A DNA stretch of 64,000 nucleotides, taken from the IMG/VR virus record IMGVR_UViG_3300006033_000017. One strand, given 5' to 3'. This document shows positions 1 through 64,000 of this stretch, piece by piece (positions within the stretch are counted from its first letter, which is position 1; each line of letters opens with the position of its first letter). Source of the DNA: a virus. Taxonomy: Duplodnaviria > Heunggongvirae > Uroviricota > Caudoviricetes. A model generated the notes under the pieces. That model made no database searches. It was not told the origin of the DNA and was given only the letters and a program-made list of their open reading frames with translations. The translations under genes and the position numbers were made by a program.

Positions 1-73
1 TTGCTTGTCCTCGCCAAAGACATGAACAACGACATCGACACAGATCGTCTTTTCATTAAGCTGCATCACTACC

Positions 74-457
74 TCACTTGTAGTAATTCTCGGGCGTATC
101 TAGGTCGATGTCCATAATGACGATATAGCGATAAGCTTCAATATCTTCCGGGGCTAGAGCATGGATGGACCAGTCATCCCCCTCAAGTTCGTCGGGGTAT
201 TCTATCCCGTCCTCTAGGGTACTTTTGATAGTCCATCCAGTACCGCCCATAATACTCTCATAAAGAGCATCTAGGTCAATGTTAGGATTATCGCAGACCC
301 AACACCTTGCGGTATCAAAGTCATGAACGGGGAGATCCTGACGATAGATAAGTCCCTGCTCTTGAAGAACAGCAAGCTCTTTGGCAAGGGTTGCGAAGGA
401 AGGATCACCCTGCTCAGTGGAGCAGAAATGGATTTCGGCTACTCTGATGGTACACAT
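74..457 (-). CDS. hypothetical protein (127 aa)
   Basis: ORF in dense minus-strand gene array; acidic; no recognisable motif. Confidence 0.4.
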   Translation of the reverse strand: MCTIRVAEIHFCSTEQGDPSFATLAKELAVLQEQGLIYRQDLPVHDFDTARCWVCDNPNIDLDALYESIMGGTGWTIKSTLEDGIEYPDELEGDDWSIHALAPEDIEAYRYIVIMDIDLDTPENYYK

Positions 458-990
458 GTTTCTTGTTCCTTTACGAATGCTTTAGCAATTCTAATTGGCT
501 CAGCCGAAGCTCGGATCAACGCCTCTATTCCGCTAATGGTCATCAAGGCAAAAACGATCACGTTTTCCTTTAGGGATGAGTCATATTGTCTTAGATATTT
601 GATTGTAGCTCTTTTACGTAACCATAGTTCCACCTTATACTGCCAGCGCTCAAACCAATTTCGTGGCGTTTCCGGCAGATGGATATGGAACAGTATATAG
701 GGATTATCAAAATACAACATCCTCAGAGAAAAGGAGTATGCATTCCTCAAATCACGATCTTGTTCATCCATGAAACGAGCAATTGCTTGGGGTTGTTTTG
801 CATACACCTCTTCTGATAAAATATATGGATGAACTATTTCATCTATATGATCTTCCATATATTGCTTAGCTTCTTGTTTTGTCATTTTAGGCTTCTTCAT
901 TGACTGCGGGGCCGAAAAGATATTCAAGGATTGCCACAGCCTCATCAATGAGCTTAAGAGGTTCATTATCGACGCTAGGATTGAACCCAT
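439..990 (-). CDS. hypothetical protein; true start probably near 885-900 (MKKPKM/MTKQ), which removes the overlap
   Basis: ORF overlaps the upstream gene by ~100 nt; an internal Met lies just after the upstream stop. Confidence 0.4.
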   Translation of the reverse strand: MGSILASIMNLLSSLMRLWQSLNIFSAPQSMKKPKMTKQEAKQYMEDHIDEIVHPYILSEEVYAKQPQAIARFMDEQDRDLRNAYSFSLRMLYFDNPYILFHIHLPETPRNWFERWQYKVELWLRKRATIKYLRQYDSSLKENVIVFALMTISGIEALIRASAEPIRIAKAFVKEQETCVPSE

Positions 991-1348
991 AAATGGGGCA
1001 GATCCCCAGGACTTCCTTTACGGAGTCCCACTCGTCACAGCACTTGGAGATTTCTAGATCAAATGCGTCCTCGGCGTCCCCGACCCGACTTGGCTTCATA
1101 TCATAGAACAGTTCCGTGATAGCCTTACCATACTCGTTATTATCATCTTCTAGTTGGTAATATACCGTACAGTAATCATCATCAATCCAAGAAAATACGC
1201 AGGTAATGTTACCTTTATAGTCGTCAACTTGAATTGGGATTACCAAATAGCGATCTTCCTGGAGCCTGTTAAACTCCGCGCGCAAATTGACAATGCGGCG
1301 CTCTAGTTCATTGCGGGGCGGGTTCAAACTGGTAATCTCTGTACTCAT
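887..1348 (-). CDS. hypothetical protein (153 aa)
   Basis: ORF packed tightly with neighbours; no motif. Confidence 0.45.
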   Translation of the reverse strand: MSTEITSLNPPRNELERRIVNLRAEFNRLQEDRYLVIPIQVDDYKGNITCVFSWIDDDYCTVYYQLEDDNNEYGKAITELFYDMKPSRVGDAEDAFDLEISKCCDEWDSVKEVLGICPIYGFNPSVDNEPLKLIDEAVAILEYLFGPAVNEEA

Positions 1349-1359
1349 CTCTTGACTCC

Positions 1360-1881
1360 TTATAGAAAGACAGACTTCACATAGTCCATTACGGTAGTCG
1401 GCAACGCTACTTCTAGGTATTCAATTTCTTCCGCATTCGGGTTGGGGCGTTTCACTAGTTGGCGGATCTTTGTGGAAGAATAGCTGAACCGTGAGGGCAA
1501 CAGAATAGTAGGCAACCCACATCGTGCCCTATTGAAATCGGCAATCTTACGTTCGTATTCATAATCTTCGCTATTACGAACGCCGCGCACCAAAGCATTG
1601 ACGCCGCATTGTACCGCGACATCAACGGTGTATCCCTCATAGGAGAAGACATCATAAATCGAGTCTGATGGGCAATCCGCGAGAATATCCCACCACAGAT
1701 TAATCGTGGTTTCAAAACTCAGTAGTCGTTGCGGCTTCTCTGCATTGACGCCAATACCAACAATGACTTCGGCACCCATTTGCAAACATTGATTCACAAG
1801 GTCAAGATGCCCCTTATGAGGGGGATCGAAAGTGCCAGCATAAAACAGTTTCATTTCAACTCTTCCAGGGATTGTTGTCAA
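1360..1881 (-). CDS. phosphopantetheine adenylyltransferase-like cytidylyltransferase (CoaD-like)
   Basis: N-terminal GTFDPPHKGH (T/HxGH nucleotidyltransferase motif). RGVRNSEDYEYE matches the CoaD RGLRxxxDFEYE signature. C-terminal YSSTKIRQ matches the ISSTxVRE motif. Confidence 0.6.
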   Translation of the reverse strand: MTTIPGRVEMKLFYAGTFDPPHKGHLDLVNQCLQMGAEVIVGIGVNAEKPQRLLSFETTINLWWDILADCPSDSIYDVFSYEGYTVDVAVQCGVNALVRGVRNSEDYEYERKIADFNRARCGLPTILLPSRFSYSSTKIRQLVKRPNPNAEEIEYLEVALPTTVMDYVKSVFL

Positions 1882-2461
1882 ACAATGACGTAAGGGTATC
1901 TACCAAGAGATTAAACTGACTCAACTGATTCTCCAAGTCATCCAAGACAAAACAAGGCATACGGAATCGCTTTAAGCCTTCCTTACTTAGCCCATAGATT
2001 GTCTTGTGGCTTTCAAACTGCATCCCTAGAATCTTCTGTTGGAAAGGGATTGTGCCATCATTGGGGTTAGCGTGCTTTTCTACCTTCAGGCGACCCAATT
2101 CTGCGCTAAGAGGGGCCATCGCGCGGTTACATTGATCACAAATAGATTCAAGGTCTCGAATCAACCCCTCATGTTCTGCCATCAGATGCTCCCGGCGAGC
2201 AACCAGGGGCTTCTGCTGTTTCTTGGCTAACTTACGCTCCTGTTGGAATTGATCAATGTAAGACCATGGGATTACGAAAGGCTCCGAACATACCTCATGA
2301 ACACCATAAGACTTAATGTAATTCGCGCCATCAACAGTAAATCCAACAAATCGATAAGAAACGTTCGAGTCCGAAAGTTGATACGCCCTCCGTACTTCAT
2401 CCATATCCAATTTGTCGTGCAGTTGTTCAATTCTAGCCTGTAGTTTCGTTACTCGCATCAT
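1856..2461 (-). CDS. hypothetical protein (201 aa)
   Basis: ORF; start overlaps upstream stop; no motif. Confidence 0.45.
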   Translation of the reverse strand: MMRVTKLQARIEQLHDKLDMDEVRRAYQLSDSNVSYRFVGFTVDGANYIKSYGVHEVCSEPFVIPWSYIDQFQQERKLAKKQQKPLVARREHLMAEHEGLIRDLESICDQCNRAMAPLSAELGRLKVEKHANPNDGTIPFQQKILGMQFESHKTIYGLSKEGLKRFRMPCFVLDDLENQLSQFNLLVDTLTSLFDNNPWKS

Positions 2462-2857
2462 TTACCTTCTTCCCGCAGCGGGCTTCATCGTTTGGAACTT
2501 AAATCCGATAACGTCTTTCTGACGATCAACTAAAACGAGTACAATACGGGGAACCTTAATGTCCAACAATGGCCCCCGAAGAAGATTCTCGATATTGATG
2601 TTAACACCAGACATCAATAGCCTAAAGACTACATCGTTAATCTTCTGCCCTGGTGGCGTAGCTTCTTCAAGGAGCCAGGGCCACATCTTAATGTAGTTGG
2701 CTATCTCATTAATGACGTGTAGAACATTAGACTCGTGACGGACGTATCCTGTGTCAACTCTTTCGGCACACGCAATGAGCGCCAACATATCTTCACGGTC
2801 TTTAGGGTCCTGAAGTCGCCAAATTCTCCTGATATCAAATTCCATGATTATCCCCAA
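2462..2857 (-). CDS. hypothetical protein (131 aa)
   Basis: ORF abutting neighbours. Confidence 0.45.
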   Translation of the reverse strand: MGIIMEFDIRRIWRLQDPKDREDMLALIACAERVDTGYVRHESNVLHVINEIANYIKMWPWLLEEATPPGQKINDVVFRLLMSGVNINIENLLRGPLLDIKVPRIVLVLVDRQKDVIGFKFQTMKPAAGRR

Positions 2858-3553
2858 TTACTCATCCCACTCAGTTAGTAGGTCGGGCAAGCCAATCGCC
2901 TTCAAATCGTTAGCTGTCCACTCTTTTGTTGGAAGGATAACAGTTGCGGTTCTCCAGATATTTGAGCCCAACAGGGTACCATTGCCAGAGCCAAATAGCT
3001 TCATGGCTTCTTGATCATTCGTGGCCCTAACTGCTTCTACTCGCAGTTCGACGGAAATCTCACCAATAAACATTTCGCCTCGTTCAGCGACATCTACAGG
3101 TTCACCTACCTCATACATGAGATAACGAAGAGCATTGAGTTGCGGATCTTCGGCGTGAAAGAATGTTGGATCAAAACCTTCCCCGATAGAGTAGGGCACT
3201 TCCTCAAGATTGCCATCTATAAGCTGATACACCTTGACTTGCTTGTAGTCAATCGCTGCACCAGGGTTATATCCTAGAAGATTAGGATCGTATTTCCCCC
3301 TAAAATCATGAAGGAGACACCGAAGATTCAACTCCCTTATAGGCTCAATCTGATTAACGACAATAAACGAACCCTTTTCAAAAACACCAAACATCGGGTT
3401 GTTCAAATAACACTGCATAGCCCTGGTTTGACTAGAAGGCACTAAATTCGAATGAAAAAAGCCTCTAGATGCAGGCCACTGATCGGTTGGTAGATGTGTT
3501 GCATCTGTTAACACGATAATATATTTCACAGGAGTTGTCATCGTTGCTTCCAA
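2858..3553 (-). CDS. hypothetical protein (231 aa)
   Basis: ORF; no motif recognised. Confidence 0.45.
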   Translation of the reverse strand: MEATMTTPVKYIIVLTDATHLPTDQWPASRGFFHSNLVPSSQTRAMQCYLNNPMFGVFEKGSFIVVNQIEPIRELNLRCLLHDFRGKYDPNLLGYNPGAAIDYKQVKVYQLIDGNLEEVPYSIGEGFDPTFFHAEDPQLNALRYLMYEVGEPVDVAERGEMFIGEISVELRVEAVRATNDQEAMKLFGSGNGTLLGSNIWRTATVILPTKEWTANDLKAIGLPDLLTEWDE

Positions 3554-3969
3554 TCATCTGAAATCTTCTGGTACTTTTCCATCAAAGCAGGATACTTCTC
3601 AATGACGGGTTTATCCAAAAACTCAATTACTTGTTCGGGCGTTAGTAGATTAACTGCCCAGTCCAGAACATCCTGAGTTGCTTCGCCATGACACAAAATC
3701 TGCAAAGCATAATGCAGTTGCCTACAAGCAACCTGTTCCTGAAGAACTTCTAGCTTAACAGGGAGCTTACTAATTACAGCAGCATCCACCTGAAGTGCAT
3801 GGTAATTAGAATGCGAAAGATCGGCTCCGGTATCAAGTCCACAACGAGCAATTTCTGTTCGTTCAGCATCCGACAAACCGCACCAATCCTTATAAGTAAA
3901 ATTCCAAGGCTCAACAATTGGACACATCATAGTCTTCCTAACCTTGAAGTTGTCGTTCCCAATCTTCAT
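3538..3969 (-). CDS. hypothetical protein (143 aa)
   Basis: ORF. Confidence 0.4.
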   Translation of the reverse strand: MKIGNDNFKVRKTMMCPIVEPWNFTYKDWCGLSDAERTEIARCGLDTGADLSHSNYHALQVDAAVISKLPVKLEVLQEQVACRQLHYALQILCHGEATQDVLDWAVNLLTPEQVIEFLDKPVIEKYPALMEKYQKISDDWKQR

Positions 3970-4153
3970 CAGTCATAGGCTTGGGGTTGATCACATCTTC
4001 TATGATCTGATCCCCTTCTTTGAGTTGCTCGGGCGTTAATTCAGCAGCCAAAGCATCTACAGCAGAAACCTTTTCCGTGCCTCTAGAGGCAACAATATCC
4101 ATAATACGCCGAATACTTGACTGAGGCATTACTTTGTCTCCGGCTTGTAACAC
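3938..4153 (-). CDS. hypothetical small protein (71 aa)
   Basis: short ORF bridging two genes on the same strand. Confidence 0.3.
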   Translation of the reverse strand: MLQAGDKVMPQSSIRRIMDIVASRGTEKVSAVDALAAELTPEQLKEGDQIIEDVINPKPMTDEDWERQLQG

Positions 4154-4683
4154 AACTCATACGGTTGATTCGACGTTTCAGGGATGAGCTTAACAAGCTC
4201 GGTCATAAAGGATTGCTCTTGCCGCAGAGTCTCTTGCAACGCTTTACCAAAAGCGTCATAGTAAAACATCACATCCAGCTCAGAATAAGCTCGCGTTGTA
4301 ACATCGGCGTATGCCAACTCCATTTTCCGCTTGGCTTCCTCAGTCTTAACATAAAAATCGCAATACCGCCAAACAGTACGCATCAATTCACTTACAAGAT
4401 CCTCTAGGCGCTCCCAGTTGCTGCACTTCTTGTCAACCACTGCCGACAATAGCTTGCTGGTGTTGTCGGCCCATTGGTTTTGAAGTTGGCGAAGGGTCGC
4501 CAGTTTACTAGCTAGATTATTCCATCGAAGCTTATTCTCGTCAGTGCTCTTACTGACAAAAAGAGCACCAGCCTCTGACAGATCGGTCTTAGCATCGTCA
4601 ATTCGCAGTCGGATCCCCGCCAAATACTTCATGTTACCAATGATACCGCAAATACAACCATATTGCATTCCAGTCTCCCTCAT
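4129..4683 (-). CDS. hypothetical protein (184 aa)
   Basis: ORF preceded on the minus strand by a TTGACA-N18-TACAAT promoter (plus coordinates 4689..4718). Confidence 0.5.
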   Translation of the reverse strand: MRETGMQYGCICGIIGNMKYLAGIRLRIDDAKTDLSEAGALFVSKSTDENKLRWNNLASKLATLRQLQNQWADNTSKLLSAVVDKKCSNWERLEDLVSELMRTVWRYCDFYVKTEEAKRKMELAYADVTTRAYSELDVMFYYDAFGKALQETLRQEQSFMTELVKLIPETSNQPYELCYKPETK

Positions 4684-4688
4684 CTCTT

Positions 4689-4718
4689 ATTGTATCATAG
4701 GTGGCAGGCGGATGTCAA
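4689..4718 (-). promoter_or_regulatory. sigma70-like promoter (TTGACA-N18-TACAAT) inside a GTCAAGC motif
   Basis: minus-strand reading gcTTGACAtccgcctgccacctatgaTACAAT, ~25 nt upstream of the ATG of the 4129..4683 gene. Confidence 0.5.
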
Positions 4719-4733
4719 GCTATACAATTGGCG

Positions 4734-4997
4734 CTATTGATCCCTATCGGGTAAAGGTTGGAATGTAAATGATGTTTGCACGGTTACTTTCACAATCTGA
4801 AAATTACCTAGAGTTTCCTCATATTCTAGTTTCAAATCACGAAGCTGCTGAGGATCGTATACCTTGTATGCCTCATCAACATCTTCTACTAGTTCACCAC
4901 TACTAACATTTTCTCGACTCGCATATCCAACACAAACACAAGAATCGCTCAAAACGTAAAAACATTCACGCGGCATCTTCTGTCTCCTTAATCTCAT
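4734..4997 (-). CDS. hypothetical protein (87 aa)
   Basis: ORF. Confidence 0.35.
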   Translation of the reverse strand: MRLRRQKMPRECFYVLSDSCVCVGYASRENVSSGELVEDVDEAYKVYDPQQLRDLKLEYEETLGNFQIVKVTVQTSFTFQPLPDRDQ

Positions 4998-5346
4998 ACT
5001 CAGCTAGACTATCAATGAACTTACAAGCATCTTCTATTATTGGGCCATACTTAACTACCCCAGAAACTTTCGACATAGCAATAGACTCTAGGAAACCTAC
5101 ATGAGTTAAGTATTCATCTTTATTCATGGCGGGGGTCTTAAGGATTACTGTGAGTACGGCACCATTCTCATTCAGATCATGGGTAATGGCCTCAACAATA
5201 TGGCTTCTATCGCGAATGATGATGGTATTACCAACTTCAGGCATTACATGATCATTGTCGAGATCCACAAACCAGCTAAGTAAAAGGGGAATAGAGTAGC
5301 CATTAATACGTACCCGTCCCGTGATACGCACAATTCTATTGCTCAT
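4966..5346 (-). CDS. hypothetical protein (126 aa)
   Basis: ORF. Confidence 0.4.
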   Translation of the reverse strand: MSNRIVRITGRVRINGYSIPLLLSWFVDLDNDHVMPEVGNTIIIRDRSHIVEAITHDLNENGAVLTVILKTPAMNKDEYLTHVGFLESIAMSKVSGVVKYGPIIEDACKFIDSLAEYEIKETEDAA

Positions 5347-5690
5347 TATAGTGCCCTCAATTTGCTCGTTAGTGTCATAATAATGGTTATCATAACTTCT
5401 TCTAGCGAGAAGTTTGCATCAGGGTAGTCACTTTCGGCCCACTGCCAACCCGGCCCAAATGTTTCATTTCCCAGATTAAACTCCCAATAATATTCCCATA
5501 GAGGTGGACCATCCTTATGTAGAATACCAAGATAGGTGGAATTATAACTTGCAGTTTTCACTACGAGTACTAAGTCGTGCTTTTGGATTAGTGGGCTACA
5601 TACAGACCCCACAATAAGACTAGTAAGTTGATTGGCTAGGAATTCTCCTGGCCCAATGGCTGCCATACTCTGAATTTGTCCTACTGTCAT
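5346..5690 (-). CDS. hypothetical protein (114 aa)
   Basis: ORF; stop/start overlap with neighbours. Confidence 0.4.
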   Translation of the reverse strand: MTVGQIQSMAAIGPGEFLANQLTSLIVGSVCSPLIQKHDLVLVVKTASYNSTYLGILHKDGPPLWEYYWEFNLGNETFGPGWQWAESDYPDANFSLEEVMITIIMTLTSKLRAL

Positions 5691-6094
5691 TACAGTCCCC
5701 TAAACTCACTATTCTTGTAAACCGATTTACCATCCACAAAAATCTCTAGTTGTTTAACATCCATGAAATAATCATCATTCGTTATCGTACATACTTGACC
5801 AATGCTATACTTATCGAACTTAGCCTTAGTCACATAAATGCGTCTTTTACCTATAGACGAATACATGGCTCTCGCGACTAAAACATAGTCCTTATCATCC
5901 TTGTATTTCCAGACCTCAGGTTGTTTGGTTTTTGGATTGCGCCTACCCACAGTAAAGGCTTCGGGCGGCTCTACAACCTTAGAAATAACCCTCCAAGCAG
6001 TCGGATACGCCGCGCATCCACCTACTAGGTAGACGGGAATGAATAACAAGCCCGCAGCGGCGAGTAACAGGAGTAGTCGAGATAAGAACTTCAT
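5690..6094 (-). CDS. membrane-anchored hypothetical protein (N-terminal TM helix)
   Basis: N-terminus LLLLLAAAGLLFIPVYLVGG is hydrophobic. Confidence 0.45.
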   Translation of the reverse strand: MKFLSRLLLLLAAAGLLFIPVYLVGGCAAYPTAWRVISKVVEPPEAFTVGRRNPKTKQPEVWKYKDDKDYVLVARAMYSSIGKRRIYVTKAKFDKYSIGQVCTITNDDYFMDVKQLEIFVDGKSVYKNSEFRGL

Positions 6095-6774
6095 GCGAAA
6101 ATGTTATACCCTTTAGAGGCTTTTACAATCCTCCTATAATCAGGCATGTTGACTTTTTGCCCATAAACATAATAGTCCTTTGTGCATCTCCTAAAGAGAC
6201 CGAAGATGCCCTTAGAGTGATAGGTAATCACAGCGGGGCCATTCAGGCGGTGCAACTTGTCTTGGTAATACCACATTTCGACGTTGCCACGCTGATAAGC
6301 GGGGCCACGATCATAATCAAAATCACCATTAGGGGTATGGATTGTTTGGGTATGCCTCCCGGCGGGATCGATATCGGTTACCACATAGTGCTGAGTATCG
6401 AACATGATATAGCGAACATAGTACGGTTTCAAAGAGTTATAGCTGGAGTTGTGAACAATATGCCACCATTCAGGGTCTTGAGGCGTAATGAACTTTGAAA
6501 AGGTTGCCTTCCTAACTTTCATATGTCCATTAGGTGTGCCGTCCTTATGTACGCCCCAAGAAACAATATCCATGTCATCGACATGAAGCAAAACCAACAG
6601 TCTTCCACTAAGTGCAAGAATGGGATTGATCGCGAGCCGATCATAGATGTGTGCGTTAAGGTTAATCACCGAGAACGTATCTTCAAATGGCACAACCGGA
6701 CTATTAGGGTCGCATACGAACCTTTTGATGTCCACGCCGCCTAAGTTCTTGGTTACAAACTTTGCAACATACAT
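6091..6774 (-). CDS. hypothetical protein (227 aa) with a MORN-like variant repeat
   Basis: C-terminal HRLNGPAVITYHSKG...YYVYGQKV resembles phage MORN-type repeats. Confidence 0.4.
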   Translation of the reverse strand: MYVAKFVTKNLGGVDIKRFVCDPNSPVVPFEDTFSVINLNAHIYDRLAINPILALSGRLLVLLHVDDMDIVSWGVHKDGTPNGHMKVRKATFSKFITPQDPEWWHIVHNSSYNSLKPYYVRYIMFDTQHYVVTDIDPAGRHTQTIHTPNGDFDYDRGPAYQRGNVEMWYYQDKLHRLNGPAVITYHSKGIFGLFRRCTKDYYVYGQKVNMPDYRRIVKASKGYNIFA

Positions 6775-6784
6775 AGCTCTATCC

Positions 6785-7270
6785 TTAATCGAAACGTGGT
6801 TTATGCTGCAATAGTTGTAGCCGTTCTTTTTCGTATAGGCTGACGATACTATTTGCCCTACGGCGTTCTACTTCTTCAGCCCATAATTTTGACAGTTCTG
6901 CATACCACCAACCCGACTCATGCATAACATCGAACAAACCATATTGTTGCATAAACTCAAGTTCTGTAAGAGTAGTGGCATCTTCTCTAACAGAATTACT
7001 ACACAAGCCCTCACGATCAATCGGTGCTGCGGTTAAAATTAGACGCTTCATTACATAATGATTAACGTCTTCGTGCTTATTGAGTACCAAGAAACAGTTC
7101 TTAGAGAGAAAAACGAGTGTCCCCCAAACAGTGAATTCAACTTCCGTATCTGTAACCACAGTTGGTCGGAACTGATAGACTAAGTGAATACGGCGTTCGT
7201 GTTCTGTTGTGGCAAGCCAATCGATTTCGTCTTGCCGGGAATCCGGTTGATATTCTTTGTTAGTTGACAT
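6785..7270 (-). CDS. hypothetical protein (161 aa)
   Basis: ORF. Confidence 0.4.
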   Translation of the reverse strand: MSTNKEYQPDSRQDEIDWLATTEHERRIHLVYQFRPTVVTDTEVEFTVWGTLVFLSKNCFLVLNKHEDVNHYVMKRLILTAAPIDREGLCSNSVREDATTLTELEFMQQYGLFDVMHESGWWYAELSKLWAEEVERRRANSIVSLYEKERLQLLQHKPRFD

Positions 7271-7274
7271 CGTG

Positions 7275-7592
7275 TTATCCTGGGAGTATTGAGGTAGGAC
7301 GTACAGACATGATCCCTATCTCACGCTTCGTAAGCCATTTCTCAACGTATAGAAGGGTCCATAGTTCACTACGCTCATAATTGGGAACCTCCCATGGACC
7401 ATTAGAAAGCATCGGAACCATCTCTTCGATTAGCTCCTCAGGGGTTGCACAAATCACTTTGCTTTCTGTAATAATGCTAACGTCATCATCAGACATTAAT
7501 CCAATGCGCTCAGAGATTTGCTTGAAAACATCGTTATCATGGCAATCAGCATGAATAACGAAGAGATAGAGTCTCACACGGATATTGTTCAT
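7275..7592 (-). CDS. hypothetical protein (105 aa)
   Basis: ORF. Confidence 0.4.
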   Translation of the reverse strand: MNNIRVRLYLFVIHADCHDNDVFKQISERIGLMSDDDVSIITESKVICATPEELIEEMVPMLSNGPWEVPNYERSELWTLLYVEKWLTKREIGIMSVRPTSILPG

Positions 7593-8398
7593 TAGTCTTT
7601 TCTCCCCACCAATAGCTTAATTGTGGGCCAATGGAACTTCTTAGACTTCTTGTGTTTTTCTTGATCCTTTGTAATCGCATCAGTAAAACGATGATACCCG
7701 TCAATCAGCCAGTACTGTCCACGGCGCGTCAAAGCCACGCCAACGACATCAGGAGCATAAGGATATTTGCCTTGAATCTTCTTCTGATACCCGTCATTAA
7801 AGGTCACTTGATTAACGGGGATATCCTGTATCTCCCATTGACGATCCCTTATGTCATCAAGAAGATAACCATACTCAAGACAAAGGATATGTTCTACCTG
7901 AGCAGCGGGATAGGGAAGACTGAGGAGTTTATCAATTTGCTCAATTGGCTTCTCAGCATCAACTAGGTAAATGCCCTCTAGCTCTTCACCATAATAGCCA
8001 CCCCTAATATGATGGCACCAATACTGGGGATCAAATAGATTATTGATAGTTAGGATGCGATTAATGCAATATCGTTCCAATGGGGTTACCCATGTCCAAA
8101 GATTCGCAATATCATTAAGGTTAATTGACTTTATATCCACATCCTCGATTCGACGACAGCGACAAATGTAGTCGAATCTGTCCTCACATTCACAGGGTGA
8201 ATATTCGTAATCATAATTCATGTAATGAGAAAGATTCTGACCAAGAAAGCTCCTGGCGTTCTTGTATTTCAACGGAGCTATGCCTTGGGGATAATGTAGA
8301 AGGCAATAAGCATCACCCGAAAGATCAGTATAACGCCCCTTATTTCTACAGGGCTTGCCTTGTTTAGTATGAGCTTGGCAATTAGGGATTTGTTTCAT
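7592..8398 (-). CDS. ParB-like nuclease-domain protein
   Basis: C-terminal WLIDGYHRF matches the ParB N-terminal/sulfiredoxin DGxHR motif; Cys/His-rich N-terminus. Confidence 0.45.
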   Translation of the reverse strand: MKQIPNCQAHTKQGKPCRNKGRYTDLSGDAYCLLHYPQGIAPLKYKNARSFLGQNLSHYMNYDYEYSPCECEDRFDYICRCRRIEDVDIKSINLNDIANLWTWVTPLERYCINRILTINNLFDPQYWCHHIRGGYYGEELEGIYLVDAEKPIEQIDKLLSLPYPAAQVEHILCLEYGYLLDDIRDRQWEIQDIPVNQVTFNDGYQKKIQGKYPYAPDVVGVALTRRGQYWLIDGYHRFTDAITKDQEKHKKSKKFHWPTIKLLVGRKD

Positions 8399-8409
8399 GA
8401 GTGTTTTCT

Positions 8410-8730
8410 TTACTGCGCAATAATATCATTTACTCTTGTTAACGCCTCATGGACTTGAGTAATCAACAGTTTAGACACTTTGTGGGAGATTTGATCGTTT
8501 TCCCCAATGAAAGTTCTGCCACCCATAAGGGTGCCAATCAAGATAAAGAAATCAAAAGGCAGAGTCCTCTGAAGCAAAGGAGATTCTCTAACCAACATAT
8601 TGAGTGCGCAGAGTTTATCAAGTGCTTTTAAGGCAGTCTTGGCAGGTTCGTGTTCCGCTTCAAAAAGGAATTGATTGAGATCAAATATGTCTAGCATGGC
8701 GGGCTCTCCAATAGGGATTATAGCGCCCAA
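8410..8730 (-). CDS. hypothetical protein (106 aa)
   Basis: ORF. Confidence 0.35.
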   Translation of the reverse strand: MGAIIPIGEPAMLDIFDLNQFLFEAEHEPAKTALKALDKLCALNMLVRESPLLQRTLPFDFFILIGTLMGGRTFIGENDQISHKVSKLLITQVHEALTRVNDIIAQ

Positions 8731-8739
8731 GGGGCGGAC

Positions 8740-9159
8740 CTACAAGGGGCGTTCGTCAACATCTTGCCAAACCGGCAACACTGATGCACCGAAGGGAATT
8801 TGATACAAAGAGGTCAGGACACGGATATCTACAGCCACATTCCGCTCTCTTTTATCGGCATTGCGCAAACACGCTTCGGGATTGTTTTCGAAACAGATCC
8901 ACTCTACCTCAATGTTTGCTTCGCTAAATATCTTCTTGGCGTATTCTTGTGCGCCGGGCACACAAAGCTGCGGATCTGTGATAACACAAACCTGATGTTC
9001 CAAGAATTGGGGAATCAAACACTTAATATCAGGGTGATGTTTACTAACATCATCATACAGAGGAGCACCGCGAGAAGCGGCAAGACCCTTTGCGTAATGA
9101 GTCTTGCCGCTCCCCGGAAGTCCTACGACAAGGAAGACCTTAGCCATCTTTATTTCCAA
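8740..9159 (-). CDS. P-loop nucleotide/polynucleotide kinase-like protein
   Basis: Walker A VVGLPGSGKTHYAKGL near the N-terminus of a small (139 aa) protein. Confidence 0.5.
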   Translation of the reverse strand: MEIKMAKVFLVVGLPGSGKTHYAKGLAASRGAPLYDDVSKHHPDIKCLIPQFLEHQVCVITDPQLCVPGAQEYAKKIFSEANIEVEWICFENNPEACLRNADKRERNVAVDIRVLTSLYQIPFGASVLPVWQDVDERPL

Positions 9160-9973
9160 CCAAATGCTGACATCTTGCGACAGCCACTTCTAGAGGTAGA
9201 TCGTAGACAATGATACCCAAGACTACCTCCTTCAATACTGCCAATGAGTAGTTTTCTGTATGCTTGGCGATTTCAGTCGCTAGTTGAACACAATTGGGAA
9301 TCATACCACTAATGTTGGCTAGTAGATGTGATACATAAAGCAGTCGCACATCATACCCAGGAGCCACCACCTCAAAAAGAGCATCAACTCTTGATGGTCT
9401 ATGCTTGATCCTATCAGGAATAGCATCGAGGTTATTGGTGGTCATGAGATATACGATACCATCTTTAGTTGCTTTAGCACCATCCAACAAAGCTACAATA
9501 TCTTCTTCATTACTTGAGATATACGAGTCTACATCTTCAATGAAGCCAACCATCGGTCGATTAGGTTCCGTTTGACGAATTACTTCGATACCATCTATGA
9601 AGTCGTCGAAGTCTTCGCAGATCAAGAAGAGACCGTCCTGCTCAATGATTTGCTGACCAACGATTTGTGCAATAGCAGTTTTCCCCATACCGGGCTCACC
9701 ATGCAGCAAAATACCCCGTTGGTGTCGTAGCCCCATCTTACTGTAAATAATAGCATTATCCCAGAATGTAGTGATTGCCCGCACGATATCGTGAGATACA
9801 CTATTGGGGAAGAGATACTTGTTTTCTGTCTGCAATTCTCGCACACAAAGTTGTACCTTATCCTCACGAGAATAATACTCGCTGGCGTAGGCTTGTGCGG
9901 GGAGCTTTGCTGTCGCGCTTTCACAAGTCACATACCCCCCTTGGGACGTAACATACCAAACCTGATTACTCAT
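9140..9973 (-). CDS. AAA+ ATPase
   Basis: Walker A GEPGMGKTAIAQ, Walker B LFLICEDFDD, sensor-1 MTTNN. Confidence 0.65.
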   Translation of the reverse strand: MSNQVWYVTSQGGYVTCESATAKLPAQAYASEYYSREDKVQLCVRELQTENKYLFPNSVSHDIVRAITTFWDNAIIYSKMGLRHQRGILLHGEPGMGKTAIAQIVGQQIIEQDGLFLICEDFDDFIDGIEVIRQTEPNRPMVGFIEDVDSYISSNEEDIVALLDGAKATKDGIVYLMTTNNLDAIPDRIKHRPSRVDALFEVVAPGYDVRLLYVSHLLANISGMIPNCVQLATEIAKHTENYSLAVLKEVVLGIIVYDLPLEVAVARCQHLVGNKDG

Positions 9974-9976
9974 CTC

Positions 9977-10477
9977 TTACAATTCCTTTGCTAAAGCGTC
10001 ATATAGTGTTGTCAACTTAATGTGTAGAACCGATACGCTTTCAAAGTTACCATAGTAGCCATCAGTTGTGTAATCATCTTCTTTGAGAAGAAGTTGGAGA
10101 TCACGGAACTTACTATATGGCATCTGTGGACAAAGATCCAACAAGATAGCATCTAGTAGTTTATGCTCGGGTTGCCCATCAGGCACACAGTAATGACTAG
10201 CTTCGCCGCCCCAACAGTTTCCACCCTCTGCACCACCAGTGATCCAGGTCAACACTAGATCAGAGTAGGATACTTCTTCAGGGTGTAAGATCGCCTCATA
10301 ATAGGTTCGGAACCCATTATCTCGCTTTCGGCCCAAGTAGCTATTCTCAGTCTGGTGAATTTGGTGAAGATCCCATACTTTAAGGTAGAAGTCGCGCCAA
10401 GTCATCAGGAAGCTCCTTTTCTTCGGTATGATTTGCCCAAATTGCTGCCATATAGGGGTTCTCAACAATAGGTTCAT
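9977..10477 (-). CDS. hypothetical protein (start probably at internal Met ~10405)
   Basis: ORF overlaps the upstream gene by 98 nt unless the internal start is used. Confidence 0.4.
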   Translation of the reverse strand: MNLLLRTPIWQQFGQIIPKKRSFLMTWRDFYLKVWDLHQIHQTENSYLGRKRDNGFRTYYEAILHPEEVSYSDLVLTWITGGAEGGNCWGGEASHYCVPDGQPEHKLLDAILLDLCPQMPYSKFRDLQLLLKEDDYTTDGYYGNFESVSVLHIKLTTLYDALAKEL

Positions 10478-11498
10478 CTATTGGGTAAAGATTCAGGAAT
10501 CTCGAATTATAGTACCAATACACAAAATTATCTTCATATGTGGTCTTCTGTGACAATTTTCGGAAAGCAATCCGCTGCGCTTTATTCCTAAGTAGTTCTG
10601 CAAGATTTTCCGGCAAATCAACCGTACCGACTTGCATCACAAAACTCGAAGAAGACTTAAACTCGAAACCATGGATCCAATCAGAGTCGGATTCAGAGTC
10701 GGATTCGGAAACCTGCTCCATAAGAAGATTGAACCATTCCTCGGGCTTCTTGGCCTTCCAGTAATAGTCGGTAATCTCAAAGAACATAGCTAGCTTATTG
10801 TTCTCGACTCTTTTGTGATCTGTGTAAACGTACCCCCGAGTATAACCCTGATGGTGACCTTCTCGACTATATACGACATTATGGAAGTAGCCACAGAAGA
10901 TAAAGCGTTTACCAGCCTTTGTCTCATACACACCACCGGGCACGAGTTTACCCATGGCAATCTTGCTATAAGTGCCACGAGTAGTGGCTTGCATCAATCG
11001 CTTATGGAGTTCAGAGCCAGCGCGGATGATCTTCATCTGCGAACCAACTTTAGCCCATAGATACTCACCTTCAAGGATACCGCCGGGTGAAGTGCCGCAC
11101 ATACGCAAAGACTCTAGCAACACATCTTCACGCATGTCAAAGTAGTAACCGTCATCAGTCACGACTTTCCAGGCACGACCGCCTTCTGCGCGGTGTTCTA
11201 GGTTAATGACACGAAGGCCCTTAAAGGGGAGATTGTTGACAGTTACTTCTGTAACATCTCCCACCTTAATATATTCTCTCGTCGCGTAATCGTATACTCG
11301 ACCATCGCCTGCCCAATTTCGACCCGTTTCTAGGGTCTTAGCATTTGTTGCGTCGGAAACAAACGCGGGACGAACATGCCAAGTCATCTGTTCATCTTCG
11401 GGCTGATCGCTAATATCATCAAATCGCCACTTAACATCTTGTGCAGGTTTTGCAATGATGGTAATTTGCTGCGGGATATTTCCTGAGAAGTTCGCCAT
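10380..11498 (-). CDS. hypothetical protein (372 aa) with a SESDSESDSD low-complexity segment
   Basis: long ORF; 12-nt tandem repeat at 10680-10715. Confidence 0.5.
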   Translation of the reverse strand: MANFSGNIPQQITIIAKPAQDVKWRFDDISDQPEDEQMTWHVRPAFVSDATNAKTLETGRNWAGDGRVYDYATREYIKVGDVTEVTVNNLPFKGLRVINLEHRAEGGRAWKVVTDDGYYFDMREDVLLESLRMCGTSPGGILEGEYLWAKVGSQMKIIRAGSELHKRLMQATTRGTYSKIAMGKLVPGGVYETKAGKRFIFCGYFHNVVYSREGHHQGYTRGYVYTDHKRVENNKLAMFFEITDYYWKAKKPEEWFNLLMEQVSESDSESDSDWIHGFEFKSSSSFVMQVGTVDLPENLAELLRNKAQRIAFRKLSQKTTYEDNFVYWYYNSRFLNLYPIDEPIVENPYMAAIWANHTEEKELPDDLARLLP

Positions 11499-11767
11499 TA
11501 CTTCGCTCCTACCAATGCCTTTGCGACAGAATCGAATACCATTTTCTCGATCTTCTTAACCATAGTGCCGTAATAATCGACAACTTCATCATTACGCATA
11601 ATGAAGACATCAAATCGATAACCCGTTCCCGCATAACCATCGAACACCTGTTGAAGCAGCTTTTCATCCACTTCATAGTATTCATTAGTCCGAACAGATT
11701 GCATGTAGATTTTGTCCCCTACTTGGTAATTAGGAAGACGGCATTTCAATTGTCTACTTAGCATCAT
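11498..11767 (-). CDS. hypothetical protein (start at the MMLSRQ Met; upstream part of the ORF is promoter)
   Basis: the first 20 codons of the track ORF contain TTGACA-N17-TATCAT and an AAGGAG RBS before the ATGATG. Confidence 0.45.
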   Translation of the reverse strand: MMLSRQLKCRLPNYQVGDKIYMQSVRTNEYYEVDEKLLQQVFDGYAGTGYRFDVFIMRNDEVVDYYGTMVKKIEKMVFDSVAKALVGAK

Positions 11768-11792
11768 GGTCTCCTTGCCATCATCCTTTATG

Positions 11793-11827
11793 ATAGCACA
11801 CTCGGAGTGCCATGTCAAGCTTGACAT
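11793..11827 (-). promoter_or_regulatory. divergent promoter region built around the 16-bp perfect palindrome ATGTCAAGCTTGACAT
   Basis: palindrome at 11812..11827 gives TTGACA on both strands; minus-strand -10 TATCAT lies 17 nt downstream. Confidence 0.45.
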
Positions 11828-11936
11828 CGAACAAGCAATATGCTACGCTGAATATAGGTCCAACTAAAATATTGAGGCCAATTCTAGCTTGTAGAGTCGG
11901 CGCGGGGGCGCTATAACGATCCTAAAGGACCACGCC

Positions 11937-12686
11937 ATGCTACCTCGTTACCAGTCACCGAACTACCGCCTAATACACGGTGATTGCCATGACACGCTCA
12001 ATGATTTGAAGGGGTTGGAAGCTCGCCTTGTCCTTACTGACCCCCCATATGGTAAGGTCCTCAAAGATGACTGGGATCAAAGCGGACATATTACCGATCA
12101 ATGGTGTAAGCAAATCAAAGCAGCCTGTACACCTGATGCATCTATATATGTTTGGTGTGGCATGGGGGAGAAATCTCGTTCATTAGTTGAATTTATCCAG
12201 GTGCTCGATAAACATTTTACATTCAAAGATCTAATTACTTGGCAAAAACGACGCGGCATTGGTATGCGTCGAGGATGGCTATATACTCGCGAAGAATTGC
12301 TTTGGTATGTTGTAAACCCTAAAGACTTCGTGTGGAACAAAGAAGCCCAATACTCTGATGAGCCCAACGCATTCAAAAAGGGTATGAGTGGTACGCAAGT
12401 TAATGAGAAGAAGCGTATCACGAATGTTTGGACTGATGTTCCTGAGCAACTAAAGAAGCCTCTTGGTACTCACCCTGCCGATAAACCGATACAAGCACTA
12501 AAACGAGTCATTGCAGCGCACACTGATCCGGGCGATCTCATTCTAGACCCATTCTGTGGGGGCGGCTCTACACTTATTGCTGCTATGCAAATGGGTCGAA
12601 TGGGGTTTGGTATTGAAAAAGATGACCATTGGGCCGAATACACAAAGACTAGGCTAGAGGCAGAATGGGAAAAATCGAATGATTAA
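11937..12686 (+). CDS. DNA amino-methyltransferase (N6-adenine or N4-cytosine, beta class)
   Basis: DPPY catalytic motif near the N-terminus and LILDPFCGGGST (AdoMet motif I) near the C-terminus. Confidence 0.8.
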   Translation: MLPRYQSPNYRLIHGDCHDTLNDLKGLEARLVLTDPPYGKVLKDDWDQSGHITDQWCKQIKAACTPDASIYVWCGMGEKSRSLVEFIQVLDKHFTFKDLITWQKRRGIGMRRGWLYTREELLWYVVNPKDFVWNKEAQYSDEPNAFKKGMSGTQVNEKKRITNVWTDVPEQLKKPLGTHPADKPIQALKRVIAAHTDPGDLILDPFCGGGSTLIAAMQMGRMGFGIEKDDHWAEYTKTRLEAEWEKSND

Positions 12687-13695
12687 TTGCCATACTCACA
12701 CCTTCAGCATTAACAATGTCCCAGATGATTTTCTCCCCCTCAAACTCAGCAAGTTGAGCAGGAACCCTTTACTCCGAAAAGTCATCATCCGACTTCTCCA
12801 AATGAATGACCCCTTAACTGCGCGCGATATCGCTGAACGTTTAGCAACGTTCATAACGCTAATGAATCAAGAATCACAAGCTGATATCTTTGATAATCTT
12901 GCCAGTAACTACCCCAAGGGTACTAAGTTTGTAGTGCTCCCGATGGATTTTGAATTCTCGGGCTATCATCCTCCACATACATCTACTGAAACCCAACTTG
13001 GCATACTGAAGTCGCTTGCCGAAACTCGCCCCATTATCCCATTCTGCCCTGTCGATCCCCGCCGCCCAGACATCATGGGTTTTGTAAAGAAATGGATCGA
13101 AGATAAAGGGTTCGCGGGATTGAAGCTATATCCCGCTCTTGGCTATGAAGTCAATGATTCCCGTCTTGATCCTGTATATGAATATGCCTGCGAGAACAAG
13201 ACACCTATCATTACTCATTGTGGAGGTACCTCAGTTAGAGGAAAACATACCTCAGAAGCTGACGCATACGCCAAGAGCTTACCATATAAATACATTTCGG
13301 TATTAGCAAGGTATAATGAGCTTCATCTATGTTTCGCTCATTACGGTGGAGTAAAAGCTTGGCAAGCAAAGTTGGGTTTAATCGACTCCTGTGAAGATTC
13401 CTGGGTTGATTCAATCTCTAACCTTATGAAACAACACCCTAATGTTTATGCAGATATTGCCTACACTATCTTTACACACCCGTCATTCTATAATTACCTC
13501 AAAGTCTTGATGACAGATGCGACACTAAGCAAAAAGATTCTGTTTGGAACAGACTTCCCACTAGCCAATCTAGAAGAGCGAACGGAGAAACAAGTATCGA
13601 TTGATCTCCGCGCGGTACTTGGCGAGGATTCATGGAATATGATTAGCGAGTTAAATCCAAGACAATTCCTTGGTGTGAAAAACACCTGCGTTTAA
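12679..13695 (+). CDS. metal-dependent amidohydrolase (amidohydrolase-2 / TIM-barrel hydrolase family)
   Basis: N-terminal INCHTHTF (HxH metal ligands) and C-terminal LFGTDFPL (family signature); ATGA overlap with the methyltransferase stop. Confidence 0.5.
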   Translation: MINCHTHTFSINNVPDDFLPLKLSKLSRNPLLRKVIIRLLQMNDPLTARDIAERLATFITLMNQESQADIFDNLASNYPKGTKFVVLPMDFEFSGYHPPHTSTETQLGILKSLAETRPIIPFCPVDPRRPDIMGFVKKWIEDKGFAGLKLYPALGYEVNDSRLDPVYEYACENKTPIITHCGGTSVRGKHTSEADAYAKSLPYKYISVLARYNELHLCFAHYGGVKAWQAKLGLIDSCEDSWVDSISNLMKQHPNVYADIAYTIFTHPSFYNYLKVLMTDATLSKKILFGTDFPLANLEERTEKQVSIDLRAVLGEDSWNMISELNPRQFLGVKNTCV

Positions 13696-13705
13696 GGATA
13701 AGACA

Positions 13706-14062
13706 ATGAAAAACGTAGAATACTATCTTGTTCATGATGGTCGCTTTTTAAGCGAGTACAAGAATTCACTAGATGATTCTCCGGTCGCGGGTGTATTGGT
13801 AGTAGATGGTAAAGTAGCTATCAATACCTCTTATCAGGAGAATTTCTCAGAGCAAGCATCTGCGTACCTCAAAGCCCTTACAGATAATGACATAGAATAC
13901 CGATTAACTCGTAAGCGAGTTGCAATCAATTCTAAGTATCATGGTTGGAAGGCTCAGGACGGAAATATGTATCAGCACATTCATTGGATGGTTACTCCAA
14001 TCGATTCCGAATATCCACCAAAGACCCATGGTGACGTGTTGCCGTATGTCATAAATGGCTAA
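13706..14062 (+). CDS. hypothetical protein (118 aa)
   Basis: ORF. Confidence 0.4.
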   Translation: MKNVEYYLVHDGRFLSEYKNSLDDSPVAGVLVVDGKVAINTSYQENFSEQASAYLKALTDNDIEYRLTRKRVAINSKYHGWKAQDGNMYQHIHWMVTPIDSEYPPKTHGDVLPYVING

Positions 14063-14354
14063 GGAGACTTCAATGTGTCAACATCGTGAAACACTCGTAC
14101 TTTCACCGGAAGATGCTAGATGCGCCATCTTCGGCGATTATCCCGATATGGATGTTGTACTTAATGAGATAATTGATCAAGGTCGTTGGTCAACGTATCA
14201 CCGCGTAGTAGTTAAATACATGGATAAATTCTATTCGGTCAAATATTCACAAGGGAGTACTGAGTCCCAAGAGGAAGCCCCCTTTGAATACGATACTGAG
14301 GTTAAGTTCGATCAAGTCTTCCCTGTCGAGAAGACCATCATAGTTTACCAATAG
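14055..14354 (+). CDS. hypothetical protein (99 aa)
   Basis: ORF with AAGGAG RBS. Confidence 0.4.
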   Translation: MAKETSMCQHRETLVLSPEDARCAIFGDYPDMDVVLNEIIDQGRWSTYHRVVVKYMDKFYSVKYSQGSTESQEEAPFEYDTEVKFDQVFPVEKTIIVYQ

Positions 14355-14365
14355 AGGAGAGATAT

Positions 14366-15145
14366 ATGTTTCCACTAGATGAAGAGCTTATGGAGACGTG
14401 CGCAGATCTTTGCGACGAATTAGAGGAAGATGGAAGTCCGTTCGCTACCGACTTTAGGGAATTACTGGATGCGATCTGGTTGACTGAAGAGTTTGGTCAT
14501 CAGTATAGAAATGGTGAACTAGATATAAACCACCCATTACGCGATGGCGAATATAGGGCAACACAACTGGCGTGTTTCAATGCTTGTGCAAAGGAATGTG
14601 ACGAGTTGGATGAGTGGGGCGCTGACGAGATGGAGCAGTTATGCGAAATTCTCGGTATAGCTTATCGTGCCATTGAGAGTATCTTCCCCACTAAGAAGCC
14701 CGAGCCAATTGTAGAACCTGTAGTAGAAACCCCTGTTCCCGTAGCAACCCCAGAACCGCCACCTATTCCCAAAGAACCCCTCAAAGTAGTCATTACCCCT
14801 GAGTCTAAACTTGCTAGATATACTGTTTATGGCTATGAGGATGAAGACGGTGAAGATGGTGAGGGCAACGAAGAAATCTATGCTAGGTGTATTGGTGGTG
14901 ACGGTTCTATCGATGTTCTTACAGTTGATGGTGTAATTGCATTAATCGGTGACTACTATCATAACAAGATTGAGGCTCAGATAGAAGGCTATCTTCAAGC
15001 ATTAGAAGATTTGTGGGGATATGAACCTAAAGTGGAATGCTATGATGTGGTAGATGGCATCTATGGTTCAACAACTTGGGGCTACCCAGATAAATCCGAG
15101 CTATATCCGCCCGCCATCAAGCCACTCTACATAAAGGCACTCTAA
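14366..15145 (+). CDS. hypothetical acidic protein with a Pro-rich linker
   Basis: GAGG RBS; PEPIVEPVVETPVPVATPEPPPIP linker. Confidence 0.45.
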   Translation: MFPLDEELMETCADLCDELEEDGSPFATDFRELLDAIWLTEEFGHQYRNGELDINHPLRDGEYRATQLACFNACAKECDELDEWGADEMEQLCEILGIAYRAIESIFPTKKPEPIVEPVVETPVPVATPEPPPIPKEPLKVVITPESKLARYTVYGYEDEDGEDGEGNEEIYARCIGGDGSIDVLTVDGVIALIGDYYHNKIEAQIEGYLQALEDLWGYEPKVECYDVVDGIYGSTTWGYPDKSELYPPAIKPLYIKAL

Positions 15146-15501
15146 TGACTAAACTCCCTACATATAAAGTATACACCGTATATCTTCACGACAGCAACAA
15201 CAAGATTACCGCCCATGAAGCGCTAAATCATGAATTCGCAGCAAAGATCATTACGGTAAATGGCACCATTGAAGTATGTAATAATGAATTAGATCGAGGT
15301 CGATATGATCTTGAAGATACCTTCTTCAAGGGTGTCGAAAGTGTTATTAGAGACAAGTTTACATATGAACGTATTGACCTAATTATTCACCATGACAAAG
15401 TTGAGGAATGGTTGGAGTTTGACATTGGGGAGCTTTTCCCACCCCGAAGACGACCGCTACTAACATTAAAGGAAATCGTAGAATGCCAATATATCAGATA
15501 G
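15145..15501 (+). CDS. hypothetical protein (118 aa)
   Basis: ORF. Confidence 0.4.
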   Translation: MTKLPTYKVYTVYLHDSNNKITAHEALNHEFAAKIITVNGTIEVCNNELDRGRYDLEDTFFKGVESVIRDKFTYERIDLIIHHDKVEEWLEFDIGELFPPRRRPLLTLKEIVECQYIR

Positions 15502-15668
15502 AATGCCGTAGCTGCAAACACCAGTGGGAGATCCGGCTCAAGTACAAAGAAGATTTACCACCCTGTCCCGAGTGTAACCACAAAGAGGTCAGAAAGGTAA
15601 TGACACCTCCTGCCCTTTGCTTCAAAGGCTCGGGATGGCACGTTACAGACTATGGAAAGAGTCGATAA
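15483..15668 (+). CDS. FmdB-family zinc-ribbon protein
   Basis: MPIYQIECRSCKHQWE...CPECN...FKGSGWHVTDY matches the FmdB putative regulatory zinc ribbon. Confidence 0.65.
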   Translation: MPIYQIECRSCKHQWEIRLKYKEDLPPCPECNHKEVRKVMTPPALCFKGSGWHVTDYGKSR

Positions 15669-16222
15669 GGAAGTGTAAGTTGGCAAACACCTTGGTTGTG
15701 AACTTGTTTGGCGGGCCGGGCGTTGCAAAATCCACAACGGCTGCGGGCTTGTTCTATCACTTGAAAACACAAGGAATATCCTGTGAACTCATCACAGAGT
15801 ATGCCAAAGATAGAACATGGCTAAAAGACTACGAAACATTAGCATGTCAACCATACGTTACAGCTAAACAGCTATGGCGTATGGAACGGGTCGTGGGTCA
15901 GGTAGATGTAATGATCACCGACTCGCCGTTGTTGTTTGGCATCATCTATGCGGGCAAATGGGGGTCTGAAAACTTCGATGCCATAGTCAATGAGTGGTTT
16001 GATAGATTCAACAACCTTAACTTCCTGCTCACACGGGATTTGGATTACCATCCCTATAGACAAGCCGGTAGAACTCAAACCGTAGATGAAGCGATTGTTG
16101 TAGATGGGAAGATAGAAGCACTCCTTAATGATTTCTCGATCTCACATGAACGCATCAAATGTGGTAAAGGCTCTACTGAGAAGATCCTGCAAACTGTACT
16201 AGAACGACTAAGGACAGCCTAA
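15635..16222 (+). CDS. P-loop kinase (uridine/nicotinamide-riboside kinase-like, AAA_28-like)
   Basis: Walker A LFGGPGVAKSTTA; Walker B-like VMITDSPLLF; Arg-rich lid LTRDLDYHPYRQAGR. Confidence 0.45.
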   Translation: MARYRLWKESIRKCKLANTLVVNLFGGPGVAKSTTAAGLFYHLKTQGISCELITEYAKDRTWLKDYETLACQPYVTAKQLWRMERVVGQVDVMITDSPLLFGIIYAGKWGSENFDAIVNEWFDRFNNLNFLLTRDLDYHPYRQAGRTQTVDEAIVVDGKIEALLNDFSISHERIKCGKGSTEKILQTVLERLRTA

Positions 16223-16893
16223 TGTGCCCTGTATGTGGTGAGACGAAAAACATATTCCCCCTTGATACTCCAGCGTGGTACGAATGCCGCGACTGCAATA
16301 GCACTTTTGGTTCTCCTGCAAGGATGCATTGCAATCAAACCTGCATCGCTTGTGGTAGTGATGATGTATCCACAGTGGATGGGAAAAACTATTGTCGCTC
16401 TTGTTCAAGTATCTACAATCTCCCCTCTGCCCCTATAGAGTTCCTTGACAATCCATTCCGTAAACTACTAAATGATATAGAGAATTGGCGGAACGAAGGC
16501 TGTTCAGCTAAAGAGATTCGCAAAAAGGTAGAAGAAACAAAGTGGCGCACAGGTAAAAGGTTCTTTGACGAAAAGACCATTAATGCCGCCATTAAAGTAA
16601 TTGACAACTATAGGCTGAGAACCGCTAAAGCGGCAAAGAGTAAAGCCAAAGACCCCGATAAACAAGAAATTGTAAAAGCCAAAGACCCCGATAAACAAGA
16701 AATTGTAAAAGCCAAAGAAAAAGGGGCCGAGCTAAGACTTGTCGCGAAGGCAATTGAAGTAGCAGTAATCGAAGAAGATGAGCTAGAACAGATTACAAGA
16801 GAGAACGATATCCGAGAGGCGCTAATTGAACTAGAAGAGATGTTAAAGCCATCTATTATACAGCGTGCCAGGAATATCTTGAGAAGAAGATAG
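16222..16893 (+). CDS. zinc-ribbon protein with tandem AKDPDKQEIVK repeats and an acidic coiled-coil tail
   Basis: N-terminal CPVCG...CRDC...CIACG...CRSC; 33-bp perfect tandem duplication at 16642..16707. Confidence 0.5.
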   Translation: MCPVCGETKNIFPLDTPAWYECRDCNSTFGSPARMHCNQTCIACGSDDVSTVDGKNYCRSCSSIYNLPSAPIEFLDNPFRKLLNDIENWRNEGCSAKEIRKKVEETKWRTGKRFFDEKTINAAIKVIDNYRLRTAKAAKSKAKDPDKQEIVKAKDPDKQEIVKAKEKGAELRLVAKAIEVAVIEEDELEQITRENDIREALIELEEMLKPSIIQRARNILRRR

Positions 16894-16907
16894 TCAAGAG
16901 GTGAAAG

Positions 16908-17366
16908 TTGAACAAATACTTTGTCTTCGTGGAAGAACACCGTGCCCATAGCAATGATACCAGAGTCATAAGCTCGCCTCTCTGGGGTACGTGGATTGCT
17001 CAGATAGGCGATAAGACTGTATATGAACTCGATGAACTTCTATTGCTCTACTCTTTACCCGAAGGCATTAAGCAAAGAATTGAACAACTAGAAATCGGAC
17101 AAGCTGTTGATGTGGCTCCGGTCGCGCTCAAAACTACCCAACAAGTCCTGAGGATTTCCACGGAACAAGCAGCAAAATGGCTAGAATATGAAGTCTTGGA
17201 AAGCAACGTACAATATAGCATAGACTTCAAAACTAAGCTACAAGAACACGATCCTGACAATGCACATCTTTATCGAGACTACATCAAAGATGCTACCGTA
17301 GCTCTTGAAGAACTCAGGAACGAGAAAGAAGTATTCAGGTGTCAATTAGCGAAGTACATAACATGA
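16908..17366 (+). CDS. hypothetical protein (152 aa)
   Basis: ORF. Confidence 0.4.
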   Translation: MNKYFVFVEEHRAHSNDTRVISSPLWGTWIAQIGDKTVYELDELLLLYSLPEGIKQRIEQLEIGQAVDVAPVALKTTQQVLRISTEQAAKWLEYEVLESNVQYSIDFKTKLQEHDPDNAHLYRDYIKDATVALEELRNEKEVFRCQLAKYIT

Positions 17367-17650
17367 ATATCTCGCAACAATTTGTTGAATACGCCAACTC
17401 AGCACCTGGGTACTTAAAGCCATATTATGATATTGATGGAGCAAGGGATCTAGCCTGGGACACGGAAACTCTTTCACGGGCTTTAGGCTTCTTAGTCCAA
17501 CGATTGAAGGAGGATTTTACTGTAGAAACAGTGACACCAATCCTCAATCAAGTGGATCATTATCGCGAACTTCTTATGACGAGTCATGGTGCATTTTCGT
17601 TACAACATATAGTGTCAGCAATGCGATACGCATACAATCTAGGAGACTAA
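17339..17650 (+). CDS. hypothetical protein (103 aa)
   Basis: ORF. Confidence 0.4.
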   Translation: MSISEVHNMNISQQFVEYANSAPGYLKPYYDIDGARDLAWDTETLSRALGFLVQRLKEDFTVETVTPILNQVDHYRELLMTSHGAFSLQHIVSAMRYAYNLGD

Positions 17651-17651
17651 T

Positions 17652-18131
17652 ATGTGGGCTTATAGAGATAATGATCTGATCATAGATGACATCCCCAGTA
17701 GTGTTAAGAAACAGGTTTATGAACGTGACAACCACCGTTGTCAATTCACAGGCATCACAGATAACCTCTCCATCCACCACATACTCAAAAAGAGTGACGG
17801 TGGACCTAACGTAGCTGACAACCTTATCCTGGTAAACCGGATAGTCCATAACTGGCTACACAACAATCATGTGCCCTCTGAGCTATATAAACCTGAGGCA
17901 TTATATCTGTTGGCTAGAGTTCATTTGTGTCGCGATTTTATGCTAGTGAAAAAGCCACCAAGCAACTTCAAGTCATCCTATGAGTACCTAAGAGCAATGT
18001 TCGATGGGGTCGATGCGAATGATCCTAAACCACCCAACCCTAAGTTCCTAGATATGACTTGGGTGGCTTGCATGGAAGTCAATGGGCCGGGCTTTGAATA
18101 TTTCAAAGATGGTGCGTGGAAGAGGCTCTAG
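17652..18131 (+). CDS. HNH endonuclease
   Basis: CQFTG...HHILKKSDGGPNVADNLILVNRIVHNWLH (HNH beta-beta-alpha-Me motif). Confidence 0.7.
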   Translation: MWAYRDNDLIIDDIPSSVKKQVYERDNHRCQFTGITDNLSIHHILKKSDGGPNVADNLILVNRIVHNWLHNNHVPSELYKPEALYLLARVHLCRDFMLVKKPPSNFKSSYEYLRAMFDGVDANDPKPPNPKFLDMTWVACMEVNGPGFEYFKDGAWKRL

Positions 18132-18137
18132 ACTACT

Positions 18138-18311
18138 ATGTTAAAACGCTATTGTGAAATCTGTGGTTCTAAAGTAGAAGATAAGGTACCTGAGGATGAA
18201 ACGCTTTGCCTAAGCTGTTTGCGGGCAGTTAATGCCTCATCTACTCAAGTAGTTGTCACCAATGAATCAAAAACACCCGCTCCTAAGGAGAGTAGGCCAC
18301 CATGGACATAA
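18138..18311 (+). CDS. small zinc-ribbon protein (57 aa)
   Basis: MLKRYCEICGSK...CLSCL; below the 60-aa track cutoff; read by eye. Confidence 0.3.
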   Translation: MLKRYCEICGSKVEDKVPEDETLCLSCLRAVNASSTQVVVTNESKTPAPKESRPPWT

Positions 18312-18637
18312 TTGTCACGACGCCAAAGGCCGAAAGCCTCAATTCCGCATTAGAAGCAAAAAGTGATGCCAAGTATTGGTTTAGAAAGCTCCCCACAAAG
18401 CCCAAGAACCTACAAATTGGCGATAGAATCTACTACGTGGAACATAACAACGTTGTTGGTTACGCCATCGTCGTCGGCATTCAAGAGAAGCAAGAGATGT
18501 TATGTTCTACCACAGGAAGAGATTGGGGGAGCGGAACTTACTTAATCATTGATGCTAACAGTTGGACGCCTATTCCGCCAGTTGCCTACAAAGGATTTCG
18601 TGGATTTCGTTACTATAATAGCACAGGAACCATATAG
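18302..18637 (+). CDS. hypothetical protein (111 aa)
   Basis: AGGAG RBS. Confidence 0.4.
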   Translation: MDIIVTTPKAESLNSALEAKSDAKYWFRKLPTKPKNLQIGDRIYYVEHNNVVGYAIVVGIQEKQEMLCSTTGRDWGSGTYLIIDANSWTPIPPVAYKGFRGFRYYNSTGTI

Positions 18638-18642
18638 CCGTA

Positions 18643-19050
18643 ATGGGAACAAAGACTCGAAGAGGAATCAAAATGCCAAGGCAACAGATTATTCCTGAGT
18701 ATGACGAAGTATTTGATGCCATTATGTTCGTTGCTGATCTAGATGACGATGGCAACTATATTCTCCGAGCCGATCAAAACATCGACAGTGTGTTGGGAAA
18801 ATGTGAACAATGGCCCCCAATTGCCGCCTTAGGCTTAGCCGACTTCTTGCTCTCAAAAGATGTAGACCTTAGCCAACATCGCCAATGTCTACTAGATCTA
18901 GTAACAAAGGCATTGGACAGCATTCACTCCTCAAGTGTAAACTCCTTAATTATGACGCTGCCATGTAGAAAAAGAATAGAAGAGCACCGACTCGAACTGA
19001 AAGCTGCCATTCTGATCCTGGGGAAAGAAATTGAAGCTATTACCGCGTAA
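18643..19050 (+). CDS. hypothetical protein (135 aa)
   Basis: ORF. Confidence 0.4.
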   Translation: MGTKTRRGIKMPRQQIIPEYDEVFDAIMFVADLDDDGNYILRADQNIDSVLGKCEQWPPIAALGLADFLLSKDVDLSQHRQCLLDLVTKALDSIHSSSVNSLIMTLPCRKRIEEHRLELKAAILILGKEIEAITA

Positions 19051-19213
19051 GTGTGATCATTGTCATAAATGGCGTTGGGTAAAATCAGTAAAGTCCGTCG
19101 TCCCGTTCTATGAGAAGAATTTCGTGTATCATTTCTGTAAACGATGTGCTAGGGACTATGTGGACTTCTGGACAGCGCAACATGAGGAATGTGGAATCCC
19201 AATGGGTGGTTAG
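19031..19213 (+). CDS. small Cys/His-rich protein (60 aa)
   Basis: CDHCHKWRW...CKRCARDY. Confidence 0.35.
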   Translation: MKLLPRKCDHCHKWRWVKSVKSVVPFYEKNFVYHFCKRCARDYVDFWTAQHEECGIPMGG

Positions 19214-19216
19214 ATT

Positions 19217-19579
19217 ATGCTCGAAGAAGCCAAGACCTGTATCTTCCTAAGTATCATTCTAGTGCTGAGTGTCATAGCTCTATGCGTCAGCATGAAGAAG
19301 GTCTGGTATCCTGGGATTCTATTCGCAACGCTACTAACAATTGGTCCCGCAGGTTTTCTAATTAACGCCTACGCCTCCACCACCTACGGCGAGTCGCTTG
19401 CCGCCCAAGGCATCGCCACCGTGGCGCTCACAGGGCTTCTAGCGGCTTGCGCTGTCGGGATGGGGCTAGGTGCCCTGCTCAACCTGGGGTTCCTCACAGG
19501 GGCCTTTAGCTCCCTGGTGGCGGTGCTCCTGGCGAGCTTGAACCGGGTCCGCCAACAAAAACCGCCAAGTGATCTATAG
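19217..19579 (+). CDS. polytopic small membrane protein (3 predicted TM helices; holin-like topology)
   Basis: three hydrophobic segments; the C-terminal half is encoded by a markedly GC-rich segment. Confidence 0.45.
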   Translation: MLEEAKTCIFLSIILVLSVIALCVSMKKVWYPGILFATLLTIGPAGFLINAYASTTYGESLAAQGIATVALTGLLAACAVGMGLGALLNLGFLTGAFSSLVAVLLASLNRVRQQKPPSDL

Positions 19580-20119
19580 GATTTGCATGTTATTGAGCAC
19601 TGCCAATAACAAGGTAGCCCCCTTGTAATTCATTCTCTCCATTACAACGTCTAATGACAATGTTGTGCCATCTTGTAGTTGAGTGCTCACGTCTTTTATT
19701 TCACGCCTATCCCCGTCATTTGCCGCATCATATACTAAGCGAGCTACCCTGCAATTAAGAACACAATGCAACTCCAATCCACACCTACCCGATATAAAGT
19801 CTTGTTGTTGATCATGAATACATCCGACTATATTCCCAAAACGCTGTGATATCAATTCGTTAATATTCTCTAGGTTCATCGCTGTCAAGAATGCTTTGTT
19901 TACTACTAGTAATTGTCCGTGAGCATTCAATATCGCGATTGGTTGATTGTATTTACTGAGTAGTGTACATATGTAAGGATCGCCAGCAAGCTCATTAGTT
20001 ATCACTTTCAACTGTTCAGGAGTATTGCGTCCCGCAAACAAATCAAGATCAAAATTGGCAGCCTTAATCATATTTTCTACTTCTTGACTTAACTGCGCTA
20101 CGTGTGCTTTAGGAATCAT
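19574..20119 (-). CDS. hypothetical protein (181 aa)
   Basis: isolated minus-strand ORF convergent with the preceding gene. Confidence 0.45.
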   Translation of the reverse strand: MIPKAHVAQLSQEVENMIKAANFDLDLFAGRNTPEQLKVITNELAGDPYICTLLSKYNQPIAILNAHGQLLVVNKAFLTAMNLENINELISQRFGNIVGCIHDQQQDFISGRCGLELHCVLNCRVARLVYDAANDGDRREIKDVSTQLQDGTTLSLDVVMERMNYKGATLLLAVLNNMQIL

Positions 20120-20215
20120 AATGAATCATAATTCGTATCTCTTAGGGTGGCCCCCTACTATCCGGCAGGACATTATTGCAAATCCTATGAATTGGTAGAT
20201 TACCAGGAGATTACA

Positions 20216-20800
20216 ATGAACAAGACAGCCTCTTTCCCCGATAACACCCCATTACCAAGAGAACACATGCAAGCCTTAAATAAATCACATGGGCAAAGCC
20301 AATGGGTGCAAAGCGAAGCCCCGTTATGGGAAGTAGAGGCGCTGCCGGATGATGATCGTCATATCTTCCTAGAGCTACTTATGAAACAAATTGGTAAATG
20401 GACAGGAATGAAGCCTAGCGAATTGGATGCTACCGAGTTGTCTCTATTGGTCAATATGGATCTTCATGGAATGAATAAGTTGTATCTTCAATATATTACT
20501 ACTAAGCAGCATATTAAGGCTCAAAATGCACAACGCCTTATGAGTGCCATGGTAGATACTTTTAGAGAATTAGAAGCAAGTGGGTGGGGGTTCGGCGAAC
20601 CGATAGAGGAAGCCCCTGAATATAGCGAGCATGAGGAAACACCACAGGCGGCTTACCAGCAAGAGTTGCCGTTTGAGGACGAAGAGATAGTTGCGTCTAC
20701 CAAAGTTGAGCAATTACTAAGGGCCGCGACCTTAGCGGATCGTGAAGGTCTTTTCAAGGAAGCAGATATCATCCTACTAGCTGCTAACAGACTAATATAG
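20216..20800 (+). CDS. hypothetical protein (start at MNKTASF with AGGAG RBS)
   Basis: ORF; acidic. Confidence 0.45.
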   Translation: MNKTASFPDNTPLPREHMQALNKSHGQSQWVQSEAPLWEVEALPDDDRHIFLELLMKQIGKWTGMKPSELDATELSLLVNMDLHGMNKLYLQYITTKQHIKAQNAQRLMSAMVDTFRELEASGWGFGEPIEEAPEYSEHEETPQAAYQQELPFEDEEIVASTKVEQLLRAATLADREGLFKEADIILLAANRLI

Positions 20801-20820
20801 TTACTAGGATCCAAATATAG

Positions 20821-20858
20821 CAAAGCCCCCTTGTGCTGTCCAAGGGGGCTTTGCCATT
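20821..20858. terminator. bidirectional rho-independent terminator
   Basis: AAAGCCCCCTTG-tgctgtc-CAAGGGGGCTTT perfect 12-bp stem between convergent genes. Confidence 0.7.
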
Positions 20859-20871
20859 AACGAATGATGTC

Positions 20872-21132
20872 TTACAACTCGCCGGGATAGACGGCACAAA
20901 CACAATCCGCAAGAATGCGTCGAGGAATGATGATTTGTGCATCGTCAACCTGATGCAAGGTCAAACTTGCGATCTGATCATTTTCTACCGCAGTCATAAT
21001 CTTATCATAGGTTTCGACATATTGATCGAACGTAAACAGTTCCGTTTCATCATTATCAGGATCGCGATTAGTGGGAACTTCACGACACTGAAAGGAACAA
21101 CCCGTAGGGATGTGAGTAATTACGACGTACAT
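20872..21132 (-). CDS. hypothetical protein (86 aa)
   Basis: ORF. Confidence 0.35.
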   Translation of the reverse strand: MYVVITHIPTGCSFQCREVPTNRDPDNDETELFTFDQYVETYDKIMTAVENDQIASLTLHQVDDAQIIIPRRILADCVCAVYPGEL

Positions 21133-21144
21133 AACAGTTTCCTA

Positions 21145-21172
21145 TCTGGGTAGGGCGTTGCCGCCCTACCCT
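21145..21172 (-). terminator. stem-loop (GGGTAGGGCG-ttgc-CGCCCTACCC) after the pilin-like gene
   Basis: perfect 10-bp GC-rich inverted repeat; weak U-tract. Confidence 0.4.
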
Positions 21173-21182
21173 ATCGCCAACA

Positions 21183-22022
21183 TTAGCGGCGCGAGCTACT
21201 AGACGAACTAGAACTGGATCGACTACTAGAGCTACTAAAGCTACTAGAGCTACCGAAACTTCCTGAAGAAGATCGCCCACTAGAGCTAAAGCCACTCGAT
21301 CCACCGAAACTACCACTACTGCGGCTAGGACTTGAGCCGCCAAAGCTACCACTACTCCGACTAGAGCTTGAGCCACTCCAACTACTACTTGGACGACTAG
21401 AGCTTGAGCCAAAAGACCCCTTGGAACTCGCTGCCGAACTTCCGCTATTGAAAGAGCCTCTCGACTTACTAAAAGATCCACCTGAAGTGGGCCTTGAGCC
21501 TGAGAAGCTACTACCAGTTCGTGCCTCGGGTACAGAAGGAACAGTCGTACTCTTTGATCCAAAAGAACCACTAGATGTACTAGGCGTACCGAAACTGCCC
21601 TTTGCCGGTGGGCGAGTGGTCCTTACTTCAGCAGCAGTAGCAGTACGAACAGCAGGCCGACTAGTTACCGCAACATATGGCTTACTATATCCCGGTGGGT
21701 TAGCATGATAGTAATACGAGTAATGCGACGTAGTATAGTAACGACCACGATAAGCACCACCGTAAGGATTAGCCATCCACCAAGAATAGGTCGGGAAGTA
21801 ATCATCATCGATAATCACAACCGGGGCCGGAGCAGCCGCCATGTATTCAGGTCCGACAGGTTGAACCGCCATTCCATTATGGCGACTGTGGATATCCCCC
21901 GCCACACCAACAACAATCGTACCAACAATTGCCAGCATCGCAATGACAACCAGCATCTCAATCAGGGTAAAGCCCTTCTTACGCATCTTCTGTTTCCTTT
22001 TCTTTGATTTCACCAAGTACAT
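21183..22022 (-). CDS. type IV prepilin-like protein with a Tyr-rich region and a long Ser/Gly/Arg-rich repetitive tail
   Basis: KKGFTLIEMLVVIAMLAIVGTIVVG matches the class III prepilin cleavage/methylation signal (G|FTLIE); then (SGSFGSSS)n low-complexity repeats. Confidence 0.6.
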   Translation of the reverse strand: MYLVKSKKRKQKMRKKGFTLIEMLVVIAMLAIVGTIVVGVAGDIHSRHNGMAVQPVGPEYMAAAPAPVVIIDDDYFPTYSWWMANPYGGAYRGRYYTTSHYSYYYHANPPGYSKPYVAVTSRPAVRTATAAEVRTTRPPAKGSFGTPSTSSGSFGSKSTTVPSVPEARTGSSFSGSRPTSGGSFSKSRGSFNSGSSAASSKGSFGSSSSRPSSSWSGSSSSRSSGSFGGSSPSRSSGSFGGSSGFSSSGRSSSGSFGSSSSFSSSSSRSSSSSSSSSRR

Positions 22023-22653
22023 CTTTGACGGCTTGGCTTAGTTTAGCAAATGTATCATCGCCCTTCGCGAGAAAGGCAGCATTAGTCTCTCGTAATTTGG
22101 CCCAACCATCTACAGAAAAACTAGCCGCGAAGGCTATACGCTGAAAGCCATGAGTACCACAAAGGACACTAATAACATCCGCGTAGATATCTGAAAAGTT
22201 AGGGTTCCATCCAATCTCTAATTCTTCTTCTGCTCTCTTTGTCTGTCGTTCGCGATAATCAGGATAACCTGGATCATCAGATTTGACACGCTGTTCAATC
22301 CACCTAATGTCTTGTTCGTAGTTTTCCCGAACTTTTTGGGTTTCTGCCTCTAGTCTATATTTTACAACCTCAGCAGCAACTTCATTAATCAAATCAGCGA
22401 ATTGTTCATCAGTGTATCGCTGTTTGCTAATTAGCTGGAAAGAGCCCGAATCCTCAAAACTGTGATATCCGACATCGTAGAAATAGATATCGAATTCCGA
22501 GGTTTTATCTGGCTCTAGTTTTAGGCGGCGAGCTAAGCGCTCGGGCGTCCCTGCTAGTATAGCACAGATAGTACTTGGTGTAATGGCGGGTGTTTTAAGT
22601 TCTTCCATTGGGATCAACCTTAAGCTCGAAGTGATCACACACACCGCTAGCAT
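21979..22653 (-). CDS. hypothetical acidic protein (224 aa)
   Basis: ORF. Confidence 0.45.
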   Translation of the reverse strand: MLAVCVITSSLRLIPMEELKTPAITPSTICAILAGTPERLARRLKLEPDKTSEFDIYFYDVGYHSFEDSGSFQLISKQRYTDEQFADLINEVAAEVVKYRLEAETQKVRENYEQDIRWIEQRVKSDDPGYPDYRERQTKRAEEELEIGWNPNFSDIYADVISVLCGTHGFQRIAFAASFSVDGWAKLRETNAAFLAKGDDTFAKLSQAVKDVLGEIKEKETEDA

Positions 22654-22873
22654 TCACTTCAAATAATCCCAAGGTCTCTTCGAATAGAGTGCAGGCACAC
22701 ACATCTCTAAAATCCCTGTCGAGATAAATGTTTTCAACTGTATCTTGTCGGCAGTTGAAGCACTTCGAACATGAGTTTGTAAATGGATCTTTGTAGTTAA
22801 GTCGCGCCAGAATAGCTTGTCTAAGTTCTACAGGTGCTGTATTGAGTTTCTTGGGATCAATCTTGTCGCTCAT
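22595..22873 (-). CDS. Cys-rich small protein (92 aa)
   Basis: CSKCFNCRQD...CAC. Confidence 0.35.
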   Translation of the reverse strand: MSDKIDPKKLNTAPVELRQAILARLNYKDPFTNSCSKCFNCRQDTVENIYLDRDFRDVCACTLFEETLGLFEVNASGVCDHFELKVDPNGRT

Positions 22874-22875
22874 CG

Positions 22876-23262
22876 CTATCTCCCGACTACAATTTGGGCG
22901 GGAGCATATGGTCCCACCAAAGCGACCTTAAAATCATATGCTTCAACGGGGAGAATACCATATGCCTTTTCAACAAGCTCTACTACTCGATCAACAAACT
23001 GGCAATCATCAACCAGCAGAATCCCGCCGCGAATCGTCATTGTTAGACAATAAGGAATAACCGTCATCGCTACATCCTTATCGTATTCAGGTATCTGAGT
23101 AGCATTGAGGATAAGCGTATTGGTCTCATCTAGCCGCCGTGCAGAATCTTGAATTGTATGCAAAAGCTGTTGCAGCTTCATTACGGCCCTTGTATCAAGC
23201 TTACCACTATGGCTATGGAAATTCATCAACTTAACTTTGGCGTCGAAGAAATAGGTTTGCAT
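22876..23262 (-). CDS. hypothetical protein (128 aa)
   Basis: ORF. Confidence 0.4.
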   Translation of the reverse strand: MQTYFFDAKVKLMNFHSHSGKLDTRAVMKLQQLLHTIQDSARRLDETNTLILNATQIPEYDKDVAMTVIPYCLTMTIRGGILLVDDCQFVDRVVELVEKAYGILPVEAYDFKVALVGPYAPAQIVVGR

Positions 23263-23529
23263 CTATACTTCCAGAATCTTTCCATCAACCCAGTATGTAG
23301 TACCGTGAGCAAGGCCCTTACCGTCAAGTACGTTGTCATTATCATCCTTGACAAGCTGCATTGCTCCATCATCGACACGTTTAGTCATCATGTATCTGTT
23401 AATAGCTTCAGGGGAAGCCCATGCACCACATAAGCTCGTAAGCATACGCCATGCATCCTCAAACGAATACGGACCTTCATAGCTGCGTGCATCGCGTGCA
23501 TCGCCGCCCAAGATATAGAACTCAATCAT
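23263..23529 (-). CDS. hypothetical protein (88 aa)
   Basis: ORF. Confidence 0.35.
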   Translation of the reverse strand: MIEFYILGGDARDARSYEGPYSFEDAWRMLTSLCGAWASPEAINRYMMTKRVDDGAMQLVKDDNDNVLDGKGLAHGTTYWVDGKILEV

Positions 23530-23732
23530 TATCCTGTCTCCTCAAGTAACTTGTATGAAACCAAATTGGACACTGAAACCATGTTCTTGTATTGAGCCAA
23601 ACTGTTTAGTTGATCAACAAGTACTTGTGCGGTTGGCTCATCTGCGGCGTAGATAGTTTCCAAGCTTGTACTAACACTCCCGTCGGGAAGCGTAATAGCT
23701 TTTTCTACTTTCCATTGGCCTGTTTGCATCAT
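23529..23732 (-). CDS. hypothetical protein (67 aa)
   Basis: ORF. Confidence 0.3.
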   Translation of the reverse strand: MMQTGQWKVEKAITLPDGSVSTSLETIYAADEPTAQVLVDQLNSLAQYKNMVSVSNLVSYKLLEETG

Positions 23733-23741
23733 GTTCTCTTC

Positions 23742-24551
23742 TTATCCATGACACAGATTCCACAAACCAAGTTCGCGTGCGCGCCGCAAAGCTACAGCAG
23801 CGATATCGATTTGATTAATGTAGATATATTCAGCCGTTTCGTTGGCGGTCACAACAACGATTCGAGCTTCTTCCTTGTCCAACCAAAGATCAGTGTGCCT
23901 CTCATCTTGATTGTATGTTCCCAACCAATCATATTGTCGCGTAGTAGTTAGATCGTACTGAGGAACACACCCCCCAAACGTACCATAAACTGCCCTAAGG
24001 TTACGTGCTTCTCCATTAGTAAGAGTCTGAGATCGATACATAATCTCCCCATTACATTCAAGAGAATACCAAGCATCACCAAATAGGTCTGTGGCTCGAC
24101 GAATAGCCGCATCAAAAGTAACAATTGGAGCACCATACTCATCACAAAGAAGGTGACCGAAAATGTTGCCATTCCTATAGGCTCGGACCTGTTCCCGAAC
24201 CGACTTCGGGGTCGAGGACATATTAACCTCAAAAGCCTGCTCACTCAGTTGTCGTTGAACACTCTGCTCTCGAAGTTGAGTCATACTCGCAAACAGTTTC
24301 TTTCCGCATTCTTTTAGGCTTTCACCCCTAACTCGGATTGTATTCATTTGGACAATATACGCAGGAGGATAAGCACCACCATGGTCGATTTGAGGCTCAC
24401 AAGTAACCTGCAACTCCACCTTCAATTCTTGTTCATTAACCTTCTTAGTACCAGTACAAAGGGCCACGTTTTGTTGCATCCAATCAACAGTCCAGTCCCA
24501 ATCAGGCTTAAGTTCGCGGATCCACTTAGTGACGGTCTTCAATCGCAACAT
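23742..24551 (-). CDS. hypothetical protein (~269 aa from the MLRLK Met)
   Basis: the track ORF starts with TTG inside a promoter; GGTGGAG RBS precedes the first ATG. Confidence 0.45.
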   Translation of the reverse strand: MLRLKTVTKWIRELKPDWDWTVDWMQQNVALCTGTKKVNEQELKVELQVTCEPQIDHGGAYPPAYIVQMNTIRVRGESLKECGKKLFASMTQLREQSVQRQLSEQAFEVNMSSTPKSVREQVRAYRNGNIFGHLLCDEYGAPIVTFDAAIRRATDLFGDAWYSLECNGEIMYRSQTLTNGEARNLRAVYGTFGGCVPQYDLTTTRQYDWLGTYNQDERHTDLWLDKEEARIVVVTANETAEYIYINQIDIAAVALRRARELGLWNLCHG

Positions 24552-24573
24552 AGTCAATTCTCCACCTGTCTCT

Positions 24574-24602
24574 ATTGTACCACGTCGTGACGCAGGTGTC
24601 AA
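24574..24602 (-). promoter_or_regulatory. sigma70-like promoter TTGACA-N17-TACAAT
   Basis: minus-strand gcTTGACAcctgcgtcacgacgtggTACAAT. Confidence 0.55.
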
Positions 24603-24605
24603 GCC

Positions 24606-25091
24606 TCAATCGTAGAGCCTAGATAGGCTTTGATCACAGGAGGAACAATGCTCTCGACGCACAAGAGCATCGATGTTGTATTCCTCTAAGCGCAAATACT
24701 CATAACCTATCTTGGTCGAGTAATAGATACGCTTAATACCACAATTCCATAGGACCCGAATACAATTCTTACAAGGCATAGCAATAATCGGATTACCTGC
24801 CTTTGAAATACCCGATACATATATCTTGGTACGACTATCGAGTTGCGCATTCAGCCCCGGCAAAACACCTAGAATTGCATCAATTTCAGCATGAAGAATC
24901 CCTAGAAGGGAAGATTTTCGATGGGTATTGAAGATATCTGGCGGGATATTACCGCAAGATCGATTATACCCTGTCGATATAATTTGGCTTTTTTGAACAA
25001 GAATTGCACCCATTCTATAGCCGCAAGCCCCCTTGCTTTCCGCAAGTTTTCTCGCCATATCTAGAAAATGTTCATGCGTATTCATATTCAC
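24606..25091 (-). CDS. dCMP/cytidine deaminase
   Basis: zinc-binding HAEIDAIL ... PCKNCIRVL (H-x-E and PCxxC motifs). Confidence 0.7.
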   Translation of the reverse strand: MNMNTHEHFLDMARKLAESKGACGYRMGAILVQKSQIISTGYNRSCGNIPPDIFNTHRKSSLLGILHAEIDAILGVLPGLNAQLDSRTKIYVSGISKAGNPIIAMPCKNCIRVLWNCGIKRIYYSTKIGYEYLRLEEYNIDALVRREHCSSCDQSLSRLYD

Positions 25092-25183
25092 CTTTATTGT
25101 TTGAAACTAACAACATATTACAATGTACGTTCTACTAAGGTTATGAGATAGTGACCTAGAACTCATATAGCAGGGAGATCAAT

Positions 25184-25501
25184 ATGACAAGCATACAACA
25201 GATTATGAGTACAGCCAAAGAGCTTCGCGATATGCTTAATGATTTTGAAATGGAAGAGCCAATCGGCTATACACAACAAACTATCGATAGCGACGAGAAG
25301 TTAATGAGTTTCTGTCACTTTGTTTGCGACGAGATTGTCAACCTATCTGATAGCAACTTTGAGAATGATGCTAGTAGATGGTTAGGTGTGGTACTAGGCG
25401 TACTTTGGATGAAGGGTATTTGCACCCTCGAAGAGATATCCGAAGCAAAACTAGCACCAAGCACCTTACCATCAATCATAGCAGCGGCCTTTACTCACTA
25501 A
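25184..25501 (+). CDS. hypothetical protein (105 aa)
   Basis: ORF with upstream TTGTTT-N16-TACAAT. Confidence 0.4.
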   Translation: MTSIQQIMSTAKELRDMLNDFEMEEPIGYTQQTIDSDEKLMSFCHFVCDEIVNLSDSNFENDASRWLGVVLGVLWMKGICTLEEISEAKLAPSTLPSIIAAAFTH

Positions 25502-25926
25502 TCTTCAGCGAGGATTTCCGCACCCTCAATCAGCTTTTTGCGATGTGTTACGGCTCGCAATGCTTGCTGAATAATGTTGCTTAGTGACTCACCCATCTCT
25601 GTGCGTACATCAAGAATATCAACCGAGAACAAAGTTTCTGTGGTGTAGAACTTCTTTACATTGAACTCAGTATAGGCGTCCATAACTTCTCGGGAAGCAC
25701 CATAACAACAAATGGTCGGAGGTGTATCACCCATAGGCTTGAATACCCATGTCCAATCAGGAAACATCTCTGTAACTACCTGTTGGACATGGGCCAAGAA
25801 TTTCTCCTTGCTCATTTCTTGCCTACTCATTGACGATAGCCTTCCGTGGCAGTAGTCTGAGACATGGCCTTGATATGCAGGTCGTAAATCTCGGACAGAT
25901 CCTCTAGGTGAACATATACTTCCCAC
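25498..25926 (-). CDS. hypothetical protein (142 aa)
   Basis: ORF. Confidence 0.4.
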   Translation of the reverse strand: MGSICSPRGSVRDLRPAYQGHVSDYCHGRLSSMSRQEMSKEKFLAHVQQVVTEMFPDWTWVFKPMGDTPPTICCYGASREVMDAYTEFNVKKFYTTETLFSVDILDVRTEMGESLSNIIQQALRAVTHRKKLIEGAEILAED

Positions 25927-26294
25927 AGACCATTAGCGTGACCGTCTGACCAAGCCTTATCCCAGAGTTTCTGAGCCAACTCAGACTCTGGATCCATACT
26001 GAAGTATTCAAAGCAATCCTGCTTAAAGAGCGCAATACCTTCATTCTCTTCTTGACGATATGCAGCCCGCGCGGCGGCTACAATCTCAACTTCCAGGCAA
26101 TGCTGAGCCAACACATCGGGAAGCAAAAGAGATTCTTCAGGCGTCATCTCATAAGGCTTCTTGCGAAGAAGGGGAGGTTTCGCAGGCGTTGCCATATAGG
26201 CAGTCTTAGGGCTATACTTACCTGCTTCAATTGCGAGATAGATTTCGTGATTCATAACTATACTCCACACGTCACTTGAATTTGAATAGGACAC
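25827..26294 (-). CDS. hypothetical protein (155 aa)
   Basis: ORF. Confidence 0.4.
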   Translation of the reverse strand: MSYSNSSDVWSIVMNHEIYLAIEAGKYSPKTAYMATPAKPPLLRKKPYEMTPEESLLLPDVLAQHCLEVEIVAAARAAYRQEENEGIALFKQDCFEYFSMDPESELAQKLWDKAWSDGHANGLWEVYVHLEDLSEIYDLHIKAMSQTTATEGYRQ

Positions 26295-26473
26295 TTAGGA
26301 TTACCACACACATACCCCATACACTGAGACAGATCTAGTTGGCACTTCGGGCAACGTGCAGGTTGCTTCTCAGTAAGATCGTCTGTAGGGAAGGAAGGAG
26401 GTGGCGTCAAAGGCCGGCGCTGACCTGCGCCCTTTGGGAATACCTCTCTTGCTGTCAATCGAAACTCTGCCAT
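26258..26473 (-). CDS. zinc-ribbon small protein (71 aa)
   Basis: CPKCQ...CGNPKCP; TTGACT-N17-TgcTATCAT promoter upstream. Confidence 0.4.
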   Translation of the reverse strand: MAEFRLTAREVFPKGAGQRRPLTPPPSFPTDDLTEKQPARCPKCQLDLSQCMGYVCGNPKCPIQIQVTCGV

Positions 26474-26568
26474 TTGTCTCTGCTCTCCAACCTAATGATA
26501 GCAGGAACCGTGTCGCAAGTCAAGCCCATTCCAGTTGGCGATATAATGAAATACGAAGGGAGCATATA

Positions 26569-27411
26569 ATGCCTGAACCAGAAGAAATGATGAGTGTTGC
26601 TGATGACTCTACCTCTCTAATCAGCCCCGAGCCCACCCCTATTCCTGTAGGAGCCACTGTTGTCGATATTGGTGCAATGGCAAACAAAGCACCTTCCGTG
26701 ATGTCTCTTGGTACCTATGATGACATTGGATTATCATTCACCAAAAGCACTATTGGAGCCTATATCACAAAAACCCCATTATCAAGGAAAGTGTGGATGA
26801 CTGTGTTGCATAACTCAGCTACTCCCGCCATGTATGATAAGGGCCTAGAAACCGTCAAGTCATTCAATAGCTACCATATCAACACTAACGGTTGGAAATG
26901 TATCGGCTATCATTGGGTGATTTCAACAGATGGAACCATTTATGCGGGCCGAAAGATGGAACTAACAGGAGCACATGCCGGAACTTATGGAAACCCAGGT
27001 TCTATTGGTGTTTGTCTCGTTGGTAATATCGAAGGTTCCGATAAAGTGACGCAGGCTCAGAAGGAATCGCTCGCTGCCCTACACTATGCTTTACACAAGA
27101 CATATTACGATGGGGCTGCGCCGAACATTAAGTTCCACAACGACAAAGATTTCCATATGAATACCGGCTGCCCTGGTAAAATCACTGTACCAGAAGTCAT
27201 GGACTGGGTTAACAAGTATGGAAGTCCTGGTATGGATAAGGGGACCGCGACAGAACCTTTAGTATATGTCAATGGGACAAAGATTGGCAAAGGCAAAATC
27301 TTTGAGGACTCGACATATATGAAAGTCAGGGACTTTGAGAAGGCGAACTTCGCCGTTATCTACAAAGGCGCACCCGACTTCACCGTCAACATCGTTGGCC
27401 CCAAAGTATAA
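26569..27411 (+). CDS. endolysin: N-acetylmuramoyl-L-alanine amidase (Amidase_2/PGRP domain) with a C-terminal wall-binding region
   Basis: GAAGGGAG RBS; GYHWVIS...GAHAG...NTGCPG zinc-amidase motifs. Confidence 0.75.
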   Translation: MPEPEEMMSVADDSTSLISPEPTPIPVGATVVDIGAMANKAPSVMSLGTYDDIGLSFTKSTIGAYITKTPLSRKVWMTVLHNSATPAMYDKGLETVKSFNSYHINTNGWKCIGYHWVISTDGTIYAGRKMELTGAHAGTYGNPGSIGVCLVGNIEGSDKVTQAQKESLAALHYALHKTYYDGAAPNIKFHNDKDFHMNTGCPGKITVPEVMDWVNKYGSPGMDKGTATEPLVYVNGTKIGKGKIFEDSTYMKVRDFEKANFAVIYKGAPDFTVNIVGPKV

Positions 27412-27488
27412 GCTGAGTATCAAGGGCGCGGGCTATTCTGCGCCCTTGAACCTCGGGATCAGCCTTTGGCATCGCTGCCTCAAATGGA

Positions 27489-27707
27489 TTACCACTCATC
27501 ACGGTGCTCCTGTAATACCTTGATTGCTAACTTGCATCTCTGAATTGCTTCGGTAATAACCTCATCGGTCGCTTCTTCACGATACTTGTGTAGGACTGAG
27601 GCAACACAACCCTTTAACTCGGCTTCACCTATCTTGTAGAGGGAACGAGTTCCCATCGGTGCTAATTCTTGCATCATATAATACGCAAGCTTCATTGATG
27701 TCATCAT
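27489..27707 (-). CDS. hypothetical protein (72 aa)
   Basis: ORF overlapping the Thg1-like gene stop. Confidence 0.35.
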   Translation of the reverse strand: MMTSMKLAYYMMQELAPMGTRSLYKIGEAELKGCVASVLHKYREEATDEVITEAIQRCKLAIKVLQEHRDEW

Positions 27708-28471
27708 ACTTCTGCCTTCAGAATTGGCTCCGCGCCACGGAATACAACATCTTCCCTATTCGCGATGCGAGTCATAATAGGAATTGATAGTTGATGATAT
27801 TCTGAGCGTTGATATGTTTCACCAGTATCAGCTTTAGTGTGAAAAACTGGTACCTTCCTGAAATACGCACCACGCTTCAAGTGATCCGCATAATCATTCC
27901 AGTTAATGCCCTTCTGAAAGATCATCTCCTGAAGAGCATCGCATTTCTTGCCCTGCAACGCAGAGTGACTATAGAGACTCTGCGCAACCATCAAGATACT
28001 GTTGCGAACCGCATCGACTTCACGCCAGATCAAGGCGTTAGTGGCTTCATATTCAGTTGGGACGCTCCATACACGGCAATCAAACAAAGGGTTCAAATGC
28101 GCTTTCTTGGGAAGATAGGTCGGCAGTTGCTTGTTAAAGAAAACCGACGCCATACTTGCTAACAAAGAAGTCATCTTGGCAACACGACCATCAAAGAAGA
28201 TCTTGCGCTCAAAATCATCCTGTTGCCAAATTAGCGTAATTTCATCAGATTGTGTGTAAGAAATAACAGCATGAGTTTCTTTCACAAGATACTTAGCCGT
28301 TTCATGCATCAATTGCCGCAAATCATCATCAAATGGGCGCGCAAGGCCGCGACAAAATGAGTGAAATGCCTTACCATCTAGACGTGCCATGGCGGGCGCG
28401 AGCGGCATGAGTCGCGCTTGCGGGCCACAGTACAGGTTCTCATAGTATTTCATTCTATCCGACAGATCCAT
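27704..28471 (-). CDS. Thg1-like protein (tRNA-His guanylyltransferase family; 3'-5' nucleotidyltransferase)
   Basis: MARLDGKAFHSF ... ISYTQSDEITLIW aligns to the Thg1 catalytic core RLDGRNFHRF / AYGQSDEYSF; colinear similarity over the whole length. Confidence 0.8.
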   Translation of the reverse strand: MDLSDRMKYYENLYCGPQARLMPLAPAMARLDGKAFHSFCRGLARPFDDDLRQLMHETAKYLVKETHAVISYTQSDEITLIWQQDDFERKIFFDGRVAKMTSLLASMASVFFNKQLPTYLPKKAHLNPLFDCRVWSVPTEYEATNALIWREVDAVRNSILMVAQSLYSHSALQGKKCDALQEMIFQKGINWNDYADHLKRGAYFRKVPVFHTKADTGETYQRSEYHQLSIPIMTRIANREDVVFRGAEPILKAEV

Positions 28472-28491
28472 GACAATTCCTCACTATTATC

Positions 28492-28521
28492 ATCATAGCA
28501 TACTGAAGCTGCTGGCGTCAA
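28492..28521 (-). promoter_or_regulatory. sigma70-like promoter TTGACG-N18-TgcTATGAT for the Thg1-like gene
   Basis: minus-strand read of the region. Confidence 0.5.
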
Positions 28522-28534
28522 GCCCCAATTCACC

Positions 28535-28563
28535 TTGTAGTTCCCGACCGGGGATGCTATACT
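28535..28563 (+). promoter_or_regulatory. sigma70-like promoter TTGTAG-N17-TgcTATACT
   Basis: upstream of the 28582 gene; extended -10. Confidence 0.45.
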
Positions 28564-28581
28564 TGCTTATAGGAGCACCCC

Positions 28582-29034
28582 ATGCACGAAAGCGTCCCAC
28601 ACTATAAGCCGAAAGAGGATGTTGAATGGCAAACATCCGTTTCTCTACCCCAAGATGTTTACAATTGGATGAAAGAACAAGAAGAACATTGGTTTAACAA
28701 AGAATGCCCGCCGCAAGACTATTGTATATTCTTGGAAGACAATAGCTTCATTTACGCCCAACATGCCAAGATTTGCGATCATGGTGATTGTCGCGAGATT
28801 GTTGTAATGACAGAGCATTTTGGTACGCTATTCTTAGAAAGACTAGGTATTAAAGCCATCATTGAAGGTGGCGTTTTTGCTCCTGATTTTAGGGTCTTCT
28901 TCGCCAACGAATGCCATGACTATGATATAATGAGTCATATCGCGGGCCGGGGTGATATGTATACCACAGCAGGGGACGGATTCGATCCCGACTGGGACAT
29001 GGATGAGGATCCTGTAGGGCCAAGCAACGTTTAA
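28582..29034 (+). CDS. hypothetical protein (150 aa)
   Basis: GGAG RBS. Confidence 0.45.
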   Translation: MHESVPHYKPKEDVEWQTSVSLPQDVYNWMKEQEEHWFNKECPPQDYCIFLEDNSFIYAQHAKICDHGDCREIVVMTEHFGTLFLERLGIKAIIEGGVFAPDFRVFFANECHDYDIMSHIAGRGDMYTTAGDGFDPDWDMDEDPVGPSNV

Positions 29035-29044
29035 GGAGCAGGAC

Positions 29045-29521
29045 ATGGACTTCAACGATAAGTTTATACGAGCACTAGAACGAAACGAATGCAAACAAGA
29101 GCATTTGAATGGCGGTGACATTCATCTTTCCAGATGTCGAGCCAACTTCTCCCACAAGAACAAAACCTACAAATGGGAATTAGTAACGGAACACCAACTT
29201 AGCATTCCCGCTGACGAAAAGAGGGGGTATGTATTTGATGATGTGAAGTCCCGAATGTATCTAGTTGTTAGTCACTCTTCAAGTGCAGCAACCATATATG
29301 AGTGGGATGCTTTAGTAGAACGTTATGAGAATTTTGGCTTTGACCCCGAATATGGTCTAGGTGAAGACTTTCCTGAGGATTTCGATCCAACAACGACACC
29401 CCTGGCGCTATTCATGGGATGCGCAAAAATCTTCGGTGAATTCACGCGAGAAGAACTTTTTGAAGCAACTCTTCGTCGCCGCGATGCTATGACTGTATAT
29501 AGAAAAGGATTTTTGGAATGA
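29045..29521 (+). CDS. hypothetical protein (158 aa)
   Basis: AAGGAG RBS. Confidence 0.45.
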   Translation: MDFNDKFIRALERNECKQEHLNGGDIHLSRCRANFSHKNKTYKWELVTEHQLSIPADEKRGYVFDDVKSRMYLVVSHSSSAATIYEWDALVERYENFGFDPEYGLGEDFPEDFDPTTTPLALFMGCAKIFGEFTREELFEATLRRRDAMTVYRKGFLE

Positions 29522-30147
29522 AAGCTAACGAAACCATAGAATACAAAGGTCATACTATTACCTGCAAGTTAAATGAACAAGACAACAAGTGCTATCAAAC
29601 CGATCTAGATGAACAATACCATAAAACGATAGGCAAAGCAAAAGAGAAAATCGATACAAAGCTAAATCTTGCCATGAATGACGCTATATTAGGATGGTGG
29701 CAAGCTCTCGATTATCCTAGCAAAACACGACTTACTAATTACCTCGCTTTTATGCACATTGAAGGGGATTTTGCCCCCGCAGAAGAGTATTACCCCGAGC
29801 AAATACTCCCATATATTCGCGGCATAGGTCACGAGTTATGCACATATGTCAACGCCATCAATTCGCGTCTTTTCACCTATTCCTTAGAGGAACTTAAACG
29901 AATTTCACAACTCAAAAGGCTTGGTATTGCGCAAGTTAGTTGGTTGAATAGAGACGGTGATCATGAATGTGAGATTTGCTATATTGATAATGGTAACAGA
30001 GAGACGATTAGAGACTTCTTAATGAAAAACTTTCGACCATTTGACGCTGTTGTCGAAAATGGCGATATCGCATGGAGCTATGATCTAGAAAATCTCTCTC
30101 ATGAGCAATATCTCATTCGAGTAGAGACTATTATCTCGGTTCATTAG
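29518..30147 (+). CDS. hypothetical protein (209 aa)
   Basis: ATGA overlap with upstream gene. Confidence 0.45.
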   Translation: MKANETIEYKGHTITCKLNEQDNKCYQTDLDEQYHKTIGKAKEKIDTKLNLAMNDAILGWWQALDYPSKTRLTNYLAFMHIEGDFAPAEEYYPEQILPYIRGIGHELCTYVNAINSRLFTYSLEELKRISQLKRLGIAQVSWLNRDGDHECEICYIDNGNRETIRDFLMKNFRPFDAVVENGDIAWSYDLENLSHEQYLIRVETIISVH

Positions 30148-30178
30148 ATTTAACAATAACGCAAGAAAAGTACCTCAT

Positions 30179-30766
30179 GTGATGCGGAATAATCGAGATA
30201 TGAAAAAGCTATGCCTACTCGTGTTATTGACCCTTGCCACCTTCTGTGCTACGATACATAAGGCAGAAGCGCAGTCCACGACCACTATTACATGGGAAGC
30301 TGAAAAAGGGACACTAGAGTCCCCTATCATCAAGAAAACAGGAACTAAGACTGATAAGAAACCTAGCAAACCCAGTAAGAACAGTGGTGATGGTTGGATT
30401 GAAATTCCTAATAAAGCTAACGGCGGAAATCACGATGGTCCTCTACCCGGTAAGGCTATATATAAAGTCAACATCCCCGTAGGTGGTCAATATACGTTCT
30501 GGGCAAGGACACTATGGCCCAATGGTTGTGGTAATAGCTTTTGGATCCGTTTAGCTGAACGTCCTAATCAACTCTTAGGGGAAGACGGCACCTATGATGT
30601 TTGGAAATGGCGCAAAATAGCGTCGAAGCTAACGCTAGTTACTGGCAACAATGTTATCATCGTTGCTAATCGTGAAGATGGCGTACTAATGGATGAATGT
30701 CAAATAACAACAAGCTCTACAGAACCTGTTGGGATTGTTACCCCAACACCTAATGCTCTACAATAA
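30179..30766 (+). CDS. secreted protein with signal peptide; possible carbohydrate-binding beta-sandwich
   Basis: MKKLCLLVLLTLATFCATIHKAEA signal peptide. Confidence 0.45.
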   Translation: MMRNNRDMKKLCLLVLLTLATFCATIHKAEAQSTTTITWEAEKGTLESPIIKKTGTKTDKKPSKPSKNSGDGWIEIPNKANGGNHDGPLPGKAIYKVNIPVGGQYTFWARTLWPNGCGNSFWIRLAERPNQLLGEDGTYDVWKWRKIASKLTLVTGNNVIIVANREDGVLMDECQITTSSTEPVGIVTPTPNALQ

Positions 30767-30777
30767 AAGGAAAAGTC

Positions 30778-31215
30778 ATGATGAAGGCCGGTAAGTACTG
30801 GGTTGGCGATTTATGCTATGTCATGCATGAACGCTGGGATGAATTTTGTCGTAATCTTGAATATCCAGGTGAAATGACCATAGGCGAGACAGAAATCGCC
30901 TTTTACTACACAGCATATGGTGATGGCTGTTACTTTGATCAGTTCAATAATGAATATGGTGTAGATGCTGGACTGATTGGTTGTATCCGAGTAGAAGATA
31001 TCGCTTCTGATCCCGAAAATCATATAGATGGTGGGCATATCTTTGAATTCGCAGAAGACTTCGGCACCAGTGATTGTGGCGGTAAGCTCTTATTTGGGCA
31101 CGTTCTCATTGACACTGTTCAAGAAGATGAAGAAGAAGACGATGACTACTGGGATGATGAAGCGGACGTAGATGATGACGAAGAAGAGGACGACGGCGAA
31201 AACGAATATGACTAA
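30778..31215 (+). CDS. hypothetical protein with poly-acidic C-terminal tail
   Basis: AAGGAAAAG RBS; D/E-rich tail. Confidence 0.45.
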   Translation: MMKAGKYWVGDLCYVMHERWDEFCRNLEYPGEMTIGETEIAFYYTAYGDGCYFDQFNNEYGVDAGLIGCIRVEDIASDPENHIDGGHIFEFAEDFGTSDCGGKLLFGHVLIDTVQEDEEEDDDYWDDEADVDDDEEEDDGENEYD

Positions 31216-31396
31216 CAACTCTGACCTCGCCCTCGCGAAAGCAATGAGGCCCAACATCCCTTCGCTAGAAGAATCCATTAGGGATTCCGCGCGGCGGTCT
31301 GATGAACTCTATATTGCCCTCAACAACAAATACCCCAACTGCTTCAAGAAGTCGTTTATCGATGAGTGTCAGCAAAGGATTGCAAAGAATGAATAA
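31208..31396 (+). CDS. hypothetical small protein (62 aa)
   Basis: ATGACTAA overlap with upstream stop. Confidence 0.35.
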   Translation: MTNNSDLALAKAMRPNIPSLEESIRDSARRSDELYIALNNKYPNCFKKSFIDECQQRIAKNE

Positions 31397-31889
31397 AATC
31401 GACCAAGCACAAGCCATCATAGATGATAGAGGCTATGATCCTTTTGCCACCCCCTTTTATGTCTACACGGTTGATGGACAAGGGGCATACCAAAGACAGC
31501 GCCTTGATACTTATGAGGGTGTCTCCTATAAAGTAGCCCAATGTAGGTATCTACTAATCATCAGTGAACGTTACAAGAAAAACCCAAAACGCCTCGTGAT
31601 TTTCTGCGAAACGCCTACATGTGTCAAAAAGCAATTCCAAGATTTTGGTGAAGGTTTCTATCTCGATGATCTTTTCATCTTTAGGAATAACGAATGGAGT
31701 TATCTTGATGAAAGCAATAAGACACTAGCACAAGACATTCTCGAAGACGAATTCCAAGCAAAATTCAAGGCGGACGACTCCCTTCTTGAGATGAGGAAGA
31801 CAATCTTCCGGTTACAAAACAAGATGTACGACCTAATCGAACAAGATACACAACGTGCATTGGATCAAATGTTTGAGGGCGCACTATGA
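31389..31889 (+). CDS. hypothetical protein (166 aa from MNKIDQ)
   Basis: ATGAATAA overlap with upstream stop. Confidence 0.4.
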   Translation: MNKIDQAQAIIDDRGYDPFATPFYVYTVDGQGAYQRQRLDTYEGVSYKVAQCRYLLIISERYKKNPKRLVIFCETPTCVKKQFQDFGEGFYLDDLFIFRNNEWSYLDESNKTLAQDILEDEFQAKFKADDSLLEMRKTIFRLQNKMYDLIEQDTQRALDQMFEGAL

Positions 31890-32326
31890 GAATCGTAGAA
31901 CATGAAGGGTCAATCCCTATGGAGCGCTGGTGGAAAGACCATCCTTCCCTACTAGCCTACCTAGACACTTGTGCAGTAGATAATCACGGGCTGATTGATA
32001 TTCGCAGAATGGGATGTAACGTTAACACCCACCCCCTATGCGCACATATGTCAACATGGAATGATCAATATGGCACAAGGGCAAAGGATGTCGATAACCC
32101 TGACGAGATTGTTATAATCAAGGGGCATGACGACTGGGACGTAGCCGAGGAACTTGCCGAGCATGGCTTCTTAGAATTCACCATGGGCGCTCCTGCTGTG
32201 TTCTTCACTGAGCGCGGCGCGCTGATAGCGGGTCGATTACGAGCCCATAAAGCCATGGGCGGCAATTACTGTGAATTTGACTGGTTTGGCAATCTCAGCT
32301 TAGTCAACAAGGAACTGGAAGGCTAA
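31886..32326 (+). CDS. hypothetical protein (146 aa)
   Basis: ATGA overlap. Confidence 0.4.
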   Translation: MRIVEHEGSIPMERWWKDHPSLLAYLDTCAVDNHGLIDIRRMGCNVNTHPLCAHMSTWNDQYGTRAKDVDNPDEIVIIKGHDDWDVAEELAEHGFLEFTMGAPAVFFTERGALIAGRLRAHKAMGGNYCEFDWFGNLSLVNKELEG

Positions 32327-32328
32327 GG

Positions 32329-32535
32329 ATGTTATTCTGTTTCGATGTTGAGAGCAATGGATTACTAGGTGACGCTTTTGCCTTCGGGGCTGTCATCTTA
32401 GATCCTGGTTTTCAGGTCATTGATACCAAAATCGCTGTAGCACCGTTCCCTGACAAGCCTGACCCTTGGGTTCTAGAGAACATTATTGAGACGAATGTTC
32501 TACCGAAGCCTAGTGTTGAGACACTTCCACAATAA
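32329..32535 (+). CDS. hypothetical protein (68 aa)
   Basis: ORF. Confidence 0.35.
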   Translation: MLFCFDVESNGLLGDAFAFGAVILDPGFQVIDTKIAVAPFPDKPDPWVLENIIETNVLPKPSVETLPQ

Positions 32536-32556
32536 TCTCTTCTAGAGTCAGAGTAA

Positions 32557-32596
32557 GCCGTTAATTAGGTATCAAGCCTAATTAGCGGCTTTTCTG
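32557..32596 (+). terminator. rho-independent terminator
   Basis: AGCCGTTAATTAGG-tatcaag-CCTAATTAGCGGCT followed by TTTTCT. Confidence 0.65.
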
Positions 32597-32641
32597 TAGG
32601 TCTTCATTAAGCGAATCTATAAACTATACTAAGAGGAGCAT

Positions 32642-32782
32642 ATGGCGACTTTTGCATCAAATGGTTCAGGTTTATGGTCAGTGGGTGCCACTTGGGTTGG
32701 TGGAGTTGTACCCGCATCTGGTGATGTAATCACAATCGCGGCAGGCCATACTGTTACATTTGATGTTGATCAATCATTTTAA
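32642..32782 (+). CDS. 46-aa ORF resembling the N-terminus of beta-helix fibre/adhesin-like proteins (probable truncated remnant)
   Basis: AAGAGGAG RBS; [43 protein letters not shown]. Confidence 0.3.
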
Positions 32783-32818
32783 TGATGATATTGATCTCAT
32801 CTTAAAGAGGAGATAACA

Positions 32819-32962
32819 ATGGCTAATGACAGGATGATATTGTCGGAGGAATTGTTAATACTTGACGATATCGACGAAATCGTTCTTATAGACATGGACG
32901 ATGACCTCGATGATCGGATAGGATTCTATATGACAATCGAAGAAGAAAGAATCGAAGGATAA
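32819..32962 (+). CDS. 47-aa highly acidic small protein
   Basis: AAGAGGAG RBS; MANDRMILSEELLILDDIDEIVLIDMDDDLDD. Confidence 0.3.
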   Translation: MANDRMILSEELLILDDIDEIVLIDMDDDLDDRIGFYMTIEEERIEG

Positions 32963-32965
32963 CTT

Positions 32966-33289
32966 ATGGTCTCGGCAAGTTACTTAGAGGGTAATACGAT
33001 TAGGATCAAAATGGTCTTCCAAGACGATCTGGGAGAACCAGTAAATCCTGACGAGATTACGCTTAGGGTCAAAGTTGTACCAACGAATATAGACATTCCA
33101 CCGACAACAACCAATTATACCTATGGATTGGATGAATACGATGAGATAACAAGACAATCTAGTGGATACTACTATTTAGATCTATATCTGGATGAACCGG
33201 GTAATTGGACCTATATCGTTCAAGCATCCACCATTGGCGTTCAATCTAGTAAGCAAAGAAGGATCAAGGTTACACCGCAAGCATTTTAG
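32966..33289 (+). CDS. hypothetical protein (107 aa)
   Basis: ORF. Confidence 0.4.
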   Translation: MVSASYLEGNTIRIKMVFQDDLGEPVNPDEITLRVKVVPTNIDIPPTTTNYTYGLDEYDEITRQSSGYYYLDLYLDEPGNWTYIVQASTIGVQSSKQRRIKVTPQAF

Positions 33290-33313
33290 AGCAGTGAATG
33301 AGGAGGCAATCAA

Positions 33314-33712
33314 GTGGCTGGTTTATCAACGTATGCAAAGAATAAGATTCTAGATCACACCTTAGGCATGACCGCATGGGTAATGCCTACGCAGCTATAT
33401 GCAGCATTATACACTGTCGTCCCTACCGACGATGGTGGCGGTACTCAGGTGCCTATAGCTACAGGTTATTCTAGACAGGCTGCTGAATTTGACGCGGCGG
33501 TCGCGGGCGCTACAGCCAACTCCAATACAATCACCTTTACTGCCAATGGTGGTGACTGGGGTGAAATTGTAGCTGTAGGCTATTTTGACGAAAGCACAGG
33601 TGGTAACCTAATCCTGTGGGATGATCTGGGCGCGGATTCTAGAGAAATCAAAAACAGAGATAGCTACCAAATCTCCATCGGTGCCACAACCGTCACGTTA
33701 ACAAACGCTTAA
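33314..33712 (+). CDS. hypothetical protein (132 aa)
   Basis: GAGGAGG RBS. Confidence 0.45.
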   Translation: MAGLSTYAKNKILDHTLGMTAWVMPTQLYAALYTVVPTDDGGGTQVPIATGYSRQAAEFDAAVAGATANSNTITFTANGGDWGEIVAVGYFDESTGGNLILWDDLGADSREIKNRDSYQISIGATTVTLTNA

Positions 33713-33722
33713 AAGGATCAAT

Positions 33723-34196
33723 ATGGGGCCACGTAAGGGAGACGATAAGTTTGTGCTCGTTCCTGTGAGACGGAATGAAGTAAATAAGACTAATACGCCT
33801 CGTGTCTCTACAGACAAGGCCCTTAGAGTTAAATTAACCGAACTTGTCACGAAGATTGTTAGTAACTATACACCATATGCACAAACTTCCGCCAATCATC
33901 CCGATACTTTTAAGGGGACAATATTGGCGGAAGTTCAGTTGGTTGCTATGGTAATGGCCTGGGATGACTTCGTAACTTTATTGGCGCGCGGAATTCGGCA
34001 ACTGTCTGAGCTTGATGCCCTCAAAGATATGAAGCGAGAAATAGCATCTGTCCTCCAGCTCATTAAGAACCGAAGAGACATGATCTTTGAAGATCTCGCT
34101 CCTCAAGATCAGGCTACTTGCAAGAAGGCATTTGCTGAAGTCCACATGAAGCCAATTAATGGAGCAGAAATCCTAGCCCAGCTTTTTGGTACTTAA
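33723..34196 (+). CDS. hypothetical protein (157 aa)
   Basis: ORF. Confidence 0.4.
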   Translation: MGPRKGDDKFVLVPVRRNEVNKTNTPRVSTDKALRVKLTELVTKIVSNYTPYAQTSANHPDTFKGTILAEVQLVAMVMAWDDFVTLLARGIRQLSELDALKDMKREIASVLQLIKNRRDMIFEDLAPQDQATCKKAFAEVHMKPINGAEILAQLFGT

Positions 34197-34543
34197 GCTG
34201 CCTTAAGCGCCTTCGTTTCTACTGGCGCGGGTGCATCAATAAGAGCAGTCAGTCTCTTGATTTCATCCTGCACCAGCTTATGATGAAAGCACTTACGCGC
34301 CAACTCAAGCTGTTCATAAGCAATGGCAAGTGAGCCGAAACTTGTTGCCGCCACAGCTTCTCCCCATACAGGATTTTCATCTGACGGGGAATGAAGATAC
34401 TGTTGAGGGATAAAACCGCCCTTAGCTCCTCGGATACCCTTCACAATCTGCCACCAATCTCCATGTGGCATAATAGCATAAAGCTCAGTACCCTCACCAT
34501 ACACTACTTCAATGTGAGACAAAGTGGGTTGCTTCTCAACCAT
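34193..34543 (-). CDS. hypothetical protein (116 aa)
   Basis: ORF immediately downstream of the TnpB 3' flank. Confidence 0.4.
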   Translation of the reverse strand: MVEKQPTLSHIEVVYGEGTELYAIMPHGDWWQIVKGIRGAKGGFIPQQYLHSPSDENPVWGEAVAATSFGSLAIAYEQLELARKCFHHKLVQDEIKRLTALIDAPAPVETKALKAA

Positions 34544-34645
34544 GTTTTATACCTTCCTTTAGTCGATTCTCACTCGGGTCACAATCGTCTGCTTCGTAGC
34601 AGTACCGTTACGATCAATATACCGTTCCTTAAAATCTGCGGAAAT

Positions 34646-35845
34646 CTAAGCATTTTGCAATGTCTCGAATATCCGCGAATCTATAGGTTTGAAACCGGCA
34701 CCGTAAGGTCCGGTAAGGAATCGATTCAAAATATTCTTACTCGCGTTTGTATCCGCATTGTCTCCATGACCACAACTGAGACACAAGAACACCTCTCCGT
34801 TTCGATTCCTCTTATCGACATGACCACATAGCGGACAGGTGATACTGGTATTATAACACGAAACGGTTCTGAAGGAAACACGGTTTTCTTCACACCCCAT
34901 TTGTACCCGGTCTAACCAATATCGCCATACCCAACTGCCGATAACTCGACGCATACTTTTAGAGAGGCGTCGTCTCTCCTTTGCCTTATGGTTCAGATTA
35001 GATAACTTCTCCACAACCACAAGATCAATACTTTTATTAGTTACGATCTGCCTCGTAACTTCGTCTATTCGTTGTTTCAAGGCCCTACGAGCTTTCTTTT
35101 GGCCTTTCGATCCCTGATTACAACGATTGACTCTGTTCACACAATCTTTAATATCTCTACCTAATTGCTCTCCAGTAGAGAATGAAGCCAAAGCATTAAT
35201 CCCAGAGTCTATACCGATAGCATTGAGCCCCGTTTTCTTTGGACCAGTTTCAATCTCGAAACAGAACTGAACACTATCTCTGGTGATAATGTAGCTATTC
35301 AGTCTTGTTCCCAATTGATTCCATTTGTTGAAATGCTTGTGTTTTTTAATCGGAAGATCCATCACAATCTTATTGCCAATTGAAGCTAGATGCAACCAAG
35401 AATCAAATTCTGATGCTGCCTTTGAAGCCACTAACTTAGCAATGTTACAATTGGCGCAAATTCTATCTCCTTTGTGTGTCGGCTTAACGGGCTTGATTGT
35501 TTCTGCTTTTTGTCTTAATTGATTGGCCTTAACTTCGTATTTAGCTCTTTCTGCTTTGGCTAATAATCGTTTTTTCTCATTTTTGGCTTTCTCTTGAGAA
35601 GAATTAATCAGATCAATAGCTTCTCTTGCACAGACCTTTCTCATTCTATGAGAAAACCAAGAATCAGGGAGGTTGATTATATCTTTGAGCAAGTCTGCTT
35701 TTGTCGGGCATTTATCTAGTGCCCAGAAAGAATCAATGAAGATATTGCAGAGTCTTCCGTATTCGATCAACACAATGCTAAGCTCCTCTCTCTTTTTTAA
35801 GGTCGAGAATTTAAGGGTACATTGTGTTGACCGAATGATTTTCAC
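34646..35845 (-). CDS. tnpB: TnpB (IS605 OrfB-family RuvC-like, putative RNA-guided nuclease)
   Basis: RuvC-I GIDSGINALA, RuvC-II VVVEKLSN, zinc finger CPLCGH...CLSCGH, RuvC-III DNADTNASKNI; N-terminus MKIIRSTQCTLKF is typical. Confidence 0.8.
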   Translation of the reverse strand: MKIIRSTQCTLKFSTLKKREELSIVLIEYGRLCNIFIDSFWALDKCPTKADLLKDIINLPDSWFSHRMRKVCAREAIDLINSSQEKAKNEKKRLLAKAERAKYEVKANQLRQKAETIKPVKPTHKGDRICANCNIAKLVASKAASEFDSWLHLASIGNKIVMDLPIKKHKHFNKWNQLGTRLNSYIITRDSVQFCFEIETGPKKTGLNAIGIDSGINALASFSTGEQLGRDIKDCVNRVNRCNQGSKGQKKARRALKQRIDEVTRQIVTNKSIDLVVVEKLSNLNHKAKERRRLSKSMRRVIGSWVWRYWLDRVQMGCEENRVSFRTVSCYNTSITCPLCGHVDKRNRNGEVFLCLSCGHGDNADTNASKNILNRFLTGPYGAGFKPIDSRIFETLQNA

Positions 35846-36033
35846 TTACTGCCTTCTTTCAAAAATCGATCAATATCAGATAGCTTGTATAACCTTCGAT
35901 TACCTGGTGTGCGAATAGCCGTCAGACTTCCTTTTTCATCCCACTCTCTTAGGGTTTCTCGACGCACACCAATCATTTTGGCAGCCTCACCTATCTTAAT
36001 CATTTTATCATTTTCCATATCACTACCTTCCAC
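35842..36033 (-). CDS. MerR-like HTH DNA-binding protein (resembles the N-terminal domain of IS607 TnpA serine recombinase)
   Basis: IKIGEAAKMIGVRRETLREWDEKG helix-turn-helix; ATGA overlap with the tnpB start. Confidence 0.5.
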   Translation of the reverse strand: MEGSDMENDKMIKIGEAAKMIGVRRETLREWDEKGSLTAIRTPGNRRLYKLSDIDRFLKEGSK

Positions 36034-36095
36034 AACTAAACACTATATTCCTCTATATTATGAGGAATTAGAAATAAGCCTACCCTGCCAGAATT

Positions 36096-37385
36096 TTATG
36101 AACACCCACCCTCGCGCAAGCGAGTGATAATCGTTTGCTTAGTTGTCATACTAGTGCGATGATCAGTATACTCCTTGTGGTCCTTTACCATCGCGGTCAC
36201 GTTATAGAACTTGTGCATCTCCATATCAGGCTGAGTTGCAGAATACCAGATAGCGACATTACTATTACGATCCATCAACTTGTAGCAAACAGCCCCATAT
36301 CGACTGTAAGTATTGAATTGTCCAACCAGCTTCAGTTCGAAGTTGCCGCGTGCGCCGACTTCACCGAAGTAGTCACTATTTTCCGAAGCCTCTTGGGCGG
36401 AACGGACACGATCCATATACGGAAGGATGTACGCAGCAAGGCCAAGATGCTTATAGAGTACCCATTCCTGCTGGACGATAACCCACATATTGTAATCAAA
36501 GGTACTCATCTGAGCAGGATCCTTGTCCTTCAGATAGTCCCTGATCCAACTAAGGCCGTCCTTAGCCCGCTCCGTATCTTCAGCGGTAGGCGAGAGCTTG
36601 CCCCGACCCTTATCAGTCAACATGGTAGTTGCCATGTCAGAAGTAGAACAAGTGTAATTCAATTCTGCTTGCCGACGGGTAATGTAGCCTACCTTGCGGA
36701 TCGCCATGGAACAATACTCAAGATACCGCTCCATAGAGAAGCCATAAGTACCATGGTCACGTCCGCCAAACTCTTCATCACTCTCGGAAATTGTGCTGCA
36801 AGAGTCAAGGGTATCGAAGTAAGTCTGATACCAATCCGCGATACTCTGCACATCCTGAGCAGGGAAGAAGAAACTCAAGCAATTGCGACCAATCTGCTTG
36901 TACTCACCAGTTTCCTTGTTGTACAGAAGGAACGTCTCTTTGCGAGAACGAGACGTATGGCAGTAATCACACTGATGTTGAGTACGATACAGAACAGGAA
37001 CTTCAGCTTCCCAATAAGGAGCAACACGTACCATCGTTGGGTCAGTAGTATGGTCTAGGGTTGCCACTAGAATCCAATGAGAACAAAACTCAGGAACAGG
37101 CCCTTCACCAACAATCTCGATGTTATAGTACAGGATGTACTTATCGAGACCGTCAGAATCAGTAACCTTAGTAGTGTCCTGACTAATGATCTCACAGGTA
37201 ATTTCGGGAAGATCGAGCGTATTGCGTGCGCGCCAAGTACGAATCTTCTTGTTGGCCCTCTCGATGACTTTCGCGAGGTGATTGTAATTCGCCGCAGGTA
37301 CTCGGTACTGCTTGGGGTCCGCCGCCTTGACAGGTAGCGACTCAATCCGGGCCTCTCCGTAGCCGTTAGTATCAAAGGTGCTCAT
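36096..37385 (-). CDS. hypothetical protein (429 aa)
   Basis: long ORF; promoter TTGACA-N17-TggTACCAT at 37407..37435. Confidence 0.5.
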   Translation of the reverse strand: MSTFDTNGYGEARIESLPVKAADPKQYRVPAANYNHLAKVIERANKKIRTWRARNTLDLPEITCEIISQDTTKVTDSDGLDKYILYYNIEIVGEGPVPEFCSHWILVATLDHTTDPTMVRVAPYWEAEVPVLYRTQHQCDYCHTSRSRKETFLLYNKETGEYKQIGRNCLSFFFPAQDVQSIADWYQTYFDTLDSCSTISESDEEFGGRDHGTYGFSMERYLEYCSMAIRKVGYITRRQAELNYTCSTSDMATTMLTDKGRGKLSPTAEDTERAKDGLSWIRDYLKDKDPAQMSTFDYNMWVIVQQEWVLYKHLGLAAYILPYMDRVRSAQEASENSDYFGEVGARGNFELKLVGQFNTYSRYGAVCYKLMDRNSNVAIWYSATQPDMEMHKFYNVTAMVKDHKEYTDHRTSMTTKQTIITRLREGGCS

Positions 37386-37406
37386 GGTGGTGGTTCCTCT
37401 ACCCTT

Positions 37407-37435
37407 ATGGTACCACGCGCGCAGGCGCGTGTCAA
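37407..37435 (-). promoter_or_regulatory. sigma70-like promoter TTGACA-N17-TACCAT followed by AAGGGTAG
   Basis: minus-strand read. Confidence 0.5.
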
Positions 37436-37489
37436 GGGACTAGGATTCCTCAACAAAATGCAGTATTAATGGAATGAGGAGACACGGTT

Positions 37490-37849
37490 ATGGACAAGAC
37501 AAGTAAAACACTCACTAACACTGGTAGAAAGCATATTGCTCCCCACAATTTTGCTGTTGGCCCCGAGCATCCTAAGAATAAAGGAGATAAAGGGCATTTC
37601 CCAGTTCATGACAGAAGCCACGCAGAGAATGCAGTTGCTAGAGTAGAAGGTCTATCTAAAGCGCCCAGTTGGTGGTCGGGCACCTTATCTGAACTCAAAA
37701 CATTGGTTCGCAACAAGGCACATGGTCACTTCAAGCCAAAAACCGCATCTCTATCCGAAGCAATGAGTAGCATCCATAGATATGCCTATGGACAAGAAGA
37801 TCAAGAAGGTAAGGACTTACTCGACAAGATCATCGCTGGCTTGCTTTAA
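37490..37849 (+). CDS. hypothetical basic protein (119 aa)
   Basis: GGAG RBS. Confidence 0.4.
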   Translation: MDKTSKTLTNTGRKHIAPHNFAVGPEHPKNKGDKGHFPVHDRSHAENAVARVEGLSKAPSWWSGTLSELKTLVRNKAHGHFKPKTASLSEAMSSIHRYAYGQEDQEGKDLLDKIIAGLL

Positions 37850-38207
37850 GTCTTCGCTTCAAGTTCCTTGCAGTACCACTATCTTCATAACCTGGGCGAA
37901 CCCAGGCTATATCAGCATCTGATGCCTCTGTCATTGCAGCATCTTTCTTTGTCTGAGAAGTGAATCCACCGCAAGTCGGGAAATTACCCATGTTGTTACG
38001 TGGATTCTCATAAGCATGATATACAGTCACAGCCTCTTTAGATACCTGTTGAGCTAAATAGGCTTGAGCAATTTTATCTACCCCTGAACAATCACCCACA
38101 ACGAACTTAGCTTGAGGATCTTTCAGAGCATCCTCAATTATTGGCTCATAAAGAGCTATAAACTCTTCTGGTGTAATGTCTCTATGTCCACTGATGAAGT
38201 ATACCAT
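37830..38207 (-). CDS. SLOG/DprA-like Rossmann-fold small protein (DUF2493-like)
   Basis: ISGHRD ... VVGDCSGVDKIAQAYL resembles the SLOG/DprA GxGxDxxAxxxAL motif. Confidence 0.35.
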   Translation of the reverse strand: MVYFISGHRDITPEEFIALYEPIIEDALKDPQAKFVVGDCSGVDKIAQAYLAQQVSKEAVTVYHAYENPRNNMGNFPTCGGFTSQTKKDAAMTEASDADIAWVRPGYEDSGTARNLKRRLKASQR

Positions 38208-38238
38208 ATGAAGCCCTTTCGCTCATTTTAAGGTGAAG

Positions 38239-38742
38239 CTACCTGAAGAGTTTCTTAATCTTTCGAAGAAACTTCTTGGCCTCTTTTTGTACATTTGGTT
38301 CTGCCAAAGACAATAGAATTGACGAATTTGGGTCTCGTGTATATGTCTTATTTAATCTATTGTCTACAACATAACTCAAACAAATGTGATCCAATTTATT
38401 CAACGCAAAAATAGAATTAAGAACAGATATAGCAAAAGCATCAGCTTCATATTCATTTTGATAAAAAACTTCATCTCGATCAACATAACTGTGTCGAAAT
38501 AGAACATGCGCTATTTCATGAAGCAGAACATAGTAGTAGAGTAATGAGAATTTTGGCTTAACATAAATAGCAATATTCATGCCAAGACATGATCCCCAAT
38601 GTGCTGGCGAATCACCCTCATTGTGCTTAACGAGACGAATGTATCTCGCGGCACGAAGAAAAATACTATAGTAACGCGGCAATAGGATTCTTAAACTTAG
38701 ATACATCTTTGCTAGTTTGAATTTGTGTTTCAGAGACATCAA
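38239..38742 (-). CDS. ImmA/IrrE-family zinc metallopeptidase (M78)
   Basis: LHEIAHVLFRH (HExxH) plus downstream EYEADAFAISVL matches the M78 E-x-EA-x-FA-x-LL signature. Confidence 0.6.
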   Translation of the reverse strand: MMSLKHKFKLAKMYLSLRILLPRYYSIFLRAARYIRLVKHNEGDSPAHWGSCLGMNIAIYVKPKFSLLYYYVLLHEIAHVLFRHSYVDRDEVFYQNEYEADAFAISVLNSIFALNKLDHICLSYVVDNRLNKTYTRDPNSSILLSLAEPNVQKEAKKFLRKIKKLFR

Positions 38743-38753
38743 TTTGACCTTTA

Positions 38754-39350
38754 TTGAGAGTAATGATTGACCTCGCTGCCCTTACAACGATAAACCATCA
38801 GACTAACCCCATTATAGCACGACCGCAGCCGTTTGTTAAATCGCTTGACAACCCAATCACCCCATGGTATAATGATGATATGAAACCCATAAATCCAGTA
38901 TATGCGGCTCGTTTCGATGAAGCCAAATACTTACTAGAAAAACATCACGACCTATTTAGCGCTATTGTCTCTATTTCTGATAGAGAAGATGAGTTAATGC
39001 CACAAGCATTAACCCAAGACACCTATTGTCTGCGTCTAATCTTCACTGATACTGATGGTCGTCAACCTGACATAGCTATGTCTCTAGAACAAGCACAAGC
39101 TCTATATGATGCACTACCGACTATCACACAAGGAACAGGCACAATCCTGGTTCATTGCTCCGCAGGCTTGTGTCGCTCACCTGCGATTGCATATGTGATT
39201 ATGGCGTACCAATTCGGCCCCGGCAATGAAGCTCAAGCATACGCAGAGCTTTCTAAATTGAATCCTGTGATGCTACCTAACCAATGGGTGCTTAGTCAGT
39301 GCGAGAAGGTGATGCCGGGTTTTAAGTTACTACCAATTCTTAACAAATAA
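38754..39350 (+). CDS. Cys-based protein phosphatase (tyrosine/dual-specificity type)
   Basis: HCSAGLCRS = CX5R(S/T) P-loop. Confidence 0.6.
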   Translation: MRVMIDLAALTTINHQTNPIIARPQPFVKSLDNPITPWYNDDMKPINPVYAARFDEAKYLLEKHHDLFSAIVSISDREDELMPQALTQDTYCLRLIFTDTDGRQPDIAMSLEQAQALYDALPTITQGTGTILVHCSAGLCRSPAIAYVIMAYQFGPGNEAQAYAELSKLNPVMLPNQWVLSQCEKVMPGFKLLPILNK

Positions 39351-39776
39351 GTTGGGGGCTTCGCCCCCATCAACTATGCTATTCCAAAAGCCACTAGCCG
39401 TACTATTCCAACCACTTCCCACTAAACGCTTCGGAGTCGTCTCCAAGATCATATGTGCTAATCTCTTGCCAATCCCCTGTCGGCGATAATAAGGTGTAAC
39501 AAACGCAAAGATTTTATCTGCTACATTTAGATAAAGCGCAGGAGCACGCAAACACCAACCTATAATAAGACCGTTGGCATTAGTAGCAATTGCGAACTTA
39601 GAATCTATCCATTTGGGGTGCGTGGCAAGATCCGACTCATTCCTCTGCGCCGCGTTAATCATACCACGCATGATACTATGAGTAGGGATTGTTAGCTGCT
39701 TAATGCGTTCCTTCTCTTGCTCACTTAGGTTGTTAAATGTGGTTAATGTGTAATGTATATCGCTTATAGATCGCAT
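39330..39776 (-). CDS. GNAT-family N-acetyltransferase
   Basis: YYRRQGIGKRLAHMILE acetyl-CoA-binding motif (R/Q-x-x-G-x-G/A). Confidence 0.6.
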   Translation of the reverse strand: MRSISDIHYTLTTFNNLSEQEKERIKQLTIPTHSIMRGMINAAQRNESDLATHPKWIDSKFAIATNANGLIIGWCLRAPALYLNVADKIFAFVTPYYRRQGIGKRLAHMILETTPKRLVGSGWNSTASGFWNSIVDGGEAPNLFVKNW

Positions 39777-40522
39777 AATCTTCCATCGACATCATAGTTT
39801 AGCTCTAATTCGTTCTCGATGAGATGACAGAGAGATACATATCGCCTTCGATCATAATCCATGATAGCCTCATATGAAGGTAAGCGATTAGGATCAAACC
39901 AAAAGCTAACAATGGTGGAAATCAGACTCACCGTTGTTTCTGCGTCCTTAGGTACACTATTAAGTGACAACTCCATAAAGACGATATATTCATCAAGATT
40001 TCGACTATATACATCAGCGCCCGAGTACGAATCCGGCACACTGACTTCATTCAACAGCAGCAGTATCCTGTCTTCACACCCTAAAATTGCAGTCGGGATA
40101 TCGTCATATATGGGGTAAATGTATATGGCATCACTGGTCTGATTAAAAAGCGGTTCTACAGCAAATGGTATAGCGACACATGATTTAGAATTCGACGCAC
40201 AAACTCCAACACTAGGAAGTATACTGAGTAAACTCTTCAGTTGCTTAATGGTTGTGAGGGCATTCTCTAGGCGATAATCCATCACTATGTCATCGCAAAG
40301 GAATTCAACCGCATCATTACGAGAGATTGACTTAAGCACTTTCTCTAGGGTGTGAATGTGTGACCGCATCCATCGCTCATCATCATCTAATCTAGCGCAC
40401 CCCTCTTCGGGATCAATTTCCAGTACCTTACTCTGAAAGAAAGAGCCATCCTTAACACTAGTAAATCCACTAAATGGTAATTTGCGTAATTGTTTGGAAA
40501 TGTTGCGGCTGACCCTTTTCAT
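39764..40522 (-). CDS. GDDI-motif family protein, paralog 1 (252 aa)
   Basis: IYPIYDDIPTAILGCE core shared with four neighbouring genes. Confidence 0.5.
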   Translation of the reverse strand: MKRVSRNISKQLRKLPFSGFTSVKDGSFFQSKVLEIDPEEGCARLDDDERWMRSHIHTLEKVLKSISRNDAVEFLCDDIVMDYRLENALTTIKQLKSLLSILPSVGVCASNSKSCVAIPFAVEPLFNQTSDAIYIYPIYDDIPTAILGCEDRILLLLNEVSVPDSYSGADVYSRNLDEYIVFMELSLNSVPKDAETTVSLISTIVSFWFDPNRLPSYEAIMDYDRRRYVSLCHLIENELELNYDVDGRLCDL

Positions 40523-40718
40523 TGACTAGGCTCTCCTCTCGAATCATCCCAATGTAGTCATACTCATCCGCCAACAAAACAGTGATGTCTTCGTGCAAAC
40601 GATCTAGACAATGCCAAGTGTCTTCATCTAAGCAACTTTCCATTCTTTCCCCGAATAGTTCAGTGAAAGCCCTATAGCACCTATCTAGTGTTGCTTTGTA
40701 GACATCTAACTGTTTCAT
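40470..40718 (-). CDS. hypothetical protein (82 aa)
   Basis: ORF. Confidence 0.35.
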   Translation of the reverse strand: MKQLDVYKATLDRCYRAFTELFGERMESCLDEDTWHCLDRLHEDITVLLADEYDYIGMIREESLVNEKGQPQHFQTITQITI

Positions 40719-41278
40719 GGTACATCCCCTGTCAGAATATACCTTGTAGCCAAAGCCATCGCATGTGGTAACGCATCCGTATTAGTCACAGTTTGTACAG
40801 ACAAAGATAGATTTTGCCTACAAGGATACCTATGGCATGTTTCTTTCTCCCAGTATTCAATCTCCTCTGTCCATATGCGATATGTAACAAATCTATCTAT
40901 ATCATCTCCAAGCGAAAACCATATAATCTGACCATCAGAGAATTTTCGAGACACTATTACTGCATTGTTGTAAACCTTCCAGCCCCCCAAATTCAATATA
41001 CCATAGAGTCTTCGATGAGCCACTAATTCATCAAATATTCTATTAACTGTATCTTGGACAACTAACGAAGTGTGGCATTGGTTGTGAGCTACAAAATCAA
41101 AGATCCTATTCTTACACTGTTCCATTTCTTGAATTTGATCCTTAAACCAACGTAGTATCGGGGAGAAAGATATCAACTCTATAAGTTGCTTATTGGTGTA
41201 ACCAAAGTCATAAAGGGTATTATTCTTATTCGCCATATTTGTTGGGCGCGGGATAATATGCGCACTACATTGACTCAT
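40715..41278 (-). CDS. GDDI-motif family protein, paralog 2
   Basis: IWFSLGDDIDRFVTYR. Confidence 0.5.
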   Translation of the reverse strand: MSQCSAHIIPRPTNMANKNNTLYDFGYTNKQLIELISFSPILRWFKDQIQEMEQCKNRIFDFVAHNQCHTSLVVQDTVNRIFDELVAHRRLYGILNLGGWKVYNNAVIVSRKFSDGQIIWFSLGDDIDRFVTYRIWTEEIEYWEKETCHRYPCRQNLSLSVQTVTNTDALPHAMALATRYILTGDVP

Positions 41279-41810
41279 AAATCACCTTTTCACCAAGTGA
41301 AACATAGTTTCTGGCAACCCTATGTGCGGCGCGCATATCACTAACACATATGGGTTCTGGATCCCCATGCAGATCTCTACTCTCTCCCTGTTTCTCGAAG
41401 AGCTTCGCATACCAACGAAGCTCTTCATTAGGTCCCGATATATTGCCTGCCAATGCAAGTCTAGGGATATCGTCACCTATAGGGAAGAATAGTCGCAAAT
41501 TCCCACTCTCACCTAAAAGGCACAATTGGCCCAGCCACACCCCATGAATCAATTCAACATTGGCGCTATACGTATGCAACCGGCGCACCTGATCCAAATG
41601 CTTATAGACAATTGCCATCGCATCAGCTACAACATCACCAAAGTAATTGAACATGCTATGCATTCTACGCTCGCACTCATAAAGCTCAATATGCTTGCTT
41701 CTCAAATAGGATCTGCCGGGAATATTGCCATCTAGTAATGATGAAAATTCAGTGTTAGTAATACCAAAGTCTGCTAAATGACTTTCGAGTTGGTTCCTAT
41801 AGATTTCCAT
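41265..41810 (-). CDS. GDDI-motif family protein, paralog 3
   Basis: LFFPIGDDIPRLALAG. Confidence 0.5.
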   Translation of the reverse strand: MEIYRNQLESHLADFGITNTEFSSLLDGNIPGRSYLRSKHIELYECERRMHSMFNYFGDVVADAMAIVYKHLDQVRRLHTYSANVELIHGVWLGQLCLLGESGNLRLFFPIGDDIPRLALAGNISGPNEELRWYAKLFEKQGESRDLHGDPEPICVSDMRAAHRVARNYVSLGEKVIYESM

Positions 41811-41821
41811 GTTATCTCCAG

Positions 41822-42520
41822 CTACACATTATAGAATGGCGGATGAAGTCCATCTGAATCATACTGATCCGAAGTATGTTGGTCCGCATTCCATACCTTA
41901 ACACCCGCGATGATATATCGAATAATGCGTTCCTGCCATATATGATCAGAAATTGGCATAGAGCTAACCAGTAAATTCTCTTTGCAGGGGTACTTTTTGC
42001 TACTTTGCTGTCGCCAGAATTGAAGCTCTTTAGGGGCGCGGACAGCAAAACGGCCTATGTCATCACCTAAGGCATAGTATAAACCTGAACCATCAATCCA
42101 ATCTACCTTGTCACGGTCATAGATATCAAATACTGGCTTGCAATTAACAATAACTACCGCATTATAATTCTCTACGGCAAAGTTGGTGCAAATGTAGTAA
42201 ATCCGTTTTAGTAGGGTGATTTGTGCCGCAATTCTATTCTGCGCATTCAGTAACTTAACTCTCGCGTTAGTGTCGCTTGGCATAACCTTTGACATAATCT
42301 TGATCATGCGAGATTGTATAGTGGTCGCCTCTATCAACAACGCCCTAGCCCTCTCGGGATTTTCGACATCCCCGAGACAATAGAACTCGAAGATTCTATT
42401 GGCTAGATTGTTGGTAATCTCTAGATTCTCAAAGTAAACTATCGGTGTAATTGCTCGCCCCATATTGGTTTCGCTATTATAGGTTGGAACACTCATTTCG
42501 ACTCCTTCAGGAACAGGCAA
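41822..42520 (-). CDS. GDDI-motif family protein, paralog 4
   Basis: LYYALGDDIGRFAVRA. Confidence 0.5.
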   Translation of the reverse strand: MPVPEGVEMSVPTYNSETNMGRAITPIVYFENLEITNNLANRIFEFYCLGDVENPERARALLIEATTIQSRMIKIMSKVMPSDTNARVKLLNAQNRIAAQITLLKRIYYICTNFAVENYNAVVIVNCKPVFDIYDRDKVDWIDGSGLYYALGDDIGRFAVRAPKELQFWRQQSSKKYPCKENLLVSSMPISDHIWQERIIRYIIAGVKVWNADQHTSDQYDSDGLHPPFYNV

Positions 42521-43239
42521 TACTTCTTCTGAATGGTCTTTATCTCAAGATCCTTGATTACACCTTTTTGGATATAGTTCACAATACACGAAAATGCACC
42601 CTTGTCGCTAGAATAGTGATGCTCGATCATTCTTAAAGCATCGTTTAGCGCAATACCCGGATTATCCTTGGCAGCGGCTTTCAGTAGCTCCACAGTGTTT
42701 CTAAATTTCGAGAATCGCGCACCACCTGATGAGCCTGCATCCTTAAAGGTCTTCTGCCCCTCAAGCAGCGATTGTTTTATCCTCTTGCTATTTACACGCC
42801 TATGCAGAGCAGGCAGCGGAAGCTGCGTTACTGTCCCATCTAAGCATTCTTCATCATAGCTGCTTTTAGCGGTGGGCCGCACAGAAAAACAACCTATACC
42901 TTTGCTGCTTAAGACCGAGTTGATGAAGCTAATCTCACGATAATCCTTCTTGGGAGTTGGTATTGCTATAGATACCCTATGAGCATAAGGTAGCCATTGA
43001 TTAGCCTGAGCAAGTAATTGAAAGCTGAGTGTCCTTTTGCATTCAATTACCCAGATCACCCCATCCCTAACCGCAACGATATCAGCTACGACTTCGGAAC
43101 CAAGATGCGGCAAGAAGACAGGAACTTCCTGATATACATCCCAGTTCTCATTAGTGAGTTCATCCACAACAGGTCTAGCGACGTGGCGCTCACTACTAGG
43201 CCAAGATGATTTAGGTAGTTTCTCCCGTGTCTTTCTCAT
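42493..43239 (-). CDS. PD-(D/E)xK restriction-endonuclease-fold protein
   Basis: VADIVAVRDGVIWVIECK fits a D...(D/E)xK nuclease core. Confidence 0.4.
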   Translation of the reverse strand: MRKTREKLPKSSWPSSERHVARPVVDELTNENWDVYQEVPVFLPHLGSEVVADIVAVRDGVIWVIECKRTLSFQLLAQANQWLPYAHRVSIAIPTPKKDYREISFINSVLSSKGIGCFSVRPTAKSSYDEECLDGTVTQLPLPALHRRVNSKRIKQSLLEGQKTFKDAGSSGGARFSKFRNTVELLKAAAKDNPGIALNDALRMIEHHYSSDKGAFSCIVNYIQKGVIKDLEIKTIQKKYCLFLKESK

Positions 43240-43663
43240 AAGCTGCTAGTTTAGCTCTGAGTTCCTCTATTTGAGCCTCTAGGTCTTTCCTAATCTCAGT
43301 AGGTGTTTTACCATTCGGGCGCAAGATGATCACAGAGATCCTTTCGTCAGTGTTAGCTATGTTATACGTAACTTCTAGGAAATTGATGGCATTATGCGCA
43401 TCCAATAACTCCATAAAAGACTTCGTTGTCACCATAAGCAACCATTGCGGCCCGTCGATACAAATCTTAAGGGTATCCTCATCCATACTATTGATGTAAA
43501 TATCCTTGAATGTAGCCAAATCACCAGTTTCTAGGAGTTTTACTTGGTCAATAGCATATTGTTGACAACCAGCCGCATATTGTTTTAATTCTTCAGGTGA
43601 CAACTCATCAAGATTAACTTGAAGATTAAGAAGTTGCCCCTTACTATTCACTACCTCATTCAT
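43211..43663 (-). CDS. hypothetical protein (150 aa), coiled-coil C-terminus
   Basis: ORF. Confidence 0.4.
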   Translation of the reverse strand: MNEVVNSKGQLLNLQVNLDELSPEELKQYAAGCQQYAIDQVKLLETGDLATFKDIYINSMDEDTLKICIDGPQWLLMVTTKSFMELLDAHNAINFLEVTYNIANTDERISVIILRPNGKTPTEIRKDLEAQIEELRAKLAAYEKDTGETT

Positions 43664-43904
43664 TACAGACTCCTTTTGCTATCCATTCTTCCACTAGACA
43701 GATGAAATCCCAAGTTAGCAGTGTCTTTCCACATCGACGCCCTAAGGCTAATAGTTCATCCGCATGAGCAAGCAGTTTAGGTTCACAAAGGGCTTCATCA
43801 TAGACTGGCCCCATCCATCCTGAATGACTCAGGATATCTATTTGATGCGAAGATCGTGCCATATGCGCGTCTCCTGATCTTGCCACATCCCCATAGCGAC
43901 CCAA
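43656..43904 (-). CDS. hypothetical protein (82 aa)
   Basis: ORF. Confidence 0.3.
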   Translation of the reverse strand: MGRYGDVARSGDAHMARSSHQIDILSHSGWMGPVYDEALCEPKLLAHADELLALGRRCGKTLLTWDFICLVEEWIAKGVCNE

Positions 43905-44377
43905 TGCCGCGCAATGGCCCGCGCGGCATCGATATCTGCTACTTTAGAAGCACCAATAGCAGAAAGCCCTTTGGGCGATTTTGTAACATAATCAACTGGT
44001 AACTGATAAAACTCGACATTGAGTTTTTGTTTATCGTATACTGCTATCCGATGAATATCATCTCTAGCAGACAAAAATATCACGTCATTACGAAAACTAT
44101 CAACCTCATACTCTCCTACCGGAATACCGTCCAATATTAACACATGCTGACAACGCGCCCACCAGTGAGCCATCGCCAATATTTGTAAAGATTGATCGCG
44201 AAAATCATTGAAATCATCAGGGGGCAGAATATTCAGATCTCGAATCTTGATATAGTAGCCATAAATGCTATTGTAATAATCCGCAGTCTCTAAATGAGTT
44301 AATTCACTATCTTCAAAATGGTTCACACACCCTGTCCGATACAATGGGGAGAGCAACCATATTGGTATACTAGACAT
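43838..44377 (-). CDS. GDDI-motif family protein, paralog 5
   Basis: IFLSARDDIHRIAVYD. Confidence 0.45.
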   Translation of the reverse strand: MSSIPIWLLSPLYRTGCVNHFEDSELTHLETADYYNSIYGYYIKIRDLNILPPDDFNDFRDQSLQILAMAHWWARCQHVLILDGIPVGEYEVDSFRNDVIFLSARDDIHRIAVYDKQKLNVEFYQLPVDYVTKSPKGLSAIGASKVADIDAARAIARHWVAMGMWQDQETRIWHDLRIK

Positions 44378-44699
44378 TGCGCTCTCGCTTTCTCGACTTG
44401 CGCTTCTTCTTTATCTCAAAGATGAACTCACCCTCATCTGTAATCTTCACTCGCATTGGGACGACATGCCCCGCTGTAAGTCGCCAATGAGCTTCTTGGA
44501 GCTTAGCCTCCATCTCATCCGTAACCCATGGCGCACTTACTATCTTGCTCGGCACACCATTTTCATCCTTAGAGTATACGTTGCAATGTTCGTGTCCGCA
44601 AATTGCCATATTAATCTTGGGTCGCGCATCTTCAACATAGATACGGGGTAGAGATATATGTACATCCCCTAGATCATAGGTTGCGACGATCTCACTCAT
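44370..44699 (-). CDS. hypothetical protein with basic C-terminal tail (109 aa)
   Basis: ORF. Confidence 0.4.
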   Translation of the reverse strand: MSEIVATYDLGDVHISLPRIYVEDARPKINMAICGHEHCNVYSKDENGVPSKIVSAPWVTDEMEAKLQEAHWRLTAGHVVPMRVKITDEGEFIFEIKKKRKSRKRERNV

Positions 44700-44708
44700 G
44701 GCTGTTTC

Positions 44709-44981
44709 CTATTCTTGGATAGCAAGCCTACCGGCTTCTGTCAAACTACCATAAAGTGCTGTGTATTGTGAATCGCCACCCTCAGTAACACTCATCCAAC
44801 CTTCGCGAATGGCAGCATTCCAAGCTTCGATAATATCGGGGGCCAATCTACGCATTTCATGCCCATCCATCATCCAGCTATTATCGGGGTTCTTGAATGC
44901 TCGCCTTAAAACTTCAAGGGTAGATTCAGTCTCTTTGATGGCGAAGGCTTCTTGTACGGTTTTCGCAATGTTCTTTTTCAT
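44709..44981 (-). CDS. hypothetical protein (90 aa)
   Basis: ORF. Confidence 0.35.
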   Translation of the reverse strand: MKKNIAKTVQEAFAIKETESTLEVLRRAFKNPDNSWMMDGHEMRRLAPDIIEAWNAAIREGWMSVTEGGDSQYTALYGSLTEAGRLAIQE

Positions 44982-45406
44982 TATGCTACTCTACTTAGTT
45001 GTTGCGCTGGAGATAAAAAATCCTTGACCGCACGCATAGCAAACTCACGGTTCATAAGATTAATGATCTCACTACGGATTTGATGTGACCCTTCGTATTC
45101 ATTAATTGGGAATACGGTGGCTGCGGGAATATTGGGGTAAGCTGAAAGTAAAGAAACAAGTAATTCAAAAGGGTGAATCTCAATTAATACACAAGCTTCT
45201 TCAACCAATCCAACGAGATAATAGTACTTTTGTCCCAAAGCTTCTTCTCTATGAAAATCAAAAGCCAATACAACCCATTTATTGTCTGACGTGAGCACCC
45301 ATTGACTACCAAGGGCCGAGCCCTTCATAGGAGCCAATAAGTTATTTTCATAGCGGTTTTTAACCTCATGATCTAATCTTTGCTTTAGGGCGTCATTGCT
45401 TATCAT
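44981..45406 (-). CDS. hypothetical protein (141 aa)
   Basis: ORF. Confidence 0.4.
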   Translation of the reverse strand: MISNDALKQRLDHEVKNRYENNLLAPMKGSALGSQWVLTSDNKWVVLAFDFHREEALGQKYYYLVGLVEEACVLIEIHPFELLVSLLSAYPNIPAATVFPINEYEGSHQIRSEIINLMNREFAMRAVKDFLSPAQQLSRVA

Positions 45407-45722
45407 TGATTAGTTCAGCCATTTCCTTTATTGTATCTCTATACGCATCAGCAAGAATGATTTCCCTACAATATCTTAGTTCTTCACAATCAGGGTCGGC
45501 TAACTCGAAGTAGACGTATTCCTCAACGATACCTGGAACATTAACAGCCATTATTGAGGAATTTTGAGGCATAACCCATACAGAAAATGGGCACACGAAT
45601 GTATAAATTGCCGGCCCTTCTAGTCGATTAGTGAAATGCCCACCGACACGATACTCACCTGCCATAATGTGATTATAGATGTAAGTTATGACTTTGACCC
45701 TATTATCACTATATGTATTCAT
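45393..45722 (-). CDS. hypothetical protein (109 aa)
   Basis: ORF. Confidence 0.4.
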   Translation of the reverse strand: MNTYSDNRVKVITYIYNHIMAGEYRVGGHFTNRLEGPAIYTFVCPFSVWVMPQNSSIMAVNVPGIVEEYVYFELADPDCEELRYCREIILADAYRDTIKEMAELINDKQ

Positions 45723-45728
45723 ATCGAT

Positions 45729-46493
45729 TTACACCTCAACGTGCAATAGCTCAGATATAGCAAGGCCGCGCCACTTGGTCTTACCAGTTTCGCCGCTGCA
45801 AACCCTATGCATATCTGCAAACCACCAATGCGCAGGCTCCAATACCATCAACAATGTATTGAGCCAACCACGACTTGGTTGTTCCTTAGGATCCAAGGGT
45901 GTAATACCGGGAATCTCGAATCTAGCAGGAGGCTGATGGGATAGAACAATGTCAACCCCACCCACTGCTTCGACATTAGCAATGGCTTTATTGATTTGCT
46001 CCTCGCTAATAGTCTCCTCTTGGAACCATGTATGAACTGCCTTCTTGGGGAAATACCTCATGGCTTCCTGGAACTTCTTGTTCCTATGTTGCTTGTCCCA
46101 AGGCACAGAATCCCCACCGCCCATAAAGAGTATTTTCGCGCCGTCAATTTCAAGAACAGTACCACGAGGCACATACGTAACAATGCCACCCTCGCTTGTG
46201 TCGCAGGGGCAAGGTGTGGTACCATGATAGATACCGTCTTTGATCATTTGGTATTGATCTTCATGATTACCATCTATCCACAGAAAGTTGACGTGCTCGG
46301 GCACGGTGACCTCTGGGGGCCACACAGGAACCTTATGCTGCCCGGAGGTGAGGTGACGGGGCCAGTAGCCCATTTCGCCCAGGCAGACCAACGTAGCGCC
46401 GTTAGGAGCCGCCTGGGCCACCGTGGTAACGGCGTTCTGGGCCGCAGGCCAGTCCGCGTGGATGTCGCCAATGAGGTATAAAGACATGAGCAT
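45729..46493 (-). CDS. calcineurin-like metallophosphoesterase
   Basis: LIGDIHAD (motif I) and WIDGNHED (GNHE motif III). Confidence 0.7.
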   Translation of the reverse strand: MLMSLYLIGDIHADWPAAQNAVTTVAQAAPNGATLVCLGEMGYWPRHLTSGQHKVPVWPPEVTVPEHVNFLWIDGNHEDQYQMIKDGIYHGTTPCPCDTSEGGIVTYVPRGTVLEIDGAKILFMGGGDSVPWDKQHRNKKFQEAMRYFPKKAVHTWFQEETISEEQINKAIANVEAVGGVDIVLSHQPPARFEIPGITPLDPKEQPSRGWLNTLLMVLEPAHWWFADMHRVCSGETGKTKWRGLAISELLHVEV

Positions 46494-46504
46494 TCTCTAC
46501 TAGG

Positions 46505-46533
46505 ATTATAGCACACCGGACGCGAATCGTCAA
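46505..46533 (-). promoter_or_regulatory. sigma70-like promoter TTGACG-N17-TgcTATAAT
   Basis: minus-strand read upstream of the metallophosphoesterase gene. Confidence 0.5.
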
Positions 46534-46549
46534 CCAGGAGTCCTTCGTA

Positions 46550-47746
46550 ATGAGCAATATTGAAGAGCTATTAGCACAGCAAAGAAAACTAGATCGCCAA
46601 GGTCGTTTTGAAGAAGCGGATCAACTATTCAAGACCTGTGGTGCATTTGATAGTTTTTCCAATGCCGGACTCGGAGCAATAGAAAGTCACGGTCAAGAGG
46701 GCGACGGTAAAAGTGAAATTCGGCTGGAATTGGGTGAAAGCAAATTAAGACCATCAAGTTGGTTTCGACAGCTAAAGAGTGTTGTGGTTCCTATGCCTGT
46801 TCAATATGTACAAAGATACCACGCAATGCCCAATCTTGTCATTCCTATGAAAGTTGCTGTTCAGATACCATCTTTGAAGGCAATACTAAGAAGTCCTAGT
46901 ACCTACTCAGCAGAAGGTAACACTGACGAAGATCAACATCGTCTCAATATACTCCGTAATCGGGACACGATTACTGCGTATATAACCGCGAATATCCCCG
47001 AAGCTGCAAGACAAGCACTCAAGAAAAGCCTTCTGCTTCAACCATTGACACCACAAGAAGAAGCGGCGATAGGCACTATTACACCGCAACAGTTATCAAG
47101 AATTGGTGAGCTTGTACAAGGATTACAAACCCCTCTTACGCCAATGAGACGTGGTGATTCTATCACCAATGAAGGAGCAGTAATTAGGCGAAACCGCATA
47201 GGTGGAATGGCGAAGGAAATAAGCCTACCCTATGAGTTATGTGCCAGCAACTCGGATAAAAGAAAAGGCAACCTAAGCGCTATTTACGACAAAGCGGCAG
47301 GTGGCGGACAAGTTGTTGAGTTGATGCTACACACATTACACTCAGCCACTGGTATAACACCAGAGGATGAAACCAATAGCAACGTTATTGGTGATACGGC
47401 TTTTGAGCAAAATCAACCGGCATCTACTGCTATTCCTGCCGCAGCGCCGCAGAAACAATCCTGGATTGAGCGCATAACCCAAAGACTCAATAATGCGACA
47501 AGAGAGAATATACTCTCTGATCTTCCCAATCTAACTCCCGAGCAACAAGCGCGCATACAAGAACTATCACGAGCGCTCAATAATGCTCATAGGAATCTTA
47601 CAGATAAAGAAAACAAGTTAGCAACGGGACGCACCAATGGTACGATTACGACTGAACGCGAAGCTAATCTCTTAGAACAAATTGGTTACTATCAGAACCT
47701 GATAGCACAAATCACTCATGACATCCGAATGGTACAATATAGCTAG
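46550..47746 (+). CDS. hypothetical protein (398 aa) with the N-terminal 'LDRQGRFEEAD' leader shared by two downstream genes
   Basis: N-terminus LLAQQRKLDRQGRFEEADQLF. Confidence 0.5.
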   Translation: MSNIEELLAQQRKLDRQGRFEEADQLFKTCGAFDSFSNAGLGAIESHGQEGDGKSEIRLELGESKLRPSSWFRQLKSVVVPMPVQYVQRYHAMPNLVIPMKVAVQIPSLKAILRSPSTYSAEGNTDEDQHRLNILRNRDTITAYITANIPEAARQALKKSLLLQPLTPQEEAAIGTITPQQLSRIGELVQGLQTPLTPMRRGDSITNEGAVIRRNRIGGMAKEISLPYELCASNSDKRKGNLSAIYDKAAGGGQVVELMLHTLHSATGITPEDETNSNVIGDTAFEQNQPASTAIPAAAPQKQSWIERITQRLNNATRENILSDLPNLTPEQQARIQELSRALNNAHRNLTDKENKLATGRTNGTITTEREANLLEQIGYYQNLIAQITHDIRMVQYS

Positions 47747-48069
47747 TCTACTAGCTCACCAACATCAAAACCACACTTTTGCCAAATTCGATGTAAACGC
47801 TGCCAAGTGAATCTCTTGTCACCTACTGACAAGCGCAAGCGATCCGCCGATTCGGGGATCTTCTTAACAATCTTGTAGAGAGAACCTTTTTGGGCCTTCG
47901 CTATCTCTAGAACCATCTCAATTAGGCGTTCATCTGTCTTAGGTGGCTCTTTCCCATCCAATGGCAAATAGATGGTTTGGTCTGTATCAACGTCTACCAC
48001 CCTTAGTAGGTATTCCTGTTTATTAGGATTCCGAGTATCAACACAAAATAGGGGATCTATGTATACCAT
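47743..48069 (-). CDS. hypothetical protein (108 aa)
   Basis: ORF. Confidence 0.4.
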   Translation of the reverse strand: MVYIDPLFCVDTRNPNKQEYLLRVVDVDTDQTIYLPLDGKEPPKTDERLIEMVLEIAKAQKGSLYKIVKKIPESADRLRLSVGDKRFTWQRLHRIWQKCGFDVGELVD

Positions 48070-48091
48070 AATAGCTAGAGGCTCCTTCGAC

Positions 48092-48364
48092 CTATTGCGA
48101 ATGCTTAAGGATTAAGATGTGGAGTGTTACACTCATAACGAAGAAACACCACCAAGGCAACGGTGGTAATCCTAACGTTGTAGATAGTAGGTTCCATAGA
48201 TAGCTAAGAATAAAAGCAACTAAGACATGAAGCAGCAATACGATCCCCCAATAAGCAAGTTCCTCTTCTGGGGAACGACTTACTGTAATACCGTAGTCAT
48301 CAGTTAAATCATGCGAACTATCCATCACAAATAGTTCAAGCATCTGGTCCATGGGTGTCCTCAC
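48092..48364 (-). CDS. small membrane protein (90 aa, 2 TM)
   Basis: hydrophobic segments; upstream TTGTTG-N17-TATAAT. Confidence 0.4.
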   Translation of the reverse strand: MRTPMDQMLELFVMDSSHDLTDDYGITVSRSPEEELAYWGIVLLLHVLVAFILSYLWNLLSTTLGLPPLPWWCFFVMSVTLHILILKHSQ

Positions 48365-48403
48365 TACTTATTATAGCGCCTTGCTCACGTTTCAACAAGG
48401 TGA

Positions 48404-49207
48404 CTAGACCGATTCCTCGGGGTTAGGGACGGCGGATAATTGCGACTTCAAGCCTTCTAGTTTCTTTTGCACCTGATCCTTGATGCCTTTTTCGGGGGTG
48501 CTAAGCCAGGGGCCTATTTCATCAGGAATCTGCTCAGGAGTATATCCACTAGCCAACATATCTTGCTTCCACTCACCTAGATATTGGTTAGCTAGTGCCT
48601 GAGGGATCATATCGGCAGTTTGTTGCTCCCCCTCACTATACCAAGATTGCGCCAACTTATTCCTATCTTCTGGGGATAGATTTTGATTAACTAGGTTAAC
48701 CATTTCCTGACGCAATTGGTCTTCCGAAACTGGGGGTTTGTTGTGGGCGGCTTCATGCTCGGCAGATGCCCTATCTTTGTAAATATCTCTTGTCCACTCG
48801 GGTTTCTGTAGTAATTCATAAATTTGATCAGCAGAAAGGTTTTGGCCCTTATGTTGATCAACTACATATTTTGTATATGTTACTAAGTGTTGAAGCTGAT
48901 ATGCTAAGGCGGACATTAACCTAGATTCGTCGGCACCTAACATCACTGCTTGTATGATATTTAAGGGATTAAGGCTCGGGCTGACTTCATCGATGGGTTT
49001 CCATTGAACGGTATAATGAAGCCCTTCGACATTAGAGGGATTGGCTTCGCCAAGGTTCTTAGCAACCTCTTGGACTTCGCTACCGGATAATTGCTCAGAG
49101 ACATCTTGTGCAAGTCTCAAAAAGACCCTATCAGCAGCCTCAAAGTCGCCAATTCGATCATAATGTCGTGCTTGTGCGAATAGATCTCTCACGTTTCCTA
49201 CCCCCAT
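48404..49207 (-). CDS. hypothetical protein (267 aa) with the shared N-terminal leader (HYDRIGDFEAADRVF)
   Basis: paralogous N-terminus. Confidence 0.5.
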   Translation of the reverse strand: MGVGNVRDLFAQARHYDRIGDFEAADRVFLRLAQDVSEQLSGSEVQEVAKNLGEANPSNVEGLHYTVQWKPIDEVSPSLNPLNIIQAVMLGADESRLMSALAYQLQHLVTYTKYVVDQHKGQNLSADQIYELLQKPEWTRDIYKDRASAEHEAAHNKPPVSEDQLRQEMVNLVNQNLSPEDRNKLAQSWYSEGEQQTADMIPQALANQYLGEWKQDMLASGYTPEQIPDEIGPWLSTPEKGIKDQVQKKLEGLKSQLSAVPNPEESV

Positions 49208-49833
49208 CGACCTTCTTGTACACCATTCTGTATGTCTTGTGCGGTTGCTACTAATTGCTGAGCCACTTCATCTCTATTGAGGCGAACTAGAATGTGTAGC
49301 ACTGCCTTCAATAGATGAATGTCCGCGACATGATATGGGGCAGTTCTGCCAAATAGAACATCGGACAATTTATCCAAGAGTTCTTGGTCGTCTTGATCGT
49401 GCCCTAATTCAGTTTTAATAGGGATCGAAACACCATCACTAGCGACAGCCCCCACTTCTTCATGAAGAGTGTTGGCTATATCACCTACTGATCCACCCCA
49501 ACTCTTGGCGATATGTTCAGCAGCGCGTCTAATAATGCGAAGACCACTAAGAATGACCTTACCGTCTTCCAAAACCAAGTATTTCTGAGCCAGATTGAAT
49601 GCTTCAGGATTTTCATCACAATACTCAAAATACTCATCCAGGAAAGAATCTTTAGCGGGCTCTTCGACTACTTCGTCCTCGTGCTCCGAAGGATCATAGT
49701 TAAAAGGATGATCAAATGGCTTAGAAAGGGGGCGAGGTTCATAGGCTTCTTGCGCAGCTAAGACAAAAAGCTTATCGGCTTCCTCAAATCGACCCTGTTG
49801 ATCCAAATACTGTGCTTGCTCTATCTTGTCCAT
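49198..49833 (-). CDS. hypothetical protein (211 aa) with the shared N-terminal leader (LDQQGRFEEADKLF)
   Basis: paralogous N-terminus. Confidence 0.5.
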   Translation of the reverse strand: MDKIEQAQYLDQQGRFEEADKLFVLAAQEAYEPRPLSKPFDHPFNYDPSEHEDEVVEEPAKDSFLDEYFEYCDENPEAFNLAQKYLVLEDGKVILSGLRIIRRAAEHIAKSWGGSVGDIANTLHEEVGAVASDGVSIPIKTELGHDQDDQELLDKLSDVLFGRTAPYHVADIHLLKAVLHILVRLNRDEVAQQLVATAQDIQNGVQEGRWG

Positions 49834-49898
49834 AAGAACACAATTCGGAATATCATTCGAGGTTCCCTACATGTGACACCCATTAAGTTACGTAATGG

Positions 49899-49945
49899 TC
49901 TATACAATACAAGCACGGCGATCTACCTCTCGTAGATCGCCGTGC
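49899..49945 (-). terminator. rho-independent terminator (minus strand)
   Basis: GCACGGCGATCTAC-gagag-GTAGATCGCCGTGC perfect 14-bp stem, followed on the minus strand by TTGTATTGTAT. Confidence 0.6.
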
Positions 49946-49962
49946 TCTGCGATGAGTGCTTA

Positions 49963-50169
49963 TTACCCTGGGGTATGACACTTCACAGTGACATCTTCAC
50001 CATCAATGGTCTTCCATCCAGGTTCTCTAACATTGGTCATGGGCGATTTAACACCATCATCCTGACAACTAGCCCACTCATAAAGACACTGTTCCCCATG
50101 ACCTTCAAACCAATCCGCAAACATTTCAGCTTGCGCCAAGGTCAAATTATCGAAAATTACTCGTGCCAT
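49963..50169 (-). CDS. hypothetical protein (68 aa)
   Basis: ORF. Confidence 0.35.
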   Translation of the reverse strand: MARVIFDNLTLAQAEMFADWFEGHGEQCLYEWASCQDDGVKSPMTNVREPGWKTIDGEDVTVKCHTPG

Positions 50170-50523
50170 CTACTTCTCCTTACGAAGAGCGCCATAGATA
50201 CTGATGTACTCTTCGGCTGTTAGCTCTAGAGTTAGATCATCATTATCTCTAGCAATGTAAGCTACACACACGACCCCATTTTCAATCGTCTGAAAACCAG
50301 GGAAGCAGACATCGAGAACCAACTCTACTTGGGTTGAAAGTAGCTCATCAGTAATCTCTTGGTCATAAACCATCCTATCTTCAGGTTCGTAATGCCAAAG
50401 ATAATCCTGAGGGGAAACTCTATTCAAAACCCCATACACATCACCAAGTGTACAAAGGACTGAAAAGAGAGGAGTACTATCCTCCGATTCACCTTCATGT
50501 AGAACGTAGCGCAACTTTCCCAT
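50170..50523 (-). CDS. hypothetical protein (117 aa)
   Basis: ORF. Confidence 0.4.
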   Translation of the reverse strand: MGKLRYVLHEGESEDSTPLFSVLCTLGDVYGVLNRVSPQDYLWHYEPEDRMVYDQEITDELLSTQVELVLDVCFPGFQTIENGVVCVAYIARDNDDLTLELTAEEYISIYGALRKEK

Positions 50524-50538
50524 GAGGTACCTACAATT

Positions 50539-51222
50539 CTAAATCGCCCAGGAGGGGGCTTGTTCCCCATCCATGACCACAGCGAGCTTACACTCATACA
50601 GGGTAATCTTAGGCTCATCCTTCTTAGGCGCACCGCGAGACACGAGATGATCCTTAACAACAGTCCAACCACCCTCGGGGTGATTAAGCCACTTAGATAC
50701 ATAGGCCATGACACTCATGTCGCTATGAATACCAGTGTATACGGCTACTTCTTCCTGAAGACCAGCAAGAGTAATGCCAGGATTTGCGGCAAGAATACCG
50801 AAAACCATATCCTGCTTAGTGCCCTCATTGAAGCCCGAACCAAAAGCAATAGGATAACCAGCAAAGACCAAGCGCTTCTTGTGCTTTTCGGCTTCCTTTT
50901 CCTTAGGAACGTCTACACTGATTACTTCAATGGTGGCATCCTCAGTAACCGGCAGTTCTTCCTTAACAGGTCGAGCAGGTAGCCCCTGAGCAATACGCCG
51001 CGCTTCAATGGCGCGGGTTACATGCTCAATATGAGCAATACTACCCTCACAGGCGTAGCTACAGTAACCATCAATGAGAACGCCAAAATGATTACCCTTG
51101 GGCTTCTCAAGACAGAAACGACAGAATCCACCCGATTGCCAATTTGTAGTCTTCGCTTCAATAGCAGAAACGGGCACCCATTCGATGATCTTACCAGTTG
51201 GCTCATGAATAAAGGTCGGCAT
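50539..51222 (-). CDS. hypothetical protein (~227 aa from MPTFIHEP)
   Basis: the track ORF's first 17 codons are the promoter TTGACA...TATAAT read from a TTG; Cys/His-rich segment. Confidence 0.45.
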   Translation of the reverse strand: MPTFIHEPTGKIIEWVPVSAIEAKTTNWQSGGFCRFCLEKPKGNHFGVLIDGYCSYACEGSIAHIEHVTRAIEARRIAQGLPARPVKEELPVTEDATIEVISVDVPKEKEAEKHKKRLVFAGYPIAFGSGFNEGTKQDMVFGILAANPGITLAGLQEEVAVYTGIHSDMSVMAYVSKWLNHPEGGWTVVKDHLVSRGAPKKDEPKITLYECKLAVVMDGEQAPSWAI

Positions 51223-51244
51223 GGTTTGGTCCCTCACTACCCTT

Positions 51245-51273
51245 ATTATAGCACGTCGTGAGCCGCTTGTCAA
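51245..51273 (-). promoter_or_regulatory. sigma70-like promoter TTGACA-N17-TgcTATAAT + AAGGGTAG
   Basis: minus-strand cgagTTGACAagcggctcacgacgtgcTATAATaagggtag. Confidence 0.55.
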
Positions 51274-51689
51274 CTCGTAATTGGCCCACCACGCATGGGT
51301 TTATTGAATAAATCAAGTAGCCATGAGCATTTATAGGTATTGTTAGCTTGGCAAATGACTCGTTCCGCAAAATACCAAGACCATAGCTCTAGGTCGTAAT
51401 ATGCCGTTCCGCCATTAGGATGAAGGCAAATACCGATATCTGGCTGCGTAAATATCTTGCATTTGATACAATTTACGGTATCATCTTCATTCACTTTTAA
51501 CTCAACATCCACACAACAGTACCGTTCTTGAAGTAGCAGGCCACCATCTTTAATGCCCTGATTGATTTCGAATAGAATTTTGCAATTCGACCCAAAGTGA
51601 GCGTTACCATTAAGAAAGGTAGCCACTTCAGCGGCGATAACTCTTGCCTTCTTTAATCTTGCTTCATAATCTACCATATCAGTCACCAT
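51270..51689 (-). CDS. hypothetical Cys-rich protein (139 aa)
   Basis: ORF. Confidence 0.4.
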   Translation of the reverse strand: MVTDMVDYEARLKKARVIAAEVATFLNGNAHFGSNCKILFEINQGIKDGGLLLQERYCCVDVELKVNEDDTVNCIKCKIFTQPDIGICLHPNGGTAYYDLELWSWYFAERVICQANNTYKCSWLLDLFNKPMRGGPITS

Positions 51690-52248
51690 ATAGATTGTTA
51701 TCTAAAATATAGTGCATAAGCTCAGGACATTCATGATACATCAAGGCTGCCTTGAGTCTATCATTCTCTAGGGGTGGAATCTCAGTCTTAAACTGTTCTC
51801 TAATCCATGTACTATGCTCACCAATATCGGGCACGGAGAAGATATTCACGGAAGCACACAATCGCTCCGCACGAAACCAGTGTTGTAGATTAAACAATGT
51901 ATCAGAACCAATAATTAGAACTAGATTATCCCTACTAAGATTCTCATGGATGTGATAGTGTTGCACCAAGTCATAGGTGTTCTGAATATCAAAATCCCTC
52001 TCCACACTATTAACAAAAGCCCGAGCATGACAACATTTGTGTAAGAGATTAGTCATATGAAATCGGTGTTCATATGACACATTAGAGGTTTTCAATGGTT
52101 GCCTATTTGTTGGCGTAATACCAATCGAAAAATCACTGGAACGCTTACCATAGCCATTAAATGCAGCAGCAGCAGTATGTAATGCTCTAAGATGACCAAG
52201 ATGTGGTGGGTCAAACATTCCGCCATAAAGCCCAAAACTAACCATCAC
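51679..52248 (-). CDS. nicotinate/nicotinamide mononucleotide adenylyltransferase-like (NadD/NMNAT family)
   Basis: GGMFDPPHLGH (GxFxPxHxGH) and C-terminal HSTWIRE (SxTxxR) motifs. Confidence 0.6.
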   Translation of the reverse strand: MMVSFGLYGGMFDPPHLGHLRALHTAAAAFNGYGKRSSDFSIGITPTNRQPLKTSNVSYEHRFHMTNLLHKCCHARAFVNSVERDFDIQNTYDLVQHYHIHENLSRDNLVLIIGSDTLFNLQHWFRAERLCASVNIFSVPDIGEHSTWIREQFKTEIPPLENDRLKAALMYHECPELMHYILDNNLYGD

Positions 52249-52310
52249 TAAACCCTTTCAAATATAGCAAGGCCGGGGACTTGCCCCGGCCCTACTACTC
52301 GCTATGAAGA

Positions 52311-53213
52311 CTACTGCGTAGGTGCCGGCATCTGAATCATAGGTGTTGCACCACCTACGACCATTGGTTGCTTGCCGTCCCACTTCTCAATAGCAGCCTT
52401 CTGATTCTGAATGCGCTGCCAGTCCACCATGATAGAAGTCAGGCTATTAGTCAACAGAGCGTTAGCCTTCGCCTGACCCTCAGCTTTAACGCGCGCAGAT
52501 TCCGCCTCACCGCGAGCCGACTCAATTTGCTGAGTTGCTACAGCCTTAGTCTCACGGATCTTATTCTCTGCGGCAACAGCCTTGTTGGTCGCGGTAATTG
52601 CGGCAACAATTGACTCCGAAACCTGAGAATCTAGGCGCAGGTCAGAAACAAAACTCACCATGTTAACCTGGAAGCCATCCGCACCTAGACGAGTACTTAG
52701 ATCGTCAGTTACCTGCTTCAGTAGCTCGGCTTTACCTTCACCATAGATCTTTACAATCGGCATCTTCGATGCATGACGACTCAGAGAATCGCGAACCTGA
52801 GAACGCAGATAAACATTCGAGATACCAGTGATATCCTGACGGAACTTCTTGAGGATCGACGGCACCTTGGCTGAATCCAAAGTAAAGGCCAGGGAAACAT
52901 CAACACGGACCAATGCACCCTCAACAGAGTTGAAAGCCATACTCTCATCAACGGGCGCACCTTCATGGGCACTTGCGGTCCAGTTGATCGTCTTCATAAA
53001 GGTCGGGTAACGATAAAGAATGGTAGTCAAAGGATTGTAGAATACGCGACCAGTAACAACTGGCATGTTATTCACACCCTTATTCCCGCCATACATATTG
53101 ACCTTAACGCCAACCCACCCCGGCTCAATCACCGAGGAGCAGAAAAGCAACACACCCAGAGGCATCAACAGAATCACCACTAGTGCGGCGATGATACCAA
53201 TTCGCTTTGTCAT
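52311..53213 (-). CDS. SPFH/band-7 (stomatin/prohibitin/HflKC-like) membrane protein
   Basis: N-terminal TM helix; SPFH-like core; Ala/Glu/Gln-rich coiled coil (AESARVKAEGQAKA). Confidence 0.65.
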   Translation of the reverse strand: MTKRIGIIAALVVILLMPLGVLLFCSSVIEPGWVGVKVNMYGGNKGVNNMPVVTGRVFYNPLTTILYRYPTFMKTINWTASAHEGAPVDESMAFNSVEGALVRVDVSLAFTLDSAKVPSILKKFRQDITGISNVYLRSQVRDSLSRHASKMPIVKIYGEGKAELLKQVTDDLSTRLGADGFQVNMVSFVSDLRLDSQVSESIVAAITATNKAVAAENKIRETKAVATQQIESARGEAESARVKAEGQAKANALLTNSLTSIMVDWQRIQNQKAAIEKWDGKQPMVVGGATPMIQMPAPTQ

Positions 53214-53426
53214 TTACTTCTCACCTTCTTGTTTATTGACATTCCTTAGGAAGAAATGCCAAATCTCTGTAACTATGACTGAAACTGTTAAAATGACTAG
53301 CCCAATACCTTTGATTACACCAAGGTCCGACGGCTCGCTCAACATCTCTGCGGCTTTAGTCCACACAAAGCACAACGAGAACAGGGCGGTCAAAAGGATG
53401 ATACTTAGACCGAATATCCTTTTCAT
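53214..53426 (-). CDS. small 2-TM membrane protein adjacent to the SPFH gene (NfeD-like partner?)
   Basis: two hydrophobic helices; directly follows the SPFH gene. Confidence 0.4.
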   Translation of the reverse strand: MKRIFGLSIILLTALFSLCFVWTKAAEMLSEPSDLGVIKGIGLVILTVSVIVTEIWHFFLRNVNKQEGEK

Positions 53427-53435
53427 TACCTACTC

Positions 53436-53645
53436 CTATTCTGTATAGTTAAAATGACCAAGCTCATTCAAATCCTTCAAGGCTTGACGAATGAGATCGG
53501 TATATTCGTTCTCAATTTGCTCAGTAAAAGCATGAGCGGCTGCCCATACACAACGCATAGAGGGCAACATCTCGCTTTTACCTATCAATGCGTATGTGGC
53601 CTCAGATAGAGACGCCTCAGTATACTTCATGAAATTTCCTCCCAC
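53436..53645 (-). CDS. hypothetical protein (69 aa)
   Basis: ORF. Confidence 0.3.
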   Translation of the reverse strand: MGGNFMKYTEASLSEATYALIGKSEMLPSMRCVWAAAHAFTEQIENEYTDLIRQALKDLNELGHFNYTE

Positions 53646-53812
53646 TCAACTGAAATGCCATAAGGACACTTCATTTCCTTGACTTTACCTGCGGAAAATC
53701 TGAATATTCGGAGCCATTTATCTCGAACATCTTTTTTGGCTTCCTCAAGTTGAGTGCCAACTAATTGATCTACTTTACGGATCTGCCCTGAGCGTTCAAC
53801 CAGCAAATACAT
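53627..53812 (-). CDS. hypothetical protein (61 aa)
   Basis: ORF. Confidence 0.3.
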   Translation of the reverse strand: MYLLVERSGQIRKVDQLVGTQLEEAKKDVRDKWLRIFRFSAGKVKEMKCPYGISVEWEEIS

Positions 53813-53952
53813 TCAATGACTCCTAAGAAGAAAAGATCAGGCTGGGTAGCCTCGGTCAGCCAACGCTCATGGCGGTTATCGGCTTCCTACTTGCTATTTC
53901 TCCCAGCCTTTTCTTTTCCCAGAAGAAGAAGGCGACAAAGACCTTCTGAGCG

Positions 53953-54231
53953 CTAATTCATTTCATCTCGCAAGGTAGAAGCACCAAATTCCCGCAACGC
54001 GGCTTCGAATTCTTCTGCATCTTCTTGCGTAATCGCACCAAACTTTACACGGTCCTTAACCGACGCTGCCATATCAAGGATTTCATCAGGATCACTATAG
54101 ACCTTTGGTACCGGCAAATTGCACTTGGGGCACACAAAGATGATAGCAATATCGGGACCATCATTCTGAACAACTTGCGAAGCGTGTTCAGCATACAATG
54201 GCTCACCACAGGAACAATTGATTTCAGACAT
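53953..54231 (-). CDS. zinc-ribbon protein (92 aa)
   Basis: CSCGE...CPKCN; start overlaps the ATPase stop (TGATG). Confidence 0.45.
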   Translation of the reverse strand: MSEINCSCGEPLYAEHASQVVQNDGPDIAIIFVCPKCNLPVPKVYSDPDEILDMAASVKDRVKFGAITQEDAEEFEAALREFGASTLRDEMN

Positions 54232-55103
54232 TATCTCGTACCTCTAAGTTGATCGATCTTATCCCGCGCGGCATCGACGGTTTTCTTGGCTTCTTCCATT
54301 AGACTAATAGCATCTGCCATGTAATTATAGAAAGCACAGCGTGCCTCTTTAGCATATCCTGCATGGATGTCAATGATGTTAAAAGCCAGATTGCCAGCCA
54401 ACAAAGGCAGAACTGAGTGCGTAGATACAATCACTTGACATTGTTCTGCCAATGTCGGAATGAAGTTCTGCCAGAACTTCGTTTGTAGCGGCACCTCAAA
54501 CCAATTATCAGGCTCATCCAATAGTACCGTAACTTTACCAGTAGAGTTGAGACTCTTGATGTAGTCAACCTGATCTTGAATTTTGTGTTGACCAACAGGC
54601 TCTTTATACTTGGCTAGCATATCTTCCCAAACGATGGGTTTCTCAATAGCAGCATTCAACCTCGCGAGTCGATATAGGTTGATTTGACCCTCACTCATTT
54701 GATTGGCGTTAACCTGATCCACCATACCGGAAACGCCATCAAGAGAGCCATTGTCGCTATCCATGAAGTAGCCAACATGCTTGATGTTGATTGTTCCATC
54801 ATAGAAGAAGGTAGGCGTACCGTCCCAATCAATTTCAGCAATACAACCATGAGATGCCTTTCGCTCAAGCATTTCGGCGACTGTATTACCACGATGAGGA
54901 GTCAAAGAGCCCCAGCCTGCCTCATTCACAGAAACATCAATGAAGCATCGAGCAGCCATCATCTTTAGGAGGGTCGTTTTACCACAACCATTAGGTCCCC
55001 ATAGGATATTAGGCATTGAAGTAGAGAACTCAATCACCCGACCATCTTTCAGATCAGGTAGCTCGGCGGCGTATCCAGAAATTGTCTTAACAGATCGAAT
55101 CAT
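54231..55103 (-). CDS. compact ABC-type ATPase (AAA_21/RecF-like)
   Basis: Walker A GPNGCGKTTLL, signature-like MSEGQ, Walker B VLLDEPD, H-loop STHS. Confidence 0.7.
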   Translation of the reverse strand: MIRSVKTISGYAAELPDLKDGRVIEFSTSMPNILWGPNGCGKTTLLKMMAARCFIDVSVNEAGWGSLTPHRGNTVAEMLERKASHGCIAEIDWDGTPTFFYDGTINIKHVGYFMDSDNGSLDGVSGMVDQVNANQMSEGQINLYRLARLNAAIEKPIVWEDMLAKYKEPVGQHKIQDQVDYIKSLNSTGKVTVLLDEPDNWFEVPLQTKFWQNFIPTLAEQCQVIVSTHSVLPLLAGNLAFNIIDIHAGYAKEARCAFYNYMADAISLMEEAKKTVDAARDKIDQLRGTR

Positions 55104-55555
55104 TAGTCAATTCCTAGCGCATCAACAGCATGAAACATGGAAGCAATAGAGTCGTGTTCTATACCAGCTATCTGTAAGGCTCGGCTAACACCTAATCGGT
55201 AGCTTGCCATTAAGCTCCCGACGACAGGAGCCCCGGCACCATTAACCGCTCGCAAGAACTTGTAATGCTCTAGATGTGCATTTGCTAAGTCGGCAATCAA
55301 ATCTTCGGACAACTCTTTTGATGCTCCGTTCTCAGCAATGCTTAATGCCTCTTTGAGTGAACAATCATCTTTATGCCCCGTATGATGTCGCCAGCAGTCC
55401 CAGCCCTTTGATGCAAGCAACTTGTATTGCTCAGGCATAGCGCCCTGGCAAACGGGGCAGCAAGGAATGTTCGTGCCAAAATCTTCTTCGGGCGACCAAA
55501 CGTCGCCACTACCAGACCATTCTAGTTCATGTAGAATAGCAGCTAAAGGTGTCAT
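55103..55555 (-). CDS. hypothetical Cys/His-rich protein (150 aa) translationally coupled to the ATPase (possible degenerate HNH/zinc-finger)
   Basis: CCPVCQG ... WDCWRHHTGHKDDC; ATGA overlap. Confidence 0.4.
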   Translation of the reverse strand: MTPLAAILHELEWSGSGDVWSPEEDFGTNIPCCPVCQGAMPEQYKLLASKGWDCWRHHTGHKDDCSLKEALSIAENGASKELSEDLIADLANAHLEHYKFLRAVNGAGAPVVGSLMASYRLGVSRALQIAGIEHDSIASMFHAVDALGID

Positions 55556-55785
55556 ACTGATTTCCCTGCTAGGAAAGCATCAATGCCCCGTTCAACAGCA
55601 TCCATATCATCTTTATGTACAGACAAAATAGAGAGTGTGTGATTCATACTGATGCGATGGGCAGCCATCAATTTATCGCGAAGCTCAAGATCACTCTTAC
55701 ATTCGAAGCTACACTCTTTGTACCACATCATGTAATTCTGAACGAGCTTTTCCATCTCAAGTTGAGTCAGGCGCGTCATAGTCAT
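55552..55785 (-). CDS. hypothetical protein (77 aa), first gene of the ATPase operon
   Basis: ATGA overlap with the next gene. Confidence 0.35.
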   Translation of the reverse strand: MTMTRLTQLEMEKLVQNYMMWYKECSFECKSDLELRDKLMAAHRISMNHTLSILSVHKDDMDAVERGIDAFLAGKSV

Positions 55786-55979
55786 TCCTTATCTATCCAA
55801 ATATCGGTTAGCTAGGCATGGATATCACTAGAGCCATTATAGGCTTTGGCAGCAATAGCATAGCCTCACTACTTCTTTAGTCATGAAGCGCAGATGTGCT
55901 AGCATCACTTCTATGGGCGCGCTTATACTAAAGAAATGCCCTCAGGTAAAAGAGCACTCGCACCTAGCCAACCAAACTT

Positions 55980-56291
55980 TTACTCACCAATATCCCTATA
56001 ATGGCAACAGAAGGATTTGGGTTCAGCAACTTTAACGAACAACTCGGGGTGGAGCACCACCATATGATCAAGGAACTCGGACGGATGTTGATATATGCCT
56101 TTATTGGCTTTCCAAGTAGCATATAGCGGCTTAAACATCCTCCCCAACTCTTCGTCGGAGATATCCGTCAGCACTTCAAGATACCCTAAGCTTTGCGGCG
56201 CACGCATAGCTTGAGCAATGTGAAGATTAATGATCCTCATTAGCAATACTCCTCGATCCAGGCATAGCCTTCGCGAGTGATAATGATCCAC
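55980..56291 (-). CDS. hypothetical protein (103 aa)
   Basis: ORF. Confidence 0.4.
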   Translation of the reverse strand: MDHYHSRRLCLDRGVLLMRIINLHIAQAMRAPQSLGYLEVLTDISDEELGRMFKPLYATWKANKGIYQHPSEFLDHMVVLHPELFVKVAEPKSFCCHYRDIGE

Positions 56292-56737
56292 ATAATGGCA
56301 TCATCACTAACAAATTCAACCAGCCCGTAATCTTCTAGAACTTCAAGCGCACCATGTACCAAGTATTCGGGGCCATCACAATGACAGATCAAATCACCCT
56401 CAGTAAGATCGCCACCAAAAGCCTTTAGGGTCCGCATTGTATCGCGAGCAATCCCGTTGAGTAGCTTGCCCATAAAGGCATTAACATCGAAAGCAAGCTC
56501 CCGAGGACCAAGTTCCCAAGGGCCAACTTTCTTCGTACTAGTGTCTTTGAGTTCTTCTTCTTCAAGCCCTTCCTCTTCAAGCGCTTTTTCACCACGTACT
56601 ATTGCTTCGTCAATGATGATGCGCGCATTCTTATCCAGAGATTCCCAGGGGACATTCTCTTGAATAGTGTCGATGAGCTTAGCTAGACTTTCGGTAACTA
56701 ATCTACCCATGATACTCTCCGCTCTACTAACATTCAC
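56240..56737 (-). CDS. hypothetical acidic protein (165 aa)
   Basis: ORF. Confidence 0.4.
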   Translation of the reverse strand: MNVSRAESIMGRLVTESLAKLIDTIQENVPWESLDKNARIIIDEAIVRGEKALEEEGLEEEELKDTSTKKVGPWELGPRELAFDVNAFMGKLLNGIARDTMRTLKAFGGDLTEGDLICHCDGPEYLVHGALEVLEDYGLVEFVSDDAIMWIIITREGYAWIEEYC

Positions 56738-56958
56738 CGATCATAACTACTTTGATGAAGGAATAGATTGTAATCTTGAACAGATTCGTGGACTGTCCCT
56801 CTGTAAAGTGAGCCATAGTCCCGGTGGTGGAGACTATTAGAATCTTCGCATTCTGGATCAATGGTATAACCCGCTCGATTACGGCGGGGTTCTTCGCGGC
56901 GAAAAGATGTGTCATCTATCCAATTACTCATCATAGTTCCTTGACTACTATCCACCAT
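56734..56958 (-). CDS. hypothetical protein (74 aa)
   Basis: ATGA overlap with downstream gene. Confidence 0.3.
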   Translation of the reverse strand: MVDSSQGTMMSNWIDDTSFRREEPRRNRAGYTIDPECEDSNSLHHRDYGSLYRGTVHESVQDYNLFLHQSSYDR

Positions 56959-57154
56959 TGCGAAGTTTATACTCTACTGACTCAATTTCTCTTCGCAGGC
57001 GAGAGACTTCATTCTGATCAACACGCATCGGACTATGCCGTCGATACCTACCAACTTCTTCTCCGTGGTAGTAACTGGGATATTCACCATTATCAGTGTG
57101 TCGGGCCAACTCTTGCTTGAGTTGATATAGTTCTGCACGCAATTGTTCTGACAT
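56948..57154 (-). CDS. hypothetical coiled-coil protein (68 aa)
   Basis: ORF just downstream of the tRNA cluster. Confidence 0.35.
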   Translation of the reverse strand: MSEQLRAELYQLKQELARHTDNGEYPSYYHGEEVGRYRRHSPMRVDQNEVSRLRREIESVEYKLRNGG

Positions 57155-57185
57155 TCCAATTGTCCTTCCTGGTTTTTCTCAACTA

Positions 57186-57341
57186 AACGAGAGGGGAGAT
57201 TCGAACTCCCACCGGCGAATGGGCATTCGCCTTTTGCTGTTAATTACGTAGGGGCTTAGCTCAGCATTAGCCCTTCACAGCATTATTCTTCCTTGTATTT
57301 GCAACTACTCGGAAGAAGCTCTATCCAATAAGCTACTCTCG
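57186..57341 (-). tRNA. atypical tRNA-like gene, 156 nt between perfectly complementary acceptor strands (type II-like arm; discriminator U)
   Basis: 5' ACGAGAG-UA-GCUU-AUUGGAUA-GAGC (acceptor, U8, D-arm) and 3' GGGAG-UUCGAAU-CUCCC-CUCUCGU (T-arm, acceptor); GGCGAAUgcccAUUCGCC hairpin in the variable position; no canonical anticodon arm found. Confidence 0.45.
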
Positions 57342-57399
57342 TCCTTTTGAAAGAGCGGGCTCCAATAGTGAGCCTTCTATCTTTCAAACTTGCTCTAGA

Positions 57400-57698
57400 T
57401 GCCCCTGTCTGGAGTTGAACCAGCGTCACCCGGTTATGCTTACCACTATAGTTTTCACTACCAAACAAGTTGTTTGTGGTCTGGACTCTCTCTTCACCAT
57501 AGATTATTATCTTTAGGTGTTCCGTGTTGAGTCTCTACACCTTGCAACTTTCGTTGCCTTGGCTCGGGATTGCCATTTCACAGGGTTCCCCGAATTTACG
57601 GAATAATCACAGCAATAGTTTCCTATTGCCGCGCCCTCTTTTGTGCTTCTAAAGCACGTTAGCGAAGCCGGACGCTCTAACCATTGAGCTACAGGGGC
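57400..57698 (-). tRNA. tRNA with anticodon CAU (Met or Ile-lysidine type) interrupted by a 227-nt group I intron in the anticodon loop
   Basis: 5' exon GCCCCUG-UA-GCUC-AAUGGUUA-GAGC-G-UCCGG-CU (57666..57698) and 3' exon CAUAA-CCGGG-UGAC-GCUGG-UUCAACU-CCAGA-CAGGGGC-A (57400..57438); all stems pair; intron ends in G. Confidence 0.7.
57439..57665 (-). ncRNA. group I self-splicing intron (IC3-like, Azoarcus / cyanobacterial tRNA-intron type)
   Basis: AAAUUCGGGGAACCCUG ... GGCAAUCCCGAGCCAAGG ... GGUGUAGAGACUCAACACGGAACACCUAAAG ... CUAUGG ... GAGAGUCC closely match the conserved P3-P8 core of the Azoarcus tRNA-Ile and Anabaena tRNA-Leu introns. Confidence 0.65.
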
Positions 57699-57777
57699 CT
57701 AATGTATCACATTTTCTATTTTGTTATCTAGGAACCAGAGGGAAGGAACCATCGCCCTTCCCTCACCTCATACCCTT

Positions 57778-57806
57778 ATTATAGCATGGCGGGCCGCGCA
57801 TGTCAA
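57778..57806 (-). promoter_or_regulatory. sigma70-like promoter TTGACA-N17-TgcTATAAT + AAGGGTATG driving the tRNA cluster
   Basis: minus-strand gcTTGACAtgcgcggcccgccatgcTATAATaagggta; leader hairpin GGGAAGG-n9-CCTTCCC at 57741..57763. Confidence 0.55.
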
Positions 57807-57824
57807 GCCCTAAAACGAGCCATG

Positions 57825-58703
57825 TTATCCCGCCATAAAAGCCTTAAGCTCCTCAATAACCGCCGCCAATTCATTCTTGAGTCTAGCCATTGGGACCTTA
57901 TGCATCGTTACCTTCGGTGCGAGACGATATGGCGAAGAATACAGGCTCTGGCGATCTTCACACTTGCAATATGACAGAACAGCAGTACGTTTATCGCGGC
58001 TCGATCTATAGAGCGTTTCTTTTTCCACATCAAGAGATATATGCAGGCTGTTGCTTTGAGCCTCAATATGCTTATCGCTCTTTCGGATAGTATAGCCCTG
58101 GCGACTCAAGCCTAGCCTCACCATAATTTCCATCAAGAACAATTGCCCCTCCTTGTGGAAGAACGTATCGAAATTACGTCCGAAATAGAGATCACTACCG
58201 ATTCTATTAAGAAAAGAGCTAATCTCATCATCCTTCATAGCAACAACGCATTCTTGCACAGGAATGTCATGTGCCTCAAAGAATTCCAGATAAGTCTCCA
58301 TACGCATATTCGAGTGATAGAAGTTATTAGAACTGCTCGAAGAGTAAGCCCCCATAGTAATGTGAGCTTGTTCACCTACTGAAGTGGTGAATTCAAAACT
58401 AATCCCTGAAAGCTCTCCTTTACCCTTAGGAAAGAGATACTTAACCACGTTCTTAGCTGAGAGAATTTCCTGAAGATGCCGTTCTTTCTTTACTGCTGCG
58501 TCTTCTTGTTCTCTTTGACGACGAGCCAAAACGCCTTCGTCAATGCATTCGAGACTTTGATGATAGACATCCAAGGGAGCCATATCAGGGAACTTAACTA
58601 GGCTACATCTATCATTACTTCCTGGACCAATAGTAACACCTTCCGTACCAGCAACAAGCCCGGTACGATACGCGGTTAGATCAGTAGTTAGGCGTACCTT
58701 CAC
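57825..58703 (-). CDS. hypothetical protein (292 aa)
   Basis: ORF; upstream TTGACT-N18-TATGAT. Confidence 0.45.
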   Translation of the reverse strand: MKVRLTTDLTAYRTGLVAGTEGVTIGPGSNDRCSLVKFPDMAPLDVYHQSLECIDEGVLARRQREQEDAAVKKERHLQEILSAKNVVKYLFPKGKGELSGISFEFTTSVGEQAHITMGAYSSSSSNNFYHSNMRMETYLEFFEAHDIPVQECVVAMKDDEISSFLNRIGSDLYFGRNFDTFFHKEGQLFLMEIMVRLGLSRQGYTIRKSDKHIEAQSNSLHISLDVEKETLYRSSRDKRTAVLSYCKCEDRQSLYSSPYRLAPKVTMHKVPMARLKNELAAVIEELKAFMAG

Positions 58704-58749
58704 AATTCGTCTCCACTTTATAGATCATATCACAAGTGGAGGCGGCGAG

Positions 58750-59193
58750 TCAAGCCTCAGATTCCGGTATCGCCAATTCACATAATTCTTTATGCTGCTT
58801 ACGGGTCATTTTGTGGGTAAGCGCAAACTCACACCAAACCTGCATAGCTGAAATCAGATTTGGTGTTGGATTTGCCACGAAACGCCTCATAAGCTCTTTC
58901 CTATCAGGGGTTTCGATCATTTCGTGAACATCTCGGGGCTCGAAATCTAGACGAAGACTCCCACCATCATAGGGATCAAATGTCCCATATGCAGGCTCAC
59001 AATACTTATAGGACTTATGGAACTTAGCGGGGCCTCGATAGTTACTGTAATCGATCCAGTACCATTTGCCCTTTTCTAGTGTTACACCTTTATGATTAGT
59101 CATTATACTATCTTTCTTGTTTAGTACAATACCACTTACCGTCGGAAGCAGCATATGCACCGGGCTCCATACCACCTTCGGCTCGAAATTCAC
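58750..59193 (-). CDS. hypothetical protein (147 aa)
   Basis: ORF. Confidence 0.4.
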   Translation of the reverse strand: MNFEPKVVWSPVHMLLPTVSGIVLNKKDSIMTNHKGVTLEKGKWYWIDYSNYRGPAKFHKSYKYCEPAYGTFDPYDGGSLRLDFEPRDVHEMIETPDRKELMRRFVANPTPNLISAMQVWCEFALTHKMTRKQHKELCELAIPESEA

Positions 59194-59545
59194 CTGCTGT
59201 TACATGGCAACAGCATTCTTGCCAAAGAGGACATGATTCAATAGGTATATTGCAGCATAGACCTTCATAGTCAGTAGTAGGCTCCCCCCAAGTGGGGATT
59301 GCTTCACCTATTTCTAAAGCGACCCGAAGCCCCCGATTATTCTGTTGTTGATCTGCTAGATCGTTAAAGATCTTAGCTATATTCCTCAAATGATTCGGCA
59401 TACACCCCTTGATATTTATCGAATGACCAAGGGACCGAAAGAACATCACAAGCTGATCTTGATGTGTGTCTTCACTATGCTCAACAAAGACACGAACAAC
59501 CTCATCACCTATTTGAATCTGTTCCACTATTTTAGGCGTCTTCAT
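59108..59545 (-). CDS. hypothetical Cys-rich protein (145 aa)
   Basis: ORF. Confidence 0.4.
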   Translation of the reverse strand: MKTPKIVEQIQIGDEVVRVFVEHSEDTHQDQLVMFFRSLGHSINIKGCMPNHLRNIAKIFNDLADQQQNNRGLRVALEIGEAIPTWGEPTTDYEGLCCNIPIESCPLWQECCCHVTAGEFRAEGGMEPGAYAASDGKWYCTKQER

Positions 59546-59547
59546 CT

Positions 59548-59898
59548 TTACTCCACAGTCAATAGGTTAGCGGGAAGCCGATCTACTTTTCGGGCGCGCG
59601 GTGGCTTACAACACATGCGAGACGCCTCAGTATAAAGCAATCGCCGAGCGCACACCTGAGTCAAATAATAGTCCAAAGAATAGCCTAAATCTGGGTTATA
59701 AGTTCCCAGTCCACGCTGTACCGCAAGCTTGGCTAGCGTCATTTTCTCATCTATTGTATAAGATGGAACTGTGGTCTTTCTACACAATGCTTCTAGCGCA
59801 TCATTAAATACAGGTAGAATTTCAGAGAATGTCATCATTAACTCCTTAACGTTATCTAACACCATATTTGCGCATCTTAAGTTGATGCTCGTATTCAT
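59548..59898 (-). CDS. hypothetical protein (116 aa)
   Basis: ORF. Confidence 0.4.
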   Translation of the reverse strand: MNTSINLRCANMVLDNVKELMMTFSEILPVFNDALEALCRKTTVPSYTIDEKMTLAKLAVQRGLGTYNPDLGYSLDYYLTQVCARRLLYTEASRMCCKPPRARKVDRLPANLLTVE

Positions 59899-60024
59899 TG
59901 AAAGCCTTCGTACATTGCTGACTAGCTAGTCGTTCATTGGGGGAGCAGACTTCGATCCGCTTCCCATCCCATGCCGTCAACACACAAACTGTTTGTTTCA
60001 CGCCATCTCTTGTCGTTTGGTAGG

Positions 60025-60249
60025 TTAGCATTTCACTATATCCAGGTACTCATATGGATACCAAGTTTGCTTATCACCGAGGCATCTCACGAAGACACAA
60101 AGATCATCGTCTTCATCATAGCAATCCTCTTGAATTGCCACGACTTCTGTAACATTATCTGCACACAATAGCATTGCTTTACCGGGCAGCATTTGGTTGA
60201 CTTTAACTTTTGAAGCTACTGATAACGTCTTTGCTTCTTCCAATGTCAT
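60025..60249 (-). CDS. hypothetical protein (74 aa)
   Basis: ORF. Confidence 0.3.
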   Translation of the reverse strand: MTLEEAKTLSVASKVKVNQMLPGKAMLLCADNVTEVVAIQEDCYDEDDDLCVFVRCLGDKQTWYPYEYLDIVKC

Positions 60250-60503
60250 TATTCGTCCCCGCGTTTAATGACTTTGAGATCCCCCAAGCTACTAAGCCAT
60301 ACATCTATGTCGTGCAACACCTTGTACTCGACATCACTGTACTTGCAAAGAATCGTACCGACATTAGCAGGAAAAACCTCGATTACTTCGACAGTTATAG
60401 TCTTACCTTTAACGTATCTTCCCTCAGTTCCCTCAATGATATCGCCCGCTACAGGATCAGTTAGTGGGTTTCTTTGCTCGTTCAGTTCCATTATGATACC
60501 CAA
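60249..60503 (-). CDS. hypothetical protein (84 aa)
   Basis: ORF. Confidence 0.3.
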   Translation of the reverse strand: MGIIMELNEQRNPLTDPVAGDIIEGTEGRYVKGKTITVEVIEVFPANVGTILCKYSDVEYKVLHDIDVWLSSLGDLKVIKRGDE

Positions 60504-60745
60504 CCTACCTCAAGTAGAGCCATTTGATCTTTTACGCGAGAAGCCCAATCATTTTCCAAAGCTGCAATTACCTGTTCAGGCTTACCACCCAATACCTCCT
60601 TACATCCTCGGGCTCTCCCTCGCCAACCACCACTCTGATATACTAAGCCATCAATTTCGTTGCAAGAATAGTAATAGTTATGCCAATCGTCTTCTTCGCT
60701 ATTGTCGCCCTCCCGCCAAAGGAAGCGTCCCTGGATATCAGCCAT
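60491..60745 (-). CDS. hypothetical protein (84 aa)
   Basis: ORF. Confidence 0.3.
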   Translation of the reverse strand: MADIQGRFLWREGDNSEEDDWHNYYYSCNEIDGLVYQSGGWRGRARGCKEVLGGKPEQVIAALENDWASRVKDQMALLEVGWVS

Positions 60746-61076
60746 TTTGTAATACCTCTAACTCATTCTGTAACCTGCGAACCTTCGCAATGAGTTCGGG
60801 CATAGCTACTTTAGCGGTAGCGATGAATTCTGCATTGCGACGACGACGTTCATTACTAGCTCGAACTATAGTTTCGTCATTGAGTTCATGAAGATCTTCG
60901 GGATGACAAATATAGTGAGGAGCAACGCCGAGATGATCCCAGAATTCTGCTAGTCTAGATTCGTCAGCCCTGCTTTGGACGCAAACAGTGCCTGACTGAT
61001 AAATCTCTACCACCCAGGGACCGGGTGTTGTGTCATTGCAAATAGTCTCTAGTTCTTCTAGTCGTTTAGCTTCCAT
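60738..61076 (-). CDS. hypothetical protein, 'TPGPW...PELI..RRLQ' family (paralog A)
   Basis: LEELETICNDTTPGPW ... AMPELIAKVRRLQ. Confidence 0.4.
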   Translation of the reverse strand: MEAKRLEELETICNDTTPGPWVVEIYQSGTVCVQSRADESRLAEFWDHLGVAPHYICHPEDLHELNDETIVRASNERRRRNAEFIATAKVAMPELIAKVRRLQNELEVLQNG

Positions 61077-61461
61077 GTAACAACTTATCCGTTTCTACAA
61101 TCATAGCTTGCCCAAGATAGAGCTTCTGAAGACGACGTATCTCTTTGATTAGCTCAGGGACAGCAGTTCTGGCTGCCGAGATGAATTTAGCATCGTTCTC
61201 GGCTTGGAGTGTCGCCGCTCCTTGTTGTTGCTCGAATCTCTCCCACTCATCGTCATCATAAGAAGTTAGATAATCAGCATTGTTGAAGCTTGGACCAATA
61301 GAAGCGACACACATTGAATCGCCTAATTCGCCCCAGCCAACTGTAGCAGGCGCACCGCCTTCACCCCATCTATCAAGAACCCAAGGATCAGGTGTAGCCT
61401 TATTGCATAACTCTTCTAGTTCAGCTAATCTATCAGCTAATATCATAGCTTCTCCAATCAA
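61066..61461 (-). CDS. hypothetical protein, same family (paralog B)
   Basis: LAELEELCNKATPDPW ... AVPELIKEIRRLQ. Confidence 0.4.
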   Translation of the reverse strand: MIGEAMILADRLAELEELCNKATPDPWVLDRWGEGGAPATVGWGELGDSMCVASIGPSFNNADYLTSYDDDEWERFEQQQGAATLQAENDAKFISAARTAVPELIKEIRRLQKLYLGQAMIVETDKLLHGS

Positions 61462-61880
61462 GGATATATGATAATGTCCCTAACGATGTCTTGTTCGTCT
61501 AGCATTATGGTGGCGGCATTATAACGCCCATCGCACCAATGCCCCTGCATAGGTTTGTAGATCCTAATATTGGTGACACCGATACCTCCTACCAATACGC
61601 CCCACAACGCCGTCGATAATGGCTTACCTAAGTGTTCTTTTGCGCTAAAACTCATGCAACCGCGTACTGTCAACTTAATTCGCTCATGATTATTGCCCAT
61701 GAACCGTTCCCACTGAGGATTAGCTATGGTTGTCTCGTATTCCTCAAAAGCCAAACGAGTTTCTTCGGGCATACCTTCCTTGCCACCATAAATCGCCCAA
61801 CCTAACTTGAGATCTTTAGGGTCGTCAGCAGGTAGTGTAGTCGTAGTGATTTCCATTATGGTTTCTCGAATCTTTCCCAT
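61458..61880 (-). CDS. hypothetical protein (140 aa)
   Basis: ORF. Confidence 0.4.
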   Translation of the reverse strand: MGKIRETIMEITTTTLPADDPKDLKLGWAIYGGKEGMPEETRLAFEEYETTIANPQWERFMGNNHERIKLTVRGCMSFSAKEHLGKPLSTALWGVLVGGIGVTNIRIYKPMQGHWCDGRYNAATIMLDEQDIVRDIIIYP

Positions 61881-62050
61881 TGCGGATAGCCAAAATCGCG
61901 GGGCTCAGTTACGGCCCGCTCCTCGAAACAGACGCCACAAATTCCTTGATGAAAAGTGCATACTAGTCTAGAAAAAGTACGGCCTTCTTTTTCTAATTGA
62001 TCTGTAGCGCATTCAATACAGCACCAGATAGGATATGGTCGGAGTTCCAT
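61856..62050 (-). CDS. zinc-finger small protein (64 aa)
   Basis: CCIEC...CGVCF; TTGAGG-N17-TgcTATAAT upstream. Confidence 0.35.
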   Translation of the reverse strand: MELRPYPIWCCIECATDQLEKEGRTFSRLVCTFHQGICGVCFEERAVTEPRDFGYPQWERFEKP

Positions 62051-62247
62051 TAGGAAGAGCCTCTAAGGGGATTATAGCACCTGTCGCCCATACCCTCAAG
62101 CCGCCTACGCTCACCATAGGGGATAGAAATCTTCAAGGGAGTAGTCACTGCCACCAATCCCCGATACATCGGTGAATTCCTCTCCAATATCGTGTCATGG
62201 CTCGATATAAACTCATTCCAGTATTGTTGCGCTTGTTGATCAGGCAT
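62050..62247 (-). CDS. hypothetical protein (65 aa)
   Basis: ORF. Confidence 0.3.
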   Translation of the reverse strand: MPDQQAQQYWNEFISSHDTILERNSPMYRGLVAVTTPLKISIPYGERRRLEGMGDRCYNPLRGSS

Positions 62248-62250
62248 CTC

Positions 62251-62664
62251 TTATGCTCCTAGTGATTTGTTGAGTCTCTCTATTGCCCATTTGGCGTATT
62301 TTACAACATCATCAGGTCGAGCATTGCGCCACGCTGGATTAAAATTGATGCGGGGCAAATAGTAAAGGAATTCCGCCTTCACTTTAGCGTTAGACTCTTC
62401 AGGGGATAAACCATCGATGACATCTGCCCATCTCGGTACAAAGGCTAAAGGATGTTCCCAAACATCTTCTCCATCGCCATATAGGTGCATCCCTATATAC
62501 CAATCATTACGACGAAAATGCCTATCTTGTGGCCTTTCCATCCATCGACAATTATAGATGTCTATATATCGGTCAGCGACCGGATCGTAAATCTCCCACG
62601 ACTCATAAGCCGAACCATAATCACACATGACAAGTTGCAAGGTTCTGATTGGTTGCCCATTCAT
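62251..62664 (-). CDS. hypothetical protein (137 aa)
   Basis: ORF. Confidence 0.4.
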   Translation of the reverse strand: MNGQPIRTLQLVMCDYGSAYESWEIYDPVADRYIDIYNCRWMERPQDRHFRRNDWYIGMHLYGDGEDVWEHPLAFVPRWADVIDGLSPEESNAKVKAEFLYYLPRINFNPAWRNARPDDVVKYAKWAIERLNKSLGA

Positions 62665-62667
62665 CTC

Positions 62668-63477
62668 TTATTCCCCCAAGATATACTCTAGCATTGGCTT
62701 GTATTGGTCAAACGTCTCTTGCCCCCAGTTAGTAACCAATTCATGACGGCGATTCTGCCACGTAGCCAAAACCGACTGATAGTGAATGATCGCTGCTTCA
62801 TCATTATAGCCCTGCGCAGGTCGCCAATTATAAGAATCGGGCAAATGAGCCAAGTCATTACTAAAGACATCTGTTAAAGTAGCTTCTTCAAGCAGACCCA
62901 ATAGTCTAGAGTCGTTAAACCAATCTCTATGACTCATCACATTAGTAACATATTGAAACTCAGCACGAAGGTAATCGATTAATGCGAACCTCTTCTTGTA
63001 CATTAAGCGAGTATCTAAAACGAACACACCCGCATTAATCCCGCGCCCCTTTGTACCAAACTGCCCCGTAAAACTAGCACCAAAGGGTAAAAGATTCCTG
63101 AGATCGCGCCACTGAAACTTAGGCGTAAAGATGGTATCAACATCACAAAATAGAATTTCCTGATTAGGAAAGATATCGTGTAATTCCATCTTCAAATATA
63201 TCGAAGGAATCTTTAAGAAATATGCAACGTATTGATTCTCAATTGACTTATTGAGGATGAAGTCAATAATGCCTGAGAAATCAAATTCAGCATTAAGCTG
63301 TGAGTAGATCTGGCTGGGATGGTGAATACACTCCACACCCTCGACTACTAAAGGCTCCGTACTGACCACGGTAATATCATCAATATCGACGGCACGAGCG
63401 CTTATGATAGAGTGAGTTAAGGCTTTGAGGTACAAAGGTGCTTTATCCGTACCACTAATGACATATACTAGTTTCAT
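62668..63477 (-). CDS. GT8-like nucleotide-sugar glycosyltransferase
   Basis: DxD motif LFCDVDTIF; GINAGVFVLD; IIHYQSV region. Confidence 0.5.
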   Translation of the reverse strand: MKLVYVISGTDKAPLYLKALTHSIISARAVDIDDITVVSTEPLVVEGVECIHHPSQIYSQLNAEFDFSGIIDFILNKSIENQYVAYFLKIPSIYLKMELHDIFPNQEILFCDVDTIFTPKFQWRDLRNLLPFGASFTGQFGTKGRGINAGVFVLDTRLMYKKRFALIDYLRAEFQYVTNVMSHRDWFNDSRLLGLLEEATLTDVFSNDLAHLPDSYNWRPAQGYNDEAAIIHYQSVLATWQNRRHELVTNWGQETFDQYKPMLEYILGE

Positions 63478-63484
63478 GTGGATC

Positions 63485-64000
63485 CTACATTCTCATCTTA
63501 ATGAGGTGGCTTTTTCTTGTTTTTCGTGGAGTTACACACAAAATATCATCAAAAATTGGTTCGTAATAACTAAAGACTTCTTTTCCCCATTCTTTTCTGA
63601 GCTTTTCTCTCGAATCAAGGCACCCCCAACTAGATATAACTGACTGATAGTGTATAATTGCTGCCTTGGGATTTATACCAAAAGAAGGTCGCCACATATA
63701 TGTATCTGGTAGCTGTCCCATATTGGTACGAAAAACAGTACTTAAGGGTTTTTCTTCCAATAAATCCAACATGTGTTGTTCTTCTGGTAAAGAATTACCA
63801 TCCAGTATACTTTGAACATAGTCAAAAGCTTTCAATACAATAGTTTTGATTTCATGATATTTTCCGGCTAGAGCCTTGGTCTCTAATACAAAATTCCCAG
63901 CACTAAGAATATAGCTAATCTTATGACGGTAATCAGTAAAAGTCCCAAGAAACGGCTGAGGATTTGCAAGATCATTCCAATCGAAATTAGATGTAAATAT
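63485..64000 (-). CDS. second GT8-like glycosyltransferase paralog, 5'-partial (runs off the window end)
   Basis: the reading frame is open upstream of the track's Met to the window edge; ILSAGNFVLETKAL and PDTYMWRP...AAIIHYQSV parallel the previous gene. Confidence 0.45.
   Translation of the reverse strand: MFTSNFDWNDLANPQPFLGTFTDYRHKISYILSAGNFVLETKALAGKYHEIKTIVLKAFDYVQSILDGNSLPEEQHMLDLLEEKPLSTVFRTNMGQLPDTYMWRPSFGINPKAAIIHYQSVISSWGCLDSREKLRKEWGKEVFSYYEPIFDDILCVTPRKTRKSHLIKMRM

Follow-up and report, generated by a model that had tools for sequence, protein, structure and literature searches.

An HTH gene and a tnpB gene that adjoin each other in a phage genome probably form a working, stripped-down relative of IS607, kept by selection rather than decaying. 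The two genes lie in the window, by which we mean the whole stretch of 64,000 nucleotides (64 kb) analysed here, taken from IMG/VR record IMGVR_UViG_3300006033_000017. The explanation that we favour for the locus, with some confidence, is a TnpA-less, one-ended IS607 derivative in which the TnpB–ωRNA would be active and would probably drive homing between co-infecting phages, under regulation by the HTH protein. On the minus strand the cassette would span about 36065 to 34621, and it would contain the HTH gene, tnpB and an ωRNA located within the 3' end of tnpB.

The tnpB gene (34646..35845, minus strand) has a GTG start and a TAG stop and encodes a predicted RNA-guided RuvC nuclease of 399 aa. 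In the alignment (n = 29), the RuvC triad D213 (IGIDSG), E279 (VVVEKL) and D365 (NADTNA) was invariant, as were the zinc-finger residues C337, C340, C355 and C358 (CxxC…CxxC), which are placed between RuvC-II and RuvC-III. The tnpB product matched Pfam Cas12f1-like_TNB (PF07282) with an E-value of 3e-12, over its cutoff, and NCBIfam guided_TnpB with an E-value of 1e-22. Its AF2 model (pLDDT 84.6) had AsCas12f (5.7e-15), ISFba1 TnpB (4e-12) and ISDra2 TnpB (1.7e-11) as best Foldseek matches, and the predicted fold is of the TnpB/Cas12f type (WED-REC-RuvC-TNB). A first interpretation of this DNA, made from its letters alone and referred to below as the sequence-only reading, had described tnpB as intact, with its RuvC motifs and zinc finger, and had named inactivated RuvC residues on alignment as the observation that would speak against its view. 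All three residues are present, and the HMM matches and the fold agree with the alignment, indicating at the sequence level that the catalytic site of TnpB is intact. A 17-nt inverted repeat at the 5' end of tnpB was also considered; it is partly kept in the phage clade and has no family-wide consensus structure, and no claim is made for it.

The 3' end of tnpB overlaps a conserved and structured ωRNA scaffold, as judged by covariation and folding. The scaffold covers at least 34621..34811 (minus strand), corresponding to the last ~55 tnpB codons and 25 nt beyond the stop codon. It is composed of a long-range helix, in which 34804-34811 pairs with 34715-34722, nested helices at 34733-34790, a hairpin at 34694-34714 with the invariant loop UACGGU, and a terminal hairpin at about 34630-34683. 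In the consensus structure from 21 sequences, 95.9% of the cells were paired and 19 of the 36 pairs showed compensatory changes; the score was reached by none of 500 shuffles, and slid controls gave 39-49% pairing. When 67 sequences were used, 17 of the 29 pairs were compensatory, and the window sequence formed 29/29 of the consensus pairs. The terminal hairpin was found in 62 of the 67 tails and folded better than shuffles. Moreover, third-codon-position identity to the relatives L001, L004 and L005 was 71-75% over the last 69 tnpB codons, versus 44-63% elsewhere in the gene. The window had no match to any Rfam family, including RAGATH-18, at the gathering threshold, and what appeared in 34100-36200 at E-values up to 10 was noise. 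The sequence-only reading had expected a structured ωRNA at this end and had suggested a structure or covariance search around 34500-34750, where covariation did reveal a structured RNA; its placement of the ωRNA at 34544-34645 has to be shifted, as the scaffold occupies ~34621-34811 and extends only 25 nt past tnpB.

The scaffold ends with the right-end terminal motif GGAACGGT (34621..34628, minus strand), a GG-terminated end of the IS607 type at which homology with all relatives stops. The sequence (G)AACGGT ended about 100 of the 111 loci, with complete divergence beyond. Two further copies of GGAACGGT in the window (32442 and 61703) were rejected, their surroundings being unlike the right end. 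The 77 nt between the scaffold end and the next gene are ordinary flank. Because homology ends after GGAACGGT, the guide was placed at ~34601-34620 and not over the entire 100-nt flank. By analogy with CboIStron IS607 (PMC10690162), the putative ωRNA guide (T)ATATTGATCGTAACGGTACT (34601..34620, minus strand) would begin at the scaffold/flank boundary and take up ~16-20 nt of flank from 34620 on, its length and first base being approximate. It would thus point into the flank and toward the neighbouring gene, as had been proposed from the sequence. The TAM is probably WGGG-like, going by two left junctions in relatives, and the predicted guide target is TATATTGATCGTAACGGTACT, with the TAM 5' of the target. 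For IS607, TnpB is known to drive homing, with a TGGG TAM and a scaffold that ends in UCGG (PMC10690162).

These features suggest how the cassette may work. HTH, tnpB and ωRNA would be expressed as a single transcript, and TnpB would process the 3' part of it into the ωRNA. Since the guide would be the flank from 34620 on, the ribonucleoprotein would recognise genomes in which this flank is joined straight to a TAM. Such targets would be element-free alleles of co-infecting related phages, or the vacated site if TnpA were given in trans. The break would be repaired from the element-bearing genome, so that the cassette and adjacent markers are copied, a process resembling the homing and marker exclusion carried out by free-standing phage homing endonucleases. 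Comparison with L048, a 98% relative, revealed 0 differences over ~1490 nt comprising the 3' end of the upstream gene, the HTH gene and most of tnpB, as against 30 differences in the preceding ~960 nt (97% identity) and 88% identity further out. This gradient, the other side of which is cut off by the contig end, is consistent with co-conversion, although ordinary phage mosaicism could also give it. No element-free allele was found, exact look-up of the downstream 116-aa protein returning only cassette-bearing contigs. A bolder version, which we put forward tentatively, is a self-sufficient, recombinase-free RNA-guided homing cassette that would spread solely by ωRNA-guided cleavage of cassette-free alleles in co-infected cells, with the HTH protein repressing the cassette or marking or protecting its end. 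The HTH partner of such a cassette would be retained from, or convergent with, the DNA-binding domain of TnpA.

We searched the 64-kb window (of a 116-157-kb contig) for a serine-recombinase domain with an HMM built from the related TnpAs and found none, in agreement with the sequence-only reading. The ends of the cassette were also incomplete. The sub-terminal 16-mer AGATTTCCGCAGATTT (34632..34647, minus strand) is present in the window as the right-end copy only, whereas in the full relative L001 it is located at both ends, with the left-end copy inverted. L001 and L004 share the left-end 16-mer, and no inverted copy was detected near the cassette with up to 3 mismatches. IS607 elements have GG termini and sub-terminal TnpA sites that are bound by the N-terminal DNA-binding domain (PMC6188088). 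In the window, the right end reads …GGAACGG(T), and the left side shows at most the candidate AGGG|TAG. This AGGGTAG (36080..36086, minus strand) lies 10 nt beyond the stop codon of the 429-aa gene upstream and might, speculatively, be a relic of the left junction or TAM; it resembles the left junctions of two relatives, AAAAGGG|TAG (L001) and TGATGGG|TTA (L004). A conserved left end immediately 5' of tnpB was rejected, as 96 non-redundant upstream regions had nothing in common as far as the start codon, and so was a left end common to the window, L001 and L005, the upstream regions of which do not align. Lacking both a recombinase and a recognisable left-end repeat, the cassette cannot transpose by itself; TnpA-type transposition in cis is impossible, in line with the earlier 'probably immobile'.

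The cassette could instead be a non-autonomous element that is moved in trans by the TnpA of a full IS607 in the same phage, a co-infecting phage or the host, with the HTH protein competing or assisting. One related phage genome indeed holds the full L001 element, the TnpA of which has 216 aa, together with L004, a derivative with the left end, tnpB and the right end and without TnpA. The right end of the cassette in the window does not differ from that of L001, and this extends to the 16-mer. However, the left-end 16-mer of L001 and L004 is missing from the window copy, serine-recombinase excision requires two ends (PMC10690162), and TnpA is absent from the 64 kb searched, which makes mobilisation in trans unlikely.

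We further compared the cassette with its relatives. Most TnpB relatives belong to canonical IS607 elements with a full HTH+serine-recombinase TnpA, which overlaps tnpB or is located 0.2-1.8 kb upstream. One archaeal genome carries two element copies of 1747 bp that are 99.7% identical. As cargo between tnpA and tnpB, L001 encodes a 505-aa ResIII-like protein, whereas L015 and L019 have small ORFs there. HTH-only partners were confined to the phage clade, where they occur in four forms of different lengths (the window, L051, L050 and L005). In L051, the closest distinct relative, the HTH+tnpB block shows 79% nucleotide identity to the window and has unrelated flanks, so the relocation event would be old. 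In L051 the final ~65 nt of the scaffold, GAACGGT among them, have been lost, yet its tnpB is intact, which suggests that TnpB retention may not always need this ωRNA end. The dN/dS values, measured over ~20-35% protein divergence, were about 0.12 for the HTH gene and 0.10-0.16 for tnpB. By these comparisons, purifying selection acts on the HTH gene as well as on tnpB, and the two seem to have moved as a pair between phage backgrounds. A recent second copy of the window cassette in another context was not found, and close phage relatives were found neither by DNA in GenBank phages nor via flanking proteins in IMG/VR. That the cassette sits in a phage is supported by the presence of an endolysin/amidase, of a Gp80 protein (head/fiber) and of PHROG families. 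An alternative genetic code was considered as the reason for the scarce long ORFs and rejected, as recoding any single stop barely lengthens the ORFs.

The comparison with relatives also bears on whether the locus is a decaying relic, that is, an IS607 copy which has lost the catalytic part of tnpA and the left end and in which the HTH is a functionless stump. The HTH aligns to the N-terminus of TnpA and stops exactly where the catalytic domain would begin, the window has neither a serine recombinase nor the left-end repeat, and in L051 the scaffold end is already lost, all of which would fit decay. Set against this are the low dN/dS of both genes, the intact catalytic residues and complete set of ωRNA pairs, the occurrence of HTH-only genes of four lengths beside tnpB in distinct phages, and the preserved tight GTGA coupling. 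We thus consider a relic improbable. The sequence-only reading had called the unit degenerate in the sense of decaying, a description that we give up in view of the purifying selection, the joint block in the unrelated flank of L051 and the four HTH-only forms.

Maintenance of the cassette under purifying selection without a transposase could also point to a domesticated nuclease that the phage would direct with a fixed guide at a host, a plasmid or a rival phage, or would use as a regulator, and not to self-propagation. Phage TnpB relatives have been domesticated elsewhere, for example TldR (PMC10705468), which like the present locus is phage-borne, has an ωRNA-like guide and is without a transposase. 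In contrast, the RuvC of TldR is inactivated and its guides are conserved against host promoters, whereas here the RuvC triad is intact, which rules out a TldR-like dead nuclease, and the guide is local flank that differs in each context among the relatives' loci, as in mobile relatives. There was no second guide match within 3 mismatches in the 64-kb window, no exact match of the guide 20-mer in IMG/VR and no guide match in GenBank phages; arrays of ωRNAs or guides and extra ωRNA scaffold copies were likewise absent from the 64-kb window. Domestication, which had been offered as an option before, therefore appears very unlikely, nothing supporting a domesticated guide. A 10-nt guide match inside the HTH gene was attributed to chance, as ~1.5 such matches are expected and the TCTG upstream of it is not TAM-like.

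The HTH-only gene is of the MerR/excisionase type (35842..36033, minus strand). Its longest ORF encodes 63 aa from a GTG at 36033, the length given in the sequence-only reading. Translation more probably begins at the ATG at 36018, for a product of 58 aa; this ATG is preceded by a GGAAGG Shine-Dalgarno sequence and was also called as the start by JGI. The TGA stop of the HTH gene overlaps the GTG start of tnpB by 4 nt (35842-35845). The coupling noted earlier is thus real, and its letters are GTGA rather than ATGA, since tnpB begins with GTG. The HTH protein matched the MerR/HTH_17 profile with an E-value of 4e-12. It scored 31.5 bits with NF033518 (cutoff 110), 37.2 bits with excisionase and 35.5 bits with BldC, and the excisionase, BldC and HspR models score it equally well or higher than the TnpA-type model. 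Its identity is 47% to the TnpA HTH of L001 and 65-67% to tnpB-linked HTH-only proteins. Descent from the HTH of an IS607 TnpA, which had been stated outright before, is plausible from the identity to a related TnpA, with the equal or higher scores of the other families to be set beside it. In a search of 1.8 billion representatives, a Resolvase domain or recombinase fusion was seen in 0 of the 10 best HTH matches scanned; this search returned mostly multi-HTH repeat proteins and is uninformative on TnpA origin. That the HTH protein is an unrelated phage transcription factor or excisionase beside tnpB by chance, an idea prompted by its best families (excisionase, BldC and HspR) and by small HTH_17 proteins being common among phages, is highly improbable given the 4-nt stop/start overlap, the co-inheritance with tnpB as a 79%-identical block in a different flank, and the location of all its closest relatives (65-67%) next to a tnpB of the same clade.

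A palindrome, ATTCCTC-N8-GAGGAAT (36047..36068, minus strand), is located 14 nt upstream of the HTH ORF and could serve as an operator or attenuator. The HTH-upstream regions of L050 and L051 share the right half of this palindrome, ATAGAGGAAT. No sigma-70-like promoter was detected upstream of the HTH gene. We propose that the HTH protein would act as a DNA-binding regulator of the cassette, most likely repressing its transcription at the upstream palindrome and/or occupying the TnpA-type sites of the right end. This mode would be similar to that of IS605 Arc, of type V-K CAST CvkR, or of transposase derivatives that consist of the DNA-binding domain only and inhibit transposition. CvkR is a MerR-type repressor of type V-K CAST, a CRISPR-associated transposon, and is larger than the predicted regulator described here. 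Arc is a small repressor encoded by IS605 that has a ribbon-helix-helix fold (bioRxiv 10.64898/2026.09.24.754181), unlike the HTH here. With both systems the locus shares a very small DNA-binding protein beside an RNA-guided TnpB/Cas12-type gene, with a palindrome upstream.

Similar to the IS607 elements CboIStron IS607 and ISFba1, the locus has the TnpB fold and catalytic site, an ωRNA overlapping the 3' end of tnpB and a right end …CGG next to the guide, and its relatives have a MerR-HTH+resolvase TnpA overlapping tnpB and WGGG-like left junctions, comparable to the Cbo TAM TGGG. Unlike them, it is hosted by a phage, lacks the TnpA catalytic domain and the left-end repeat, has an HTH-only gene in the place of tnpA, and has an ωRNA that is neither RAGATH-18/reRNA nor any Rfam family. 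In the 'Ser-3' branch (Altae-Tran et al., PNAS 2023; PMC10691335), TnpBs of the serine-recombinase type are accompanied by helicase cargo and by an additional HTH protein. This branch resembles the locus in its IS607-type TnpB with a separate HTH and, among our relatives, in the helicase-like or unknown cargo between tnpA and tnpB; in Ser-3, however, the HTH accompanies a recombinase, whereas here there is none and translation of the HTH gene is coupled to that of tnpB. The free-standing homing endonuclease genes Seg and Mob of phage T4 and 'non-restorative transposon homing', a class in an OMEGA review (PMC13565253), are similar to the locus in having a recombinase-less nuclease gene wedged between phage genes, an identity gradient compatible with co-conversion, and as predicted target the cassette-free allele of a co-infecting phage. 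In contrast to that of phage homing endonucleases, the putative homing here would be RNA-guided, and presence or absence of the cassette, not polymorphisms read by a protein, would decide on cleavage.

The usual explanation of TnpB is that it secures the retention of a transposon equipped with a transposase of its own. In the present case, several phages conserve an intact TnpB, an ωRNA and a small HTH protein without a transposase and with one transposon end only. The family also offers a compact TnpB (about 360-400 aa) with a well-defined ωRNA of ~190 nt, which ends in GAACGGU, is absent from Rfam and is a candidate genome-editing scaffold. If homing between co-infecting phages is true, the cassette would be a natural guide-RNA 'gene drive' in viruses, and the HTH proteins that were seen, unexplained, beside serine-recombinase-type TnpBs in large surveys would acquire a role. 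If the tentative reading of a self-sufficient homing cassette is true, it would represent a distinct OMEGA lifestyle between transposon-borne TnpB and free-standing homing endonucleases.

The tnpB gene, on the minus strand at 34646-35845, is a 399-aa ORF whose GTG start is favored over the shorter JGI call because homologues conserve its N-terminus (MKIIRS…) from the very first residue. Its product was matched by Pfam Cas12f1-like_TNB (E 3e-12, over the gathering score), NCBIfam guided_TnpB (E 1e-22) and PHROG transposase families, and the metagenome protein set held ~900 homologues. In a 29-sequence alignment, the RuvC residues D213 (IGIDSG), E279 (VVVEKL) and D365 (NADTNA) and the zinc-finger residues C337, C340, C355 and C358 were invariant. 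The nuclease is thus intact, as the sequence-only reading had stated, and carries no inactivating RuvC mutation. An AlphaFold2 model (mean pLDDT 84.6) gave AsCas12f, the reRNA-bound IS607 TnpB of ISFba1, ISDra2 TnpB and Fanzor2 as best fold matches. Whereas these whole-fold matches were Cas12f and TnpB, the top PDB sequence match of residues 331-379 (zinc finger/RuvC-III) was the phage-encoded CasPhi-2 (Cas12j; E 7.9e-9; TSITCP.CGH…NR.GE.F.CLSCG..NAD). TnpBs of the phage clade also share a ~25-aa Lys/Glu-rich insertion (window residues ~84-117, about 35495-35596), which is modelled as a single long helix and is missing from nearly all other members in the 29-sequence alignment. The first 85 nt of tnpB contain a 17-nt inverted repeat, 94% complementary (35761-35777 and 35820-35836); it showed no family-wide covariation, and the phage clade keeps it only in part.

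The genes around the cassette are phage genes (amidase/endolysin, Gp80 fiber/head protein and PHROG families). The 64-kb window as a whole consists of densely packed, very small genes, with only 8 ORFs of at least 300 aa; alternative stop-codon recoding was rejected as the cause, since recoding any stop does not alter this scarcity. A Group I catalytic intron (Rfam RF00028; 60.2 bits, E 8.6e-13) lies on the minus strand at 57463-57662, with same-strand ORFs on either side.

The tnpB 3' end was aligned with those of the closest relatives, L001, L004 and L005 (loci in related phage contigs; 74-77% protein identity). DNA conservation extends 25 nt past the stop codon, ATTTCCGCAGATTTTAAGGAACGGT, and then ends abruptly. 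Of 111 full-length loci in contigs of viral, metagenomic or MAG origin, ~100 carry (G)AACGGT 4-65 nt past the tnpB stop, followed by unrelated sequence. This pattern is characteristic of a transposon right end and of an ωRNA scaffold/guide boundary, and places the window right end at 34621. RNAalifold on 21 diverse copies predicted 36 pairs, 19 of them with compensatory double changes; 95.9% of the paired cells could pair, compared with 84% in column shuffles (0/500 as high as observed) and 39-49% after sliding the partners by 1-3 columns. With 67 non-redundant copies, 17 of 29 predicted pairs were compensatory, the window sequence formed all 29, and in 62 copies the variable stretch that leads from the last consensus hairpin to GAACGGT folded into a long terminal hairpin. 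In the last 69 tnpB codons, third-codon-position identity to L001, L004 and L005, within the phage clade, reaches 71-75%, compared with 44-63% elsewhere in the gene, as expected if these bases also encode RNA structure. Covariation and the conserved end place the scaffold at 34621-34811 at least, on the minus strand, with a long-range helix (34804-34811 with 34715-34722) enclosing nested helices, a hairpin with an invariant UACGGU loop (34694-34714) and a terminal hairpin (about 34630-34683). Rfam gave no match to the scaffold, RAGATH-18 included. These results indicate an intact, conserved ωRNA with a defined scaffold/guide boundary. The sequence-only reading had its presence and direction right and placed it ~100 nt too far downstream. 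The putative guide would be the flank from 34620, (T)ATATTGATCGTAACGG…; ordinary flank makes up the rest of the 102-nt spacer between tnpB and the next gene, which starts with the ATG at 34543. A second TAACGGT occurs at 34604-34610 (minus), 10 nt past the right-end motif GGAACGGT, and the invariant loop of the ωRNA hairpin contains ACGGT as well; the second copy may reflect chance, a TnpA-site-like sub-terminal repeat or a target preference.

Many of the 96 non-redundant upstream contexts encode a full TnpA of ~210 aa (HTH plus serine recombinase), which either overlaps tnpB by 4-20 nt, the canonical IS607 arrangement, or is encoded 0.2-1.8 kb 5' of it, separated from it by small or helicase-like ORFs. 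One Thermoplasmata contig carries two copies, 99.7% identical across exactly 1747 bp (tnpA, tnpB and 23 nt, ending GAACGGT), and such near-identical, exactly bounded copies have the appearance of an active IS. In the full element L001, the right-end 16-mer AGATTTCCGCAGATTT is repeated inverted at the left end, and L004 is a 1.4-kb derivative (left end, tnpB and right end) in the same phage genome. Their left junctions, AAAAGGG|T… and TGATGGG|T…, resemble the TGGG that experiments established as TAM and target of an IS607 element whose ωRNA scaffold ends in UCGG (PMC10690162), and also agree with the GG termini of IS607 (PMC6188088). Full TnpAs together with GG-type ends and junctions make this an IS607-type family, for which published work leads one to expect a GG-proximal, G-rich TAM. 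Between tnpA and tnpB, within the bounds of its 4-kb element, L001 also encodes a 95-aa ORF and a 505-aa protein (4182-5699) whose ResIII (helicase) signal is faint; on this gene content it is an IS607 with cargo, a type on record from the Ser-3 branch (PMC10691335). Three divergent full elements share a conserved ~67-80-aa ORF directly 5' of tnpA (L001 3364-3567, L015 1656-1871, L019 1304-1546; motif VVRVxKxEFELDNGxxYP), which had no Pfam, NCBIfam or PHROG match and is missing from the window.

The window copy lacks the recombinase and a recognisable left end. An HMM built from related TnpAs found no serine-recombinase catalytic domain in the 64 kb, consistent with the sequence-only reading, nor was there a second tnpB. 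Comparison with relatives, which that reading had suggested for defining the ends, fixed the right end; no inverted copy of the 16-mer with up to 3 mismatches was found near the cassette. The coexistence of L001 and L004 in one phage makes it conceivable that a TnpA from another locus mobilises the window copy in trans; such a reaction, however, would need a left end, and none is recognisable in this copy.

The HTH gene (35842-36033, minus) overlaps the tnpB start with its stop codon through GTGA, rather than ATGA as first read. The 63-aa product described earlier exists as an ORF from a GTG; a 58-aa product from the ATG at 36018 is more probable, given GGAAGG 7 nt 5' of it and the gene caller's choice. 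DNA homology of the window to L001, L004 and L005 starts exactly at the tnpB start codon, and upstream regions share no sequence across the family. Only the phage clade, with 70-79% TnpB identity, has HTH-only partners, which take four forms: 58/63 aa with the GTGA overlap (window); 58 aa with TAA directly followed by ATG (L051, the closest distinct relative); 85 aa, then a 181-aa ORF, then tnpB (L050); and 130/146 aa, overlapping tnpB, in which the HTH is followed by a C-terminal extension that has no relation to recombinases (L005-L012). The window, L050 and L051 have in common a short motif 5' of the HTH gene (ATAGAGGAAT). A single continuous block, 79% identical, spans HTH and tnpB in the window and L051, with unrelated flanks. 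The dN/dS was about 0.12 for HTH (window versus L051; synonymous sites nearly saturated) and 0.10-0.16 for tnpB. These comparisons indicate purifying selection on both genes and their co-transfer, and thus a co-inherited module maintained by selection rather than a stump beside a fossil. Pure decay of an IS607 copy, the degenerate unit of the earlier reading, is therefore unlikely, even though L051 has lost its scaffold end: at 3650-3715 the last ~65 nt, including GAACGGT, are replaced by unrelated sequence, while its tnpB ORF (404 aa) is nonetheless intact. Domestication with a dedicated target, also raised earlier, found no support: the guide is local flank, different in every context, and matches nothing else in the window (up to 3 mismatches), in IMG/VR (exact 20-mer) or in GenBank phages, and the RuvC site is intact, unlike that of TldR. 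Chance adjacency of an unrelated HTH gene is contradicted by the stop/start coupling and the co-inheritance.

MerR/HTH_17 is the sole domain of the HTH protein, as first described; its assignment to an IS607 TnpA has evidence on both sides. The protein is 47% identical to the N-terminal HTH of L001 TnpA and stops where the catalytic motif YARVSS would start, which fits a TnpA origin. In contrast, excisionase (TIGR01764, over cutoff), BldC and HspR profiles all outscored the IS607 transposase model (31.5 bits, cutoff 110), and the top matches among 1.84 billion representatives were HTH-only or multi-HTH proteins, with a Resolvase domain in 0 of 10 scanned. The case against descent from TnpA in particular is as strong as the case for it, and derivation from TnpA is therefore treated as no more than plausible.

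The cassette would yield a TnpB-ωRNA complex guided by the adjacent flank, so its natural target would be a cassette-free allele, where that flank directly adjoins a TAM; phages may encounter such alleles when they co-infect a cell. Recombinational repair of the cut would then copy the cassette with neighbouring markers, resembling free-standing homing endonucleases (reviewed in PMC13565253); copying by cleavage and repair of vacated sites has been shown for IS605 and IS607 TnpBs (PMC10055086, PMC10690162). Against a 98%-identical relative (L048), there were 0 differences over ~1490 nt (upstream gene 3' end, HTH and most of tnpB), 30 in the preceding ~960 nt, and only 88% identity farther out. 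This one-sided gradient (the contig ends) fits homing co-conversion; ordinary mosaicism could also explain it. The most economical role for the HTH protein would be cassette regulation: it could repress transcription at a candidate-operator palindrome (36047-36068, 7-bp arms), and could also, or instead, bind putative TnpA-type sites at the right end. Transposase derivatives that consist of the DNA-binding domain alone and inhibit transposition provide an analogy. Further ones are the regulators CvkR in type V-K CAST and Arc in IS605 (bioRxiv 10.64898/2026.09.24.754181).

Earlier work already records tnpBs in phages, IS607-type TnpB/ωRNA systems, tnpB copies that lack a TnpA, and HTH proteins sporadically associated with serine-recombinase-branch TnpBs (PMC10691335). 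Two things are new: a defined family of ωRNAs that end in GAACGGU, covary strongly and have no Rfam entry; and a two-gene HTH-TnpB module that, without a recombinase or a recognisable left end, appears to be conserved and co-transferred among phages.

Follow-up and report, generated by a model that had tools for sequence, protein, structure and literature searches.

Morons, a general parallel to the locus described here, have classically been described in temperate phages. Among proteases, ImmA/IrrE (phi105 ORF2, ICEBs1 ImmA; 148-170 aa) belong to an immunity module and have their HExxH motif some 70 residues into the chain, with an ExEAxxFA helix after it, and Lit of prophage e14 (MEROPS U49) is a protein of 297 aa. 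Atypical DSPs (VHR/DUSP3, plant LSF2) combine an HCxxGxxRS P-loop with a minimal single domain. A survey (Iyer, Burroughs, Anantharaman and Aravind 2022, PMC9503650) predicts that stand-alone SLOG domains of viruses act against NAD+/ADP-ribose-based immunity, and it reports SLOG fusions to effector domains in phages. A GxD/E signature has been described for the YpsA clade of SLOG proteins (PMC6459960). The discovery of enzymes that destroy cADPR signals has only just begun (PMC13232231).

The locus lies in a window of 64,000 nucleotides, the whole stretch of DNA analysed, from an uncultivated element on a contig of about 157 kb. The source is most likely a tailed phage: signs of phage origin are PHROG matches, an endolysin, the domains Thg1 and Gp80, and distant similarity of its proteins to those of Vibrio and Aeromonas phages. 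The region had no megablast match in GenBank phages, and a tRNA scan found no tRNA genes in the window. A preliminary description had placed four small enzymes here, quoted the motifs HEIAH, EYEADAFA, HCSAGLCRS and RRQGIGKRL, and read the genes as a functional island on alternating strands. All four open reading frames and all four motifs were recovered; the actual strand order is minus, minus, plus, minus. The features are as follows.

37490..37849, plus strand: open reading frame of 119 aa, function not assigned; strong Shine-Dalgarno, weak match to phrog_16160
37830-38207, minus strand: SLOG gene, 125 aa
38239-38742, minus strand: zincin (peptidase) gene, 167 aa, or 166 aa from the likely start ATG 38739; HEIAH at residues 75-79, EYEADAFA at residues 97-104
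38754-39350, plus strand: phosphatase open reading frame as originally listed; start corrected to ATG 38880, 156 aa
38811..38839, minus strand: predicted leftward σ70-type promoter, TTAACA-17-TATAAT with TG before the -10, 11/12 (promoter scan)
38845..38873, plus strand: predicted rightward σ70 promoter of perfect consensus, TTGACA-17-TGgTATAAT, 12/12
38880..39350, plus strand: phosphatase gene, P-loop H92-C93-SAGLC-R99-S100, the same in the L003 orthologue
39330-39776, minus strand: GNAT gene, 148 aa; RRQGIGKRL at residues 98-106
39353..39369: GC-rich hairpin GGGGGCTTCGCCCCC, terminator-like on the minus strand (terminator scan and sequence)

The four genes are real and their catalytic motifs intact; the idea that they are ORF artefacts was rejected because of their dN/dS values, the confident SLOG fold and those motifs. 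The SLOG and zincin genes share a strand and are separated by a 31-nt gap, in which the terminator scan found no terminator. The 119-aa frame overlaps the 3' end of the SLOG gene by 20 nt. The phosphatase and GNAT genes converge with a 21-nt overlap, and the hairpin sits at their converging 3' ends, within the last GNAT codons. The GNAT gene in turn overlaps a 252-aa gene by 13 nt and would be the last gene of an upstream leftward operon.

The two promoters are matches to the σ70-type consensus, that is, predicted promoters and not mapped transcription starts. Perfect consensus promoters occur three times in the window, against 0.07 expected. The leftward promoter appears placed to drive the gene in the zincin slot and probably also the SLOG gene, and its -10 block ATTATAGCAC is kept in L003, a related metagenome contig, despite a different downstream gene. 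The rightward promoter is also kept there. Since its -10 element ends 6 nt before ATG 38880, the phosphatase mRNA would be leaderless or nearly so. Conserved consensus σ70 promoters arranged back to back suggest early expression by the host RNA polymerase. These predicted signals divide the four genes, which occupy both strands, among three transcription units.

The SLOG gene product is a stand-alone SLOG-fold protein of the YpsA/YspA-like assemblage. Its model, a three-layer α/β fold of Rossmannoid type, can be superposed on SLOG structures already known, and at the level of the model the fold is well supported. The curated SLOG profile PF10686 (YAcAr/DUF2493) gave no match for the window protein in Pfam and matched 10 of the 85 family members (best E=7.8e-4). 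The early call of a SLOG-like Rossmann protein was borne out by the fold. Across 85 sequences S6-G7-H8 and G42-x-D44 vary little or not at all, and the latter corresponds to the GxD/E signature described for the YpsA clade; the invariant residues, 15 in all, also include G38-D39 and S110-G111-T112. The dN/dS against L003 is 0.08. Identity to solved SLOG proteins (e.g. B. subtilis YpsA, PDB 2nx2) is 10-20%, and sequence and profile searches of the PDB with the family were empty.

The family comprises 127 protein clusters and 205 IMG/VR loci, with hosts that include Lak megaphages, giant viruses, myxobacteria and cyanobacteria; among GenBank phages only Lak megaphages and one gut phage carry it. 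In one group of large phages, making up about 10 of the 33 phage lineages, the SLOG gene comes directly behind a Nudix gene within a nicotinamidase-NAPRTase-NMNAT-NAD synthase cluster. No conserved neighbour was seen at the 56 loci in cellular genomes. Placement in the Nudix/NAD+ clusters would fit the clearing of ADPR-type immune signals, or the feeding of ribose-phosphate and bases into phage NAD+ synthesis. A tentative possibility is that the family acts on NAD+/ADP-ribose-derived molecules as an enzyme or takes them up as a sponge. The family is experimentally unstudied and has no Pfam model, and the 2022 prediction is general to viral SLOG domains.

The peptidase reads as an orphan HExxH zincin whose catalytic core of about 40 residues resembles both ImmA (M78) and Lit (U49). 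HExxH and the downstream ExEA(N/D)xFA helix with the third zinc ligand are both present in its sequence, and the three known family members all share H75-E-I-A-H79 and E97-Y-E-A-D-A-F-A104. The preliminary description had called it an M78 peptidase. The helix pair speaks for this, as does an hhalign match (42 columns, probability 85%) to the established M78 protease phi105 ORF2, with HELGH...YEVEANTFA aligned to HEIAH...EYEADAFA; the Pfam M78 model PF06114 gave no match at E<=1, against 66.4 bits for phi105 ORF2 as control. Its Pfam matches are all below threshold (U49, MPTase-PolyVal, M48, YgjP-like), that to U49 (PF10463) scoring 13.5 bits at a cut-off of 23.9. The best curated HMM match is the NCBIfam model "phage exclusion protein Lit" (E=6.7e-7), at 28.8 bits against a cut-off of 274 and over residues 71-108 only. 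A match to phrog_87 was found at 3e-5. PADLOC returned core matches to Lit (5e-5) and peptidase_U41 only, and no match for the SLOG protein, the phosphatase or the GNAT protein. Against Lit itself hhalign gave 60% over 37 columns, pairing HEIAHVLFRH...EYEAD with HEISHVVLQH...EREAD. The protein falls below the family threshold of M78 as well as of Lit, and we assign it to neither. Sequence and profile searches of the PDB gave non-significant matches only, and the AF2 model (pLDDT 47, from a 3-sequence alignment) was unusable.

Only two homologues of the zincin, both distant, were found among 1.8-5.8 billion proteins. A word-index search returned the zincin itself only; HMMER, run in full against 1.8 billion representatives, yielded one true homologue and a spurious ankyrin-repeat match, and a profile search added one further homologue. 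One of the two, P0123, has M78 (PF06114) as its best Pfam match (E=0.002, 18.2 bits, cut-off 22). P0123 and its counterpart P0124 lie in primase and SNF2-helicase (replication) modules, with no SLOG neighbour and no HTH gene recorded beside either. In the window, too, the peptidase stands without an adjoining HTH repressor, as had been pointed out before: its neighbours are the SLOG and phosphatase genes, and the nearest HTH is a MerR-type open reading frame 2.2 kb away, attached to TnpB. At 34.7% GC against 44.1%, the zincin gene has the lowest GC content in the window, 3.4 SD below the window mean.

The phosphatase is a credible DSP-type Cys enzyme, judged by its motif and profile matches. 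Its start is ATG 38880, as in the L003 orthologue, and not 38754; the orthologue shares this Met start, is 90% identical and gives a dN/dS of 0.33. Candidate general acids are D57, D59 and D64, all kept in L003; they precede C93 by 36, 34 and 29 residues. All 15 PDB profile matches at E<0.1 are Cys phosphatases of DSP or Cdc14 type. The Cys phosphatase call of the preliminary description agrees with the HCX5R P-loop; Pfam DSPc (PF00782) matches at E=1.2e-6, with 28.8 bits below the gathering score of 33.5. The nearest phage homologue adjoins a tRNA array.

The GNAT gene product is a probable, if weakly supported, acetyltransferase. Motif A (R98-R-Q-G-I-G-K104) is present and kept in L003, whose orthologue is 78% identical with a dN/dS of 0.21, and phrog_1249 "acetyltransferase" matches at 2e-6. 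Acetyltransf_7, _1 and _10 match with E-values between 5e-4 and 0.036, and none of them reaches its cut-off (20.8 bits against 27 for Acetyltransf_7, 16.2 against 20.7 for Acetyltransf_1). The only two PDB matches, RimI and another N-acetyltransferase, align at motif A. The GNAT assignment survives in weak form, and the four domain guesses were largely right in kind.

L003 is the sole close relative in all collections searched. A metagenome scan with the phosphatase recovered this contig only, and IMG/VR scans with a 429-aa neighbour, the phosphatase and the GNAT protein found nothing. By blastn, positions 34934-37470 are 98.3% identical to L003 and the SLOG, DSP and GNAT genes 85-88%, and the zincin gene has no similarity to it. 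Its slot in L003 holds an unrelated gene for a 162-aa lipoprotein-like protein. A 372-bp indel at 37471-37842, window sequence that has no counterpart in L003, accounts for the 119-aa frame. The other three genes are syntenic, and the 21-nt overlap and the hairpin are kept as well. Per-gene dS values are 0.85, 0.155, 0.65 and 0.084, a tenfold spread between neighbouring genes. The alignment with L003 establishes a mosaic history and the conservation of the promoter motifs. As there is only one close relative, the "variable slot" has been deduced from one pairwise comparison. The zincin gene would be its recently acquired cargo, most likely as part of an accessory patch.

With moderate confidence we read the locus as a hypervariable patch of accessory genes that have been swapped independently, and not as a functional system. 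Early in infection the host RNA polymerase would read the divergent σ70 promoters at 38811-38873. Rightward, a leaderless mRNA would encode a small DSP-type phosphatase with Cys93 as nucleophile, Arg99 binding phosphate and an upstream Asp as general acid. Leftward, transcription would pass through a cargo slot, occupied here by the AT-rich HExxH zincin, into the SLOG gene, and the GNAT gene would close the leftward operon upstream, ending at the shared hairpin. Most likely the four proteins each act alone: the SLOG protein might have a nucleotide of the NAD+/ADP-ribose type as ligand or cleave it, the phosphatase might remove phosphate from a substrate that belongs to the host or derives from a nucleotide, the GNAT protein might acetylate a small molecule or a protein, and the zincin would cut some protein. 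The timing of expression, the substrates of all four proteins and any part they play in host takeover are inferred. Plausibly the four are early, host-directed accessory genes, a reading based on the conserved consensus σ70 promoters and on the 2022 prediction for viral SLOG domains.

The island of the preliminary description would be one anti-defence or host-takeover cassette, in which an orphan ImmA-type protease cuts a defence protein or a repressor of host or prophage, aided by a SLOG sensor, a phosphatase and an acetyltransferase. The four genes do adjoin, early-type promoters are present, the zincin core is ImmA-like by hhalign and three of the genes are syntenic in L003. The protease is nevertheless missing in L003, where an unrelated gene fills its slot, and is compositionally foreign here; the genes differ tenfold in dS between neighbours and form three transcription units on two strands, and the homologues of zincin and phosphatase sit in unrelated contexts. 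Sequence similarity and simple motifs were also used to search the surroundings of 141 other SLOG loci. With phmmer and simple motif scans, relatives of zincin, phosphatase and GNAT were found near the SLOG gene at 0 of 85 phage or metagenome loci and at 0 of 56 cellular loci, and the four components showed no co-occurrence or co-variation across genomes. Four weakly annotatable neighbours among some 120 small genes would make no statistical case beyond chance. We regard such a cassette as distinctly unlikely. The same survey bears on a smaller module, in which zincin and SLOG gene, both off the leftward promoter, would work together, the SLOG protein sensing an ADP-ribose-derived signal and gating the protease. 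Their common strand, the short gap without a detected terminator and the SLOG-effector fusions reported from phages (PMC9503650) would suit it. In L003, however, the SLOG gene follows the lipoprotein-like gene, the 141 other SLOG genes have no zincin of this family in their vicinity and the zincin homologues have no SLOG neighbour, which leaves the module very improbable.

A functional pair of phosphatase and GNAT, modifying a common target, would account for the retention of both genes, their overlap and the hairpin in L003. Their dS values (0.155 against 0.65) point instead to separate histories, the genes lie on opposite strands behind separate promoters, and searches of IMG/VR and metagenomes produced no example of the pair beyond L003; we consider it unlikely. 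A last alternative is a Lit-like exclusion or abortive protease that would cut a translation factor upon infection by a competing phage. Lit provides the best curated HMM match and a PADLOC match, and hhalign pairs the two active-site segments, yet the likeness covers about 38 residues at scores far below the NCBIfam and Pfam U49 cut-offs, the zincin has 167 aa against 297 aa in Lit, and the alignment with the ImmA-like protein is no worse; M78 is also the best Pfam match of P0123. A Lit-like role is highly doubtful. The evidence from L003, GC content, dS, homologue contexts and the 141 SLOG loci contradicts a system of four genes and favours the patch of independently swapped genes.

As an "island" the locus matters little, and reflects ordinary shuffling of small accessory genes by large phages. 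It does show that adjoining recognisable domains are not evidence of a system. The SLOG family is very well conserved, widespread in large phages and missed by Pfam. Because its genes follow Nudix in NAD+ synthesis clusters of phages, it is a concrete candidate for studies of how phages counter NAD+-based immunity. The three-member zincin family, with a core between ImmA and Lit, could help to trace the kinship of these proteases.

Compared with described systems, the window SLOG protein is stand-alone and in a large phage, like those of the viral SLOG survey (PMC9503650). In contrast to the Nudix/NAD+-linked phage members, its gene is not beside Nudix, Macro or NADAR genes; we claim no link to an NAD+ cluster at this locus, because the only NAD+ gene nearby is an NMNAT-like gene 13 kb away. 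The zincin is like ImmA/IrrE in size, in the position of HExxH and in the helix that follows. It differs in that its remainder has no detectable similarity, in having no HTH repressor as neighbour and in a setting that is a virulent-looking accessory region rather than an immunity module. With Lit it has the active-site helix pair in common, HEI(A/S)HV..(R/Q)H and then E(Y/R)EAD. The phosphatase has both the P-loop and the minimal single domain of atypical DSPs, its best PDB matches being LSF2, VHR, DUSP14 and Cdc14, and differs from them in its 156 aa without a substrate-recognition extension and in its score below the Pfam gathering score; the "tyrosine phosphatase-like protein" of Virus Rctr197k is 35% identical to it. 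In overall organization the locus is like phage morons and hypervariable accessory regions, which have their own promoter and terminator, as the units here appear to have, and which it also resembles in one gene of atypical GC and in a fixed slot whose gene differs from one close relative to the other.

The most likely reading of the locus is a mosaic patch of accessory genes that are independent and probably expressed early; each of the four would be a divergent representative of a superfamily already known. The preliminary description is confirmed in part: all four ORFs that it placed at 37830-39776 are real; the strands, said there to alternate, in fact run -, -, +, -.

Features of the locus (window positions)
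37490-37849, +, fifth small gene, a 119-aa ORF overlapping the end of p1
37830-38207, -, p1, SLOG gene
38239-38742, -, p2, putative peptidase gene
38839-38811, -, predicted leftward promoter, 11/12 match
38845-38873, +, predicted rightward promoter, perfect TTGACA-17-TATAAT with TG before the -10
38880-39350, +, p3, putative phosphatase gene, start at ATG 38880
39330-39776, -, p4, probable GNAT gene
39353-39369, GC-rich hairpin at the convergence of p3 and p4

The window derives from a 157,149-bp metagenomic contig (ENA ERZ27247451 k141_1195142). A second copy of the locus is present on a Logan contig from SRR5457253, and GenBank phages gave no nucleotide match to the window. A 429-aa phrog_2319 protein (relatives at 26% identity in Vibrio and Aeromonas phages) and an amidase endolysin are encoded in the window, and the contig records list Thg1 and Gp80 domains. 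Because of these phage-type genes the source was treated as a putative large uncultivated tailed phage. The endolysin gene lies at 26401-27411 and the Thg1-like gene (tRNA-His guanylyltransferase family) at 27704-28471; a tRNA scan of the window found no tRNA genes.

The single close relative of the locus, L003 (JGI 3300014204, 4.4 kb), has the same gene order: GNAT, phosphatase (opposite strand), SLOG, 429-aa gene, MerR-type HTH and TnpB. At the position of p2 it carries an unrelated 162-aa lipoprotein-like gene. The blastn comparison of the window with L003 shows a sharp mosaic: identity is 98.3% over 34934-37470 and 85-88% over p1, p3 and p4, similarity is absent over p2, and L003 lacks 372 bp with the 119-aa ORF. 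Between neighbouring genes dS spans a tenfold range (SLOG 0.85, GNAT 0.65, phosphatase 0.155, 429-aa gene 0.084), with all four under purifying selection (dN/dS 0.08-0.33). The GC content of p2 (34.7%) is the lowest of any 504-bp stretch in the window (44.1±2.8%). Further SLOG-carrying loci comprised 85 from phages or metagenomes (five metagenome contigs, the other 80 from IMG/VR) and 68 from cellular genomes, 56 of which gave a called SLOG ORF. None of the 85 phage/metagenome and 56 cellular loci has a relative of p2, p3, p4 or any other neighbour of SLOG in the window. Simple motif scans of the 1,348 ORFs neighbouring SLOG returned one HCX5R protein, four large unrelated zincins and no GNAT motif A. 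On other phage-like contigs the two distant homologues of p2 are flanked by a primase-helicase on one side and an SNF2 helicase on the other, and the closest phage homologue of p3 has an HNH endonuclease and a tRNA array beside it. Judged from these comparisons, p1-p4 do not travel together. They had been proposed to form a host-manipulation or anti-defence cassette; the data, from the replacement of p2 in L003, the mosaic identity and the spread of dS to the GC outlier and the lack of co-occurrence at other SLOG loci, speak against that reading.

The TnpB gene (34646-35845, -, Cas12f1-like_TNB) is preceded, with a 4-nt overlap, by a 63-aa MerR/HTH_17 ORF (35842-36033). These two and the 429-aa gene form a block (34646-37470) that matches L003 at 98.3% identity; in the adjoining genes identity falls to 85-88%. 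Such a pattern would be consistent with a recent exchange around TnpB, or with co-conversion of a homing-like kind. Three tandem paralogues at 40715-42520 (-; 187, 181 and 232 aa) show 21-27% identity to one another, have an invariant GDDIxR motif in common and lack any significant match in Pfam, PHROGs, NCBIfam or PADLOC. A 248-aa phrog_12193 protein (42493-43239) shows weak NERD and Hjc nuclease-like matches, and an AAA_21 (AbiEii-type) ATPase is encoded at 54231-55103.

The expression layout is a prediction from sequence only. The start of p3 is placed at ATG 38880 and not at TTG 38754, because the L003 orthologue begins at the same Met and the first stretch of the long ORF is taken up by a promoter. 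The resulting 138-bp spacer from p2 holds two back-to-back promoters. The -10 of the rightward one ends 6 nt before the ATG, which would give p3 a leaderless mRNA; the leftward one is positioned to serve p2 and probably p1. Both cores are kept in L003 amid diverged flanks, despite the different gene downstream of the leftward promoter. Perfect consensus promoters number three in the window, where 0.07 would be expected, and the conserved cores together with this excess suggest early transcription by the host polymerase. The three (38845-38873(+), 51245-51273(-) and 57778-57806(-); TTGACA-N17-TATAAT, each with TG directly before the -10) probably act as strong promoters early in infection, recognised by host σ70 RNA polymerase. 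p4 overlaps an upstream 252-aa gene, whose operon it would end. Given the divergent promoters, the hairpin and this operon end, three transcription units are predicted.

For p3, the intact P-loop HCSAGLCRS and the PDB profile matches, every one a DSP or Cdc14-type enzyme, support the proposed phosphatase, although its Pfam DSPc score (28.8 bits, E=1.2e-6) stays below gathering (33.5). Aspartates that could serve as the general acid are found 29-36 residues before the catalytic Cys, and the closest phage protein (35% identity) is annotated tyrosine phosphatase-like. The GNAT assignment of p4 is probable, not proven: motif A is present, PHROGs gives phrog_1249 'acetyltransferase' at 2e-6, and the only two PDB matches are acetyltransferases aligned at motif A, but the Pfam matches are all weak (Acetyltransf_7 5e-4, Acetyltransf_1 0.013, Acetyltransf_10 0.036).

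The SLOG assignment of p1 was correct. Pfam and a PDB sequence search returned nothing for p1, and its 127 homologous protein clusters contain no Pfam domain. An AlphaFold model built from an 85-sequence alignment is confident (pLDDT 96.5); its matches among predicted viral structures are proteins of giant viruses and phages with the labels YspA/cpYpsA-related SLOG or DprA-like. PF10686 matches weakly in 10/85 family members, and the YpsA-clade GxD/E signature (PMC6459960) has its counterpart in the invariant G42-x-D44. According to a 2022 survey, large phages commonly encode stand-alone SLOG domains of the YpsA-like type, which are found together with Nudix, Macro and NADAR domains; the survey predicted that they process ADP-ribose-derived immune signals (PMC9503650). 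A 2026 preprint reports that no protein degrading 2'/3'cADPR had been known until its RyR-domain enzyme (PMC13232231). In roughly half of the 85 phage/metagenome loci a Nudix gene lies directly upstream of SLOG, in a cluster also holding isochorismatase (nicotinamidase-type), NAPRTase, cytidylyltransferase-like NMNAT, NAD synthase, YqeY and dNMP kinase. Dereplicated at 70% SLOG identity, this arrangement occurs in ~10/33 lineages and is absent from those closest to p1; the window's only gene of the NAD+ cluster is NMNAT-like, 13 kb from p1. Among the cellular homologues (Nannocystis, Hahella, Nostoc, Calothrix, Gemmata) no neighbour is conserved. Of everything at the locus, only the SLOG family merits experimental work.

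The NMNAT-like cytidylyltransferase gene (51679-52248, Pfam 1e-10) adjoins an SPFH/Band 7 gene (52311-53213). A conserved 160-aa gene ~1 kb upstream of SLOG, around the Nudix gene (in ~43 IMG/VR loci besides L083 4971-5453), lacks a Pfam match and is an unannotated member of the NAD+ cluster. Some jumbo-phage loci (contigs 250-380 kb) have an NAD+-consuming Tpt1/KptA RNA 2'-phosphotransferase ~3.7 kb from SLOG (L086 2209-2742), and in locus L012, which carries the closest IMG/VR SLOG homologue, a Thg1-like gene directly adjoins SLOG. The SLOG cluster P0098 has 1,899 member sequences, on contigs reaching about 185 kb in the collection (124-185 kb among those fetched). This cluster carries an acidic insertion and occurs in many variants that differ in internal deletions (L009 and L010 5001-5546; proteins P0098-P0110); the variation could reflect genuine microdiversity or arise from assembly or gene calling as an artefact.

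The peptidase p2 had been described as an orphan M78/ImmA enzyme. No HTH gene adjoins it, as stated, and it is nearly orphan, with only two relatives (P0123 and P0124) among billions of proteins; all three share H75, E76, H79, E97 and E99. M78 membership is not established: PF06114 does not match p2, and the sub-threshold Pfam matches are to other zincin families (U49, MPTase-PolyVal, M48, YgjP-like). The best curated match is Lit (NCBIfam 6.7e-7, PADLOC 5e-5; residues 71-108 only), phrog_87 'metallo-protease' matches at 3e-5, and the top Pfam match of P0123 is M78 (E=0.002). The AlphaFold model (pLDDT 47) is unusable. The hhalign controls were E. coli Lit and ORF2 of phage phi105, the latter a genuine M78 protease (PF06114 at 2.7e-18). 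From the zincin matches and these controls p2 is predicted to be a small HExxH...ExEA zincin with a catalytic core between ImmA and Lit, and 'ImmA-like' fairly describes its probable mode of action: the p2-family profile aligns with phi105 ORF2 at 85% probability over 42 columns, and with Lit at 60% over 37.

Follow-up and report, generated by a model that had tools for sequence, protein, structure and literature searches.

Positions 46493-39330 of the window, by which we mean the whole 64,000-nucleotide stretch of phage DNA that was analysed, are occupied by a co-oriented gene block. It contains a group of homologous genes, B, C, D and E, which are four intact tandem copies, together with one internally deleted copy, the F remnant (Table 1). 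The homologues fall into two tandem sub-clusters, one consisting of E and the F remnant and the other of D, C and B, which are split by two unrelated genes. All family genes are on the minus strand within a single tightly packed block, in agreement with the co-orientation described in an earlier note on this DNA. Accessory genes of the block include those for a Metallophos phosphoesterase, for a PD-(D/E)xK-like protein and for a GNAT protein, and a dual-specificity phosphatase gene is also found near the family. The window does not contain tRNA genes. The Shine-Dalgarno sites and 4-nt overlaps present in the block are consistent with genes that are translated and coupled. The block is bracketed by a promoter-like site at its head and a terminator-like hairpin at its convergent end; both calls are consensus matches, and the number of promoter-like sites in the region was not above the shuffled expectation.

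The six open reading frames named in the earlier note (A, B, C, D, E and N) were all found on the minus strand at the coordinates that it listed. The independent gene calls made on the identical 157-kb metagenome contig ERZ27247451:k141_1195142 match these ORFs with the exception of the start of D. The note had D extend over 41822-42520, and that ORF is present, but its TTG at 42520 probably lies upstream of the true start. The independent calls start D at the ATG, which is preceded by an AAGGAG ribosome-binding site. The proteins of the family have about 180-225 amino acids, are soluble and have pI values of 5.4-7.8.

Table 1. Coordinates of the genes and other features of the locus.
Feature	Coordinates	Strand	Description
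Promoter-like site	46505..46533	-	sigma-70-like, near-consensus; TTGACG-17-TATAAT with extended TG; consensus match only
Paralog E	43838..44377	-	179 aa; R-DDI-x-R subtype; SARDDIHRIAV at residues 103-113
F remnant	43656..43904	-	82-aa ORF from TTG; 68 aa from ATG at 43862
x1	43211..43663	-	interleaved; 150 aa; phrog_14583; unrelated to the family
N	42493..43239	-	interleaved; 248 aa; SPO1 gp1.5-like; PD-(D/E)xK signature D53, E66-x-K68, Q78
Paralog D	41822..42496	-	224 aa from ATG 42496; motif YALGDDIGRFAV
Paralog C	41265..41810	-	181 aa; motif FPIGDDIPRLAL
Paralog B	40715..41278	-	187 aa; motif FSLGDDIDRFVT
Gene A	39764..40522	-	252-aa ORFan; family membership not supported
Terminator-like hairpin	39353..39369	-	G+C-rich, then T-run; consensus match only

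Homology and membership of the family

The motif strings quoted in the earlier note were correct. The core that they have in common, D-D-I-x-R, is located after a hydrophobic strand and is followed by h-A/V-h in B, C, D, E, their orthologues, and F', the intact form of F found in a related phage. The two Asp residues, the conservation of which the note had left to be checked, are invariant in B, C, D, E and F'. Across five paralog lineages that share about 20% identity, invariance is confined to D-D-I-x-R and one Gly. DD is preceded by Gly in B, C and D, and by Arg in E and F. The family alignment includes three collinear conserved elements. A C-terminal helix ending in the invariant Gly is common to the members, and an N-terminal element, L-x-x-x-G-x-T-N, is weaker than DDIxR. 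Significant profile similarity covers a C-terminal domain of about 90 amino acids that includes the terminal helix and its Gly. B is closest to D (phmmer E 1.6e-10), and both have the sequence YPC(R/K)(Q/E)NL. In pairwise comparisons C is the weakest intact member, with E-values of 0.007-0.02 to B and B', while the E-F' pair reaches 2.6e-6 by phmmer.

Pairwise identity among the paralogs is only 17-25%, and the pairs E-D, C-D, F'-B, F'-C and F'-D are each non-significant, as could be expected if unrelated ORFan genes shared the motif by coincidence. The profile comparisons argue against this reading. In leave-one-out searches of 319 six-frame ORFs, the omitted member was always the top non-member match, with E-values of 0.0026 for C (profile of B, D and E), 0.015-0.02 for E, and about 1e-9 to 1e-10 for B and D. 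An hhalign comparison of {E,E',F'} with {B,B',C,C',D,D'} gave a probability of 94% and an E-value of 9e-8 over 88 collinear columns. Furthermore, a search of the entire window for the pattern DDI.R returned four ORFs, namely B, C, D and E, and no others, against 0.39 expected. By these comparisons, the similarity of B, C, D and E is far beyond chance; for these four genes and for F, coincidence is in effect refuted.

The F remnant was not among the members named in the earlier note. The family profile matches it at E 8e-5, and it is the product of an in-frame deletion in a sixth paralog lineage, F. It retains the N-terminal 55 or so residues and the C-terminal EEWIAKGVCNE, and has lost about 111 codons that include the DDIxR core. 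The intact F' (L003:875/938-1456), from a related metagenomic phage, carries YFTIRDDILRHAV.

Gene A, which had been counted as the fifth member, could not be kept in the family. Its profile E-value was 5.4 (rank 12), hhalign gave a probability of 1% (P 0.054), and its motif, DDIPT, has no Arg in the invariant position. The window has 12 occurrences of the bare string DDI, two of them inside A. Gene A resembles the family at three short collinear stretches (FSGFTS, PIYDDIP and RRYVSL). It differs from the family members in its 93% conservation in the relative, with a dN/dS of 0.07, and a search of 5.8 billion proteins returned only itself and close orthologues. Coincidence is, from the sequence, the most likely origin of the motif in A. 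What stands of the proposed five-member paralog family is a diversified, co-oriented family; it has four intact members and one remnant, not five members.

The proposal that the motif belongs to no named family agreed with the searches of Pfam, PHROGs, PADLOC, PDB sequences and billions of proteins, none of which yielded one. When nine members were scanned individually against Pfam, PHROGs and PADLOC at E <=10, no family was matched by more than one paralog lineage; anti-defence and defence families gave no consistent PHROG match and no PADLOC match among the nine. The family profile retrieved only helical or coiled-coil noise from PDB sequences. Neither megablast of positions 39000-45000 nor tblastn of D had a match in 50,697 phage records. 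Paralog D and a nine-sequence family profile found only themselves and close orthologues among 5.8 billion proteins, and an exhaustive HMMER search with the profile against 1.84 billion representatives found only orthologues, P0006 (the orthologue of E), and one spurious coiled-coil match. A scan of IMG/VR with the family pattern returned nothing, and the literature yielded nothing specific on similar arrays of early paralogs in tandem. Within the reach of these searches, the DDIxR family is restricted to one phage clade.

The AlphaFold2 models of D and E, both low-confidence and built from one shared alignment, matched no known fold. The DDIxR element was found at a beta-hairpin turn, a placement that is tentative because the pLDDT values were 51 for D and 61 for E.

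Two known folds were considered. Minimal nucleotidyltransferases of the Pol-beta superfamily, to which the earlier note had likened the motif, also have two neighbouring acidic residues after a small residue that ends a hydrophobic strand. The likeness did not extend further. The hG[GS]-x(9-13)-Dh[DE]h spacing is missing, no hG[GS] lies upstream, and the Gly adjoins DD, with Arg in its place in E and F; there is no conserved third carboxylate, and the nine members had no match to a Pfam nucleotidyltransferase profile at E <=10. A palm-domain polymerase, with GDD as motif C, was rejected on the grounds that there is no conserved upstream Asp, that the proteins have 179-224 amino acids compared with more than 250 for the domain, and that there was no significant polymerase profile or fold match. 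A role as DNA mimics was also rejected, as the proteins are not strongly acidic.

Sequence change in the family and its neighbours

Rates of change were obtained from a single pair, the window and one diverged relative that is available in fragments from JGI 3300014204, ERZ27247350 and SRR6484787. In this comparison dN was 0.104 for B, 0.089 for C, 0.096 for D, 0.24 for the N-terminus of F and 0.42 for E, and it was 0.015-0.05 for the neighbours y1, x1, N, a2 and A. Amino acid change in the family was 2-10 times faster than in neighbouring genes. The dN/dS ratio was 0.28 or lower for every family member, which indicates purifying selection; positive selection is not demonstrated, because the values lie well below 1 in all members.

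Paralog E and its orthologue P0006 have only 46% identity, against about 95% for the DNA that flanks them. Precisely where E starts, nucleotide identity falls from about 95% to about 50%, and dS is saturated (1.55). The sharp drop and the saturated dS point to replacement of the E allele by recombination. A recent duplication as the source of the paralogs was rejected, as no DNA-level repeats connect them.

Both interleaved genes are conserved in the relative. The N-terminus of x1, a protein that shows no similarity to the family, is 96% identical. Gene N is 96% conserved, with a dN/dS of 0.04. The earlier description of N as nuclease-like was supported at the level of the signature: the D...ExK pattern is present, and in an alignment with SPO1 gp1.5, D6E ORF42 and Shanette gp57 residues D53, E66, K68 and Q78 are invariant. 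N matches phrog_12193 with an E-value of 1.2e-23 and is 27-32% identical to the SPO1 gp1.5-like proteins of this group over about 80% of its length. The Pfam matches to Hjc (15.9 bits, cut-off 21.1) and NERD (16.0 bits, cut-off 22.1) were sub-threshold and involve the same residues as the signature; the PDB sequence search found no relative. Homologues detected by tblastn are in SPO1-like Bacillus phages and phage D6E, and those neighbours of the SPO1 homologue that were checked are unnamed small gp genes. A metagenome scan with N matched only one 1-kb contig that was already known, and an IMG/VR scan matched nothing. The likeness to SPO1 gp1.5 concerns N alone. N shows no relation to the DDIxR proteins, for which an hhalign comparison with N gave a probability of 0.1%. 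On this result, the idea that the DDIxR proteins are themselves PD-(D/E)xK nucleases was rejected.

The position of N between the two sub-clusters, the 4-nt overlap of its stop with the start of D, and a BLAST match of E to N (E 6e-4 over 76 residues) would fit a block that works as one nuclease-centred system, with the family members serving N as inhibitors, immunity proteins or specificity subunits. The BLAST match had also raised the idea that the family was derived from the C-terminal half of N, which was dropped when the match proved to be absent at the profile level. We consider a nuclease-centred system very unlikely. Homologues of N occur in SPO1-like phages and D6E, whereas the profile search found DDIxR in this clade only, and N has remained conserved while the family varies, a decoupling that is not expected for co-evolving partners. 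N is probably an unrelated bystander to the family.

Possible functions and known parallels

In our opinion the best explanation, to which we assign a probability of about 40%, is that the locus encodes a clade-restricted family of a large uncultured tailed phage whose members are diversified early or accessory host-interaction proteins. The paralogs would share one biochemical act carried out via the conserved acidic hairpin, which may bind a metal or a basic ligand or may form a common interaction core. The variable helical and sheet surfaces would then steer each paralog to different, fast-changing partners. These would most likely be host proteins met early in infection, in the course of host takeover or counter-defence. 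The earlier idea of an anti-defence or host-range role is consistent with the fast evolution, the allele swap, the decayed copy and the accessory-operon setting, and an anti-defence or host-takeover role, suggested by analogy with other fast-evolving accessory loci of phages, is our best guess for the family. A more far-reaching proposal, which we regard as unlikely, is that DDIxR represents an undescribed fold deployed as a modular counter-defence arsenal, where the same acidic hairpin would enable each protein to neutralise a separate target, immune or housekeeping, in the host and alleles would be recombined between related phages. Such shuffling would explain both the allele swap at E and the decay of F.

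A conserved acidic pair can also be read as an active site. The paralogs could be small enzymes, for example of phosphoryl or nucleotidyl transfer or hydrolases, in which Asp-Asp, with the Arg, forms a divalent-metal or substrate-binding site; they would differ in substrate specificity and would not act as stoichiometric binders. An invariant DD and Arg as nearly the sole fixed residues would suit a binding scaffold no better than a catalytic or metal site, a beta-hairpin turn, where the model puts DD, is a metal-binding geometry in several enzyme folds, and the Metallophos, GNAT, phosphatase and PD-(D/E)xK-like neighbours are in line with this reading. It remains doubtful, however, since no enzyme family was matched by sequence or fold, the further conserved cluster of acidic residues or His that would complete a typical two-metal site is absent, and the change from Gly to Arg before DD in E and F does not favour it. 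Moreover, a copy with an in-frame deletion and a swap to an allele of 46% identity between conserved flanks are rare for enzymes. Tandemly duplicated virion-associated or assembly proteins (internal proteins, ejected proteins or chaperones) would be small and soluble as these proteins are, and T4-like phages have tandem internal-protein loci of high variability. We find this highly improbable, as the block includes no recognisable structural gene, small enzymes and ORFans adjoin the family, and no PHROG structural family was matched.

If host interaction is indeed the function, DDIxR would be a new protein family among the phage host-interaction and counter-defence genes, and its natural variants (five paralog lineages, a swapped allele and a deletion) would help to map specificity. 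The locus mainly shows the origin, diversification and decay of lineage-specific multigene families in phage accessory regions, where such families are common. Large lytic phages have hyperplastic or accessory regions with fast-evolving early multigene loci, such as the T4 internal-protein (IPI*) locus, the Alt/ModA/ModB paralogs and anti-CRISPR gene clusters. The DDIxR family, known here from sequence alone, differs from IPI*, Alt/ModA/ModB and the anti-CRISPR proteins in having no sequence or fold relationship to them. What this locus shares with the accessory loci of large phages is its organization and its history: small, co-oriented, tightly packed ORFan genes with tandem paralogy, which lie with accessory enzymes downstream of a host-type promoter-like site, with faster protein evolution than their neighbours and with allele replacement and gene decay among close relatives.

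The DDIxR paralogs

The ORFs and motif strings in the earlier note, which described a family of five (A to E), are real. Homology links B, C, D and E. Between B and D it is clear (phmmer E 1.6e-10), and C matched B and the orthologue of B at E values of 0.007-0.02. When each member was omitted in turn, it was the best non-member match of every leave-one-out profile among 319 six-frame window ORFs, with recovery at about 1e-9 to 1e-10 for B and D, 0.0026 for C and 0.015-0.02 for E. In the same ORFs, the pattern DDI.R has exactly four matches (expected 0.39), all within B, C, D and E. Addition of orthologues (marked with a prime) and of a further paralog, F', from a related metagenomic phage produced two sub-groups, {E, E', F'} and {B, B', C, C', D, D'}. 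Comparison of their profiles gave a probability of 94% (E 9e-8) over 88 collinear columns that take in the beta-rich region and the motif as well as the C-terminal helix. The five paralog lineages all retain D-D-I-x-R and a C-terminal Gly as invariant residues and also share a looser N-terminal 'L-x-x-x-G-x-T-N' and an 'E-x-x-(F/Y)-(W/Y)' strand. AlphaFold2 models based on the shallow family alignment were of low confidence (D, pLDDT 51; E, pLDDT 61, pTM 0.54). In that of E, two long N-terminal helices, six strands at residues 78-145 and a C-terminal helix are predicted, with DDIxR in the turn joining strands 3 and 4; prediction is best for the strand that follows the motif and for the terminal helix.

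The relative is known as 1-2-kb fragments: L003, L005 and L007 (JGI 3300014204), L006 (ERZ27247350) and L004 (SRR6484787). The E orthologue in L003 and L004 is followed by a gene for F', a protein of 172-193 aa that carries YFTIRDDILRHAV and the C-terminal 'WVARG' of the family, and that E matches at 2.6e-6. The window ORF x2 matches the N-terminal ~55 and the last ~11 residues of F (F' at L003:875-1456) and is without ~111 codons, in frame and including the motif, while full-length F' is intact in the relative. The family profile matches x2 at 8e-5, and its deletion junction has only weak 'TCAT' microhomology. Since x2 is a deleted copy of F, the window has four paralogs that are intact and a fifth reduced to a deletion remnant, in the order (E, F remnant), x1, N, (D, C, B), where x1 is an unrelated gene and N is nuclease-like.

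The motif of A is without the Arg that is invariant in the family; the window contains 12 instances of bare 'DDI', two of them in A. A ranked 12th with a nine-sequence family profile (E 5.4), and hhalign gave a probability of 1% (P 0.054), yet it is the motif region that was aligned. Because A resembles C and B in three short collinear stretches (FSGFTS, PIYDDIP and RRYVSL), a very distant, statistically unsupported relationship may exist. The 21 nt encoding P-I-(Y/G)-D-D-I-P are 18/21 identical between A (40095-40115) and C (41464-41484), a match that is non-significant alone, and chance repeats of like length are frequent in the region. The finding is real and needs correction: there are four intact members and one remnant, A is unsupported, and the proposed nucleotidyltransferase link was not borne out.

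Features of the array and nearby genes
Feature	Position	Strand	Description
A	39764-40522	minus	ORF
B	40715-41278	minus	ORF
C	41265-41810	minus	ORF
D	41822-42520	minus	ORF
N	42493-43239	minus	ORF
x1	43211-43663	minus	ORF
x2	43656-43904	minus	ORF
E	43838-44377	minus	ORF
Sigma-70-type promoter	46533-46505	minus	near-consensus TTGACG-17-TATAAT with TG, block head; consensus match only
Hairpin, then T-run	39369-39353	minus	G+C-rich, convergent end of block; consensus match only
167-aa protein	38239-38742	minus	
Phosphatase-like protein	38754-39350	plus	
GNAT-like protein	39330-39776	minus	
TnpB-like protein	34646-35845	minus	
HTH_17/MerR-type gene	35842-36018	minus	

Divergence from the relative

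For each window gene, divergence was measured from its orthologue in one relative, with neighbouring genes such as y1 and a2 for reference. Protein-level change in the family is 2-10 times faster than in the neighbours. Net purifying selection acts on all members, which indicates that they are real genes. The evolution of A is unlike that of the family.

Divergence between window genes and orthologues in one relative
Gene	Amino acid identity	dN	dS	dN/dS
y1 (neighbour)	96%	0.026	0.28	0.09
x1, N-terminus (neighbour)	96%	0.015	0.64	0.02
N, C-terminal part (neighbour)	96%	0.017	0.42	0.04
A	93%	0.036	0.49	0.07
a2 (neighbour)	89%	0.052	0.44	0.12
B	81%	0.104	0.37	0.28
C (part)	83%	0.089	0.58	0.15
D	84%	0.096	0.77	0.13
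F, N-terminus	64%	0.24	0.87	0.27
E	46%	0.42	1.55 (saturated)	0.27

Nucleotide identity falls from ~95% in y1 to ~50% exactly at the E start codon (44377-43905 vs L003:426-950) and partly recovers, to 75-83%, around the E/F junction. This sharp mosaic boundary suggests that the E allele was replaced through recombination; since dS is saturated too, replacement by a distant allele would account for the divergence better than in-place acceleration. In the orthologue pairs of B, C and D, substitutions are unevenly spread (L005 and L007 vs 39851-42870): they lie N-terminally in B and C-terminally in the other two. Identity in D and C is 95-100% over the N-terminal helices and 71-79% over the C-terminal halves, while B is 73% identical N-terminally and 96% C-terminally, which hints at mosaicism. 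The duplications are old, since no DNA-level repeats join the paralogs.

The phage and the gene block

In this region the window is identical to the 157-kb metagenome contig k141_1195142 (ENA ERZ27247451), which is also present in a Logan assembly. None of 50,697 phage records is a near match at the DNA level. Homologues of a neighbouring 429-aa protein, at 26% identity, occur in ~157 kb Vibrio and Aeromonas phages, and the window also encodes an endolysin or amidase, a TnpB-like transposase and an SPFH/Band_7-type protein. On these grounds the sequence is that of a large, uncultured tailed phage. The 64-kb window (1-64000) yielded no tRNA genes. The TnpB/Cas12f1-like_TNB protein (phrog_506 transposase, 5e-22) is adjoined by a small HTH_17/MerR-type gene; the pair may be an IS200/IS605-type insertion.

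The array sits in ~16 tightly packed, co-oriented minus-strand genes (46493 to 39330), where annotation is limited to a Metallophos phosphoesterase, a GNAT-like protein and the nuclease-like protein. Shine-Dalgarno-like sequences precede D (ATG 42496), C, B, x1, the F remnant (ATG 43862) and A, and several genes overlap by 4 nt. Consensus matches like the candidate promoter and hairpin are not enriched overall in the region. The promoter -10 hexamer ends ~11 nt before the Metallophos ATG (46493), which would imply that the leader is very short or missing, or that translation starts further downstream, at M3. Beside the array are accessory enzymes: a 167-aa protein with a HEIAH metalloprotease motif (a weak Peptidase_U49, Lit-like, match is recorded on the contig), a dual-specificity phosphatase-like protein (HCSAGLCRS; DSPc 2e-6, under the gathering score) and the GNAT-like protein.

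N, a member of the SPO1 gp1.5 family, matched phrog_12193 at 1e-23, and tblastn found SPO1 gp1.5 and relatives in Bacillus SPO1-like phages and the deep-sea thermophilic phage D6E; the carriers of this conserved putative nuclease family have an unusual host range. The alignment has E17, E38, D53, E66, K68 and Q78 as invariant residues, and weak Hjc, NERD and resolvase matches cover the same residues as D53/E66/K68/Q78. The PD-(D/E)xK-type assignment of the earlier note is thus supported at motif level; membership in a curated nuclease family was not established. A pairwise BLAST match between E and N (6e-4) was not reproduced.

Possible roles of the family

When 1.84 billion representative proteins were searched exhaustively with a HMMER profile, only B, C, D, E or their orthologues, and the E orthologue P0006, were recovered. 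No further relatives appeared in word-indexed searches of 5.8 billion proteins, or in IMG/VR, PDB sequences, Pfam, PHROGs and PADLOC. In the sequences covered, the family is restricted to one rare phage clade. It is established as a clade-restricted, fast-evolving and tandemly duplicated set of small soluble proteins that share an invariant acidic hairpin. Its genes lie in an accessory block and show both allele exchange and decay.

By analogy, the paralogs could be diversified host-interaction proteins serving host takeover or counter-defence, the favoured though tentative reading, with a probability of about 0.4. One biochemical core would be common to them and the target surface would differ between paralogs. 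Ranked next, and rather unlikely, is that they are small enzymes in which the invariant acidic residues would form a DD metal site. That they are partners of N, which lies among them, is improbable: N homologues reach Bacillus phages, while the profile search found no DDIxR proteins outside the clade, and N has no profile similarity to the family. The SPO1 genes flanking gp1.5 are unnamed small gp genes, N is 96% conserved in the relative (dN/dS 0.04), and its place within the array is regarded as incidental. A role as virion or assembly proteins is marginally less probable still.

Lineage-specific paralog families are common in phage accessory regions, and the array is one more of this kind. 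It can be likened, by analogy and with no claim of membership, to the T4 hyperplastic regions, the internal-protein locus and anti-CRISPR clusters.
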